Below are positions 1 to 64,000 of a stretch of 64,000 nt of DNA, one piece after another. The stretch's first letter is position 1, and each line of letters begins with the position of its first letter. This DNA comes from Macrostomum lignano (Eukaryota), in NCBI GenBank assembly GCA_002269645.1, contig NIVC01001286.1:1-64000 (forward strand), written 5' to 3'. The notes beneath the pieces were generated by a model, which saw nothing but the letters and a program-made list of their open reading frames with translations, did not search any database and was not told where the DNA came from. The position numbers were made by a program, and so were the translations under genes.

Positions 1-3000
1 AGATCTATAGATTCTTAGAATCAGCCGAGAATCCTAGCCTAGCGAGATCTATAGATTCTTAGAATCAACCGAGAATCTTAGTCTAGCTAGATCTATAGAT
101 TCTTAGAATCAGCCGAGATCTTAGTCTAGCGAGATCTATAGATTCATAGAATCAGCCGAGAATCTTAGTCTAGCGAGATCTATAGATTCTTAGAATCAGC
201 CGAGAATCTTACTCTAGCGAGATCTATGATTCATAGAATCAGCCAAGATTCTTAGTCTAGCGAGATCTATAGATTCGAAGAATCAGCCGAGTCTTAGTCT
301 ACCGAGATCTATAGATTCTTAGAATCAGCCGAGAATCTTACTCTAGCGTGATCTATAGATTCAGAAAAATCTGCCGAGAATCCTAGCCTAGCGAGATCTA
401 TAGATTCTTAGAATCAGCGAGAATCCTAGCCTAGCGAGATCTATAGATTCTTAGAATCAACCGAGAATCTTAGTCTAGCTAGATCTATAGATTCTTAGAA
501 TCAGCCGAGAATCTTAGTCTAGCGAGATCTATAGATTCATAGAATCAGCCGAGAATCTTAGTCTAGCGAGATCTATAGATTCTTAGAATCAGCGAGAATC
601 TTACTCTAGCGAGATCTATAGATTCTTAGAATCAGCCGAGAATCTTACTCTAGCGAGATCTATAGATTCTTAGAATCAGCCGAGAATCTTACTCTAGCGA
701 GATCTATAGATTCTTAGAATCAGCCGAGAATCCTAGCCTGAGAGATCTATAGATTCTTAGAATCAGCCGAGAATCTTCTTAGTCTAGCGAGATCTATGGA
801 TTCTTAGAATCAGCCGAGAATCTTACTCTAGCGAGATCTATGGATTCTTAGAATCAGCCGACAATCTTAGTCTAGCGTGATCTATAGATTCTTAGAATCA
901 GCCGAGAATCTTACTCTAGCGAGATCTATATAGATTCTTAGAATCAGCCGAGAATCTTACTCTAGCGAGATCTATATAGATTCTTAGAATCAGCGAGAAT
1001 CTTACTCTAGCGAGATCTATAGATTCTTAGAATCAGCCGAGAATCCTAGCCTAGCGAGATCTATAGATTCTTAGAATCAACCGAGAATCCTAGCCTAGCG
1101 AGATCTATAGATTCATAGAATCAGCGAGAATCCTAGCCTAGCGAGATCTATAGATTCTTAGAATCAACCAAGATTCTTAGCCTAGCGAGATCTATAGATT
1201 CATAGAATCAGCCAAGATTCTTAGTCTAGCGAGATCTATAGATTCTTAGAATCAGCCGAGAATCTTACTCTAGCGTGATCTAAAGATTCTTAGTATCAGC
1301 CGAGTCTTAGTCTAGCAAGATCTATAGATTCATAGAATCAGCCGAGAATCTTAGTCTAGCGAGATCTATAGATTCTTAGAATCAGCCGAGAATCTTACTC
1401 TAGCGAGATCTATGATTCATAGAATCAGCCAAGATTCTTAGTCTAGCGAGATCTATAGATTCGAAGAATCAGCCGAGTCTTAGTCTACCGAGATCTATAG
1501 ATTCTTAGAATCAGCCGAGAATCTTACTCTAGCGTGATCTTTAGATTCAGAAAAATCTGCCGAGAATCCTAGCCTAGCGAGATCTATAGATTCTTAGAAT
1601 CAGCCGAGAATCCTAGCCTAGCGAGATCTATAGATTTTTAGAATCAACCGAGAATCTTAGTCTAGCTAGATCTATAGATTCTTAGAATCAGCCGAGAATC
1701 TTAGTCTAGCGAGATCTATAGATTCTTAGAATCAGCCGAGAATCTTACTCTAGCGAGATCTATAGATTCTTAGAATCAGCCGAGAATCTTACTCTAGCGA
1801 GATCTATAGATTCTTAGAATCAGCCGAGAATCTTACTCTAGCGAGATCTATAGATTCTTAGAATCAGCCGAGAATCCTAGCCTTGAGAGATCTGTAGATT
1901 CTTAGAATCAACCGAGAATCTTAGTCTAGCGAGATCTATAGATTCTTAGAATCAGCGAGAATCTTAGTCTAGCTAGATCTATAGATTCTTAGAATCAGCC
2001 GAGAATCTTCTTAGTCTAGCGAGATCTATAGATTCTTAGAATCAGCCGAGAATCTTACTCTAGCGAGATCTATGGATTCTTAGAATCAGCCGACAATCTT
2101 AGTCTAGCGTGATCTATAGATTCTTAGAATCAGCCGAGAATCTTACTCTAGCGAGATATATATAGATTCTTAGAATCAGCCGAGAATCTTACTCTAGCGA
2201 GATCTATATAGATTCTTAGAATCAGCCGAGAATCTTACTCTAGCGAGATCTATATAGATTCTTAGAATCAGCCGAGAATCTTACTCTAGCGAGATCTATA
2301 GATTCTTAGAATCAGCCGAGAATCCTAGCCTAGCGAGATCTATAGATTCTTAGAATCAACCGAGAATCCTAGCCTAGCGAGATCTATAGATTCATAGAAT
2401 CAGCCGAGAATCCTAGCCTAGCGAGATCTATAGATTCTTAGAATCAACCAAGATTCTTAGCCTAGCGAGATCTATAGATTCATAGAATCAGCCAAGATTC
2501 TTAGTCTAGCGAGATCTATAGATTCATAGAATCAGCCGAGAATCTTACTCTAGCGAGATCTATAGATTCATAGAATCAGCCAAGATTCTTAGTCTAGCGA
2601 GATCTATAGATTCTTAGAATCAGCCGAGAATCTTACTCTAGCGTGATCTATAGATTCAGAAAAATCTGCCGAGAATCCTAGCCTAGCGAGATCTATAGAT
2701 TCTTAGAATCAGCGAGAATCCTAGCCTAGCGAGATCTATAGATTTTAGAATCAACCGAGAATCTTAGTCTAGCTAGATCTATAGATTCTTAGAATCAGCC
2801 GAGAATCTTAGTCTAGCGAGATCTATAGATTCTTAGAATCAGCCGAGAATCTTACTCTAGCGAGATCTATAGATTCTTAGAATCAGCCGAGAATCTTACT
2901 CTAGCGAGATCTATAGATTCTTAGAATCAGCCGAGAATCTTACTCTAGCGAGATCTATAGATTCTTAGAATCAGCCGAGAATCTTACTCTAGCGAGATCT

Positions 3001-6000
3001 ATAGATTCTTAGAATCAGCCGAGAATCCTAGCCTGAGAGATCTGTAGATTCTTAGAATCAACCGAGAATCTTAGTCTAGCGAGATCTATAGATTCTTAGA
3101 ATCAGCCGAGAATCTTAGTCTAGCTAGATCTATAGATTCTTAGAATCAGCCGAGAATCTTCTTAGTCTAGCGAGATCTATAGATTCTTAGAATCAGCCGA
3201 GAATCTTACTCTAGCGAGATCTATGGATTCTTAGAATCAGCCGACAATCTTAGTCTAGCGTGATCTATAGATTCTTAGAATCAGCCGAGAATCTTACTCT
3301 AGCGAGATATATATAGATTCTTAGAATCAGCCGAGAATCTTACTCTAGCGAGATCTATATAGATTCTTAGAATCAGCCGAGAATCTTACTCTAGCGAGAT
3401 CTATATAGATTCTTAGAATCAGCCGAGAATCTTACTCTAGCGAGATCTATAGATTCTTAGAATCAGCCGAGAATCCTAGCCTAGCGAGATCTATAGATTC
3501 TTAGAATCAACCGAGAATCCTAGCCTAGCGAGATCTATAGATTCATAGAATCAGCCGAGAATCCTAGCCTAGCGAGATCTATAGATTCTTAGAATCAACC
3601 AAATTCTTAGCCTAGCGAGATCTATAGATTCATAGAATCAGCCAAGATTCTTAGTCTAGCGAGATCTATAGATTCTTAGAATCAGCCGAGAATCTTACTC
3701 TAGCGAGATCTATAGATTCTTAGAATCAGCCGAGAATCTTACTCTAGCGAGATCTATAGATTCTTAGAATCAGCCGAGAATCTTACTCTAGCGAGATCTA
3801 TAGATTCTTAGAATCAGCCGAGAATCCTAGCCTTGAGAGATCTATAGATTCTTAGAATCAGCCGAGAATCTTCTTAGTCTAGCGAGATCTATGGATTCTT
3901 AGAATCAGCCGAGAATCTTACTCTAGCGAGATCTATGGATTCTTAGAATCAGCCGACAATCTTAGTCTAGCGTGATCTATAGATTCTTAGAATCAGCCGA
4001 GAATCTTACTCTAGCGAGATCTATATAGATTCTTAGAATCAGCCGAGAATCTTACTCTAGCGAGATCTATATAGATTCTTAGAATCAGCCGAGAATCTTA
4101 CTCTAGCGAGATCTATAGATTCTTAGAATCAGCCGAGAATCCTAGCCTAGCGAGATCTATAGATTCTTAGAATCAACCGAGAATCCTAGCCTAGCGAGAT
4201 CTATAGATTCATAGAATCAGCCGAGAATCCTAGCCTAGCGAGATCTATAGATTCTTAGAATCAACCAAGATTCTTAGCCTAGCGAGATCTATAGATTCAT
4301 AGAATCAGCCAAGATTCTTAGTCTAGCGAGATCTATAGATTCTTAGAATCAGCCGAGAATCTTAGTCTAGCGTGATCTAAAGATTCTTAGTATCAGCCGA
4401 GTCTTAGTCTAGCAAGATCTATAGATTCATAGAATCAGCCGAGAATCTTAGTCTAGCGAGATCTATAGATTCTTAGAATCAGCCGAGAATCTTACTCTAG
4501 CGAGATCTATGATTCATAGAATCAGCCAAGATTCTTAGTCTAGCGAGATCTATAGATTCGAAGAATCAGCCGAGTCTTAGTCTACGAGATCTATAGATTC
4601 TTAGAATCAGCCGAGAATCTTACTCTAGCGTGATCTATAGATTCAGAAAAATCTGCCGAGAATCCTAGCCTAGCGAGATCTATAGATTCTTAGAATCAGC
4701 CGAGAATCCTAGCCTAGCGAGATCTATAGATTTTTAGAATCAACCGAGAATCTTAGTCTAGCTAGATCTATAGATTCTTAGAATCAGCCGAGAATCTTAG
4801 TCTAGCGAGATCTATAGATTCTTAGAATCAGCCGAGAATCTTACTCTAGCGAGATCTATAGATTCTTAGAATCAGCCGAGAATCTTACTCTAGCGAGATC
4901 TATAGATTCTTAGAATCAGCCGAGAATCTTACTCTAGCGAGATCTATAGATTCTTAGAATCAGCCGAGAATCCTAGCCTTGAGAGATCTGTAGATTCTTA
5001 GAATCAACCGAGAATCTTAGTCTAGCGAGATCTATAGATTCTTAGAATCAGCCGAGAATCTTAGTCTAGCTAGATCTATAGATTCTTAGAATCAGCCGAG
5101 AATCTTCTTAGTCTAGCGAGATCTATAGATTCTTAGAATCAGCCGAGAATCTTACTCTAGCGAGATCTATGGATTCTTAGAATCAGCCGACAATCTTAGT
5201 CTAGCGTGATCTATAGATTCTTAGAATCAGCCGAGAATCTTACTCTAGCGAGATATATATAGATTCTTAGAATCAGCCGAGAATCTTACTCTAGCGAGAT
5301 CTATATAGATTCTTAGAATCAGCCGAGAATCTTACTCTAGCGAGATCTATATAGATTCTTAGAATCAGCCGAGAATCTTACTCTAGCGAGATCTATAGAT
5401 TCTTAGAATCAGCCGAGAATCCTAGCCTAGCGAGATCTATAGATTCTTAGAATCAACCGAGAATCCTAGCCTAGCGAGATCTATAGATTCATAGAATCAG
5501 CCGAGAATCCTAGCCTAGCGAGATCTATAGATTCTTAGAATCAACCAAGATTCTTAGCCTAGCGAGATCTATAGATTCATAGAATCAGCCAAGATTCTTA
5601 GTCTAGCGAGATCTATAGATTCATAGAATCAGCCGAGAATCTTACTCTAGCGAGATCTATAGATTCATAGAATCAGCCAAGATTCTTAGTCTAGCGAGAT
5701 CTATAGATTCTTAGAATCAGCCGAGAATCTTACTCTAGCGTGATCTATAGATTCAGAAAAATCTGCCGAGAATCCTAGCCTAGCGAGATCTATAGATTCT
5801 TAGAATCAGCCGAGAATCCTAGCCTAGCGAGATCTATAGATTTTTAGAATCAACCGAGAATCTTAGTCTAGCTAGATCTATAGATTCTTAGAATCAGCCG
5901 AGAATCTTAGTCTAGCGAGATCTATAGATTCTTAGAATCAGCCGAGAATCTTACTCTAGCGAGATCTATAGATTCTTAGAATCAGCCGAGAATCTTACTC

Positions 6001-7050
6001 TAGCGAGATCTATAGATTCTTAGAATCAGCCGAGAATCTTACTCTAGCGAGATCTATAGATTCTTAGAATCAGCCGAGAATCTTACTCTAGCGAGATCTA
6101 TAGATTCTTAGAATCAGCCGAGAATCCTAGCCTTGAGAGATCTGTAGATTCTTAGAATCAACCGAGAATCTTAGTCTAGCGAGATCTATAGATTCTTAGA
6201 ATCAGCCGAGAATCTTAGTCTAGCTAGATCTATAGATTCTTAGAATCAGCCGAGAATCTTCTTAGTCTAGCGAGATCTATAGATTCTTAGAATCAGCCGA
6301 GAATCTTACTCTAGCGAGATCTATGGATTCTTAGAATCAGCCGACAATCTTAGTCTAGCGTGATCTATAGATTCTTAGAATCAGCCGAGAATCTTACTCT
6401 AGCGAGATATATATAGATTCTTAGAATCAGCCGAGAATCTTACTCTAGCGAGATCTATATAGATTCTTAGAATCAGCCGAGAATCTTACTCTAGCGAGAT
6501 CTATATAGATTCTTAGAATCAGCCGAGAATCTTACTCTAGCGAGATCTATAGATTCTTAGAATCAGCCGAGAATCCTAGCCTAGCGAGATCTATAGATTC
6601 TTAGAATCAACCGAGAATCCTAGCCTAGCGAGATCTATAGATTCATAGAATCAGCCGAGAATCCTAGCCTAGCGAGATCTATAGATTCTTAGAATCAACC
6701 AAGATTCTTAGCCTAGCGAGATCTATAGATTCATAGAATCAGCCAAGATTCTTAGTCTAGCGAGATCTATAGATTCATAGAATCAGCCGAGAATCTTACT
6801 CTAGCGAGATCTATAGATTCATAGAATCAGCCAAGATTCTTAGTCTAGCGAGATCTATAGATTCGAAGAATCAGCCAAGATTCTTACTCTAGCGAGATCT
6901 ATAGATTCATAGAATCAGCCAAGATTCTTAGTCTAGCGAGATCTATAGATTCTTAGAATCAGCCAAGATTCTTAGTCTAGCGAGATCTATAGATTCGAAG
7001 AATCAGCCAAGATTCTTAGTCTAGCGAGATCTGTAGTCTCTTAGAATCAG
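1..7050. repeat. 44-bp tandem satellite (consensus GAGATCTATAGATTCTTAGAATCAGCCGAGAATCTTAGTCTAGC) with higher-order structure; runs off the window start
   Basis: Continuous head-to-tail copies; rare variants recur at about 1.15-1.19 kb and about 3.1 kb spacing (e.g. TCGAAG at 275, 1461, 4558). Confidence 0.97.
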
Positions 7051-7774
7051 CCGAAAATAGCTGAAATATAGACCCTCAGCTATAGAAACATTATTAGAAC
7101 ATCTCCAGAAAAGGAATGCGGCACATCTAAAAGTCCAGGACAGGCTGGAACCAAGGTACAAAATTAGCTAATGCACGGAGGACAAACATCACACAGCTCG
7201 CCTCCAATCCACAGAGATCGATACAGCACTCTCCTTTCCTGCAGTTAGCTAGGCAGGACTGTCTGCTACAGTGAAACTATCGAAATAGCTTCGGCACTTG
7301 TGCAGCTCTCCATTCAAGACTTTTGAATACCCGCCCTGGTGGCAGTTCATTTGTCCATCTTTACTTTGCTACTGAAATATGCAATTATTGCCAAAAAACA
7401 CAATCGACCAATAGAAAAGAATCGATAAACTTCCTCTCCATATAGTTTAGTTTATAGCTAGTGTCTGTACGTACGCTATATAAGCTTTCAATTAATTTAG
7501 TTGGGCCTGAGCTGAAACGTAAGTAGCTATAACTCATCTAGGCGAGGAGGTGAACAGAATTGCAAGGAAACCGTTTTAACTAACCATCCTATAGTGTGTG
7601 CAGCCGTGTAGTTTGGAGGAAATTATCTGCATAAATTATTCAGCGTCAATACATACCTTTGCTTGCTTGGTAAGAAACACAAGTAGCTATGTAGAGCAGC
7701 TATATAACACAGAGCAGCAATTACCTAAAGACTAAGCGAGCATTTTATTAACAAAAACTATGCTGAAATACATC

Positions 7775-8432
7775 AGGTGCAACCTCGAATTGCTGAAGTT
7801 GTTGTCAGGAGCAATCCTGGGATGTCAGAAGTTGTTGTCAGGAGCAATCCTGGGATGTCAGAAGTTGTTGTCAGGAGCAATCCTGGGATGTCAGAAGTTG
7901 TTGTCAGGAGCAATCTAATGTCAAAAGTTGTTGTCAGGAGCAATCTTGGAATGTCAGAAGTTGTTGTCAGGAGCAATCTTGGAATGTCAGAAGTTGTTGT
8001 CAGGAGCAATCTTGAAATATCAGAAGTTGTTGTCAGGAGCAATCCTGGGATGTCAGAAGTTGTTGTCAGGAGCAATCCTGGGATGTCAGAAGTTGTTGTC
8101 AGGAGCAATCTTGGAATGTCAGAAGTTGTTGTCAGGAGCAATCCTGGATGTCAGAAGTTGTTGTCAGGAGCAATCATGGAATGTCAGAAGTTGTTGTCAG
8201 GAGCAATCCTAGGATGTCAGAAGTTGTTGTCAGGAGCAATCTTGGAATGTCAGAAGTTGCTGTTAGGAGCAATCCTGAGATGTCAGAAGTTGTTATCCGG
8301 AGCAATCATGGAATGTCAGAAGTTGTTGTCAGGAGCAATCCTGGGATGTCAGAAGTTGTTGTCAGGAGCAATCTTGGAATGTCAGAAGTTGTGGTCAGGA
8401 GCAATCTCCGAATGTCAGAACATTCTGTCAGG
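7775..8432. repeat. 33-bp minisatellite (GTCAGGAGCAATCCTGGGATGTCAGAAGTTGTT)n
   Basis: About 20 tandem copies; explains the periodic ORFs SEVVVRSNPGM / LLLTTTSDIPG. Confidence 0.95.
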
Positions 8433-8969
8433 AGACGGCCTTTGACCACCCCAAAAGACAGCATACAAAAGAAGTCCCTACTTTCAGTAATAAAAAACGA
8501 AAAATAAAAATGCAAGAAAACTGTCAGTGCAAATAGGACAGCTAATTTTTTTCAACACACAGCAGACAGAAGGTTGCACCATATAAATGCTTCAAGATAA
8601 CTGCACGATAAAGGTTTTATTTCATCATTTAATTAGCAGAAGACAATTTGACTACACGCAAAAATAGTGCGAAAATCCTTGAAATTCTACTGAAAACCTC
8701 AAGTCAGTAGTAAAATTCAAAATTGGTTTGCCAATTTTGCATGCGATTTTATAAGAAGACTTTCAGAGTCAGACTACCCCAGGATGATAAACGAAGACCG
8801 AATCGAAATTGTATTTTTTATAGAATCTTTTCCCGATTGTAGCTAATGATTTTGATGTATTGGCTGGCTTAGATGTACGAATTGACGAAAGATATCGAAT
8901 TAAATTGGTCACGTAGAGGACTGTCGCTTTGAAAGTTAGCAGACAGCAGTAAAATAGATAGACAGACAC

Positions 8970-8971
8970 AA

Positions 8972-9012
<41 letters not shown>

Positions 9013-9118
9013 CAAGGAGACACAAAGACAGGCAGACAGACATACATAAATACATACAGACAGACAGACAGACAGAGGCAGACACGAGACAGGTACACAG
9101 GCAGACAGACACACAGAC

Positions 9119-9155
<37 letters not shown>

Positions 9156-9208
9156 GGCACACAGGCAGACAGACAGACAGGCAGACAGATAAACAGAGGC
9201 AGAGAGGC

Positions 9209-9263
<55 letters not shown>

Positions 9264-9342
9264 GGCAGGCAGGCAGGCAGACAGACAGACAGACAGACAG
9301 ACAGATAGACAGACAGGCACACAGGCAGACAGACAGACAGGC

Positions 9343-9409
<67 letters not shown>

Positions 9410-9658
9410 TAGACAGACAGGCACACAGGCAGACAGACAGACAGGCAGACAGACAGACAGACAGACAGGCAGACAGACAGACAGACAGGCAGACAGACAG
9501 ACAGACAGACAGGCAGACAGACAGACAGACAGACAGACAGATAGACAGACAGGCACACAGGCAGACAGACAGGCAGGCAGACAGACAGACAGACAGGCAG
9601 ACAGACAGACAGACAGACAGGCAGACAGGCAGACAGACAGACAGACAGGCACACAGGC

Positions 9659-9691
<33 letters not shown>

Positions 9692-9790
9692 GGCACACAG
9701 GCAGACAGACAGACAGACAGACAGATAGACAGAGGCAGAGAGGCACAGACAGACAGACAGACAGACAGATAGACAGACAGGCACACAGGC

Positions 9791-9850
<60 letters not shown>

Positions 9851-9855
9851 GGACA
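8970..9855. repeat. (GACA)n microsatellite with GGCA variants
   Basis: Direct reading; produces spurious SVCL-repeat ORFs. Confidence 0.97.
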
Positions 9856-10019
9856 GTAATTACCCGATGGAAAATCTGGAGGGGTGTTGGAGGCTCACTT
9901 TTTGGTGCTAGCCTCTAATGATTTTTTTTATTTGGTTACACTAAACCAATGGGAGGCTAGAGGCTGGGTTAGAGGCTCGACTCTTGGGTGTCGCAGCCTC
10001 TAAAAATGACCCAGATTTG

Positions 10020-11420
10020 ATGCTTGCAATTTGAGGCTCGTATTGGAGGCTCAATTAGAGGCTGGCAATTTGAGGCTCGTATTGGAGGCTCAATTAGAGG
10101 CTGGCAATTTGAGGCTCGTATTGGAGGCTCAATTAGAGGCTGGCAATTTGAGGCTCGTATTGGAGGCTCAATTAGAGGCTGGCAATTTGAGGCTCATATT
10201 GGAGGCTCAATTAGAGGCTGGCAATTTGAGGCTCGTATTGGAGGCTCAATTAGAGGCTGGCAATTTGAGGCTCGTATTGGAGGCTCAATTAGAGGCTGGC
10301 AATTTGAGGCTCGTATTGGAGGCTCAATTAGAGGCTGGCAATTTGAGGCTCGTTTTGGAGGCTCAATTAGAGACTGGCAATTTGAGGCTCGTTTTGGAGG
10401 CTCAATTAGAGGCTGGCGATTTGATGCTCAGTTAGAGGCTGAATTAGAGGCTCAATTAGAGGCTGGCGATTTGATGCTCAGTTAGAGGCTGAATTAGAGG
10501 CTCAATTAGAGGCTGGCGATTTGATGCTCAGTTAGAGGCTCAATTAGAGGCTCAATTAGAGGCTGGCGATTTGATGCTCAGTTAGAGGCTGAATTAGAGG
10601 CTCAATTAGAGGCTGGCGATTTGATGCTCAGTTAGAGGCTGAATTAGAGGCTGAATTAGAGGCTGGCGATTTGATGCTCAGTTAGAGGCTGAATTAGAGG
10701 CTCAATTAGAGGCTCAATTAGAGGCTGGCGATTTGATGCTCAGTTAGAGGCTGAATTAGAGGCTCAATTAGAGGCTGGCGATTTGATGCTTAGTTAGAGG
10801 CTGAATTAGAGGCTCAATTAGAGGCTGGCGATTTGATGCTCAGTTAGAGGCTGAATTAGAGGCTCAATTAGAGGCTCAATTAGAGGCTGGCGATTTGATG
10901 CTCAGTTAGAGGCTCAATTAGAGGCTCAATTAGAGGCTCAATTAGAGGCTGGCGATTTGATGCTCAGTTAGAGGCTCAATTAGAGGCTCAATTAGAGGCT
11001 CAATTAGAGGCTGGCGATTTGATGCTCAGTTAGAGGCTCAATTAGAGGCTCAATTAGAGGCTCAATTAGAGGCTGGCGATTTGATGCTCAGTTAGAGGCT
11101 CAATTAGAGGCTCAATTAGAGGCTCAATTAGAGGCTGGCGATTTGATGCTCAGTTAGAGGCTCAATTAGAGGCTCAATTAGAGGCTCAATTAGAGGCTCA
11201 ATTAGAGGCTGGCGATTTGATGCTCAGTTAGAGGCTCAATTAGAGGCTCAATTAGAGGCTGGCGATTTGATGCTCAGTTAGAGGCTCAATTAGAGGCTCA
11301 ATTAGAGGCTGGCGATTTGATGCTCAGTTAGAGGCTGAATTAGAGGCTCAATTAGAGGCTGGCGATTTGATGCTCAGTTAGAGGCTCAATTAGAGGCTCA
11401 ATTAGAGGCTGGCGATTTAT
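10020..11420 (+). repeat. Left subterminal array of the TIR element (39-bp units, then variable units built from AGAGGCTCAATT modules)
   Basis: Tandem GAGGCT-containing modules. Confidence 0.93.
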
Positions 11421-11481
11421 TAATAAGCTACGATTAATAAAACGAAAGAAAGAAAGAAAGAAAGAGGCTGGTTTCTTTTTA

Positions 11482-11950
11482 CGAGGGATGTGTCATAAAT
11501 CTGCTGACAAACATCTCTAGTTTCTTTTGTATTTTTTTACTTGAGTTTATACTTTAGCCTAGGACTCTAGGGCTCATGACAGTTATGTCTATGGAAAATA
11601 TTACTTCTAGCCTTCATATAAGACAGAAAATCCTGTATCTTTCTACCTCCACCTCTACCTCTAGCATCTACCTCTGATGAGAACATCCAGCGGGTGCTCT
11701 TAGAGAAAATTAAAGAGCCACTTCGTGGTCACTGCTATGGAAGCCTTTCTGCTTTTGGCTCTGCGATCAACCAGTGGTTGCGAAGTGTCCCCAGAAAATT
11801 CTTCGCCCAGGGCCTCGACAAGCTGCCTGAAAGATGGCACAAATGTGTTCAGCTTTGGGGTGACTATGTTGAGAAGTGTGACATTGATTATTAAGAGTTT
11901 CTTTTTTTACTTGTTTAATAGTCACATTTGTCAGCGAATCACAATCCTCG
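11482..11950 (+). mobile_element. Internally deleted Tc1/mariner element (about 470 bp) nested in the CACTA-like element
   Basis: TA|CGAGGGATGTG...GCTGACAAA at left and TTTGTCAGC...CACAATCCTCG|TA at right (imperfect TIRs, TA TSD). ORF 11694-11894 (KIKEPLRG...INQWLRSVPRKFFAQGLDKLPERWHKCVQLWGDYVEK) matches the mariner transposase C-terminus. Confidence 0.85.
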
Positions 11951-11979
11951 TACCGTTATCAGTTCTTACGTTTCGCCTA

Positions 11980-13059
11980 CTACAACACGGCCTCGGTCTC
12001 GCCACCGGCCTCGGTCTCGCCACCGGCCTCCGTCCCGCCACCGGCCTCTGTCCCGCCACCGGCCTCCGTCCCGCCACCGGCCTCCGTCTCGCCACCGGCC
12101 TCCGTCCCGCCACCGGCCTCCGTCTCGCCATCGGCCTCCGTCCCGCCACCGGTCTCGGTCTCGCCACCGGCCTCCGTCCCGCCACCGGCCTCCGTCCCGC
12201 CACCGGCCTCCGTCTCGCCACCGGCCTCCGTCCCGCCACCGGCCTCCGTCTCGCCACCGGCCTCCGTCTCGCCATCGGCCTCCGTCCCGCCACCGGCCTC
12301 CGTCTCGCCACCGGCGCCCGATAGTTTACTGCGGCCGTAAGCGGCGAGGCGATTGAAGTAAAGTGACAGGCGGCTTGGGTCTAGGCCGTTCGATTTAACG
12401 AATTGAATGACGGCCTCTTTCTGCATCGGGTCGACGGCCGACCGGTTGGTGCCATTCTTTACCTTTCGTCCTTCCCAGACACACGTCTGAAGCTGCTCCT
12501 CAGAGAAGACAGCCCGCAGTATTGTGGAGTAAGCGACGCCAAGTAGGCGCTTTCGTTGAGCAACTTCCTTGGCATCGTGGTATCTCTTGATGGCTGTTTC
12601 AATACCGCGCATGCTGTCGTCCGTCACTTTTACGGTGGGGAACGCGTCAATGAGGGCGACCTTCTGTATCAAAGACACCGGTTTTTTGATAGTGGTGCTA
12701 CCGGACGTACTGTCACTCGCACGAGTGTTAACAGCCAAGGTGATCCCTAAGGACTCCACTTCAGTGGCCATGGAGGAGTCAACTATTGTGGCTGGCGAGT
12801 CGGAGCAGAATTCCGCCATCTTGGCGAGCTCGGTGCGTGCACGCGCGTGGATTTTGTTCGCGTCCTCTAGCATTTTATCAACCGATGAGATGATCCGCAC
12901 CGAGTTTCGGAAGGAAGTACAAGTCTGCCGATACTCGAGGGCAAGCTGGTGCAAATCAGCCTTCATGCTGGATACTTTTCCTTCGACAGACTGCGCCTCC
13001 GTGTCATGGTCACGTGAAAGCTCATCCAATGCCGCCTGGAGCCTCTCCTTGTCTTCCAT
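11980..13059 (-). CDS. Transposon-borne coiled-coil + BEN-domain-like protein (359 aa) with an acidic GGETEA-repeat tail
   Basis: Intact ORF with N-terminal coiled coil. Segment ILRAVFSEEQLQTCVWEGRKVKNGTNRSAVDPMQKEAVIQFVK fits the BEN pattern (LLxxxFxxxxLxxxxxxG...LD...AV..F). The tail is encoded by an 18-bp minisatellite (about 11990-12315). Confidence 0.65.
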   Translation of the reverse strand: MEDKERLQAALDELSRDHDTEAQSVEGKVSSMKADLHQLALEYRQTCTSFRNSVRIISSVDKMLEDANKIHARARTELAKMAEFCSDSPATIVDSSMATEVESLGITLAVNTRASDSTSGSTTIKKPVSLIQKVALIDAFPTVKVTDDSMRGIETAIKRYHDAKEVAQRKRLLGVAYSTILRAVFSEEQLQTCVWEGRKVKNGTNRSAVDPMQKEAVIQFVKSNGLDPSRLSLYFNRLAAYGRSKLSGAGGETEAGGGTEADGETEAGGETEAGGGTEAGGETEAGGGTEAGGGTEAGGETETGGGTEADGETEAGGGTEAGGETEAGGGTEAGGGTEAGGGTEAGGETEAGGETEAVL

Positions 13060-13069
13060 GAGTGCTGTG

Positions 13070-14150
13070 CCTCTAATCCAGCCTCTAATTGAGCCTCGAA
13101 TCCAGTCTCTAATTGAGCCTCGAATCCAGTCTCTAATCCAGCCTCTAATTCAGTCTCTAATACAGCCTCTAATCCAGCCTCTAATTGAGCCTCGAATCCA
13201 GTCTCTAATCCAGCCTCGAATCCAGTCTCTAATCCAGCCTCTAATTCAGTCTCTAATACAGCCTCTAATCCAGCCTCTAATTGAGCCTCGAATCCAGTCT
13301 CTAATTGAGCCTCGAATCCAGTCTCTAATCCAGCCTCTAATTCAGTCTCTAATACAGCCTCTAATCCAGCCTCTAATTGAGCCTCGAATCCAGTCTCTAA
13401 TCCAGCCTCGAATTCAGTCTCTAATCCAGCCTCTAATTCAGTCTCTAATACAGCCTCTAATCCAGCCTCTAATTGAGCCTCAAATCCAGTCTCTAATTGA
13501 GCCTCGAATCCAGTCTCTAATCCAGCCTCTAATTCAGTCTCTAATACAGCCTCTAATCCAGCCTCTAATTGAGCCTCGAATCCAGTCTCTAATTGAGCCT
13601 CGAATCCAGTCTCTAATCCAGCCTCTAATTCAGTCTCTAATCCAGCCTCTAATCCAGCCTCGAATTTAGCCTCTAAATTAAACATCAAATCCAGGCTCAA
13701 ATAAAGCCTCTAATCCAGCCTCGAATTTAGCCTCTAAATTAAACATCAAATCCAGGCTCAAATAAAGCCTCTAATCCAGCCTCGAATTTAGCCTCTAAAT
13801 TAAACGTCAAATCCAGGCTCAAATAAAGCCTCTAATCCAGCCTCGAATTTAGCCTCTAAATTAAACGTCAAATCCAGGCTCAAATAAAGCCTCTAATCCA
13901 GCCTCGAATTTAGCCTCTAAATTAAACGTCAAATCCAGGCTCAAAAAAAGCCTCTAATCCAGCCTCGAATTTAGCCTCTAAATTAAACGTCAAATCCAGG
14001 CTCAAATAAAGCCTCTAATCCAGCCTCGAATTTAGCCTCTAAATTAAACGTCAAATCCAGGCTCAAAAAAAGCCTCTAATCCAGCCTCGAATCTAGCCTC
14101 TATCTCAGACTCTAAGTTGAACCTCTACTCTAGCCTCAAATCCAGCATCA
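13070..14150 (-). repeat. Right subterminal array of the TIR element (12-bp AGCCTC modules, then about 61-bp units)
   Basis: Inverted relative to the left array. Confidence 0.93.
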
Positions 14151-14349
14151 AATACAATCTCTTTTGAGGTTAAAGATTATTTTTGAGGCTAGCATCTAAC
14201 CAGCCTCAAAAAATCCACTTTGAGGTTCATTCGAGGCTGCGTTTGAGGCTAGGGTAAAAATTAGAGGCTGCCCTTTTCCCATCGGGTTAGACACCAGTAG
14301 CCAGTTAGACACGCGAGGTTACAAAGACTCCGATGAGACTGCAGACAAA

Positions 14350-17300
14350 TCACTCTACGCAAGCTTCCTCTAACCGGAGCCGCTTCTCGTCTTGAACGGC
14401 ATCGCCGTCACCAGTCGAAGCCAGCTGCTTCAATTGCCGCTTGCTGTCCGCTCGTTCGCGCATCTCCTCGAAGCTGGCCTGCAGCTGACGCTTGAGCAGC
14501 GGTCGGTGCTGCCTACAGCGCAGCTCGGGCAGCAGCCCGGTACTCAGATGAGACCAATTCAACGTTGGCGGAGTCAACGGCAGATGATCGACAGCTAGAC
14601 GAGCAAGGCAGGATCGGACAGTCAGCTCAGTCCAGTGACGCTGCAAGGTGACCCTGAGATGCTCGCGGGCGTCCGCTGAGCAACGCCAATCGAGATGATC
14701 GAATTCGGCTTTAGATAAGATTAATGGGAGACCATCGGCCAACACATATTCTGGCTTCCTGTGAAGGTTGGTGTAAAAAAAATTGAGTCACAAGTGCATC
14801 ACGTGAGTTGTAGAATCGTAAGAAGTGGTCCAAGAGTCGTTGTTTAAGTTAGCCTAGTAGTTAGAGTGTCGGACTCACGACTTCAAGGTCGGGGGTTCGA
14901 TTCCTGATCCTGCACTCGGAACAATTTGTGTCCTTGAGCAAGACACTTACTCGTAACTCTGCATTGCTTTAGCTCGCCCAGCTGTAAAATGGGTGCCAGC
15001 ATTAGCTGGGGTAATTGAGGGTGCGTGTGGTGACCCCCCCCCCAGTCCTTGGACTGAACAGCCGTACGCAGCCTTCAGATGCGCCGCGCAATTGCGGCTG
15101 AGCTGTCGGTTGCACATCTGCCTATTAGGCATTCGTTGATTTTTATTCATAAAGTGACGGATTCTACAGCGACTCTTTCACGTCTCATATACCGTCTACC
15201 TGTAAGAGTCACGTCTTTCCTATTCTATCTGTGTGATCTGCAACGACTTTTGAACGCCTCTTGGCGTTCGTAACGTTTTCATTAAAAGACGTCGACCAGT
15301 ATAAAACTCACCTAGGAGTAGCATTCACATCCAGCAGTTTATCAACAATACTTGGCTCTTCAAGCCCTTGACCAACCAGAGCCAGCACAGAGAACATATT
15401 CCTAATCTGATGATAAAGAAAGGCCGTAGCTCGAACTCGGAACGCGAACATCTGATTATGATCTGATGCTTGACTGCAGTAATCAACAGGTTCAATATCG
15501 CACTCCATTACAGTTCGACAATAATTAGCCTGATCTGGGGAGAATTTTGAAAAATTCCTGAAATCGTGCTCCCCAACAAAGCGTTTACAGGCGTCTCGCA
15601 TAGCTTCTATATTGAACGTTGACCGAGGAAAATGGTACAGGTATTCCCGGCCTTTACAGGCGAATCTGGCACTGAAATCTGGCGTCACAGGTGCCCAAGC
15701 CAGCACTCGCAGCTCGCGCGGCAGCACTCTATTAAGCGGACCAACAGGATCCAGTTCGTTAGCCTCCGTGTCCTCACTAGACGGAGGCGTTCGCCTCTTG
15801 CCAATGTCCGGTCCAGTGTCCGGTATGCAACCGGTGTTGCAGTCGGACAGTAGGCTGCGAATATTTAACGATACAACATTAGCCAGGGCTGAGACGCCTT
15901 TGTCAGTTCGAGCGCAAGACACTAGATTGCAAGTGTCTATCGATTCGATTAATTGTACGCGTTTTAAACCGTCGCACAAGCGGCCGAGTACCGTGTTGTC
16001 TGTGTTGTCCTGGTCAGGGGGGTAGTGATTAGTCATTTATTTGTGTGTCTACGACTCTACGTAAACATTTTCAACCTTGATCGTCTAAATATACTCTTAA
16101 CTGTGTTTATAAATTGTTTGTGCCCTCCTTGGACACCCGGTGTCTGATTGTGCCCTCCAGCGACACCTACTGTTGTGCCCTCCAGCGACACTTAGTGTCT
16201 GATTGTGCCCTCCTTGGACACCAAGTGTCTGATTGTGCCCTCCTTGGACACCCAGTGTCTGATTGTGCCCTCCAGCGACACCTAGTGTTGTGCCCTCCAG
16301 CGACACTTAGTGTCTGATTGTGCCCTCCTTGGACACCCAGTGTCTGATTGTGCCCTCCTTGGACACCCAGTGTCTGATTGTGCCCTCCAGCGACACCTAG
16401 TGTTGTGCCCTCCAGCGACACTTAGTGTCTGATTGTGCCCTCCTTGGACACCTAGTGTCTGATTGTGCCCTCCTTGGACACCCAGTGTCTGATTGTGCCC
16501 TCCTTAGACACCTAGTGTCTGATTGTGCCCTCCTTAGACACCTAGTGTCTGATTGTGCCCTCCTTGAACACCCAGTGTCTGATTGTGCCCTCCTTGGACA
16601 CCTAGTGTCTGATTGTGCCCTCCTTAGACACCTAGTGTCTGATTGTGCCCTCCTTAGACACCTAGTGTCTGATTGTGCCCTCCTTGAACACCCAGTGTCT
16701 GATTGTGCCCTCCTTGGACACTTGGTGTCTGATTGTGCCCTCCTTAGACACCTAGTGTCTGATTGTTCCCTCCAGCGACACCCAGTGTCTGATTGTGCCC
16801 TCCTTGGACACCTAGTGTCTAATTGTGCCCAGTGTCTGATTGTTCCCTCCAGCGACACCCAGTGTCTGATTGTTCCCTCCAGCGACACCCAGTGTCTGAT
16901 TGTTCCCTCCAGCGACACCCAGTGTCTGATTGTTCCCTCCAGCGACACCCAGTGTCTGATTGTGCCCTCCTTGGACACCTAGTGTCTAATTGTGCCCAGT
17001 GTCTGATTGTTCCCTCCAGCGACACCCAGTGTCTGATTGTTCCCTCCAGCGACACCCAGTGTCTGATTGTTCCCTCCAGCGACACCCAGTGTCTGATTGT
17101 TCCCTCCAGCGACACCCAGTGTCTGATTGTTCCCTCCAGCGACACTCAGTGTCTGATTGTTCCCTCCAGCGACACCCAGTGTCTGATTTTTCCCTCCAGC
17201 GACACCCAGTGTCTGATTGTGCCCTCCTTGGACACCTAGTGTCTGATTGTTCCCTCCAGCGACACCCAGTGTCTGATTGTGCCCTCCTTGGACACCCAGT

Positions 17301-18510
17301 GTCTGATTGTTCCCTCCAGCGACACCCAGTGTCTGATTGTGCCCTCCTTGGACACCCAGTGTCTGATTGTTCCCTCCAGCGACACCCAGTGTCTGATTGT
17401 GCCCTCCTTGGACACCTAGTGTCTAATTGTGCCCAGTGTCTGATTGTACCCTCCAGCGACACCCAGTGTCTGATTGTTCCCTCCAGCGACACCCAGTGTC
17501 TGATTGTTCCCTCCAGCGACACCCAGTGTCTGATTGTTCCCTCCAGCGACACTCAGTGTCTGATTGTTCCCTCCAGCGACACCCAGTGTCTGATTGTTCC
17601 CTCCAGCGACACCCAGTGTCTGATTGTTCCCTCCAGCGACACCCAGTGTCTGATTGTTCCCTCCAGCGACACCCAGTGTCTGATTGTGCCCTCCTTGGAC
17701 ACCTAGTGTCTAATTGTGCCCTCCTTGGACACCTAGTGTCTGATTGTGCCCTCCAGGGACACCCAGTGTCTGATTGTGCCCTCCATGGACACCCGGTGTC
17801 TGATTGTGCCCTCCTTGGACACCCGGTGTCTGATTGTGCCCTCCATGGACACCCGGTGTCTGATTGTGCCCTCCTTGGACACCCGGTGTCTGATTGTGCC
17901 CTCCTTGGACACCTAGTGTCTGATTGTGCCCTCCTTGGACACCTAGTGTCTGATTGTGCCCTCCTTGGACACCCAGTGTTGTGCCCTCCAGCGACACCCA
18001 GTGTCTGATTGTACCCTCCAGGGACACCCAGCGTCTGATTGTAAGCTTCATGGACACCTAGTCTAATTGTACCTTCCATGGACACCCAGTATGATACCTT
18101 CCATGGAGACCCAGCGTGGGTGTGCCCTTCTGAGAAACCCTGTGTCTATATTACACCCGGACAGTGTTAAAAACCCCTACCTGCAAAGCGGAGCCATCAA
18201 AGGCCCAGCCCATATAGGCAATCCGAAGTGCCACTCGGCGCTGTTTAAACTGATTAAAATCTACTCGACCTTCACGCTGTCTGCGCCTTCCTTTGCCTGG
18301 CTGTGGCAGCATCAGCTGCAGTTTCTCTTCCCCAGCTTCGCTAACATCAACAACACCAGCAGGTGACACCAATGGCCGAAGCTGAACCACCTGAGCTTCG
18401 AGTTGCTGAACCCGATTAATTAGCTCTTCCCTAGTTAGGGTTGCTAAATATGTGGCACTAGGGCCGCCTTTCAAAGACATTGCCCGACAGGCTTGAAGCA
18501 GTGGACGCAT
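14350..18510 (-). CDS. PUS3: tRNA pseudouridine(38/39) synthase, TruA family; exons 18510-18181, 16009-15312, 14758-14350 (about 478 aa)
   Basis: RRVALRIAYMGWAFDGSALQ|DNTDNTV, catalytic CARTDKGVSA, FSARFAC..REYLYHF, GEHDFRNF, AFLYHQIR, KPEYVLADGLPLIL; GT-AG junctions; exon sum 1437 nt is in frame. Confidence 0.92.
14848..15130 (+). mobile_element. tRNA-derived CORE-type (MIR-like) SINE in PUS3 intron 2
   Basis: A box TAGCCTAGTAGTTAG, B box GGTTCGATTCC, core TGTGTCCTTGAGCAAGACACTT...CAGCTGTAAAATGGG; two more copies in the window. Confidence 0.85.
16110..18110. repeat. 30-bp minisatellite (GTGTCTGATTGTGCCCTCCTTGGACACCCA and GTGTCTGATTGTTCCCTCCAGCGACACCCA variants) filling PUS3 intron 1
   Basis: About 65 tandem units of two main variants. 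Confidence 0.96.
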
Positions 18511-18849
18511 GCAAAAATTAGTAATAGGCTTAAGTTTGAGGTCAATACTAGTGAAACATCCAAACTTCCTAGGGTTTTTTTCACAAACAGTTAATAAATA
18601 TGGCTTTTTTATACATGCAATCTAGTGCCCCCTTCAGGGCGCCCAATAAGCAAGGAGCAAAATTTATTCATGCAAATCCATTAAAAAGAACATTTTCTTA
18701 AGAACCAATTCCTTCTTTAGTTTTATAATCGCCCTATTATCACGGAAAAGATGCTTGCTATGATATCTTGCTTCAAAAAGTAACAAAAGGATGCAACAAA
18801 ATAAAGCCCTCACAAAGATATTAATGACAGCCATTCCAACTAAATTGAA

Positions 18850-19050
18850 AGCATCCCCCAGATTGCAAGCATCTCCCCCAGATGGATGGCAAGCATCCCT
18901 AACTTATAAGTATCCCCCAGATAGTAAGCATCCCCCCAGAAAGCAAGCATCCACCCAGATAGCAAGCATCCCCCCAGAAAGCAAGCTTGCATCTTCCAGA
19001 TAGCAAGCATTCCCACATAGCAAGCAATGCCAAGCATCCCTCGATAGCAA
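18850..19050. repeat. Short degenerate tandem repeat (AGCATCCCCCCAGA-type units)
   Basis: About 10 degenerate copies visible. Confidence 0.75.
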
Positions 19051-19667
19051 GCAACTCCAGACAGTAATAACAAGAAATCAGTAATAATAATAATAATAAA
19101 AACAATAATGACAATGTTAATAGTATGAAATCAAATTCAGGGTCATCAAAGTAAATTCAGACAATTATTTCAACTTTTTATCTTATTAATACATTTATCA
19201 ATTTGAATAGAACTTGGTATATTTAGCTAATGAATTAATTGTTAAACAGTCAAATTGCTTTCAGCTAATTTATTTACAACATGCACAAGGAGCTTGTCAA
19301 ACACCATGAAGTTATTGACTTGTAGATACATACTAGATACCTCCCAATGAGTTTTAGGTCTGCAGTGCCTTTTTTCCAAAGTGCATCATAGGTCTAGTCC
19401 CTAGGGTCAGGTCAGGGAATTAAACAACAGATTTTCAATATCATATGCACCTTGTATAAATATGGTGGTAAAGGTTAAAGTTAAGTTAAATATAGTCTTG
19501 GCAATTTTTCTTGCATATATTAAATTTTATATAATGTATATACAAATGAGACCTATTTAGGCTATTTAGAAGTGATAAGTTAAACTAGGTTAGGCCTATT
19601 ATCACTCTGATCATGCATGTGCAACACCTTGATTTACACTGGATATGCATGCTTGGGGCCTTGGGCA

Positions 19668-19823
19668 CAACCTTGGGATTTACTCAACCATTTCTATTGG
19701 CAACAGATACATGTAAGTCACTATTGGATGGAATAATAGGCCTAATCACGTGACTGCTCTCAGCCAATAGCAACTTATATGTATTTGTTGCCAATAGAAA
19801 TGGCTAGGTGATTCCCAAGGTTG
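19668..19823. other. About 155-bp imperfect palindrome (MITE-like hairpin) containing CCAAT motifs and a CACGTG
   Basis: Arms CAACCTTGGGA...CCATTTCTATTGGCAACA.ATACAT and ATGTATTTGTTGCCAATAGAAATGG...TCCCAAGGTTG. Confidence 0.75.
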
Positions 19824-21470
19824 CACATACATGTAGATATGTGACTTACCTTTTGACAAAAAACATTACTTATTTGAAACCCAAAAGTTAAAATTAACAA
19901 TTTTGGATAAACAACAGAAATAATTATGGTAATATTATATTATTAATCCTAAATGCCTTATCATCTAATTAGTAGTCTACCTCTATATTTTTGGGTAGGC
20001 ATTCTTGCAATTTACCTTGGCTAGCTGGTTTGTCTTAGTATAATTGGTCCTTAGACTTGGATATACTATTAGATAAGATCTAGATAATTTTTATCCATTT
20101 TGCTCTTCAAAACAAAGGCAAGTTGGCTTGCTGCTTAAGATACTATTTGGGTATTTTGGCTAAACTTGGATAGTTGTTCATAGAGGAGTTGGGTATTTTC
20201 CTCTGCTAGAGGTTAGCAAGATAGGTGGCAATGCCTATTTTCTATTTTCCAAACACTTGGAGTCCCCTATAGCTAAGTCAGGTGGGTACTTTCCTCAGGG
20301 TAACAGAGTTGCACCCACCACAAGAATGCCAAGATTTAATGATAGGCCTAGCTAATTAGGCTAGTATCTAAGATGATTGGCAATAATAATATTGATAAAC
20401 CCTCTGGTTAGACTAGGCCTAGTTAAGAGCTACTAATAGCCCTAGTAGACTAACTAGCTTTTTTGAAAATATTGTATAATATAATTTTAAAGTTAAGCTC
20501 TGAAGTTTAGTTGGCTATCTTTCAATATTCAATGGCAGATCTAGGACTTTTAAAGTAAATAGATAGATTGACCTAAAATAAGTCCCAAATAAGCCCAAAA
20601 TTAAAATACTCTAGTTTTTTTTGTAATTCTAGCTATAATAAAAATCCATAACCCTAACTTATAATAAAAGTTTTTTAAATAATAAATGCCATGGTAGCAT
20701 GGTAGGCCTATCCTAACTTTAATTTGGCTAGATTAGGATCCCAATACCAAATTGATACTATTTTTATATAGGCCTATTGATGCCAGCTTATCAAAACCTA
20801 GGGGCCTAAAACAAAATAAATTATTTGATTGATAGTTGATCTAAAACAGAATAGGCCTTAAGCTTCAATATAACAGCAATATAATACATAAAAAAATTTG
20901 GGACTTGGGTCAAATCAAAGGCCTATAAAGTCAAACTGTCATTGTCAAAGCAATATATATATATAGAGAATAAGATGAAAGATAAGAGTCTAGGCCCCTA
21001 TAAGAATTTTTTATATTCAACTCCTGGACCTAGTTTTAATTTTGGTATTATAAATAGTTTTTTACCTAAGATAGCAAACGGCACCAAGGATAAAACCATC
21101 TATAATTTGCTATTTGTCAGGCCCTAGGCCTTAATATAAAGTTCCAAAATCACAAAGTGTAACTAGCTATGTGATTTTACAACATAGAATCCTAATCTTT
21201 TGAACGAAAAGCTTTATAAATATCGATAGAGCAATAAAAAAGGCACAAAATATCAAAAGATGAACACTGGATCTGCCTCCTACCCTCAAAAGCAAAGCAA
21301 TAACAATTTTTGTGCTGAAAAATGAAGACTTCCTTATCTCCGTAGTATATTTTTGGGAAACGCCTGCCTTAAATTTTTTCCAAGAAACGAAGTTTCCTGT
21401 CCTTCTACTTAAGTCGTCCCCTTGATCCAATCAGTGTAATGCGAACTACATGTACATTGAAGATGCGCAA

Positions 21471-21659
21471 CAGTAGCGCAACCAGAAATTTTTCAAGGGG
21501 GGGGGGCGGATTCTGAGGGTAAAGTCCCGGGAGGGGGGGACGGCGGAGGGGTGGCTCTGTTTTTGGCGAAAATTCGCTTGGTCCCCCTTTGATTTTTTTT
21601 CGGTCCCCCGCCTAAGGGGGGCGCCCCCCCCCCCGCCCCCCCCCCTGGTTGCGCCACTG
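21471..21659. mobile_element. hAT-family MITE (189 bp)
   Basis: TIRs CAGTAGCGCAACCAG / CTGGTTGCGCCACTG; perfect 8-bp TSD ATGCGCAA on both sides. Confidence 0.92.
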
Positions 21660-22573
21660 ATGCGCAATAACTGAGGGAAATTGTGTCTGTGTGTGTGTGT
21701 AGCTTAAAAGCCCAACGCTCATCCGATGGCACCAATCTAAATCACTAAATAGTTCAAGAATGGAGCCAGTCGAAGGAAACAGCTAAAGACGCTCGTGGCT
21801 TTATTGGTATAAAGGCCTCCTGTATCGCAAGGAGATGCAGTGACCGCAACGGAGTGCGAGGCTACCAATGCACGCAGAAAACCTGCCCGGGCCGCACTAC
21901 TGTCCAACAGGATGAACAATTTCGTACCTCCGCGCACAACCACGAAGTGGAGCCTCGACAGAAGGAGATGCTGCAACTCAAATCGCGACTAAAGAGGCAG
22001 GCTGAGGTGAGCAGCGCCACTCTGGAGGTATTGGACGCAAAGTGCACAGCTGCTCCCTGACTGGGATCGGCTTTGCGGAAATCGAAGCACAATGTATCGA
22101 CAGTGTCGCAGAATCATTCCGCCGCTACCTGAGGACGCCAACGTCACTTGAGGCCCTTCTCGATGCTCCGGACCCTGACATGCTCCGCCGGCTTGCATTT
22201 GTGGCGACATAGTGCATGGATGGTACCTTCAAGACGGTGCCACGGCTAGCTGTCCTATCAGCTTCTCACAAAAGGGTTCGTCGAGCTTGACACTTTCTGG
22301 CCGGCTGTGTATGTTCTCATGAACCGCAAGACGAAGGACCTTGTATTCAGCGGCACTAGGGCACGTTGCATCTGCGCTTTGTCCTTCCGCCGCCGTGTGT
22401 ACTATTGTCACGGACTACGAACTGGCTCTTATCGCTTCTGCCGAAGCCACATTTCCGGATGCTGAAGTCCGAGGCTGCTCGTTTCACTTCTGCCAGGCTG
22501 TCGTCGGCAAGTTTAAGACATGCGATCTTCAGCAGTTCATCAGCTGCAGTGCTTCGGATCAGAGTAAGACAGT

Positions 22574-24089
22574 CAGGGGTGTCGGAACCGGGGGGTACGG
22601 GGGGGCTGGAGCCCCCCCCACTTTTTAAAATGATCCTGCAAGTGCCCTTTTTGAATTTTATAAAAGTGTTGGCCAGTTTTGGGCTTTGGCTTTTCTGAGT
22701 CTTGGGAGCTAAGGGTACAAGAGGGCACCGTTGCTATTCGCACCTAGAGATCATCAATGTACAACATGGAATCCACTTCAATAAAATACTGTGATATACC
22801 AAATTCAGACGTTTTTATTGTAAGAATAAAGAATGTACAGTGGCCAGTGGGTAGTAGGGGTTTCTCATAGCCTGTGCTCCCTTCCTCACGAGCCTTCCTT
22901 CCATCTTTCTCTGCCCCCATCACCGCTTGGTTGCATAGGTGCCGTCACCCTTAATCGGGTATGTGGGCATATAATAATTCATGTTGCTCTCAATCCCATT
23001 CCACTACAGTTTTTATCGAATGTGCCTAAGCCTAGTGCTTTTACGAGTAGTGCAGGGGTCAGCAAACTTTTACCTCAAGAGGCCAGAATGAGAACCCAGC
23101 TCATGACTGCCCTTTTGGGTCCGCTTCACTGGGCCCCTAAGCAAAGCGGGCCCAAGAGTCCTAATGACTGCGGGCCAGAGGAGGGAGAGAGCCCAGAGGT
23201 AAGAAATAGAGAAGAGAAATACGAGCATAGGAGAAAGGACAGGCGAAGGAATAAAGGAGAAGAGATCAGGAGTAGATGAGAGGAGAGATGAAATCGGAGA
23301 GGAGAGAGGAGAAGGAAAATGAATGAGGAGAGGAGAGAGGAGGGAAGGGAGAAGAGAATGGAGAGGAAAAGGGAGATGAGAGGAGAGGAAAGAGGTGAAG
23401 AGATGAGAGGAGAGGAGAGAGGAGAGGAGAGGAGAGGAGAGGAGAGAGGAGAGGAGAGGAGAGGACAAGAGAGAATATGAGAAGAGAGGTGAGAGCTGAC
23501 AGCTGAAAAGACACAAACATAGTGGGCTGGATTGCTATTGTGAAGATTCAAAGGACCCAAGGGCCCGATAGGTTTGTGGGCCACATGTGGCCGACCTGGT
23601 AGTTTGCCGACCCCTATTTTAGTATTTAGCTTTTTTACTTTGGCGTCACTGATCGAAATTCGGAGTATGCCGGAATCCAAAGACTCAAACCGCTGCTGGC
23701 GCTGCAACTATAGCTCGTAAAATCGCTAAAATGCCGTCAGATAAAACAATGGTAGAGACAGCGCCAAGATCAGGAACTGAAGGAGGCAGCCAAGAGATCC
23801 AGAAAATTACTGAATATTGCAATTTTCATTCATTTTAGATATTCACTAAATAAATTAATTGATAGTGCAGTGCAGTTGCGCAATGCTTGAATAAGTTGAA
23901 AATGCGAGCATTTTCAGACTTTTGGCTACTTTCAACACAATTGAATATTGCTCTGGTTGTAACAATTAATGTCACAAACTGACATAACAGCAGGAGTTAG
24001 GGTGTCCTAGATAAAAAAAAATTATGTGCAAATGTGCCCTCCCACCAATAGCCCCCCCCCCCACTTTGAAATATGTTCCGACACCGCTG
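22574..24089. mobile_element. Non-autonomous hAT element (1516 bp) inserted in the MULE transposase
   Basis: TIRs CAGGGGTGTCGGAAC / GTTCCGACACCGCTG; perfect 8-bp TSD AAGACAGT. Confidence 0.92.
23053..23616. mobile_element. Charlie-like hAT MITE with an internal (GAGAG)n tract, nested in the hAT element
   Basis: TIRs CAGGGGTCAGCAAAC / GTTTGCCGACCCCTA; TSD only partly conserved (GAGTAGTG vs TTTTAGTA). Confidence 0.7.
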
Positions 24090-24469
24090 AAGACAGTGGC
24101 TGCTGAAGCTTCTGGCCGTACCGTTGCTGCCCGGGGATGAGATCGCCAGTGCTGTCGACATAAATTCTGGATCGTTAATTGCCGGTCGGCCTGTCAGGAG
24201 AAGTGCACACCGCTCTGTCCCGCGTTCATAGCTCGTAACTACATCGGAACTTTCTGGTTGCAGCGCGTGGGAAGCAGTCGCCTCTCAGTACACGGACTCA
24301 CCAGGCGCACAAACTGCGATATAGAGTACTACCACAGGGGCCTGTCACGACTGATTAAGACCGGACATCCTAGTTTGTGGCTCTACCTAGACAGCATCAT
24401 GAAAGCGATTAAAACATTAACGTGTCACACGTTACCGAGAAGGTGGTGGACACCGTTCGCCCGGCCTCA

Positions 24470-25080
24470 GAGCAACCAGTGCCGGACCATCAGCTGCAGC
24501 CAGTGCCGGACCACCAGCTGCAGCCAGTGCCGGACTATCAGCTGCAACCAGTGCCGGACCATCAGCTGCAGCCAGTGCCGGACCACCAGCTGCAGCCAGT
24601 GCCGGACTATCAGCTGCAACCAGTGCCGGACCATCAGCTGCAGCCAGTGCCGGACCATCAGCTGCAGCCAGTGCCGGACTATCAGCTGCAACCAGTGCCG
24701 GACCATCAGCTGCAGCCAGTGCCGGACCATCAGCTGCAGCCAGTGCCGGACCATCAGCTGCAGCCAGTGCCGGACCATCAGCTGCAGCCAGTGCCGGACC
24801 ATCAGCTGCAGCCAGTGCCGGACCATCAGCTGCAGCCAGTGCCGGACCATCAGCTGCAGCCAGTGCCGGACTATCAGCAGCAGCCAGTGCCGGACCACCA
24901 GCTGCAGCCAGTGCCGGACCACCAGCTGCAGCCGGTGACAGACCATCAGCTGCAGCCAGTGCCGGACAATCAGCTGCAGCCATGCAGTGCCGGACAATCA
25001 GCTGCAGCCAGTGCCGGACTATCAGCTGCAGCCAGTGCCGGACCATCAGCTGCAGCCAGTACCGGACAATCAGCTGCGCG
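24470..25080. repeat. 24-bp minisatellite (CAGCCAGTGCCGGACCATCAGCTG)n
   Basis: About 25 copies directly after the MULE ORF remnant. Confidence 0.95.
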
Positions 25081-25438
25081 ATGACTCCACCCGCGGATCA
25101 CAAAAGTACATACATGTACGATCATATACGTACGTGTCTTAAAAACAAAAATAAAGAATCAAAAAAAATCAAAACAGACGTACAAATTAATGGCAAAACA
25201 GTAGAAATATTCAATATGATCTAAAAGCTAGTAACCTGTAAAATCTCGATCAAACAGTCCTCCAATCACTGATCCACCAATGGGGGAGCAAGTATAATAG
25301 AATTTAAACAGAAGCCTTCTGTATGCAGCCGAGTTATGGGAAACTCATGAAATTCGAATTACAACGAGAGAAATAATATCACTCCGATCTTTTTAAATCA
25401 GTTCGTGCAAGTTATTTTAGTGCATCAAGACAAAGAAA

Positions 25439-28350
<2,912 letters not shown>

Positions 28351-29019
28351 ATTCAAACGGACGCGGCTTACGCTCTAAACAGAAGTGCCCTTCAAATCGG
28401 TGTATCAAACCCTATCGTTTCGTCGAGACTATCTCAACCGATATTTCTTTTCCTTGGTCGGTGGAAAAATTGTTTTACTGGCTTCTCTACATTCCGATTG
28501 TTGCGAATGAAAACCAAATTTGGAAACGGCCTTAGATTTTGCTAGTTGCCGGATCTGAGGAAGTCGATATTGAAAGCGGTGAACGTGGATGCGCAGTTAT
28601 CGGCTTTCTATAGAATAGTTTTTTTAATCTGCTCTTTGTTCATTCGAATAAATAATAAAAAACAACGCGGGTGATGAAAGGCTCGGTAAACTGGTCGGCA
28701 TTGTCTTCTTTTGTTCGGCATGATTAAAAAATTGACTTCCTACCTGACTACTCAGGCTTTCTGAGTGGTCTTTTTTATTTTGTGTTTCCATTGTTCCAAG
28801 CTTCCGTTAGACGCAATCTATACTACAGAATGCGACAGTTTTTTTTCAAACGAAGTCACTCACAGGTTCTGCTAGGAAGAAGGTGTGGACTTTTCCACCT
28901 AAGTCTTGCTTTCACACCTCTATGTCAGGTGGCTTCAATGCACAGAGAGAAGTGGGCCCTCGACTGTCGGCAATCCCCTGTCCCTTCCCCGCCCGCTGCA
29001 CGGCCCGGCCCTTATAGCT

Positions 29020-29240
29020 GTTTGTGTTCATCCACAGGTTCATCAGGGTGGTAACCAGAGTGGCCCTCTTGGGTCAAAGGCCGCTTTCTCAGGCGTGGCT
29101 ATCTCCAGGAAAAAATCTGTCGTGGGGAATGCCCATTCTGCATCTCCGACGTTAAGAATGCGGAGCACTTCATCTGGGAATGTCCAACCTTTTGACCTGC
29201 CCGCCTGGGAATGGCTCGTTTCTGCCCGAGCAAGCCTATC
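29020..29240 (+). mobile_element. Probable 3' fragment of a non-LTR retrotransposon ORF2 (CCHC knuckle)
   Basis: Frame KGRFLRRGYLQEKICRGECPFCISDVKNAEHFIWECPTF gives C-x2-C-x7-H-x4-C; no RT seen. Confidence 0.45.
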
Positions 29241-29384
29241 TATATAGTAGTGTTGCAGTCAAAGATAAATGTCGAGTATAAGTGCGAACTTTCTTTATCA
29301 CAGAATGCAGCCACAAATGATTTCGCAGTCTCCTGAAGTTGGAAAGGTTGTATTCCAACAGACAGGGGGACTGGGGAAGGGAGG

Positions 29385-29550
29385 TGGTCGCCACACACGC
29401 CCTCAATTACGGTACCCATTTTACAGCTGGGTGATGTGAAGCAATGCAGAGTCAAGTGTCTTGCTCAAGGGCACACATTTTCCGAGTGTGTCGAGAATCG
29501 AACCCCCGACCTTCAAGTCGTGAGTCCACACTCTAACCAACTATAGGCTA
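29385..29550 (-). mobile_element. CORE-type SINE copy (3'-truncated)
   Basis: Reverse complement of the 14848 SINE head and core. Confidence 0.85.
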
Positions 29551-29751
29551 AAAAAGTAGAGGCCCGTGAAGCTGTATATGAAGCTGCAGCTGCAAAGTTG
29601 GCATTGGGTCTCACCCTCCGCATTTCTTGGATAGCAATTAGCATATCACATAAAGTGAAGATCTACCACAGAGAGTCTCGGCTGGCGTTTGGCCATAGAC
29701 ATTCTCAGCGGTCGGACTGCGCCTGTTGCGTTTTAGCGCGCATAGGCTGGC

Positions 29752-30445
29752 CAGGGAAGCCTCTATGGTCGCTGCGCTCCCCAGGAAGGGACACTAGTTT
29801 AGGCAGCATACAAGTTTAGGGTAAAAACCCAATTGGAAAGCAGTGAATGAATAGAAAAATGCAACGTTTTTTCATTTCTATGACTGATAACTTGTTAACT
29901 ACAAGTCATATAAAGATGCGGTTTGCACTATTTAACGCAAAACATTCAGAACTTTATGTCTCTAAGTATAAGTTGTATTATTCAAAATTTTTCATTTGTT
30001 AGTGCCAGAGAAATAATTTACACCCTTTAGGCCATGCATACATAACGAAACAAAAAAATTGCAAATGCGGAGAGCTTACGGATGGAGTTGGAGTCCTGAG
30101 AGTTTCTTAAAAATAACCTTTCCGAAACATGCAGCGAGCAGATCCGGTATAGTTGTGCTTTGGATCGCTGGGCAACTTCTCCAACTCTGCTGCTGTCCAC
30201 TTTCGGGGAATTGCAGAGATCCATTTTCCAGAAGCTCCGGCTGTGTATATATTCTTTTTCCAGTTAGCAAGCTATGAAATACGAGAGGTGTTGCAAAAGT
30301 TCGCTTACAAACCGCTCTAGCGAGAAATCGATAAGCAACAGCATCATTTCATTCTATGCCATGCCCCTAAACTTGTATAGCGGAGTGGGGTGGGGCGGGT
30401 GAGTGTCCCTTCCTGGGGAGCGCAGCGACCATAGAGGCTTCCCTG
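29752..30445. mobile_element. Non-autonomous element bounded by about 43-bp perfect inverted repeats (CAGGG termini, hAT-like)
   Basis: CAGGGAAGCCTCTATGGTCGCTGCGCTCCCCAGGAAGGGACACT at left and its exact complement at 30402-30445; TSD not clean. Confidence 0.7.
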
Positions 30446-31212
30446 CATGGGCTGACTCAAGGAGTTCTATAATTGTTAAGGATAGCTAATTATAGAACTC
30501 ATTGGGCTGGCTAAACAAAGTCGATTGTTGATTACTTCGTTGAGTTTCAAAGATAGTCAGAGTCAGTCGAATTTTGCGAATTTTATAATACGAGCGTACT
30601 TCGCCCGATAAGGCTCAAATACAGAGCAATCATACAAAGTACAGAGCGTATCACTGAGATCAGCAGCTTACAGGAGAAAGGACTCTTCAATGGTAGCTGC
30701 ACTGATCCAATAAAAGGACTTATCACTAAAAATATCTGCTAGGAGAGTGCAACTGCTAGTCTGAGTTATACCGAAGCCATCGATTGCCATTAGTCTAATG
30801 CCTATTTAATTAGTTTCTATCCTGCTCTTCCATTAGTAGCAGATCGGCGCACTAGTGCAGATCAAAGCGGCTAATTTAGTTGCTAATGGCCTCGATGAAG
30901 ACTTTACTGCATGAATACCAGGAGAATCTATAGCTCGTGATGGCCTATGGGATTATACTTTTTGATAGGCGTCTCCAGGACATATATAGCTAGACTCGAA
31001 TGGTGAATAAATAAGAAGATTAATCGCGGGCTTTCCATACCGAATGAGAGGCCATAGCTAAGCAAAAATTACTTGAACATAAATCTGTCTAGACTAATTT
31101 TATGCATGTTCGCAGCTTTTGGTATAAAAGAGGCATGTTCGCATCTTGATCTGAAAGGCAGAGTAATCTAAACTGGATAGCTATAGAACTTTTTGCAGCC
31201 TCTCCAAAACTA

Positions 31213-33338
31213 ATGCAGGAATCTCGATCCACCAGCGAGTGTCCGACTCCATGCTCTGTAAGTATTTACTCCGGTACTTCTGATTTTACCATAATAAAAT
31301 TTGACTTTTGATTATTTGCTCTTCTTCCCTGTTACAACTTCAGATCCAGCTAAGTCCAGTTTTATCCAACCTAAGTCACACTGTGAGCGACGCATTGTCC
31401 CGAAGTTCAGCCCACGGTATTAGCAGGATACCAAAGTCCAAAGACCTTCCTACGAAATTGATGTGGTCTATTTTGTTTCTAGTATTCTTGGGATTCTTCT
31501 GCAGTACGACGGTGAACTTAGTGCAAAAGCTTACCCACGTGAAGATAGTGAAGACGTACAAGTTAGACAATGCTCCATTTGTTTTTCCTGACTTGTACTT
31601 TTGCCCAAATCATCCTTATTCAGGCAGTTTCCCGTTTGTGCTGAACGAAAGCCAAGCTGATCTTATTAATGCGGAAGTCGAGAGGCTAAATGATCTGTAC
31701 AGTCAGTTGTACTGCAGTAGCAATATCTGTGAGGAACCGTACAACATCACGAGATTCCGAGCGGCTGTAATTCAACACTCCCTGCCAGTTCACTTGATGC
31801 ATCAGTTTCTTTTACATCGCCTCTCTCAATCGGTGCTCCATAGGCCGTTCGTGTACTCGGAAGTCAGACGAAACACAAGCAAAATTGAGCTGCGAGAGGC
31901 CAGCGTGCCTAACAACATGTTCCTGATGTGCATCCAGCTGATCGTGGCCGAGCAGGAGAGAGAAAATTTCGCAGCCAGAAATAGCCGAATGCTGATCGAG
32001 CTGTTCACTGATCCATTCTTTCCGGAGCTGGGCTACTCAGGGAAGCCAATAAAGCCGATTGTGAATCCGGAAACCGGTGAAAGCATTCCATTTCTCTACT
32101 GGCATCCAGAGTATGGCCAACAGTTGCTGAAGAACTCCGGCTTCACTCTGCTCATAGCTCCTAAAGGCGTGTACCCGTCTATTGCGCACGAAACCCGATT
32201 GAAACTAGCCCCGGGCAAGTCTTACCAGATCTCCATCCGTATGGAAGAGAATCGCTATAGCGACGAGCTTCACGGTGGCCACTGTATGCCTCACAACGAA
32301 AACGCCGTTTTCAAGGATCACCTTACGGACGATCCGACAGAGTTCAAATACAGCTATGCAGCTTGCTGGTACGAAGCTCTCAGCAACGCCTGGCAAAATC
32401 GAACTAATCACATATATTCCGACTATCCGGTGCCCTGGGCGCTAAGACACGCGCCACGCTGGGAGAATCTTACCGAGTCACTCTACAACAGATCTGTTGC
32501 CAGCTACCTGGACGTGTGGGACTACATCAACTCACAAGAAGCAATGATCGCTAAAACCTGTCTCCGAAAGAGTCCATGCGTGTTTCAGAGCTACTATGCC
32601 AGATACTCGTTCGACAACTGGCCCTCATCAGGCAGTTCGCTGGTCGAATATTTTTCTGAATACGATGCCCTAAATGATGAGAACTCCGCACCTGCTATGG
32701 CTCAGCTGAGAAGGATTGCTCGCGAATTGAAGCTAGGTGAGATACTTTAATTGATACTATGAAAAGGGTATTTTTTCTACAAAGTTACAGAAATTGATTT
32801 GTGAGTTACTCGTTCAAACAGCGCGTTTCAATTAGGAAAAACGGCGCATGCGTTGTTTGGTTTTCAGTGACATTGTCCCTCGTCCTTTAAACGGTAGTAA
32901 CACAGAAAGGCAAATATTGGAAAACGGCCTTCCTTTTAGAGTGGTGACTCATACAGTTTATACACTAACACTCCTCTACACGTTAACACTCAATAAACAG
33001 GCAATCATTCTGCTCACACCGAGGCCATGTTCCGCAGCTTCATCGCCGAGTCCATGCTCGAGGTTCGCATAGAGGCCAAAAGCGCCCTATCGCCGCAGCT
33101 GATAATATCGCACTCCTATTCGATGACCGCATTTCTAGCCGACATTGGCGGACTTCTGGGTCTCTACATAGGGTGTAGCCTGCTCACCGTCTGCGAACTG
33201 TTTGAGCTGTTGTATCAGCTGGCTTTGAGTGTAGCTCCCAGTGCTCGAAGACTTCGACAAGGACGAAGAGGCGATGATGTGAACGCCGAGCCAGTTGTTG
33301 GAGACGGTGAAGAGATGGACGAACTCACCAGTGCTTAG
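31213..33338 (+). CDS. DEG/ENaC (degenerin/ASIC-like) sodium channel subunit; exons 31213-31257, 31344-32736, 33001-33338 (591 aa)
   Basis: SSAHG motif before TM1 (LMWSILFLVFLGFF), FPDLYFC, and the TM2 signature FLADIGGLLGLYIGCSLLTVCELFE; GT-AG junctions in frame; TATAAAA at 31123. Confidence 0.88.
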
Positions 33339-35108
33339 AAGTTCTCTGCGTTTTTAGCAGACTAATTATGGTTTATATTTCTTGCCACTTGACCATTCTG
33401 ATCATCTTCTGTTCTGTTTTCCAGCAATATTGATCGAGTCAATGTGTTTGACCAGCAACTAAGAAAATTACTTTAAGCACAAATTTACACTCTTATAACA
33501 GGATTATTGTGAAATGGATCTTTCAACCTCTTGTTGAGAGCTCTCCTAGATGATGCTGGCAACATAAGTGTGTCTCACTCTTGATCATCAATTATAAACC
33601 AAGCTTCAAAAGAACAAAGCTACCTGCCTGTTTCAGGAATAACTAAAATTTAGTCAAGGACAACTTGATAACTCAGGACCGGAAACGAGCCAATTCATGG
33701 CGAAAAAAGTATGAGGCTCGTTTAAAAGCATTGTTCTATGGCCCATCCGTATGCGCATGCTTTCAGTTGCCAATGTATACTCGTATCATATTTGACTTTT
33801 TGATAGGCAGTCAGAAGGCGGGTGCAGGGTCGGTTTTCTTAAATGTTGAATAGTTTTATTACATAAAGTAAACGTCGTGAAAATACACAATGGGAAAGCT
33901 GTACACGCAGCACATGTATAAGGAAACTCGAGAAAAATTTACGATTCTTTATTCATCTGAACTACAAATAGAGAGGAAAATAACAGTCACAGAACGGGAC
34001 AAGAGCTGACCATGATAAATAGTGAAGTGTTTGCTCCAGGTTCGCTCACTGTCCACTCAGCTTCAGTATTTTTCTATCGTGCACTTTATCCGGTGAAGGA
34101 GCGCTTTTTGCTCCTCGTTGAACATAACCCTTGAAGAAACAGTTGGTGAGGCGCACGCAGCATCCCAGAACATCTGCTTCAGGGAAGTAAAACTCGCCAA
34201 CGGCAGCAAACAATTTGCGCACTCGCAAAGCACATGACGGTGATCGCAGCGAAATGAAGCATCCGAAACAAAGGCAAGCAAAATTGAACAGCCACTTTGG
34301 CGGGTGCTTCAACTTTCCCCGGGAAATCATTTCAGTGAATTCACCGAGTGGGGTGTTTAAATTTTCGGCAGGACCATCACCGGCAATTTTCTCCTTAAAC
34401 GTTATGTAGCCTGAAATGTTATTATTATGCCTCAGTTGTCCTTCGCCTCAGCAATCGTTATTTCCATCCAAGTTCAAGTAACACAAATGCATGCCTTACC
34501 TGCAATATAATAAACAGATGCCTTTTCTGTTGCAGCTGCCTCCCTCATTCACTCCCACAGCGCTGCAGCTTCCCACCCAGCCTCATCGGCCGCTTTTGAG
34601 CAGGGCGCTCACGGGGTTCGAGCTCGGGACCGCGTCAGGCCTGGACCTACTTCAGCGTCCGAGGGGCGACCGCATGAAGACACTCGGTGAGTCCGCGCTT
34701 ATATATGAGGAGGTGGTTGGTGACGCAGAAATGTATAGTGACGCTGAAGGGTGAGTGTTGTGACATTGTGGTGTTCTAGTTTTATGCTAGGGTATTCTAG
34801 TGCTATTAAATGTCAGTTGTTTGTTTGCTATGAGTCGCGAGTTCGCTGGTTGATTGATTTTATTTTGTGTGCGTGTTTCAGTTTCAGAGCGTGTGCACTG
34901 CGCCCGGCAGTCAGGCCGAAACCATCTTCTTGAGTCCTAGGGTTAATAAACGAGTCGAATAAAGAGCCCAGGTTGTATCTGCTGGCTCTCCACGTTTTTT
35001 AATAGTATCTACGCATTCAACTACAAGCCTTTAGCTTCTTCAACTTATTACAAGTTGTCTTCACAGAATTCACAAAATTTACCGAACTCCTTCAACTCGT
35101 GTTTTCAG

Positions 35109-36112
35109 CGCCAAGAAGCAGCTGGACCCCAGCTTCACCGACTGGGACTTCATCCTGCAGGACGACAAGAAACAGCTCATCGGCCGTGGTGGATTCGGCG
35201 AGGTGTACAAGGCCCTCACAGACCGCAACCAGACTGTCGCTGTCAAGGTGCTGCCCCTGAGCGGCACCGACAAATCGGGGAAGCTGCAGAAAGCCGTCGA
35301 GATGGAGAAGCGGGGAATTGAGATCCTCAAGCGGCTCTCGCATCCCAACATTCTGCAGTTCCTCAAGTGCGAGCAGAAGTCGGATGGGCTGTACATCTTC
35401 ACCGAGCTGATCTCAGGTCACAGCCTCTTTGAGCTGATGCAGCGTCAGAACAAGCCGTTCAAGGAATCCGAGGTCAGGGACTTCTCCAGACAGGTGCGTC
35501 TCGGGGTTCTCTGGCATTGCCTTTGGAATGACATTCGTGTGTTATCAGTGTGGGGTCAGTGTGAGTGGGATAAAGAATGAATATATGCACTCTCATGACT
35601 GCTTAAAACTGCTCCACTTGCAGATCTGCTTAGGCCTGAACTTTCTGCATTGCCAGCCGCAGGGCGCCATCTTGCACCGTGACATCAAGAGCGAAAATGT
35701 GATGCTCACCAACGAGGGCGGCGTCATCAAGCTGATCGACTTCGGTCTGGCCAGGGAGATCTTCAACACCTGCAGCCTGAACGCAGGCAACCAGCCAAAA
35801 GGCACCTGGCACTTCATGGCGCCCGAGATGCTCATGGGCGAGGGCAATTCGATTCCGTACTCAGCAAAAACCGACGTGTGGGCCTTCGGCTGCACCGTGT
35901 ATGAGCTGACGGCCATGCAGCCTCCTGATGGCAACGAGCCGCAGCAGCGCATCGTCATCCTGAGATACGGAGAGCGGGCGATGCCTCGGATTGCGGACGG
36001 GTTCTCAGCCGGCCTGAAGGACTTCTACCTCAGGTGCGTAGACTATGACCCGAGGAAGCGAGCGGACACCGCGGAGCTGCTGCGGCACAGCTTCCTGAGA
36101 GCCTCATCGTGA
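35109..36112 (+). CDS. STE11/MAP3K-like Ser/Thr kinase domain; exons 35109-35493 and 35624-36112; first exon(s) probably within 34490-34750
   Basis: IGRGGFGEVY, VAVK, HPNILQF, HRDIKSEN, DFG, GTWHFMAPE, DVWAFGCTVYEL, DPRKRADTAELLRHSF. Candidate phase-2 donors at 34687 and 34751, so the start is ambiguous. Confidence 0.85.
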
Positions 36113-38024
36113 CTGCGAGAGCGATGGGCTGTGAGGGAGCTGAGCGACTCTTGAAGCGGGCGGTTTCGTCTGCTGACATCGAACGAACGAATATTATTGA
36201 TTTTGATAATTAATTTGATAATTAGTTGCCCTTTTTCTTTATCTAGTTGTCCTTTTCATTTGATTGCCCTTTTTGTTTATCTAATTTTTGTATCCCTGAG
36301 TCCCTAGCCTACGGGGTCTGTAGCGGGCACAGGGTACACTACTAGTATACGGGTTCTAGCTCGCCTGCGTCAGGAGTCAGGACGCAAGTGCTTACAATTT
36401 CCGAGAGTCTAGGGCGTCGGGACGCAACCACGCAGCCTTCCCTCCTGTCGGGAAGCGGTGGTCAGAACGCACACATGACGGCTGGCGTACAGATGACGCA
36501 ATACAGTATCGATCAATATGTCTAACCTAGGACGGCGTCAGGTCACTCGGACCTTCAATTCGTCCTGGCAACCGAATGACGAAAGACGGGACAACGCAAT
36601 TACTTGGTTAGCGGTAGAGGCTGATGCCCGGCCGGTGAGAACTAGTTTCTGATGGATTTTTGCTTCACAAAACCCGCCTGGCCGTAGCCGATCTGGTAGT
36701 AAGGGCCTGCCTTGTGCGCAGAGCGGGGAGGGAGGGAGAGAGGAGCGAGAGAGGCACCTCCCCGAGGCCCAGCAGGAGCCGCTAAATAGACTGGCCTGCG
36801 GAAGGGTGGGGAAGGCCAAAAGTCCTTCAACCTACCACCTCACCGCCGAGCCCAGCCCACCACAGACACGAAAACAACAAACGGCGAAACTGGCCGCAGC
36901 CAATCAGCAACGTGACAAGCACAAAACACCCAGCCAGTGCCGCGCACTAGGGGGATTACTTTCAAAAGCCTAAGCTGCCCCCCAACCGCACCCAACCAAC
37001 CACTGCAAAGCAAATACATGTAAACAGCAATAAAGAAAACCGGTTTAAGCCAGCTGTCTGAAGCATACTGAAGGGGGTGACTCACGGTCACGTACGTAAA
37101 CAACGAAAAAGACAGTCTGGAGGAGGGGTGCCCTTCTACTGAAAAAGTGCGCGACACAACACAATTACATCTTTTGTTTAATCGAGTGTTACGTTTTGTT
37201 TATTCGACTACTGTATTTGTTCGAATTGCTCAGATTGTGAATTTATTATCGTTTTCTCTATCGATTTTCCTGCTGCTATCCGATGCCCGGTTTAATTAAG
37301 CTATCACAGTTTTGTTTATTCGGCTGCGATTCAAAATTTTAATTTTAATTATTTGACAGCCGGGTTTGTTTTACCGGTTGCTACTTTCAATTAATGAGAC
37401 ATTTTTGTGCTGACTCGAGTGCTATTTCAGTTTTAATCTGATCAATGCTGATTTTAAACTCCATGGCACAAAGCCAATCACAATTTCCCCAATCTGCTCA
37501 GACTGGCTTTTTATTAGCAACTGTTGGAGCAGGAAGTCCAGTGCTTTCTCAAGAGTTCTCAGTTAAATATATACAGCCACCGTTTGGCTTGCCGTGACCC
37601 GCTGTGTCCTGACTTGCCGTTAGATAAGTGCCATTTGACCACAATTCCTGCAGAAACTGCTGCTGACAATCTCGCTAATAATAAATCGTATCGTTGTTTG
37701 TCAGTGCACTTGGCACTTTCGTCTCGCCTTGCATGCTCGTTGCTCTCAACTTGCTCCATTTAACAATAACTCTTTTGCATCTATCTTTTTGTAGAAATTT
37801 ACAAGAAAGAGTATATTTGTTTCTGATTTTTAAAGCACGTCTGGCAACTTTTATTGCAACGAATAAGTATTGAACAGAACGCAGAACAGATAGCCAGCCA
37901 CCAGAGACAGCCACCACGATACTTTTTGTTTTCCGAAGTAGCTCTGCAGAGCGAAAAAAAAGGAAAAATCATTTAGCAAGACGCTCGGCTAGAGTGCGCA
38001 GAGGATCTAGATTCAAGTTCAGTA

Positions 38025-39460
38025 ATATCAAGTACAATCAAGTTCTATTTGATAAATGATCTCATCTATCTGATTGTGAATGATCTCATCTATCTGATTG
38101 TACATGATCTCATCTATCTGATTGTACCTGATCTCATCTATCTGATTGTGCATGATCTCATCTATCTGATTGTGCATGATCTCATCTATCTGATTGTGCA
38201 TGATCTCATCTATCTGATTGTGCATTATCTCATCTATCTGATATTGTATGATCTCATCTTTAAGTCCGCGGAAGCAGGTATCTCATCTATCTGATTGTAC
38301 ATTATCTCATTTATCTGACCGTGCATGATCTCATCTATCTGATTGTACATTATCTCATCTATCTGATTGTACATTATCTCATTTATCTGACCGTGCATGG
38401 TCTCATCTAGTCTGATTGTGTATTATCTCATTTATCTGACCGTGCATGGTCTCATCTAGTCTGATTGTACATTATCTCATTTATCTGACCGTGCATGGTC
38501 TCATCTAGTCTGATTGTGTATTATCTCATTTATCTGACCGTGCATGGTCTCATCTAGTCTGATTGTGTATTATCTCATTTATCTGACCGTGCATGGTCTC
38601 ATCTAGTCTGATTGTGTATTATCTCATTTATCTGACCGTGCATGGTCTCATCTAGTCTGATTGTGTATTATCTCATTTATCTGACCGTGCATGGTCTCAT
38701 CTAGTCTGATTGTGTATTATCTCATTTATCTGACCGTGCATGATCTCATCTTTAAGTCCGCGGAAGCAGGTATCTCAGCTATCTGATTGTGTATTATCTC
38801 ATTTATCTGACCGTGCATGGTCTCATCTAGTCTGATTGTGTATTATCTCATCTATCTGACCGTGCATGGTCTCATCTAGTCTGATTGTGTATTATCTCAT
38901 TTATCTGACCGTGCATGGTCTCATCTAGTCTGATTGTGTATTATCTCATTTATCTGACCGTGCATGATCTCATCTTTAAGTCCGCGGAAGCAGGTATCTC
39001 AGCTATCTGATTGTGTATTATCTCATTTATCTGACCGTGCATGGTCTCATCTAGTCTGATTGTGTATTATCTCATCTATCTGACCGTGCATGGTCTCATC
39101 TAGTCTGATTGTGTATTATCTCATTTATCTGACCGTGCATGGTCTCATCTAGTCTGATTGTGTATTATCTCATTTATCTGACCGTGCATGATCTCATCTT
39201 TAAGTCCGCGGAAGCAGGTATCTCAGCTATCTGATTGTGTATTATCTCATTTATCTGACCGTGCATGGTCTCATCTAGTCTGATTGTGTATTATCTCATC
39301 TATCTGACCGTGCATGGTCTCATCTAGTCTGATTGTGTATTATCTCATTTATCTGACCGTGCATGGTCTCATCTAGTCTGATTGTGTATTATCTCATTTA
39401 TCTGACCGTGCATGATCTCATCTTTAAGTCCGCGGAAGCAGGTATCTCAGCTATCTGATT
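38025..39460. repeat. About 24-25-bp minisatellite (TGATCTCATCTATCTGATTGTGCA-type) with a 224-bp higher-order unit
   Basis: Marker AAGTCCGCGGAAGCAGG at 38262, 38754, 38978, 39202 and 39426. Confidence 0.93.
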
Positions 39461-40133
39461 TTTTGAACGACTGTCGTATGTGTAATTTGAAAGTCAAATC
39501 TCGTTTCCAGTAAATGCATAAAAACTGCTGGTTACCAGTCCCATTGCAAAATCTGCCGACAGCACTGTGACTCAATATTGTGTAGCAGAACCCAGAATTA
39601 TCTATTAGCGAACGACGCCGAGAAAGGAAGGCGAAGACAAGGCGAGGGCGAGGGAGAAAACGGCGACCAGATCAGGACCCTTCGATAGATCGAAATGCAT
39701 TTTGATGCGCTCAATACGATAGTGATTAGAAACAACGATGGATGAAAGGGGAGTATAATTTTTATTATTTACGAAACTCCTGCAGAAAGCATCGATTTCG
39801 TCGATAAGAATCGTCGATAGACAAAGCTCCTGAGCCACGAGGACAGCTCATGTCTGGAATCGGCTGCAAACCCGCCTTTGTTCAGACTACCTTTCACGTC
39901 TACTTGATTTAATCTCTAGCTAGCGTCTGCTCAAAAGCAGCTCCCAGACAAGTAGCAGCGAACGCACTCTGTTTCCTGCCTGCGAGTATTTATACAGAAC
40001 TCACTACACAACCAAAGAATTGATTGGTGTTTTCAGCAGTCACAAGACAGGTAAAAAAGCTATCTAACAATCTTTTTAAGAAAAATTGCAAGTGAAATTG
40101 AAGGCCAAAAAACGAGTTATCACTGGAGCTAGC

Positions 40134-41353
40134 ATGGTTGATAAAGTTGTGTCTTTACAATTACTTTTCCTATTTGGTAAGTGACTGCCACTCTGACTGA
40201 AAATCTGCTGCCTACAGTTATTCAATGCATGCTGTTCATTGCTGACCACCCATTGCACCAACGCAGTTTGCTGCTCGCTCGTGCTTCGAGTACAAGGCAC
40301 CACCAGTTTGCGGATCTATTCTGTGTGCTCAGAGCAGCAGCTTCAGATGCTGGAAGCCGTTCTGAACGCCTACAACAACGTCACGACAACAACCGAGGCC
40401 ACTGATGCAAGCGACTGTCTAATAAAGTGCCAGAGGGTGAGCTGCAGCGCTGCCGTCTCAGTGGAGAGCAATGCCACGTGCGAGATGATCACCATAACAA
40501 CCGCCAAGCTGTCAATCTCAGCAGATCAGGTGCAGCAACTCATCGGATCTCAGGTCGGTGCAAAGGTGTGGAAGGCGGACGACAGCGACTGGTCTTCGCT
40601 TGCAGTGCAGCTTCGGAGTGAGTCATCAATGCATAGTCGTGGGTGGTTGACATGATTTTTACAGACAGAAATTGCTCTCACTCCAGTTTTGTAACTCGCT
40701 GACGCTGTTCCATGGCAGACAGCAGCACAGGCAGAAACGGCTCAATCCAAAGCGTCCTCATCAACACGACCGGCTGCTACATGATCAAAGCTGCCGGCGC
40801 CAGAGGTGGCGACAACTTAATGACGAACACATCCGGAGGCCAGGGAGCTCAGGTGAGCGCCAGAGTCAACCTGACAGCCGGCACCCAGCTGGGCCAGATG
40901 GGCGGCTCGACCTACTTGGAGTTTGAGGGAGGCGGCGGAGGTGGCGGCAGCTTCGTGTACCGGACAGGCGACCAGCTGCTGCTGCTGGCTGCCGGCGGAG
41001 GTGGCGGAGCTTCCTGGAGTAGAAATGGTGAGCTCAGTAGCTGCCGTTGCTTACATTGTAAAAGTTTAGAATAAAAAAACAATCAGATCAGCAGTTTGAT
41101 TGATTTCACCGTAGGACAACCGGGAGAGATCGGGATCAACGGTTCCAACAGTCTGGGTGGCTATATGTCCTTGGCGGGATTCGGCGGCACGAACGGTCAG
41201 CCGGGCTCCAACAACCCCGCTAATACCCACCCTGATGGAACCCACGGCGGCTGCGGCGCCGGCTGGCTCGGCAGGGCCGTCAACCCCAGACGGAACTCCT
41301 CGGACGGAGAGAGAGGCGGCAGTCTGGCCGACATTGGGTTTACAGCTGAGTGA
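40134..41353 (+). pseudogene. PAN + glycine-rich paralog B, frameshifted and 3'-truncated; exon-like blocks 40134-40176, 40218-40617, 40719-41027, 41115 to about 41332
   Basis: Same exon boundaries and motifs (DCLIKCQRVSC; GCYMIKAAGARGG; HGGCGAGWLGRAVNPRRNSSDGERGG). The signal-peptide exon is out of frame with the PAN module, IVVG is missing, and homology stops at 41332. Confidence 0.75.
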
Positions 41354-42048
41354 CAACCGCCGCAGGTGGAGAAGGCTCTGGCCTGTCGGGAAGCCGAGCA
41401 AGTGTACGCCAACGTTCCCTGCGGCATCATAGACCAGCTTGTCAGCGTTATGGCCACAGAGAATCACCTGTTGTGCAGCGACTCGCAGACGATGCCGCTC
41501 GGAGGTGCCTCACGTGGTTTTACTGATTGCTGATTCGAATTTCCGCCATAATCTGGTGAAGAGTTTCTTCGAGTGATGATCAGTCACTCGAGAACTCCCA
41601 CTTCCAGACCCCAAGCCAGCTGCCAGCAAAGCCATGAGCAATCGGTCTCTATGACTGCACCTTGGCGGATCTAAACTAAAAAGGCCGTTTTTATCAGCAT
41701 TTTGTTGTTAAACTTATGTTGCATTGGGCGACCCCTAAATTAATTTCGATTAACTTCACGCTATAGGAAATAGTGTTCTTTGTCATTGAGAATCTTTGCA
41801 AAATATGAGACACCCTAGCTTGTTGTAGATTTCTTCTGCAGCTGGCTTTCTCACCGTTAGACCATGGACAAGAAGGAAGCAGAAGGACGCTTAGTTTTCT
41901 TTGAAATCATCTGGAGTTGTCCTTGTCTGGAGGGTGGTAAAGAACGTGTATTTGTTGCATCTGCAGTGCATTCAGTCCGGTCTACTAGAGTATGCATAGC
42001 GTTGAATTGAGGTTCAGCCATAGTCAAAGGTCCGATTTCGAAATATTT

Positions 42049-42342
42049 ATGTAATCCCCTTTGGCTGTGCGCCTCGTCTATTCCCCCAGTGTTAAACGAG
42101 CGGAGATAATCAGTAGCGTAACTCTGCTACCATCGACAAACCAACGAGATGGATAGACATGGATAGCAGAGATAACTCATTATCTCCGGCGGAGATAAGG
42201 CGTTATATTCAGATCGCACATGCCGTGGATTACATACAAAGAATCGCCTGATACTAGGAGATGGACCATAGACAGTATCTACTTGCTTCGCTCGGAGATT
42301 CTGTATGGTCCATCTCCTAGTATCAGGCGATTCTTGTTTATT
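42049..42342. mobile_element. About 295-bp dispersed element made of two adjacent inverted-repeat units (copy 1)
   Basis: TATGTAATCC...GGATTACATA followed by the hairpin AAGAATCGCCTGATACTAGGAGATGGACCATA / TATGGTCCATCTCCTAGTATCAGGCGATTCTT; near-identical copy at 45778-46070. Confidence 0.75.
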
Positions 42343-42871
42343 TCTTACTTTCTTACAGAGTTAGAAATCCTTACCAGTGGCTTTCAGCTCATTTCTAAGA
42401 AAATCGAGTGTTAGGGACTGCTTGTATGAAAATATTTTGAATGAATCGAATGCAAAAGTGTAGATGCATTTATTGAGACGAGGTGCTTACATTTAGTGCG
42501 TTTTACAGAAATGCGAGGTTGGTTTCTTACTTGAAAAAATAATATAAGTATTAAAGCTATCAATTAATGAATTACGTGGCTTGAGAGCAGAAAGGACCAT
42601 AAAATTCCTTCCTTTTCATATTCTCAAAGGCTCATTTCATATTCTTACCATCGTTCTCTATTTTTCCATTTCTAGGCCTTCAAACTACAGTCATGCAGGG
42701 CCTTCCTCCACGAGAACTGTTTTGTCAGTAGGAGTTTTATTGGCCATTCAAATGGATGGATAGAGCTGAGTTGGTCGTGAAAAGTACAATAAATTGAGGA
42801 AAGACGCTTTAAGTTTTGAAATATTGACTGTCCGACTATTACTTGCAGTCGTTGATTTCACCACTAACTAA

Positions 42872-45800
42872 ATGGAGTTTCTACCGATCGAAATCCTGAT
42901 GATCTTCGTGTGCTGCAACCTGGTGATAGCACAAGGTATTTATTGGCTAATTCATGTCTAGATGGCTTGTATCAGAAATACAGACAAATATTTTTAGGTC
43001 TTGAATTTGGTTCACTTTTTAGCTGACATGTGCGACCAGACCAAGTACCGGAAAATTCACGGACCGTTTCTCCTCAGCCCTCTAGTGAGCAGCGAAGTGA
43101 TCAACATCACAGGTGTGCAAAATGTGAACAACTGCATGATGCTGTGCCGGATGAAAGGCTGTTCAGTTATCGTTGCCATGACGACGACCTCGACTGTTTG
43201 TCGACTTTTAATATTGAAGGGACTTTCTCTGTCAAACACGATACTGGATTCTCCATCAGCTGTGGGATCAGAGGCTGGATCGCAGGTGTTGGTCAACGCC
43301 GACATCAATGCGACTTTGGCTGCTATGATCAAAAATTCATCCGTCAAGTTGCTGAGTGAGTTTTCCGTTTTCGTAGGGCAGTGAATTCAATGTCTATATG
43401 AATTGGCTCTTTAGTTTACGGTTTTTAATTTCAACGATCAAACTTGTAGTAAAGGTAGTTTTAATGCCTTAAGTTGATATGAAATCCCCTTTTTATCACT
43501 GTTATCCTCTTTGACTCTAGCTACGGGAGCTAGATGTTATGTCTCGGCGTTTCTAGTCATGTAGGCTGACAATTCATCGTTTGCAGTTGGTGTGGTGAGG
43601 AGCCCAACTCCGGAGGCTGTATTCAGCAGGTGGTTATGTTGGCTTCCAGCCATTCTCAGCATTGCTTTGAGCTGATTTCTTATCGTCTCAGTTGATAACA
43701 CATGTTCTCTTGCTTCCATCTCGTCTTTCCAGACAGCAGCACTGGACGAATCGGGAGCGTCCAGTTGGTGAACATCACCCTCACCGGCTGCTACCGCATC
43801 GAGGTCGCCGGAGCCAGAGGCGGGGACAACCTCTACAAGTCCACAATCAGTGGCAAGGGGTCCTGGGTTGCTGGCAGCTTCAACCTGACAGCGGGCACTC
43901 AGCTGACCATCGTGGTCGGACAGGCTGGTGGCATGGTGTCAGAGTCATCTGCTACAAAAGACTGCGGCGGAGGTGGCGGCGGAGGTAGCTTTGTGTACAA
44001 GACGGCAGACGGTCAGCTGCTGATTGCTGCTGGTGGAGGCGGCGGAGCCGGAAGGGGCTTTAATGGCAAGTGAAATTTAGTCTTTTCAATAACTCTTTTG
44101 CGTGAGAAATACAAATAAGACCCGAGTTCCTCTTTAAACTGTTTGTGTCGATAATCGTATCCTAAACTCATAACTCATGGAGACGAACAGCTCAGTGGCG
44201 CGAATATGACAAAAGTAATTTCAAATGTGGCTATTCTTTCTATGGCTTGGATATGAGCTTTAGAGTTATAAAAATAGTTGTCTATGGTCGTACCTTAAAT
44301 ACCAAAACCAAAAGTGATAAAAGTAAGCGAAATGTGGCAACGATCGAATAGCTATCTATCTGACTCAAAGACCGTACTGCCGTACACAAGAATCTTAGCG
44401 ACTGACCGACGAAGGCTCGAAAAACAGCTACAGAATTTTGCGACTGAATATAGTGGTGCCACATTACTTAATGTGACAAATCGCTTTTGTCACAATTTGT
44501 AACAAATTACTTTTGTCACATTCGGGCTTGAAAAGGTATATTTCCTAAACTGGGGGTCTCAATAACCATAGACTAAAGCGTATAGCAATGTCGGGGCTTA
44601 GCCCCCGCACCCCCACTATCCGCTCTTTCATTCTTTCTCTCGTAGTCTTGCTGAAGCAAAAATTTCTAAGGAACAAAAACAGTAATACCCATGCTTTGTG
44701 GGCGTAAATGGCAAATCATCGGGCTACCTAGAATACCATACTCGGCCCCGACCTGAGAAATGCATCCTCGGACTTTCTTTTCCATAGCCATATTTGGAAA
44801 GGAAGAGAAAATATTTAACCTACAGAAAGTGCATTCTCAGCTCTTTTCCAGTATCATCTTTTTCCAGGGGGAACAACTTCTATGGTAATTTATCGGTTGT
44901 AGGTGGACTGAAAACCATCTCTCAGTCCCCGAACGAGGCCTGAGATGTAGTTTGCTACAGTTCTATTTAACAAATTCAAACCAACAAAACTAACGGCAAC
45001 AGGAAGTTAAACATAGTAAGAAATAGAAGCGTCTTCCAAGCAATGGCTTAAAAACGGTTTTAACGTTTTTGGTGTTACCATTGATGTTAAGCCTCGTTTT
45101 ATTTGCAGGATTAGCACTCACTACGGTGCTTTTGTTCCTTAGCTTCAACAGAGCGTTCAGGCTCGGTTTCAATAGACGGACTTGATGACTGACCACCAGA
45201 TTGAAGAGCGTGCGATACTTTAACATGGTCTTATACGTCAAACTGAATATAGCGCTCAATAGCTGTCGAAGAGTGTCCTGTAACACGAGTAATGTCCTCT
45301 CTAGTGAAGCCAGCACGGTGTAGAGTACTTGCGCAAGTCTTGCATAGAGACTGATTAGTGTACCTTTCAGTCATTGCAGTTAGGGGAGCCGTTAATTCAC
45401 GAACAATACCGTCAAGCTGTGCCAGCCGACGGGTGCGGTGAGTTTTGGTACCACCTGCCTTGCTGGATGCATGAACATCTTTAATAGATAGTTCCAATCG
45501 CAAGCGTTTCATTCATGATCCTCCTTCACCACGAGAAGGCTAGTTGTATCACCATGTGGAATTTTATTGTGTCGCTGCTCGAACCACTGGTAAAACATTT
45601 TACAGCCCATTGTTCTTTCCTTCGAGTATTTGGTGGGATGGCAGCATCCAGCTTCTCTTGTATATCGTCAGTCGTATGCGTAGCAGGATTCGTTGCAGTG
45701 TATTCTTTACTTTCAAAATATCTTAGCACTAGATCTAACTCGTCTTCCATGGCAAAATGTTACTATCATGTACTCGTATGTAATCCACTTTGGCTGTGCG

Positions 45801-47112
45801 CCTCGTCTATTCCCCCAGTGTTAAATGAGCGGTGATAATCAGTAGCGTAATTCCGCTACCATAGACAAACCAACGAGATGGATAGACATGGATAGCGAAG
45901 ATAACTCATTATCTCCGGCGGAGATAAGGCGTTATATTCAGATCGCACATGCCGTGGATTACATACAAAGAATCGCCTGATACTAGGAGATGAACCATAG
46001 ACAGTATCTACTCGCTTCGCTCGGAGATTCTGTATGGTCCATCTCCTAGTATCAGGCGATTCTTGTTTATGTACTCGTAGAAGAAGAAAAAACTGGATGG
46101 ACTGCTTTAAGATTCACAGTACTTTAGCCAGTCAGTTACATAGCTTGTGCCATAGACTAGCTGTACTAAATATTGATGCGTCTTCGGCTTTCAGTAGGTT
46201 AAGACACAATATACCCATGCTTTGCAGGCGTAAATGGCAAATCTTCGGGTTGCCTAGAGTACCGTCCGAATAGCCATAGACGTAAGCGCATAGCAATGTT
46301 TTTCCTGCAATATTTTTAATGTTAATGGGTGTTAATGTTAATGTGTTAATGTTAATGTTAACTCAGGATAATGGGTGGGGGCATGAGTGTGCTAAATTAG
46401 AGTTACTAAATTTGAGTTCCGACCTTCATCTAACCACCTATTATCTAAAAGCACTGACTAGCGACAATGTTATTAAAACGCTCGCGCTATAAAGGATCAG
46501 ATGTCTCATTTGCTCACACTGAAGGATCTTAGCGCGCTCGCGCTGTAATAACATTAACACTCAAAAATAGTGCAGGAAGATGTAACAATAACACTTAAAA
46601 TATTTGTAGGCACGTTTGGAGATGCCAGTGTTAATGGTAGTCACTCTGTTGGACATATTAACAAAATCGGACTCGGAGGTGTCAACGGTCATGCCGGCTA
46701 CAACGAACCCTGGAGGACTGGTGATAAAGTGACTCACGGCGGCTGCGGCGCCGGCTGGTTGGGCAGGGCCGACAACCCGAGGCGAAACTCCAGCGACGGC
46801 GAGCGAGGCGGCAGTCGGGCTAACGGCTGGGTCGGTGGCAGAGCTGGCGACGGCTGCATCGGCGACGGCGGATTCGGCGGCGGCGGCGGAGGCGGCGGCA
46901 TGCAGCTGGACGGATCGAAGAACGGAGCCGGCGGCGGAGGCGGCGGCTTCAGCGGTGGTGGCGCTGGAATGGGAGGAATACAAGCTGGAGGAGGCGGCGG
47001 CTCTTTCTGTGGCGGCAGCGGCTGCACCGCCGTCTCTGGTGGAAACTCGGAGAGCCATCAGGGATTTGCGGTGCTGCGTCTGCTGGCTCTGTTTACCGAC
47101 GCCTGCAGCTAA
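42872..47112 (+). CDS. Secreted PAN + glycine-rich paralog C; exons 42872-42935, 43023-43355, 43733-44065, 46610-47112 (410 aa)
   Basis: Signal-like MEFLPIEILMIFVCCNLVIAQ; same motifs as paralog A; third intron begins GCAAGT (GC-AG); 1233 nt in frame. Confidence 0.82.
45050..45750 (-). mobile_element. Internally deleted Crypton-like (tyrosine recombinase / DUF3504-type) remnant in intron 3 of paralog C
   Basis: N-terminal DDIQEKLDAAIPPNTRRKEQWAVKCF and C-terminal YTNQSLCKTCASTLHRAGFTREDITRVTGHSSTAIERY (degenerate HxLR...GH...Y motif). Confidence 0.7.
45778..46070. mobile_element. About 295-bp double-hairpin element (copy 2)
   Basis: Near-identical to 42049-42342; flanked by the direct repeat ATGTACTCGTA. 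Confidence 0.75.
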
Positions 47113-48847
47113 CAAGGAAATTCAAAGATTACAACTTTTTGGCGCCTTACGAATCCTGACCTTGCTTGACCTTGCAAACTGAGTCTCCTTTAATAGCTAG
47201 CTTTAGGTAAGGCAAGAAAGATTTATTTACTGATATTAAGTTTATCCGCTTTTGAAACATGCCATCTTTTGATGAATGTTTTACAGTGGAAAGAAATAGC
47301 CTTAAGCAACACATTGACCTTGAACATATTGACATTAAGATTTAAGTTAAGTTAACATCGTTTAAACATTTTTTTGAAAGAATTAAATTGATAAATATAT
47401 AGTTTAAGCAAAATTTAAACCATTTTTCTGTATTTGCTACTGTTTTTTTAAAGTGTCTTCAGCTCTCCATTTCAGTGCAACAAAATTACGGATCATCGTC
47501 TTACCTGCTTTCGTTCTAATATTATAAACAAATTCCTATCTAATTAGATTTTTTACTTAGATTTACCCGTTGGTATGCAATTAATTTTTTTTCTGGAGCG
47601 GAGGAAAATTACCTTGGTGACATCTGTTGAGGTAAATGAATGAGAAAATGAGCTGTAATAAGCAACAATAAGCAGTCAAATGCGATGCAAATGCAGCACA
47701 TTAAATATTGACAAGTCATTGTAGCTCTGAATCTTCTTCCGTTAGGCTTGAGGATGCTCAGGGCCCACTTTAAAAGCATGCATGTAGGGATCCATTGTGT
47801 TTAAACGCCAATAGCTACCTACCAAAAACACCTAAATAGTGGAGGGGGAGATTTTCCAGAAATGCAAATTTTCTGACAATGTCTCCAATTTTTAACGATC
47901 CAGCCTGTCTGTGAAAACCAATCATAAACTGTGGTACTTAGTCAAGGCCAACCCAACACATCGGGCGGTTGCATGTTGAAAACTCTGCCGCAGGGAAAGC
48001 CACGGAAATGGCGATGACGAGTGAACAGAAAAGTTCATGGCTTGGCTTTTCCTAGTCGTTCTATGGCTTTTTCATGGTAATTCACGTTGGGCAGAGTCCA
48101 CGAATGCAGTTATATGGGCGCTATATGTTCACACACGAGCAGAGTTGGCTGCGGTTATAGTACGCAAGCAGGATGTTACTGCAAGATTCCACATGTGTGT
48201 CAAAAAATGAGATTCAAACTCACAAAGGGCGTGAACCGGTTTCTAATTTCTCTTACTTGCAGTCAGCTATCAGTGTGCAAACATTTTCATATAGACTATA
48301 ATATATTTGCTTTTAATTCCTTTCTTGCTACTTTTCAGTAGGCTATCTCTTATGGTTCTGCTAACGATACACTCTCTAAGGCTTGTACTTTACCTACATG
48401 TAATTGTATCGCGACGCACTTTTGCCAAACACATCTGTATTTTCGAGGCCAATCACTCAAAAAACCAAAATTCAAACACACAGGCATCATTCTGTTTGCC
48501 TAATAAGACATCTAATTTATACGCCGAGCTAATAAAATCGCTATTTTTTTTGCAAATTTCCTTAATTCACAGGCCACTACCTGACGCTGCCGCGAGCGTG
48601 AAGTGAACGGTTCGTTAATTAATCTGGATAGCAAGAACTCTGACTGGGCTTTAAAAAGTTTCCAAATAGCATTTGCTGCGCCTCTAAGACAAGCATTGGG
48701 CACCGACCAGAGTAAATGTTCAGCTCGTTGGTTTTACCTATTGTTATTCTTGCGAGATCCTGTAAAATGTAAATTTCGCTACCTTAACTTTTCCACAGTG
48801 ATCTCTCTACCAAATATTTTAGGATGGGAAGCCCTAGGTCAGCTTGT

Positions 48848-48900
48848 GCGCACAGAAGTGATCAACATTTTCCATCTGCTGTGGGATCAGCACCATCATT
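48848..48900 (+). pseudogene. Collapsed relic of a PAN-module exon
   Basis: CACAGAAGTGATCAACAT + CCATCTGCTGTGGGATCAG + CACCATCA are the start, middle and end pieces of exon 2 of paralogs A, C and D. Confidence 0.5.
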
Positions 48901-50507
48901 GATAGAAATGCAGCCATCACGATTTACAGCGTGAATTGTGTTCTAAGAAATTATTTATTCAGCAAAACAATGACCATAGTTCAGTGTATGAATAAGTTAA
49001 GCAAATTAAAAATCCTCATCAAAAACGTATATATAGTCGTACAGACCTGAGTACATGCATGTACATGTTATCAGGAGCTACAGATGTATTTAGCAGAGCT
49101 GGAGCTGAATTGTTGTTGTTAACCTGTCAGCATCACAAACTCCACTGTTTCACCTGGATTGCCCCAAAGATAGATATGGGCTCCAGCTCGGTGGGATGAG
49201 AAGGGCAGTTCAACGATCAATGCAGGCTGTCGTGAGGGCAGCTGGGAGGCGTCTCAGGCTTCACTGCATGAGTTCTGTCATAGGTCAATGATCAAGAATA
49301 AGTCTTCAGCATTAGCTACTGTTAAAAACCAGTTAGTAAGTACTGACGAATTGATGTATTATAAATCACGTTATGTGTCTGATGCCTGAGCGGCCTGAGC
49401 GGCAAAGCAAACTGCAGTCCAATTTCTCGCATTGAAAGCAAACAAGTGACGCATGTCACAGAAAAGGCTGCAAAATTTACAGACGGTTGCCATCGCCAAT
49501 GCATTTAGATAGGCAAACTGACTGGGTTTCTTTATTTGCCTTCAATTTGTGGGACAACAAGCAGGAAACAGAGAATTCGGCTCGTGTATTTAACTGATAG
49601 AAATCAAACGGAGCTCTGTCTATTTTCATCGGATATTACACACCGCCCCCGTAACAGTTTGGCGCCTTTGTATTTGCTTTTAAACACCCAAAATATCCAT
49701 TTTCAAGGCATGATCGACTTCCTGCATGGCATATTATTTGGCCATTAGCTGGTCTTGATTATTAGCTGGAGCTTGATATGTTTGGGAAAAGGATATCGGA
49801 GGTCTGGACCGGATTATGGTTTATCTGCAAATGTAAAATGATAGAAAAATTGAAATTAGTTTAAATTGCATTTTACGAAGAAGTAACTCTTTGCTATCGT
49901 CAACCTCTCCTTACAAAAGGCGACTGATTTTGTGTACTATGAATCTTTATTTACTACTTCGGACTACATGTAGTAATTGGAGCAGGTTTGTGAGCACCCT
50001 GTCGCAACGATTCTGACTCGTGAGCACATGCAGGCACGCACTCACACACACGCTCACGCAGGGTGTACAGCGGGCCTGACTTTCTAATCGTCCGGCATGT
50101 ACACTCTCTGCAGTGTCTTGGGGGTTGGCCCTCATGGCTGTGAATCACGCGGCAACGATCCTGGACGTCAATTTAAACAGGTGCGAGAAATTATATCGAC
50201 CTTGTCGCGCAAGAGTCAAACGCGTCTATCGCAGAGGTACTCTCTCGGCCCTGACCCGATTATCTTACATTAGAATTCTAAATTAAAGGAAAGGAGAGCA
50301 TTTCTCGAAAATTCGAAAAACTACCTGAGAAAGGTAAGTCATAGAATCGCATCTGCTGCCATTGGTCAGGCAATGAGAGAGAAGTTACTTCAATAGAATC
50401 CGCTGGATTTAAAGGATGACAGGATACCAAATGCTCCTGTTCTGTAAAAACGGTTGCTAGAACTGATCGCTTCTTACATTAAGCGATATTATATTAACAG
50501 CACCCTC

Positions 50508-52500
50508 ATGAACTACAGAATCAAAGCAGTCGTCAAGGTAGCCTTGATTCTGTTGTGTACACAGCTTAGTTGTTCGGAAGGTAAGCCAAAACAAACCCTT
50601 TGTTCTCGAGTAAACAACCAGTGCCTAAAAATATTATTGTTATTCATGGAAAGTGTTTATCAAACTTAAAATAATATGAATTTGTAATTTCTGCAAACAT
50701 TTGTCACTAAATATCTGCATTCATTCATAATTGCCCATGAAGTACAAGATAGCGTTGATGACAAAGTGACAAAAATTCTCAAGCATGAAACTCGATAAAT
50801 GCACGAAATTGCAGAACCATTTGCAAACTACGAGCATTTAAATTCAACCATCTTAAAACTTTAGGACTCTGTTCCGGAGCCAAGTATCAAAAGATCGAGG
50901 GCCCATTTCACCTCACTCGTGCCGTTAGCACAGAAGTGACCAACATCACGGGTCTGCCATCAGTGCTTGACTGTGTGATTCATTGCCAGCTGCAGGGCTG
51001 CATCTTAGCCGTTATCATGACTACAAAATCTGTTTGCCAGCTTATAAAAGTGACCGGTGTTTCTGTAAAACATTTAAACTTTGAAACTTCATCGGCTGTG
51101 GGATCGGAAGTTGAATCGCAGGTGTTTGTAAGCTCCGAAGTCAATGCGACTTTGGCTGCGGTGATCAGCAATGCCACCACCATCAAGTTGCGAAGTGAGC
51201 AATGCTTTTACTGAATTTTAATCATTTTAATCCTTCTAAAGTTCTGTATGATTTATGTATTTCAGACAGCAGCTCTGGAAGAGTCGGTAGCATTCAACAG
51301 GTGAATATCACCCTGACCGGCTGCTACCGCATCGAGGTCGCCGGAGCCAGAGGCGGTGATCACATTGCCTCATCCAAACTCGGTGGCAACGGGTCCTGGG
51401 TTGCCGGCAGCTTCAACCTGACAGCCGGCACTCAGCTCAGCATTGTTGTTGGACAGGCTGGCGGCTCGATCGAGCTTGACGGCGAAGGCAAACGACGTTG
51501 CAGCTGCGGCGGCGGAGGAGGCAGCTTCGTTTACCGCACTGTTGACAGTCAGCTGCTTATTGCAGCTGGTGGAGGTGGCGGTGCGAACAGGAAAATCGAT
51601 GGTAATAAGGCATATCCTTGTATCAATATTTCCGTTATAAAATAACTTAACTGTAGTAGGAATACTGTCGGTTTGCATGTTCCTGCTGAAACTTTGCCTT
51701 CGCTTACACGGAGACTTTCTGATGCTTAAAGCTTCATTTCGGCGTCTTCACATTAACACAAGAGTGTACATATGCCTGACGATTAGAACGTTAAGGACCA
51801 CTGTACACCCTGTGCGAGAGTGTGCATTAGTGCGTCTCTGCGTACAGTATTGGCAGTTCAGTAATCAGCAGAATGGGCAAAATTGCCTCAGCGCTGGTTG
51901 TGGGACGATGTCGCTGAAGAAATTGCTTCTGCTTATCCATAGTCCTGCAAGTTTTTTTTACATATCAGGCTACTTTTTCTAATTGTAAATCCAACAGGCC
52001 TTTCGGGTCAAGTGGAAGTCAATGGAAGCGACTCGAATTCGGAAAAGGGGACCTTCATTGGTCTGGGAGGTGTTAACGGCCAGCCCGGCTACAATGAGCC
52101 TTGGAGAACTACTTATGGAGCAACCCACGGCGGCTGCGGCGCCGGCTGGCTGGGCAGCGCCGTCAACCCGAGGCGAAACTCCAGCGACGGCGAGCGAGGC
52201 GGCGGCCTGGCAAACGGCTGGGCCGGCGGCAGAGCTGGAGACGGCTGCACCGGTGATGGCGGATTCGGCGGCGGCGGTGGAGGCGGCGGCATCGAGATGG
52301 ACGGATCGAAGAACGGAGCCAGCGGCGGAGGCGGTGGCTTCAGCGGAGGCGGTGCCGGCGTGAAAGCGGACAACGCCGGAGGCGGCGGCGGTTCGTTCTG
52401 CAGCGGCAGCGGCTGCACCGCCATTGCAGGACAAAAGGCAGCAAGCGAGCACGGTTTTGTTGAGTTGCGACTGCTGGGTTTATTTGAACTCTGTTTTTGA
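50508..52500 (+). CDS. Secreted PAN + glycine-rich paralog D; exons 50508-50580, 50865-51194, 51266-51601, 51998-52500 (413 aa)
   Basis: Signal-like MNYRIKAVVKVALILLCTQLSCSE; DCVIHCQLQGC...VCQL; same glycine-rich motifs; GT-AG phase-1 introns; 1242 nt in frame. Confidence 0.85.
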
Positions 52501-53609
52501 GACTGAATTGGAAGAGATCGACCAACTGCGTGTGGAGCCATGCATCAAACAAAAAAAATAACTCGAAGACGATGTCAGTTGCGATTACCAAAAAACGTTA
52601 CGAACTACGAACCTTACTCTCTGGTCTTTGAAACGGATTTTTTGAAACTGACCGTACCTTCGATTTCTAATAAATTGAGTAGAAGGAACTAGGTTCCCAT
52701 TCATATGCTCATGGGTGTTTTTAGCACCCATGAACCGGATTGTGTCGCATCAAAATCATTGAATCTTAACTAGACCATTAGTGACTTTTGTTTATTTCAC
52801 CGAACAGAAAGAAAAATATCGTTATGTAGAGCCGACAGATACAAAACCATTCGTATATGTTTTCTATTCTGCAAATACTCACTCATGTATTGCCTAACAG
52901 GATTAGGTATAGACACAATATTGATTAGGTAAATGTAGGTACTCTTCAACAGGTATAAAGTCCCAACCCCCAAATGACGCTGTTATTCGACACGCAGTAG
53001 ATAACCTGATGCCACTGTCGATGATGCCGCCCCAAAAGTTCATCAACCGATCGGATGACTAGGAAGCCATACTAAATGACTTTAGTACTTTTGCATACTA
53101 AATGACCAAGACTAGACTCTACCGAATAGCCATACTGAACAGCTAGAACTAAACTCTTGCAAGATTTCCGCACCACTCTATACTTTCTTCTTATCAGTAG
53201 ATGAACATTGGCACACGGTTTAGGGATAGTGACGGGACAAGGACAGGTAAATGTCCTTAACAGGATTAGTATGAACTGGACACCCGGTCACAGCAAATCC
53301 TGGGAAATGAACTTGAGGATTCCCTCGCCAAGTAGGGCAGCAACCCAGACAACAACCATTGTCTTGTGAGGCTACCTATGCCTACTCTCAAACCTTTCCC
53401 TGAGGAATTAGGCAAGCAGCAGGAATGATCAGCGTGTCTTCCTCTGGCGCCAAAGTGCCGAGGTTCGATTTTGTGCTCAGAGATCGTTCAAGAAAATTCG
53501 TCTTGCGGCAATTGTCGTGCAATACACGCCCCTGAGGGTCAACACTCAAGGAGCAAAGTGTGTACTTGCCTGACAATCATATATTCAGTGGCGCTGTACA
53601 CCTTGTGCG

Positions 53610-53850
53610 AGCATTTGCCTACAATTGCGCGTGAGTGCTTAAAGTCAGCAGAGGCGAAACTGCCGCGACAGCGAGCGAGGTGGCAGTCTGACCGATAACT
53701 GGGCCCGCGGCAGAGCTGGAGACGGCTACACCACGGCAACGGCAGATTCGGCGGCGTCTTCAGCGGAGTTGACGCTACGCTTAGGTCGGGGGGAAAGCAA
53801 ACCGATCGTGACTTATTCTGCATAAGCAACGGCTGCACCACCATTTCTGT
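53610..53850 (+). pseudogene. Degenerate relic of the glycine-rich exon 4
   Basis: GAGGCGAAACT..CGACAGCGAGCGAGGTGGCAGTCT...GGCAGAGCTGGAGACGGCT...GGCAGATTCGGCGGC...AACGGCTGCACCACCATT matches exon 4 of C and D, with deletions. Confidence 0.7.
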
Positions 53851-53859
53851 AGAGGGGAG

Positions 53860-54699
53860 CACCCCAACTGCCAGCCAGAAAACTGCCAGCCGACAACTGC
53901 CAGTCGACAACTGCCAGCCAGAAAACTGCCAGCCGACAACTGCCAGCCGGAAAACTGCCAGCCGACAATTGCCAGCCGACAACTTCCAGCCGACAACTGC
54001 CAGTCGACAACTGCCAGCCGAAAAATGCCAGCCGACAATTGCCAGCCGAGAAAACTGCCAGCCGGAAAACTGTCAGCCGACAACTGCCAGTCGACAATTG
54101 CCAGTCGACAACTGCCAGCCGAGAAAACTGCCAGCCGGAAAACTGCCAGCCGACAACTGCCAGCCGACAACTGCCAGCCGACAAGTTCTAGCTAATTGAA
54201 TCTACTGTAGCCTACTTATTAGCTAAGTAAAAAGCACGAAACTGTTTGGCTAGCAAAAGGCTTGTGGGGTAGCCTTAAATGTCGCCCTTCCCTTCCCTAA
54301 TATTTTCAGATTTCCATTAGAACTTTAGAAGTATATATGCGAAGGAGAAGGCATTCAAATTTCGTATTTTAGGTAGCCTTTGCTCTTTCTTTGAAAGAGC
54401 TGGCAGTCGGCTGGCAGTTGTCGGCTGGCAATTGTCGGCTGGCAATTGTCGGCTGGCAATTGTCGGCTGGCAATTGTCGGCTGGCAGTTTTCCGGCTGGG
54501 AGTTGTCGGCTGGCAGTTTTCCGGCTGGCAGTTTTCTCGGCTGGCAATTGTCGGCTGGCATTTTTCGGCTGGCAGTTGTCGACTGGCAGTTTTCCGGCTG
54601 GCAGTTGTCGGCTGGCAGTTTTCCGGCTGGCAGTTGTCGACTGGCAGTTTTCCGGCTGGCAGTTGTCGGCTGGCAGTTTTCCGGCTGGCAGTTGGGGTG
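53860..54699. mobile_element. Foldback element (about 840 bp): inverted arrays of 14-15-bp CTGCCAGCCGACAA / CTGCCAGCCGGAAAA units around an AT-rich spacer
   Basis: Left CACCCCAACTGCCAGCC... (to about 54185); right ...GGCTGGCAGTTGGGGTG (from about 54400). Confidence 0.8.
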
Positions 54700-55787
54700 G
54701 ACCCGCTGTAGAGGACCCCACAAGTAAACACGGAATTGACCCGCGATGCACCTGATTGCTCCGTTGCTGGCACATGCAGACCTAGCCGTTAGTAAAAAAC
54801 AATTGAAGCAGAAGCAAAACACAAACTTGTATTTGTTTTTTTGCAAGTAGGAAAAAGCACTGCTACTTGTAGCTATAGTTAAAATTTCATAATAATATTC
54901 TAAAATATTAATAGGCCTTTTAAAATTTTAAAATCAAACCAAACCAAACTTTTGTGTATTTTTCGATTGATCAACTTACGCTCGTAAGTTGATCAAAAAG
55001 TGGCCATTGCTTGAAAAAAGAGGCAGCTAAAGCTCTTATTGCTATCACATGAATAACATTCAGTTGGCGACCTTATTGGAGGCAAAAGTCTTAAAGTTCT
55101 ATTCTAATAAATACTAAAAAATAAAAAGAAAAAATAATAAATCACAGCCATGGACACTGCATGGTTCAAAAAGTGGCCTTGTTTTTGCCCTCATTTTTAC
55201 TTAACAGAGAACTACTAACTTTACTGAAATTTTACCTATATCTCAACTCAACAAGCGTAATTTAGAAAGCGAATAGCTTGCAATTTTATTCTGAATTCAA
55301 TAGCGTGCAAATCATGTCATACAATATAATTAATTTGTTTTATCTCTTAGGTTCAGATTCGTAGTAGAAGATGAAAGCTTGCGCATCAATTTAAAAAAAA
55401 TTTGTGATAAAACTATCCCACATGCACATTCACAGAAGTTTTACTGCAATTACAAAAGGGTAATAAAAGTAAAAAAATTACAGAAATGGTATGAACTTTT
55501 CATCGAAAAACATTACAGTAACAACACGAAACATTACACATTTTATAAGAATAAAATTGCGGCTTGACTTTTAATTTACTTATCAGAGATTAATTTCTTA
55601 AATCACCTTTCTTAAAAGAATAATAGAAAATAAAATTGAAAGTTGTTGAGGCGGAAATTTTATAGCGAATTAGAAGAACCCAGAAATTCAACGTCTTGGT
55701 GAAACCAACCAAGGTTAGGAAGGTGAAGTGCAACATGGAGCATAAAATTTTCATTCAAGTGTACTCAAAGTTTAGCGCAGAGTTTCA

Positions 55788-57293
55788 TTATTCTTCAGCT
55801 CCAGGCTGAAGATTGCCCTGACCTACCAAAGCCGAAAATTTGATGCCGCGAATTTGCATATCCGGTTCGAATTCGAAACGGTCTTCTAACCACTTAGTGA
55901 ACTTTTTATCAGCATTGGAGCAATACTCCGACACTTCATCGACGAGCTGTTGCTGTAGCGACTTGATGTCGTGAATGAGCTCCTTAGGCTGCACAAAGCT
56001 GTACTCGTGACGAACGTTTTTTAATTGATCGTTCGGTACTCCAGCCTGCACGTTGATTTGACCGGAAAACTCGCGCAGACTGGTAATCAATTGTTCCTGA
56101 TGTTCCGCGTCCAACTCTACGCTCAATGAGTAGACAACGCGTTTTCTCACATATCTCCTGTGTCGACTTGGAACTTCTGTGACAGCAAGCGTCCCTGTGT
56201 CAGTTCTCTGTCCCGACTTGTCTACTAAGATGATTGGCAGGTCACTAGTTGTTAAACTCTCTAAACAGTTGGTTAGAGTACTTTTCACAGCAGAAAAGGG
56301 ATTGCGTCTATCCGCTGACCAGGAGAGCAGGTTCTCCAATTGCTGCCAAAAGCTATTTGGCAGCTCCTTGAACACAGATTTGCTTTTGTTGATTTCCACT
56401 ACTGGCCCGCTTACGCACTTGCGAATCAGCATAGCACCATTGGCTTCGTTGGCTAAGATATTTGGTATGTCCTCATCGCATGCGGTGAAGGCGCTGCCCG
56501 GATAGTCTTGGAACGGCAATTCGCGGAAAACCGCCTCGCACATGAGAACGCCGAATGAAAATCGGTCGCACGCTTTGTTGTACCGTGCTCTGAGGCCGTC
56601 AGTGGGCTTTCGCAGCTCCGGTGCTCTCCAGCGATCGGTTCCGACCTTGGGCGTCATGCCTTCGGGGTCGACTTCACGGCAAGTGTCGAAATCGCAAAGC
56701 TTGCATTTAGTCTTCTTATCAAACATTAACACGTTTGCTCCTTTCACATCACGATGGATTAAACCGCTCTCGTGAAGGTACTGCATGGCATCGGCCACCT
56801 GAATCAGCCAATGGAACAAGTGCTGCTTCGTGTAGTAAATATTATTTGTAGGGTCTCTAGCCAAGCCATCACTCATCACTGGTACGATGTGAGTTGAATC
56901 CTGCAGTTTGTTGCACATTACAAAGCTGAGGCTGCACTCCCCGATCTCCATCAAGTAGGACGGAACGCTCGACGGGTCGTTGGGATCGACAGTCAGGCAG
57001 GCTTCGTACACAATCACGATGTTATTGTGTGACAAATCTCTCAGGCGATTAAATTCTCTTTTGCAGATTTCGATGGGACTTATCTGTGGCGCGCCTCTAG
57101 TAATCTCCTTCATAGCTACAGTAGTTCTTTCAGTCAGCTCTGGTAAAAGAAATCCGTTAGCCCAGTTTCTTTTCAGCTTGACTGAATGAATTCTAACGTA
57201 GTTGCTGCTCTGCTGAGAGATGGCGATTTCTTTTTTGGTCTCCAAATCCAGACAGTGGTACAGACTGTCTATTGGCGAGTCTACTCTTGGCAT
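55788..57293 (-). CDS. Intronless atypical TKL-like protein kinase 1 (501 aa from the ATG at 57293) with an unknown C-terminal domain
   Basis: VAMK, REF (alphaC Glu), HNNIV, HRDVKGAN, CKLCDFD, GTDRWRAPE, CDRFSFGVLMCE; no GxGxxG; no TM or signal peptide. Confidence 0.88.
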   Translation of the reverse strand: MPRVDSPIDSLYHCLDLETKKEIAISQQSSNYVRIHSVKLKRNWANGFLLPELTERTTVAMKEITRGAPQISPIEICKREFNRLRDLSHNNIVIVYEACLTVDPNDPSSVPSYLMEIGECSLSFVMCNKLQDSTHIVPVMSDGLARDPTNNIYYTKQHLFHWLIQVADAMQYLHESGLIHRDVKGANVLMFDKKTKCKLCDFDTCREVDPEGMTPKVGTDRWRAPELRKPTDGLRARYNKACDRFSFGVLMCEAVFRELPFQDYPGSAFTACDEDIPNILANEANGAMLIRKCVSGPVVEINKSKSVFKELPNSFWQQLENLLSWSADRRNPFSAVKSTLTNCLESLTTSDLPIILVDKSGQRTDTGTLAVTEVPSRHRRYVRKRVVYSLSVELDAEHQEQLITSLREFSGQINVQAGVPNDQLKNVRHEYSFVQPKELIHDIKSLQQQLVDEVSEYCSNADKKFTKWLEDRFEFEPDMQIRGIKFSALVGQGNLQPGAEE

Positions 57294-57918
57294 TTTTCGA
57301 ACCAAATCTGTTATTAGCTATTCAGAAAAAAACAATTCAGTATAGCTAAGAGCTAAAAAAGACAAGCAAGGTCTTTTATGTTAACTGCTTTGCAAGGGAA
57401 GTTCCACTTATTTTTTGTAACTTTTCATCCACTGTACTCTGCTGAGCAGAAAATGAGTCGCTATCTGAGGTGTGTGCGCGCGGTGTTTTAACAAACGCTA
57501 TTAGATTTAGTCTAGGCTGACTAACTGTGGAAAGAGCGAGTGTACACATGTGCGCACAATACCGTCTGTAGGGGCAGACAGGTTTCCACTGGGGTTGTTA
57601 ACAGAAACTAAAGAGACTTAAGCCCCAAACCCCAGATTTTGCGTACAATATGGTGTTTCAGCAAGCCGGCCGCAATGACACTGTCAAAGTGGCTTGCTCT
57701 CTTTTGCGAGTGAAAATTCTGCCCCCCCCCTCCTCCCCATTTACCACGGCTCAGTTTACTGTACAGAATATCGCATAAAAGCTAAAGCGGTGTGACCTTG
57801 ATGACAAGTGCTACATGCAGTTGTCCGCAAGAGCAATAATAGTGAACACACAAAATAGTGAAGCAAGATAATAGCATTTTAAACTATTCCAACAGTGCAA
57901 ACAAGCGAACTGAGTAGA

Positions 57919-59469
57919 ATGGCAGGTTCTAATAAAGGTCTGAATCGGTGCGTCTCGATTGAAAACAGCGAGACAGGACGCTCGCTGATGGCCCGATCCA
58001 ATCATCGAATCTACAAAAAGGAGCTGCAGGAGGACTTCTCATTGGAGGGCGACACGATCGCATTGCTTTCTAAAGGCGATTTCGTTGCTATGAAGCAGTA
58101 CTGCGGAAGTAGTAGCAAAAAGGACATGAAAGAACTATGCCAGAAAGAATATGAGCTGTTGTCAAAGTGCAATCACAAGAATATTGTCACCGTGCTGGAT
58201 TGCACCATGGAAGTTGATGAGAATAATCCAGAGAGTTGGCCCGTCATTTTTATGGAGCTCGGCGAGTGCAGCCTCCAGTTTGCTCTCACAGCCAAGAGGA
58301 AGAGCAAAAGTGAGTTCACCTACCCGACTGGAGATGGTGGCTATACCTGGGATCACTGTATTAATTGGCTTCGCCAGGTAGCCGAAGCCATGGCGTACCT
58401 GCATAATAATGGTATAGTGCACCGCGATCTTAAGAGTTCCAACGTGCTCCTATTCGAAGGAAAAAGGCTATGCAAGGTGTGCGACTTTGACATGAGCCGC
58501 TACTACGATCCCGATGGTATGTCGGTCGACATCGGCACATGGCGTTGGATGGCGCCAGAAGTGCGCAACTGGCGTAACGGCGACAAGAAGCTGCGCTACG
58601 ATTTTAAAGCTGATTGTTATTCGTTTGGCATACTAATTTGCGAATCCATCTATCGACAGAGGCCTTTCGACAGCTACGAAGAGCGTCTCTTTCAACGGTT
58701 GGAAATTCCAAGCACTCCGGACTTGGAATTAGACCTACCAGAGGCTTTCGGAGCCATGACGCTGTCGAGGCCAACTAGCAACGAAGACTGGAAGGTGGTC
58801 CTCGATCGCAGTAAGTCAGTATTCCCGTTGACAGATAATCTATGGAGGCTGGTTGAGAATCTGCTCAGTTGGAGCCCAGACCAGAGGCACGATGCTAACC
58901 TGATCGAGTCTAAACTTGCCATCGAGAGTCCGAGACCAGATCTGCAAGGCAGCAGCGAGTCAACACCTGATGGTGCAGATCTGCCGCAGCTCATCGACAC
59001 CGAGGCTGAGGCCGATGCTGAAGAACCGACTCCAACAGACACCGGCTTGCCTGGTAACAGAGTTTGCCCGCAGATACCAAGCGTGCGAAGAGTCGTCAAG
59101 CTGCTCTATTCGGTATCAACTGACGGCAGCAGCGAGCTCACCGACGAGGAGAAGTGCCGCATCGAGGAGGTGCTCAAACTACACGCGGACAATGTCTCCA
59201 GTTTTGTGTTGGAAGAGGAAGAACCTCGACAAGTATCGGACTCGGATACCGGAATAGAAGAGAGCCTAGCAAACTTGCGCACCAACTTCCGGTTCACTGA
59301 AGTCGGCCAACTGGAACTCGAGATCAGTGGCGCGAACCCGCAAACGTGCAGAACACTGGCTGGCTGCTGTCGGAAGGAGTCATTCATGAACTGGATGGCT
59401 GTATTATTCAAGCGCGAGATGCGACACAAGAGACTAAACAAAATACGCTTTTGCTTAGCTGCTGTTTAG
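57919..59469 (+). CDS. Intronless atypical TKL-like protein kinase 2 (516 aa from the ATG at 57919) with a related C-terminal domain
   Basis: VAMK, KEY, HKNIV, HRDLKSSN, CKVCDFD, GTWRWMAPE, ADCYSFGILICE; no GxGxxG; no TM or signal peptide. Confidence 0.88.
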   Translation: MAGSNKGLNRCVSIENSETGRSLMARSNHRIYKKELQEDFSLEGDTIALLSKGDFVAMKQYCGSSSKKDMKELCQKEYELLSKCNHKNIVTVLDCTMEVDENNPESWPVIFMELGECSLQFALTAKRKSKSEFTYPTGDGGYTWDHCINWLRQVAEAMAYLHNNGIVHRDLKSSNVLLFEGKRLCKVCDFDMSRYYDPDGMSVDIGTWRWMAPEVRNWRNGDKKLRYDFKADCYSFGILICESIYRQRPFDSYEERLFQRLEIPSTPDLELDLPEAFGAMTLSRPTSNEDWKVVLDRSKSVFPLTDNLWRLVENLLSWSPDQRHDANLIESKLAIESPRPDLQGSSESTPDGADLPQLIDTEAEADAEEPTPTDTGLPGNRVCPQIPSVRRVVKLLYSVSTDGSSELTDEEKCRIEEVLKLHADNVSSFVLEEEEPRQVSDSDTGIEESLANLRTNFRFTEVGQLELEISGANPQTCRTLAGCCRKESFMNWMAVLFKREMRHKRLNKIRFCLAAV

Positions 59470-60278
59470 CGAAATCAACAGTCTATGATAACAAAACCTA
59501 AAGGCGGGAAGTAACAGAACCGGCGGTATCTTTGAACAAGATGCCCATTCCATCCAATTAGACATTGATTCTCGCGGCTGGTGTACATGAAACATTGGTA
59601 TGAACAAGCCTTAAGATACTAATTTGTTATTAAACAATAATCTGTAATAAAAATGCATTTTTTGATTTACTTTTATGCAAAAATCTTGGTCAGCATCAAC
59701 GGAGTCTCAATATCTAGCAAAAGTACAATTTGTGTGTCTAAAATAATTAGTGAATAGAAATGCACTATTAAAATTATAGAAGTATGACATAAGGAACGTA
59801 ATATTACATTTTTTCTAACTACTCGGTGTGTATAATCCTTCAATGCAGTTTTTCTTTGTATACACGTTTATTGCCTGATCAAAGCTTTAATTTCAATAAA
59901 CATGCGCTCGTCGACAGCTTTACAGTTTTGAGCTAAAAAATCACGATATCAGGAGATACACTAATCTATTGATCTATCGTTGTGATTGACAATCTCCCAA
60001 AGTCTAGAAAACAAAAAAGAAGTAAGATGTAACTAAAAAAACATGAATAGTAACTAAAAAGAACTCCTGTCAAGTATTATAGAGTTAGTAACGCTGAACT
60101 TCTCAAACACAAAAAAATACTATTCAATTTCTTATTGAAAATCATTCAAATGAAGCAATGTATGATACTGGTAAAACTGACAACTTAGGATGCATTTGGA
60201 TGCAAGTGATTGTCGAAAGATTAAATCAAAGCTTTCACCAGCCCAATGCAGTAAGCATTCAGTAGCCGCACTTCAGCC

Positions 60279-63227
<2,949 letters not shown>

Positions 63228-63554
63228 CTAGACCAATTAGAGGGTCGAAAATCGATTTACATTTAGATTTTGAGAAAATATAAATACTCGCATCCCAGAT
63301 TGTATTATTCATTTCGTAGTCACTATTACAAAAATTAAACTAATAATATGCTCGTAATATTTGTTTCATTTTTCTGCCATTTCTTGTTCTAGAACTCTTA
63401 TACGACTCAGCTTCAGGTATTAAACGACGATTAGATTTTATAAAGCAAGGTTTATTTGTAGCCCGTATATTATATTTAATAAGTGTTAGAGCTACATGCA
63501 ATGGTACATTAATAATAATAATAATAATAATAATACTTGATTACACCTGCCCCA

Positions 63555-63825
63555 ATGGGCAGATGTGCAACCGACAGCTCAGCCGCAGCTATTGCGCGGC
63601 ACATCTGAAGGCTGCGTACGGCTGTTCAGTCCAAGGACTGGGGGGTCGCCACACACACACCCTCAATTACCCCAGCTAATGCTGGCACCCATTTTACAGC
63701 TGGGTGAGCTGAAGCAATGCAGAGAGTTAAGTGTCTTGCTCAAGGACACAAATTGTTCCAGTGGGATCGGGAATCGAACCTCCGACCTTCAAGTCGTGAG
63801 TCCGACGCTCTAGCCACTAGGCAAC
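63555..63825 (-). mobile_element. Full-length CORE-type SINE copy with an adjacent (TAA)n tail
   Basis: Reverse complement of the 14848 SINE over about 270 bp; (AAT)n run at about 63510-63535. Confidence 0.88.
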
Positions 63826-64000
63826 AACGTAAATAGCAACGGCCGTTAAATTCGTGACCACTACAAAAGGAGCTTCGAGCTGATCTATTCATGGCTGTTT
63901 GCATTGTAACCTGCCTAAATATTTACTTCCGTGTTAAGATCTACTATAGACAAGGATGCAGAAAGAGCGGTTGAGCAGCTCAGAGGTAACGCGTCTGACT

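What the first reader, a model, noticed from the sequence alone, without database searches (positions are those of the whole stretch)
55788..59469. Head-to-head pair of intronless DFD kinases lacking the glycine loop and sharing an unknown C-terminal domain
Seen: two divergently oriented single-exon kinases with ATGs about 625 bp apart. Both keep VAMK, the alphaC Glu, HRDxKxxN and APE, but both have DFD rather than DFG, no GxGxxG, and an insert before beta3. Both end in a related domain of about 110-130 aa (V.R.V..YS.S...E...L...F...F..W...F..E...I.F). Established: DFD is rare in kinases (MNK1/2 are the known example, where it is linked to autoinhibition). Inference: an old inverted duplicate kept as a co-regulated pair from a bidirectional promoter, possibly a heterodimer or sensor/executor couple reminiscent of paired immune receptors.
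Basis: partly seen in the sequence, partly recalled or inferred. Interest (0 to 1): 0.7.

Follow-up and report, generated by a model that had tools for sequence, protein, structure and literature searches.

The report
Paired atypical TAK1-like flatworm kinases
Two neighbouring, oppositely oriented, intron-free genes of the flatworm Macrostomum lignano encode an old duplicate pair of TAK1-like protein kinases with an odd ATP pocket and a tail domain found nowhere else; they are real and a little unusual, but nothing shows they act as a sensor/executor pair.

Summary
The window is Macrostomum lignano contig NIVC01001286.1. Kinase A (55788-57293, minus strand, 501 aa) and kinase B (57919-59469, plus strand, 516 aa) are single uninterrupted ORFs with start codons 625 bp apart. 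Both match Pfam Pkinase. Both keep VAMK, the alphaC Glu, HRDxKxxN and APE. Both have DFD instead of DFG, no glycine in the P-loop, and about 14 extra residues before beta3. They are each other's closest relatives (36% identity, E 4e-67). The closest solved structure is TAK1, then ZAK, so they are TKL-type Ser/Thr kinases.

The tails are only marginally alike in sequence (p 0.005-0.08). Both are predicted to form the same ferredoxin-like beta-alpha-beta-beta-alpha-beta domain. The tail has no Pfam match and no homolog among 1.84 billion representative proteins.

The whole head-to-head pair occurs three times in the assembly, in recently duplicated blocks. All ORFs are intact (dN/dS about 0.15 for A and 0.47 for B). 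GenBank already lists them as hypothetical kinase-domain proteins.

"Old inverted duplicate" is supported. A shared promoter, heterodimerisation and an immune-receptor-like pairing are untested. I file this as a lineage-restricted variant of a known kind, of modest interest.

The parts
55788..57293 (-). Kinase A coding sequence: 501 aa plus the stop codon, one uninterrupted ORF. Identical to a GenBank protein of M. lignano; sister copies are named BOX15_Mlig021319g1 and g2.
56259..57236 (-). Kinase A protein kinase domain (aa 20-345).
   Evidence: Pfam Pkinase E 5.8e-30; best solved-structure match TAK1, E 3.6e-18; translation checked
57189..57221 (-). Kinase A stretch ISQQSSNYVRI, in the position of the glycine-rich loop and containing no glycine.
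56685..56693 (-). Kinase A DFD motif, in place of DFG.
56223..56243 (-). Kinase A linker motif DLPIILV, shared with B (DLPQLID), inside an otherwise low-confidence linker.
55815..56156 (-). Kinase A C-terminal domain (aa 380-493). Predicted order of elements: beta, alpha, short alpha, beta, beta, alpha, alpha, beta, i.e. ferredoxin-like. An orphan by sequence.
   Evidence: AlphaFold2 core pLDDT 79-88; Foldseek best E 2.4e-3, generic ferredoxin-like folds; no credible Pfam hit, best E 0.4; no homolog in 1.84 billion representatives
57294..57918 (.). The 625-bp region between the two start codons, 42% G+C. By position it is a candidate shared or bidirectional promoter, but this is not shown.
   Evidence: It is 98-98.7% identical between the three copies, which is no more conserved than the coding sequence.
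57919..59469 (+). Kinase B coding sequence: 516 aa plus the stop codon, one uninterrupted ORF. Sister copies are named BOX15_Mlig005192g1 and BOX15_Mlig019192g1.
57976..58938 (+). Kinase B protein kinase domain (aa 20-340).
   Evidence: Pfam Pkinase E 1.4e-37; AlphaFold2 pLDDT 85-97 in the core; Foldseek matches to kinase structures at E 1e-15
57985..58011 (+). Kinase B stretch LMARSNHRI, in the position of the glycine-rich loop, with the glycines replaced by M, R and H. The model still shows a beta1-turn-beta2 hairpin here.
58483..58491 (+). Kinase B DFD motif, in place of DFG.
59086..59466 (+). Kinase B C-terminal domain (aa 390-516), with the same predicted order of strands and helices as in A.
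   Evidence: AlphaFold2 pLDDT about 73-83; no Pfam hit; no homolog
59646..59651 (+). AATAAA 177 nt after the stop codon of B: a possible poly(A) signal. This is a motif match only.
55285..55290 (-). AATAAA on the minus strand about 500 nt after the stop codon of A: a possible poly(A) signal. This is a motif match only.

Best explanation
These are two paralogous Ser/Thr protein kinase genes of Macrostomum lignano, found in no other organism in the databases. I infer that they are cytosolic.

Shown:
- They derive from a TAK1/MLK-like (TKL-type) kinase.
- They arose by an old local inverted duplication. The pair was copied again when the M. lignano genome recently duplicated, giving three near-identical head-to-head pairs.
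- Each protein is a kinase domain, then a disordered linker with a shared DLPxxL motif, then a C-terminal alpha/beta domain of about 115-125 aa that is predicted to be ferredoxin-like and has no detectable relatives.

Inferred:
- Both keep every residue needed for phosphotransfer: the beta3 Lys, the alphaC Glu, the HRD Asp, the catalytic-loop Asn and the first Asp of DFD. They also keep a Thr/Ser that aligns with the activating 'HMT' threonine of the TAK1 activation loop. So they are most likely real enzymes that are switched on by activation-loop phosphorylation.
- DFD together with a glycine-free P-loop and the pre-beta3 insert most likely gives a remodelled nucleotide pocket with low basal activity. 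This is by analogy with MNK1/2, where DFD favours an autoinhibited DFG-out-like state.
- The C-terminal domain would serve as a regulatory, docking or oligomerisation module.
For: Kinase identity and motifs.

Paralogy: 36% identity over 349 aa, E 4e-67, against E 1e-22 or weaker for all other proteins.

TAK1 affinity: the family profile scores 92.8 bits against TAK1, 74.8 against ZAK and about 73 against OSR1/SPAK. The alignment to TAK1 covers YYT..H..W..Q...YLH, K.CDF.T and the activation loop.

Real genes under constraint: three intact copies. Across the three copies, omega is about 0.15 for A (9 nonsynonymous against 16 synonymous changes, binomial P 4.7e-6) and about 0.47 for B (P 0.048). 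The GenBank annotation is built from transcript assemblies (PMC5730564).

Domain layout: AlphaFold2 models. Foldseek places the tail among generic ferredoxin-like folds: eIF2-alpha C-terminal domain, dimeric ferredoxin-like/ABM proteins, PII-like SbtB and designed ferredoxin folds, with best E 2.4e-3.

Effect of DFD in MNK: PMC3326643.
Against: - No biochemical or expression data were available.
- A P-loop with no glycine at all is typical of proteins that bind nucleotide poorly, so one or both could be pseudokinases.
- Constraint on B is weak. Omega is 0.47, and 11 of the 17 amino-acid changes fall in the L001 copy.
- The fold of the tail rests on a six-sequence alignment with moderate confidence. 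The Foldseek matches are not significant (no E below 1e-3).
- The TAK1 affinity comes from score ranking against solved structures, not from a phylogeny, and only the C-lobe aligns.
- Homology of the two tails is marginal by sequence.
Confidence: 0.6

Rival explanations
1. One or both are pseudokinases. Without a glycine-rich loop, and with DFD, they would not turn over ATP. They would act as scaffolds or allosteric partners, possibly of each other or of a canonical MAP3K.
For: All P-loop glycines are replaced. DFD favours an inactive conformation in MNK. The N-lobe is too divergent to align with any solved kinase. Constraint on B is relaxed.
Against: The three residues whose loss usually marks a pseudokinase are all kept in both paralogs after long divergence: the beta3 Lys, the HRD Asp and the DFG Asp. 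So are the catalytic Asn, the alphaC Glu and APE. MNK1/2 are active kinases despite having DFD.
Confidence: 0.2
2. One reading: a co-regulated couple transcribed from a bidirectional promoter. The two would work as an obligate heterodimer or as a sensor/executor pair, as head-to-head paired immune receptors do.
For: The head-to-head layout with a 625-bp gap is kept in all three copies. The partners have been kept together since an old duplication. Some ferredoxin-like domains dimerise; the Foldseek list includes dimeric ferredoxin-like proteins.
Against: The three copies are recent duplicates of a single locus, so the pairing has been observed only once in evolutionary terms. No homologs exist elsewhere with which to test the pairing. 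The two proteins have the same architecture and no integrated extra domain. I have no expression or interaction data. An inverted tandem duplication gives this layout by itself.
Confidence: 0.1
3. They are young-looking lineage-specific genes drifting towards loss. On this view they are transcribed ORFs without an important function, and the odd motifs reflect decay rather than adaptation.
For: They are found only in M. lignano in the databases. Omega is 0.47 for B, and one copy has collected most of the changes.
Against: A is clearly under purifying selection (omega 0.15, P 4.7e-6). The six ORFs are all intact and of identical length within each type. A and B still share every catalytic motif at 36% identity, which requires long-term constraint on both lineages.
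Confidence: 0.1

Closest known systems
TAK1 / MAP3K7 (TKL group, MLK-related)
   Same: It is the best-scoring solved structure for the family profile (92.8 bits, E 1.7e-25). The shared C-lobe signatures are YYT..H..W..Q...YLH, K.CDF.T and G(T/S)..W.APE. A Thr/Ser aligns with the TAK1 'HMT' activation-loop threonine.
   Different: TAK1 has a canonical GxGxxG and DFG. Its N-lobe does not align with A or B. The A/B tail matched no Pfam family and no other protein. As I recall TAK1, its C-terminal part binds TAB2/3, which is a different arrangement. A and B also have a pre-beta3 insert.
ZAK / MAP3K20 and other MLK, RAF and TNNI3K kinases (TKL)
   Same: These are the next-best matches (ZAK 74.8 bits, then B-Raf and TNNI3K at 64-66 bits). 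They share the Ser/Thr-type HRDxKxxN and the D.(Y/F)SFG motif of TKL kinases.
   Different: The scores are lower. A and B have no leucine zipper, SAM, RBD or ankyrin domains.
MNK1/2 (MKNK1/2, CAMK group)
   Same: DFD in place of DFG, plus kinase-domain inserts. In MNK, DFD stabilises an autoinhibited DFG/D-out state (PMC3326643).
   Different: MNKs keep the glycine-rich loop and belong to the CAMK group. They are not among the best 60 solved-structure matches of A, B or the family profile. The DFD here is therefore convergent.
Kinases with an attached small alpha/beta regulatory domain (for example plant STY kinases with an ACT domain)
   Same: The concept is a TKL-type kinase joined to a beta-alpha-beta-beta-alpha-beta module of about 100 aa. 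Several distant database hits to B are such ACT-kinases (PF01842).
   Different: In those kinases the ACT domain is N-terminal and Pfam recognises it. Here the domain is C-terminal and has no ACT or other Pfam match even at E 10. The Foldseek matches are generic.
Head-to-head paired immune receptor genes (plant NLR pairs such as RGA4/RGA5 and RRS1/RPS4)
   Same: Divergent orientation with a short shared intergenic region.
   Different: This comparison rests on my own knowledge. Those pairs are NLRs, not kinases. One member carries an integrated decoy domain, and the pairing recurs across species. None of these features is seen or testable here.

Membership tests
Eukaryotic protein kinase superfamily (Pfam PF00069) | Profile match above the curated cut-off | tested here: met
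   105 and 130 bits against a cut-off of 31.7
Eukaryotic protein kinase superfamily (Pfam PF00069) | Catalytic residues: beta3 Lys, alphaC Glu, HRD Asp, catalytic Asn, DFG Asp, APE | tested here: met
   All are present in A and B
Eukaryotic protein kinase superfamily (Pfam PF00069) | Glycine-rich loop GxGxxG | tested here: not met
   LMARSNHRI in B and ISQQSSNYVRI in A. The central Gly is present in 44 of 45 relatives.
Eukaryotic protein kinase superfamily (Pfam PF00069) | Catalytic activity | not testable with these tools
   Needs ATP-binding and phosphorylation assays
TKL group, TAK1/MLK-like | Closest sequence affinity to TKL kinases | tested here: met
   Profile against PDB: TAK1 92.8 bits, ZAK 74.8, and RAF, TNNI3K, MLK1 and CTR1 in the list. 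STE20-type OSR1/SPAK are interleaved at about 73 bits.
TKL group, TAK1/MLK-like | Monophyly with TAK1 in a kinome phylogeny | not tested
   No kinome reference set was at hand. Only score ranking was done.
TAK1 orthologs | Canonical N-lobe and a TAK1-type C-terminal partner-binding region | tested here: not met
   The N-lobe does not align with TAK1. The tail is an unrelated orphan alpha/beta domain.
MNK (MKNK) family | DFD motif | tested here: met
MNK (MKNK) family | CAMK-group kinase domain closest to MNK | tested here: not met
   MNK is absent from the best 60 solved-structure matches
ACT or other named ferredoxin-like domain families | Profile match to a curated family | tested here: not met
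   Pfam at E up to 10 gives one chance-level GAT hit (E 0.4) for A and nothing for B
ACT or other named ferredoxin-like domain families | beta-alpha-beta-beta-alpha-beta fold | tested here: inconclusive
   The predicted topology fits. Foldseek's best E-values are 2e-3 (PDB) and 1.9e-3 (BFVD), spread over many unrelated ferredoxin-like proteins.
Paired head-to-head functional gene couples | Pairing conserved in independent lineages | not testable with these tools
   The only other copies are recent duplicates within the same genome. No homologs were found elsewhere.
Paired head-to-head functional gene couples | Co-expression and physical interaction | not testable with these tools
   The gene identifiers are not found in the text or held supplements of M. 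lignano papers. No multimer prediction was available.

The most novel reading that the evidence does not exclude
A and B form a flatworm-specific heterodimeric kinase module. On this reading they are co-transcribed from the 625-bp shared promoter, and their orphan ferredoxin-like tails mediate pairing or bind a small ligand. Partner binding would relieve the autoinhibited pocket created by DFD and the glycine-free P-loop. That would be a new way to gate a MAP3K-like kinase.
Probability: 0.08. Interest if true: 0.55.

Novelty: new variant of a known kind. Interest (0 to 1): 0.3.

Why it matters
If both proteins are active, they would be natural examples of a protein kinase that works with no glycine at all in its phosphate-binding loop, combined with the rare DFD variant. 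That would be useful for understanding how much of the canonical ATP site is dispensable, and how DFD-type autoinhibition can evolve outside MNK. The tail adds one more orphan domain to the many lineage-specific genes of a regeneration model organism in which RNAi and transgenesis are available. Otherwise the genes are ordinary: already annotated, species-restricted duplicates of a very large family.

Tried and rejected
- Close homologs outside M. lignano. Two word-indexed searches with the full proteins found none. Those searches did not even retrieve the partner paralog, so they exclude only close relatives. A third search with the generic HRD-to-APE core removed, to favour family-specific words, again found only the two M. 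lignano clusters.
- Tail homologs. A full HMMER profile search of 1.84 billion representatives returned only the two proteins themselves.
- Named family for the tail. Pfam at E up to 10 gave nothing credible.
- Viral or horizontally transferred origin, considered because the genes lack introns and their best distant hits are protist, plant and giant-virus kinases. Rejected for lack of support: identities are only 29-37% over the kinase core, the tail has no viral structural match, G+C is 48-51% against 45% for the window, and the flanking genes are ordinary host genes with introns.
- A link to ALK/LTK receptors. This is suggested by UniRef names in the same 90% cluster. It traces to an old 2380-aa chimeric gene model that fuses upstream glycine-rich-domain genes with kinase B, so it is an annotation artefact.
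- MNK membership. Rejected.
- Expression class. The gene identifiers are absent from the full text of the library and from the held supplements of four M. lignano papers.
- Intergenic region. Only short chance-level repeats. No Rfam family or tRNA between 52 and 64 kb.
- Foldseek with the full-length model. It returns generic kinases only.
Full report
**Source and gene models.** Exact protein look-ups place the window on Macrostomum lignano assembly Mlig_3_7 (GCA_002269645.1), contig NIVC01001286.1, positions 1-64000. M. lignano is a free-living flatworm. The finding covers two long ORFs: 55788..57305 on the minus strand and 57895..59469 on the plus strand. The first ATGs are at 57293 and 57919. 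This gives proteins of 501 aa (A) and 516 aa (B), with 625 bp between the start codons. The GenBank models at this place are single-exon CDSs of exactly these lengths. That annotation was built from genome-guided transcript assemblies. The same paper gives an average of about 4.9 introns per gene (PMC5730564), so an intron-free CDS is unusual for this genome. UTR introns cannot be excluded. The N-termini of A and B align from residue 1, which argues against hidden upstream coding exons.

**Checking the observation.** Both proteins match Pfam Pkinase well above the curated cut-off. I translated the exact coordinates to confirm the following motifs:
- VAMK
- the alphaC Glu
- HRDVKGAN in A and HRDLKSSN in B
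- DFD in both
- APE
- the alphaF Asp
- the conserved alphaH-alphaI Arg

I aligned A and B with the 45 closest database kinases (alignment A1). In that alignment:
- 44 of the 45 relatives have DFG and one has DFD.
- The central glycine of GxGxxG is present in 44 of 45. The equivalent stretch is LMARSNHRI in B and ISQQSSNYVRI in A, with no glycine.
- The distance from the beta2 Val position to the beta3 Lys is 28 residues in B and 31 in A. It is 13-15 in most relatives and 21 in one dinoflagellate-type group. The 'insert before beta3' is therefore real.

The AlphaFold2 model of B still shows a beta1-turn-beta2 hairpin at this place and a confident kinase core.

**The C-terminal domains.** This is the weakest part of the observation.
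- *Sequence similarity is marginal.* BLASTP does not align the tails. Smith-Waterman scores against shuffles give p 0.005-0.009. Global alignment gives p 0.007-0.05, depending on the scoring scheme. hhalign gives P 0.079.
- *The predicted topology agrees.* The order of elements is beta, long alpha, short alpha, beta, beta, alpha, alpha, beta. It spans B aa 392-514 at pLDDT about 73-83 and A aa 380-492 at pLDDT 79-88. Both predictions used alignments that contain both proteins, so they are not independent.
- *My reading.* The tails follow clearly homologous kinase domains in tandem paralogs, so homology by descent is the simplest explanation.
- *No named family fits.* Foldseek places the A tail among generic ferredoxin-like folds: eIF2-alpha C-terminal domain, dimeric ferredoxin-like/ABM proteins, PII-like SbtB and designed ferredoxin folds. 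No match has E below 1e-3 in the PDB or in BFVD. Pfam finds nothing credible.
- *No other protein has it.* A full HMMER profile search of 1.84 billion representative proteins returns only the two proteins themselves.

A short DLPxxL motif is shared in the otherwise disordered linker.

**What kind of kinase.**
- Single-sequence searches of solved structures give TAK1, ZAK, OSR1/SPAK and B-Raf.
- A profile of the six family sequences separates TAK1 (92.8 bits, E 1.7e-25) from ZAK (74.8 bits), OSR1/SPAK (about 73) and B-Raf/TNNI3K (64-66).
- Only the C-lobe aligns. The alignment covers the alphaE region (YYT..H..W..Q...YLH), K.CDF.T, and the activation loop.
- In that alignment the Thr of A (GMT) and the Ser of B (GMS) sit opposite the 'HMT' threonine of TAK1. 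From my own knowledge this is Thr187, an activating autophosphorylation site.
- HRDxKxxN is of the Ser/Thr type.

I therefore file them as TKL-type, TAK1/MLK-like kinases. They are not TAK1 orthologs, because the N-lobe and the tail differ. They are not MNKs either. MNKs share only DFD, keep the glycine loop, belong to the CAMK group, and do not appear among the best structural-sequence matches.

**Origin and distribution.**
- A and B are 36% identical over 349 aa (E 4e-67). That is far closer than either is to anything else (next best E 1e-22, kinase core only). They are local paralogs from an old inverted duplication.
- The whole block occurs three times in the assembly: the window, NIVC01000031.1 (L001) and NIVC01001102.1 (L002). 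Each copy holds A, a gap of 625-628 bp, B, and then two aminotransferase genes.
- The copies differ by 1-5% at synonymous sites, and the intergenic region is 98-98.7% identical. This fits the known redundancy of this assembly: 180 Mb in blocks at least 95% identical, attributed to the extra large chromosomes of the DV1 line.
- The three pairs are one evolutionary observation, not three.
- All six ORFs are intact. Across the three copies A has 16 synonymous and 9 nonsynonymous changes (omega about 0.15, P 4.7e-6). B has 10 and 17 (omega about 0.47, P 0.048), and 11 of those 17 lie in the L001 copy.
- No other family member was found. Searches did not retrieve the partner paralog, so they exclude only close relatives. 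For that reason I ran a third search with the generic HRD-to-APE core removed. It again returned only the two M. lignano clusters.
- Other Macrostomum genomes and transcriptomes do not seem to be in the searchable collections. 'Species-restricted' therefore means 'as far as these databases reach'.

**Likely mechanism.** The steps that are shown:
- two expressed-gene models;
- kinase fold and a full catalytic residue set;
- TAK1-like C-lobe;
- a glycine-free P-loop and DFD;
- a disordered linker;
- a compact alpha/beta tail;
- purifying selection, strong on A.

The steps that are inferred:
- The proteins are catalytically competent. By the usual Lys/Asp/Asp criterion they would be called active.
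- They have a remodelled nucleotide pocket with low basal activity. In MNK1/2 the DFD motif flips into a DFG/D-out state that blocks ATP, and changing it to DFG relieves this (PMC3326643). Loss of the P-loop glycines should further alter how the phosphates are held.
- Activation would come through phosphorylation of the conserved activation-loop Thr/Ser.
- The tail would be a regulatory, docking or oligomerisation module.

The main rival is that one or both are pseudokinase scaffolds. Both members have the same architecture and catalytic residues, no extra integrated domain is present, and an inverted tandem duplication produces a head-to-head layout without any selection for pairing.

**Verdict.** Co-regulation, heterodimerisation and the immune-receptor analogy are untested. 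The genes are already in GenBank as hypothetical kinase-domain proteins, and I found no paper that mentions them. They are a lineage-restricted variant of a very well-known kind. The combination of a glycine-free P-loop, DFD and an orphan ferredoxin-like tail is mildly interesting to kinase biochemists, but there is no sign of a new system. Interest 0.3.

Noticed in passing
window ~25626-26857, ~40323-40972, ~43028-44031 and ~50867-51561 (all + strand): Four paralogous two-exon stretches encode proteins with an ALK/LTK-like glycine-rich domain. UniRef fragments of them are named 'receptor protein-tyrosine kinase'. The copy at about 50.9-51.6 kb is not among the called genes of that contig stretch. 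An old 2380-aa chimeric model (UniRef100_A0A1I8HTI7) fuses such genes with kinase B.
   Followed up: partly
window 53865-54184 and 54406-54694: Two arrays of a 14-nt satellite (CAACTGCCAGCCGA, about 20-22 copies each) in inverted orientation, about 220 bp apart. They lie about 1.1 kb downstream of the stop codon of kinase A and form a large imperfect palindrome.
   Followed up: no
window 60572-61814 and 62332-62994: A 1.2-kb (AGAC)n microsatellite lies next to an exon of the downstream aminotransferase gene, and a 16-nt tandem array has 41 copies. The long ORFs and the weak PPI_Ypi1 Pfam hit in these stretches are repeat artefacts.
   Followed up: partly
window ~35100-36112 (+): A separate, conventional, intron-containing protein kinase with a normal DFG (IDFGLAREI) and HRDIKSEN. 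It is only about 28-30% identical to A and B and does not belong to their family.
   Followed up: partly
window 31308-32750 (+) and 15308-16036 (-): The first is an ORF with an amiloride-sensitive sodium channel (ASC/ENaC) domain, E 1.3e-20. The second is an ORF with a tRNA pseudouridine synthase domain, E 5.3e-22.
   Followed up: no
L001 10001-11551 (copy of kinase B on NIVC01000031.1): This copy carries 11 of the 17 amino-acid changes seen among the three B copies, including changes in the kinase domain. This may be relaxed constraint on one duplicate.
   Followed up: partly
alignment A1, proteins P0006, P0014, P0015 and relatives (dinoflagellate-type kinases): These distant TKL-like kinases also carry an insert between beta2 and beta3 (W.R.F....TSSIIVAVK). 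It is about half as long as the insert in A and B. It is probably convergent, but I did not examine it.
   Followed up: no
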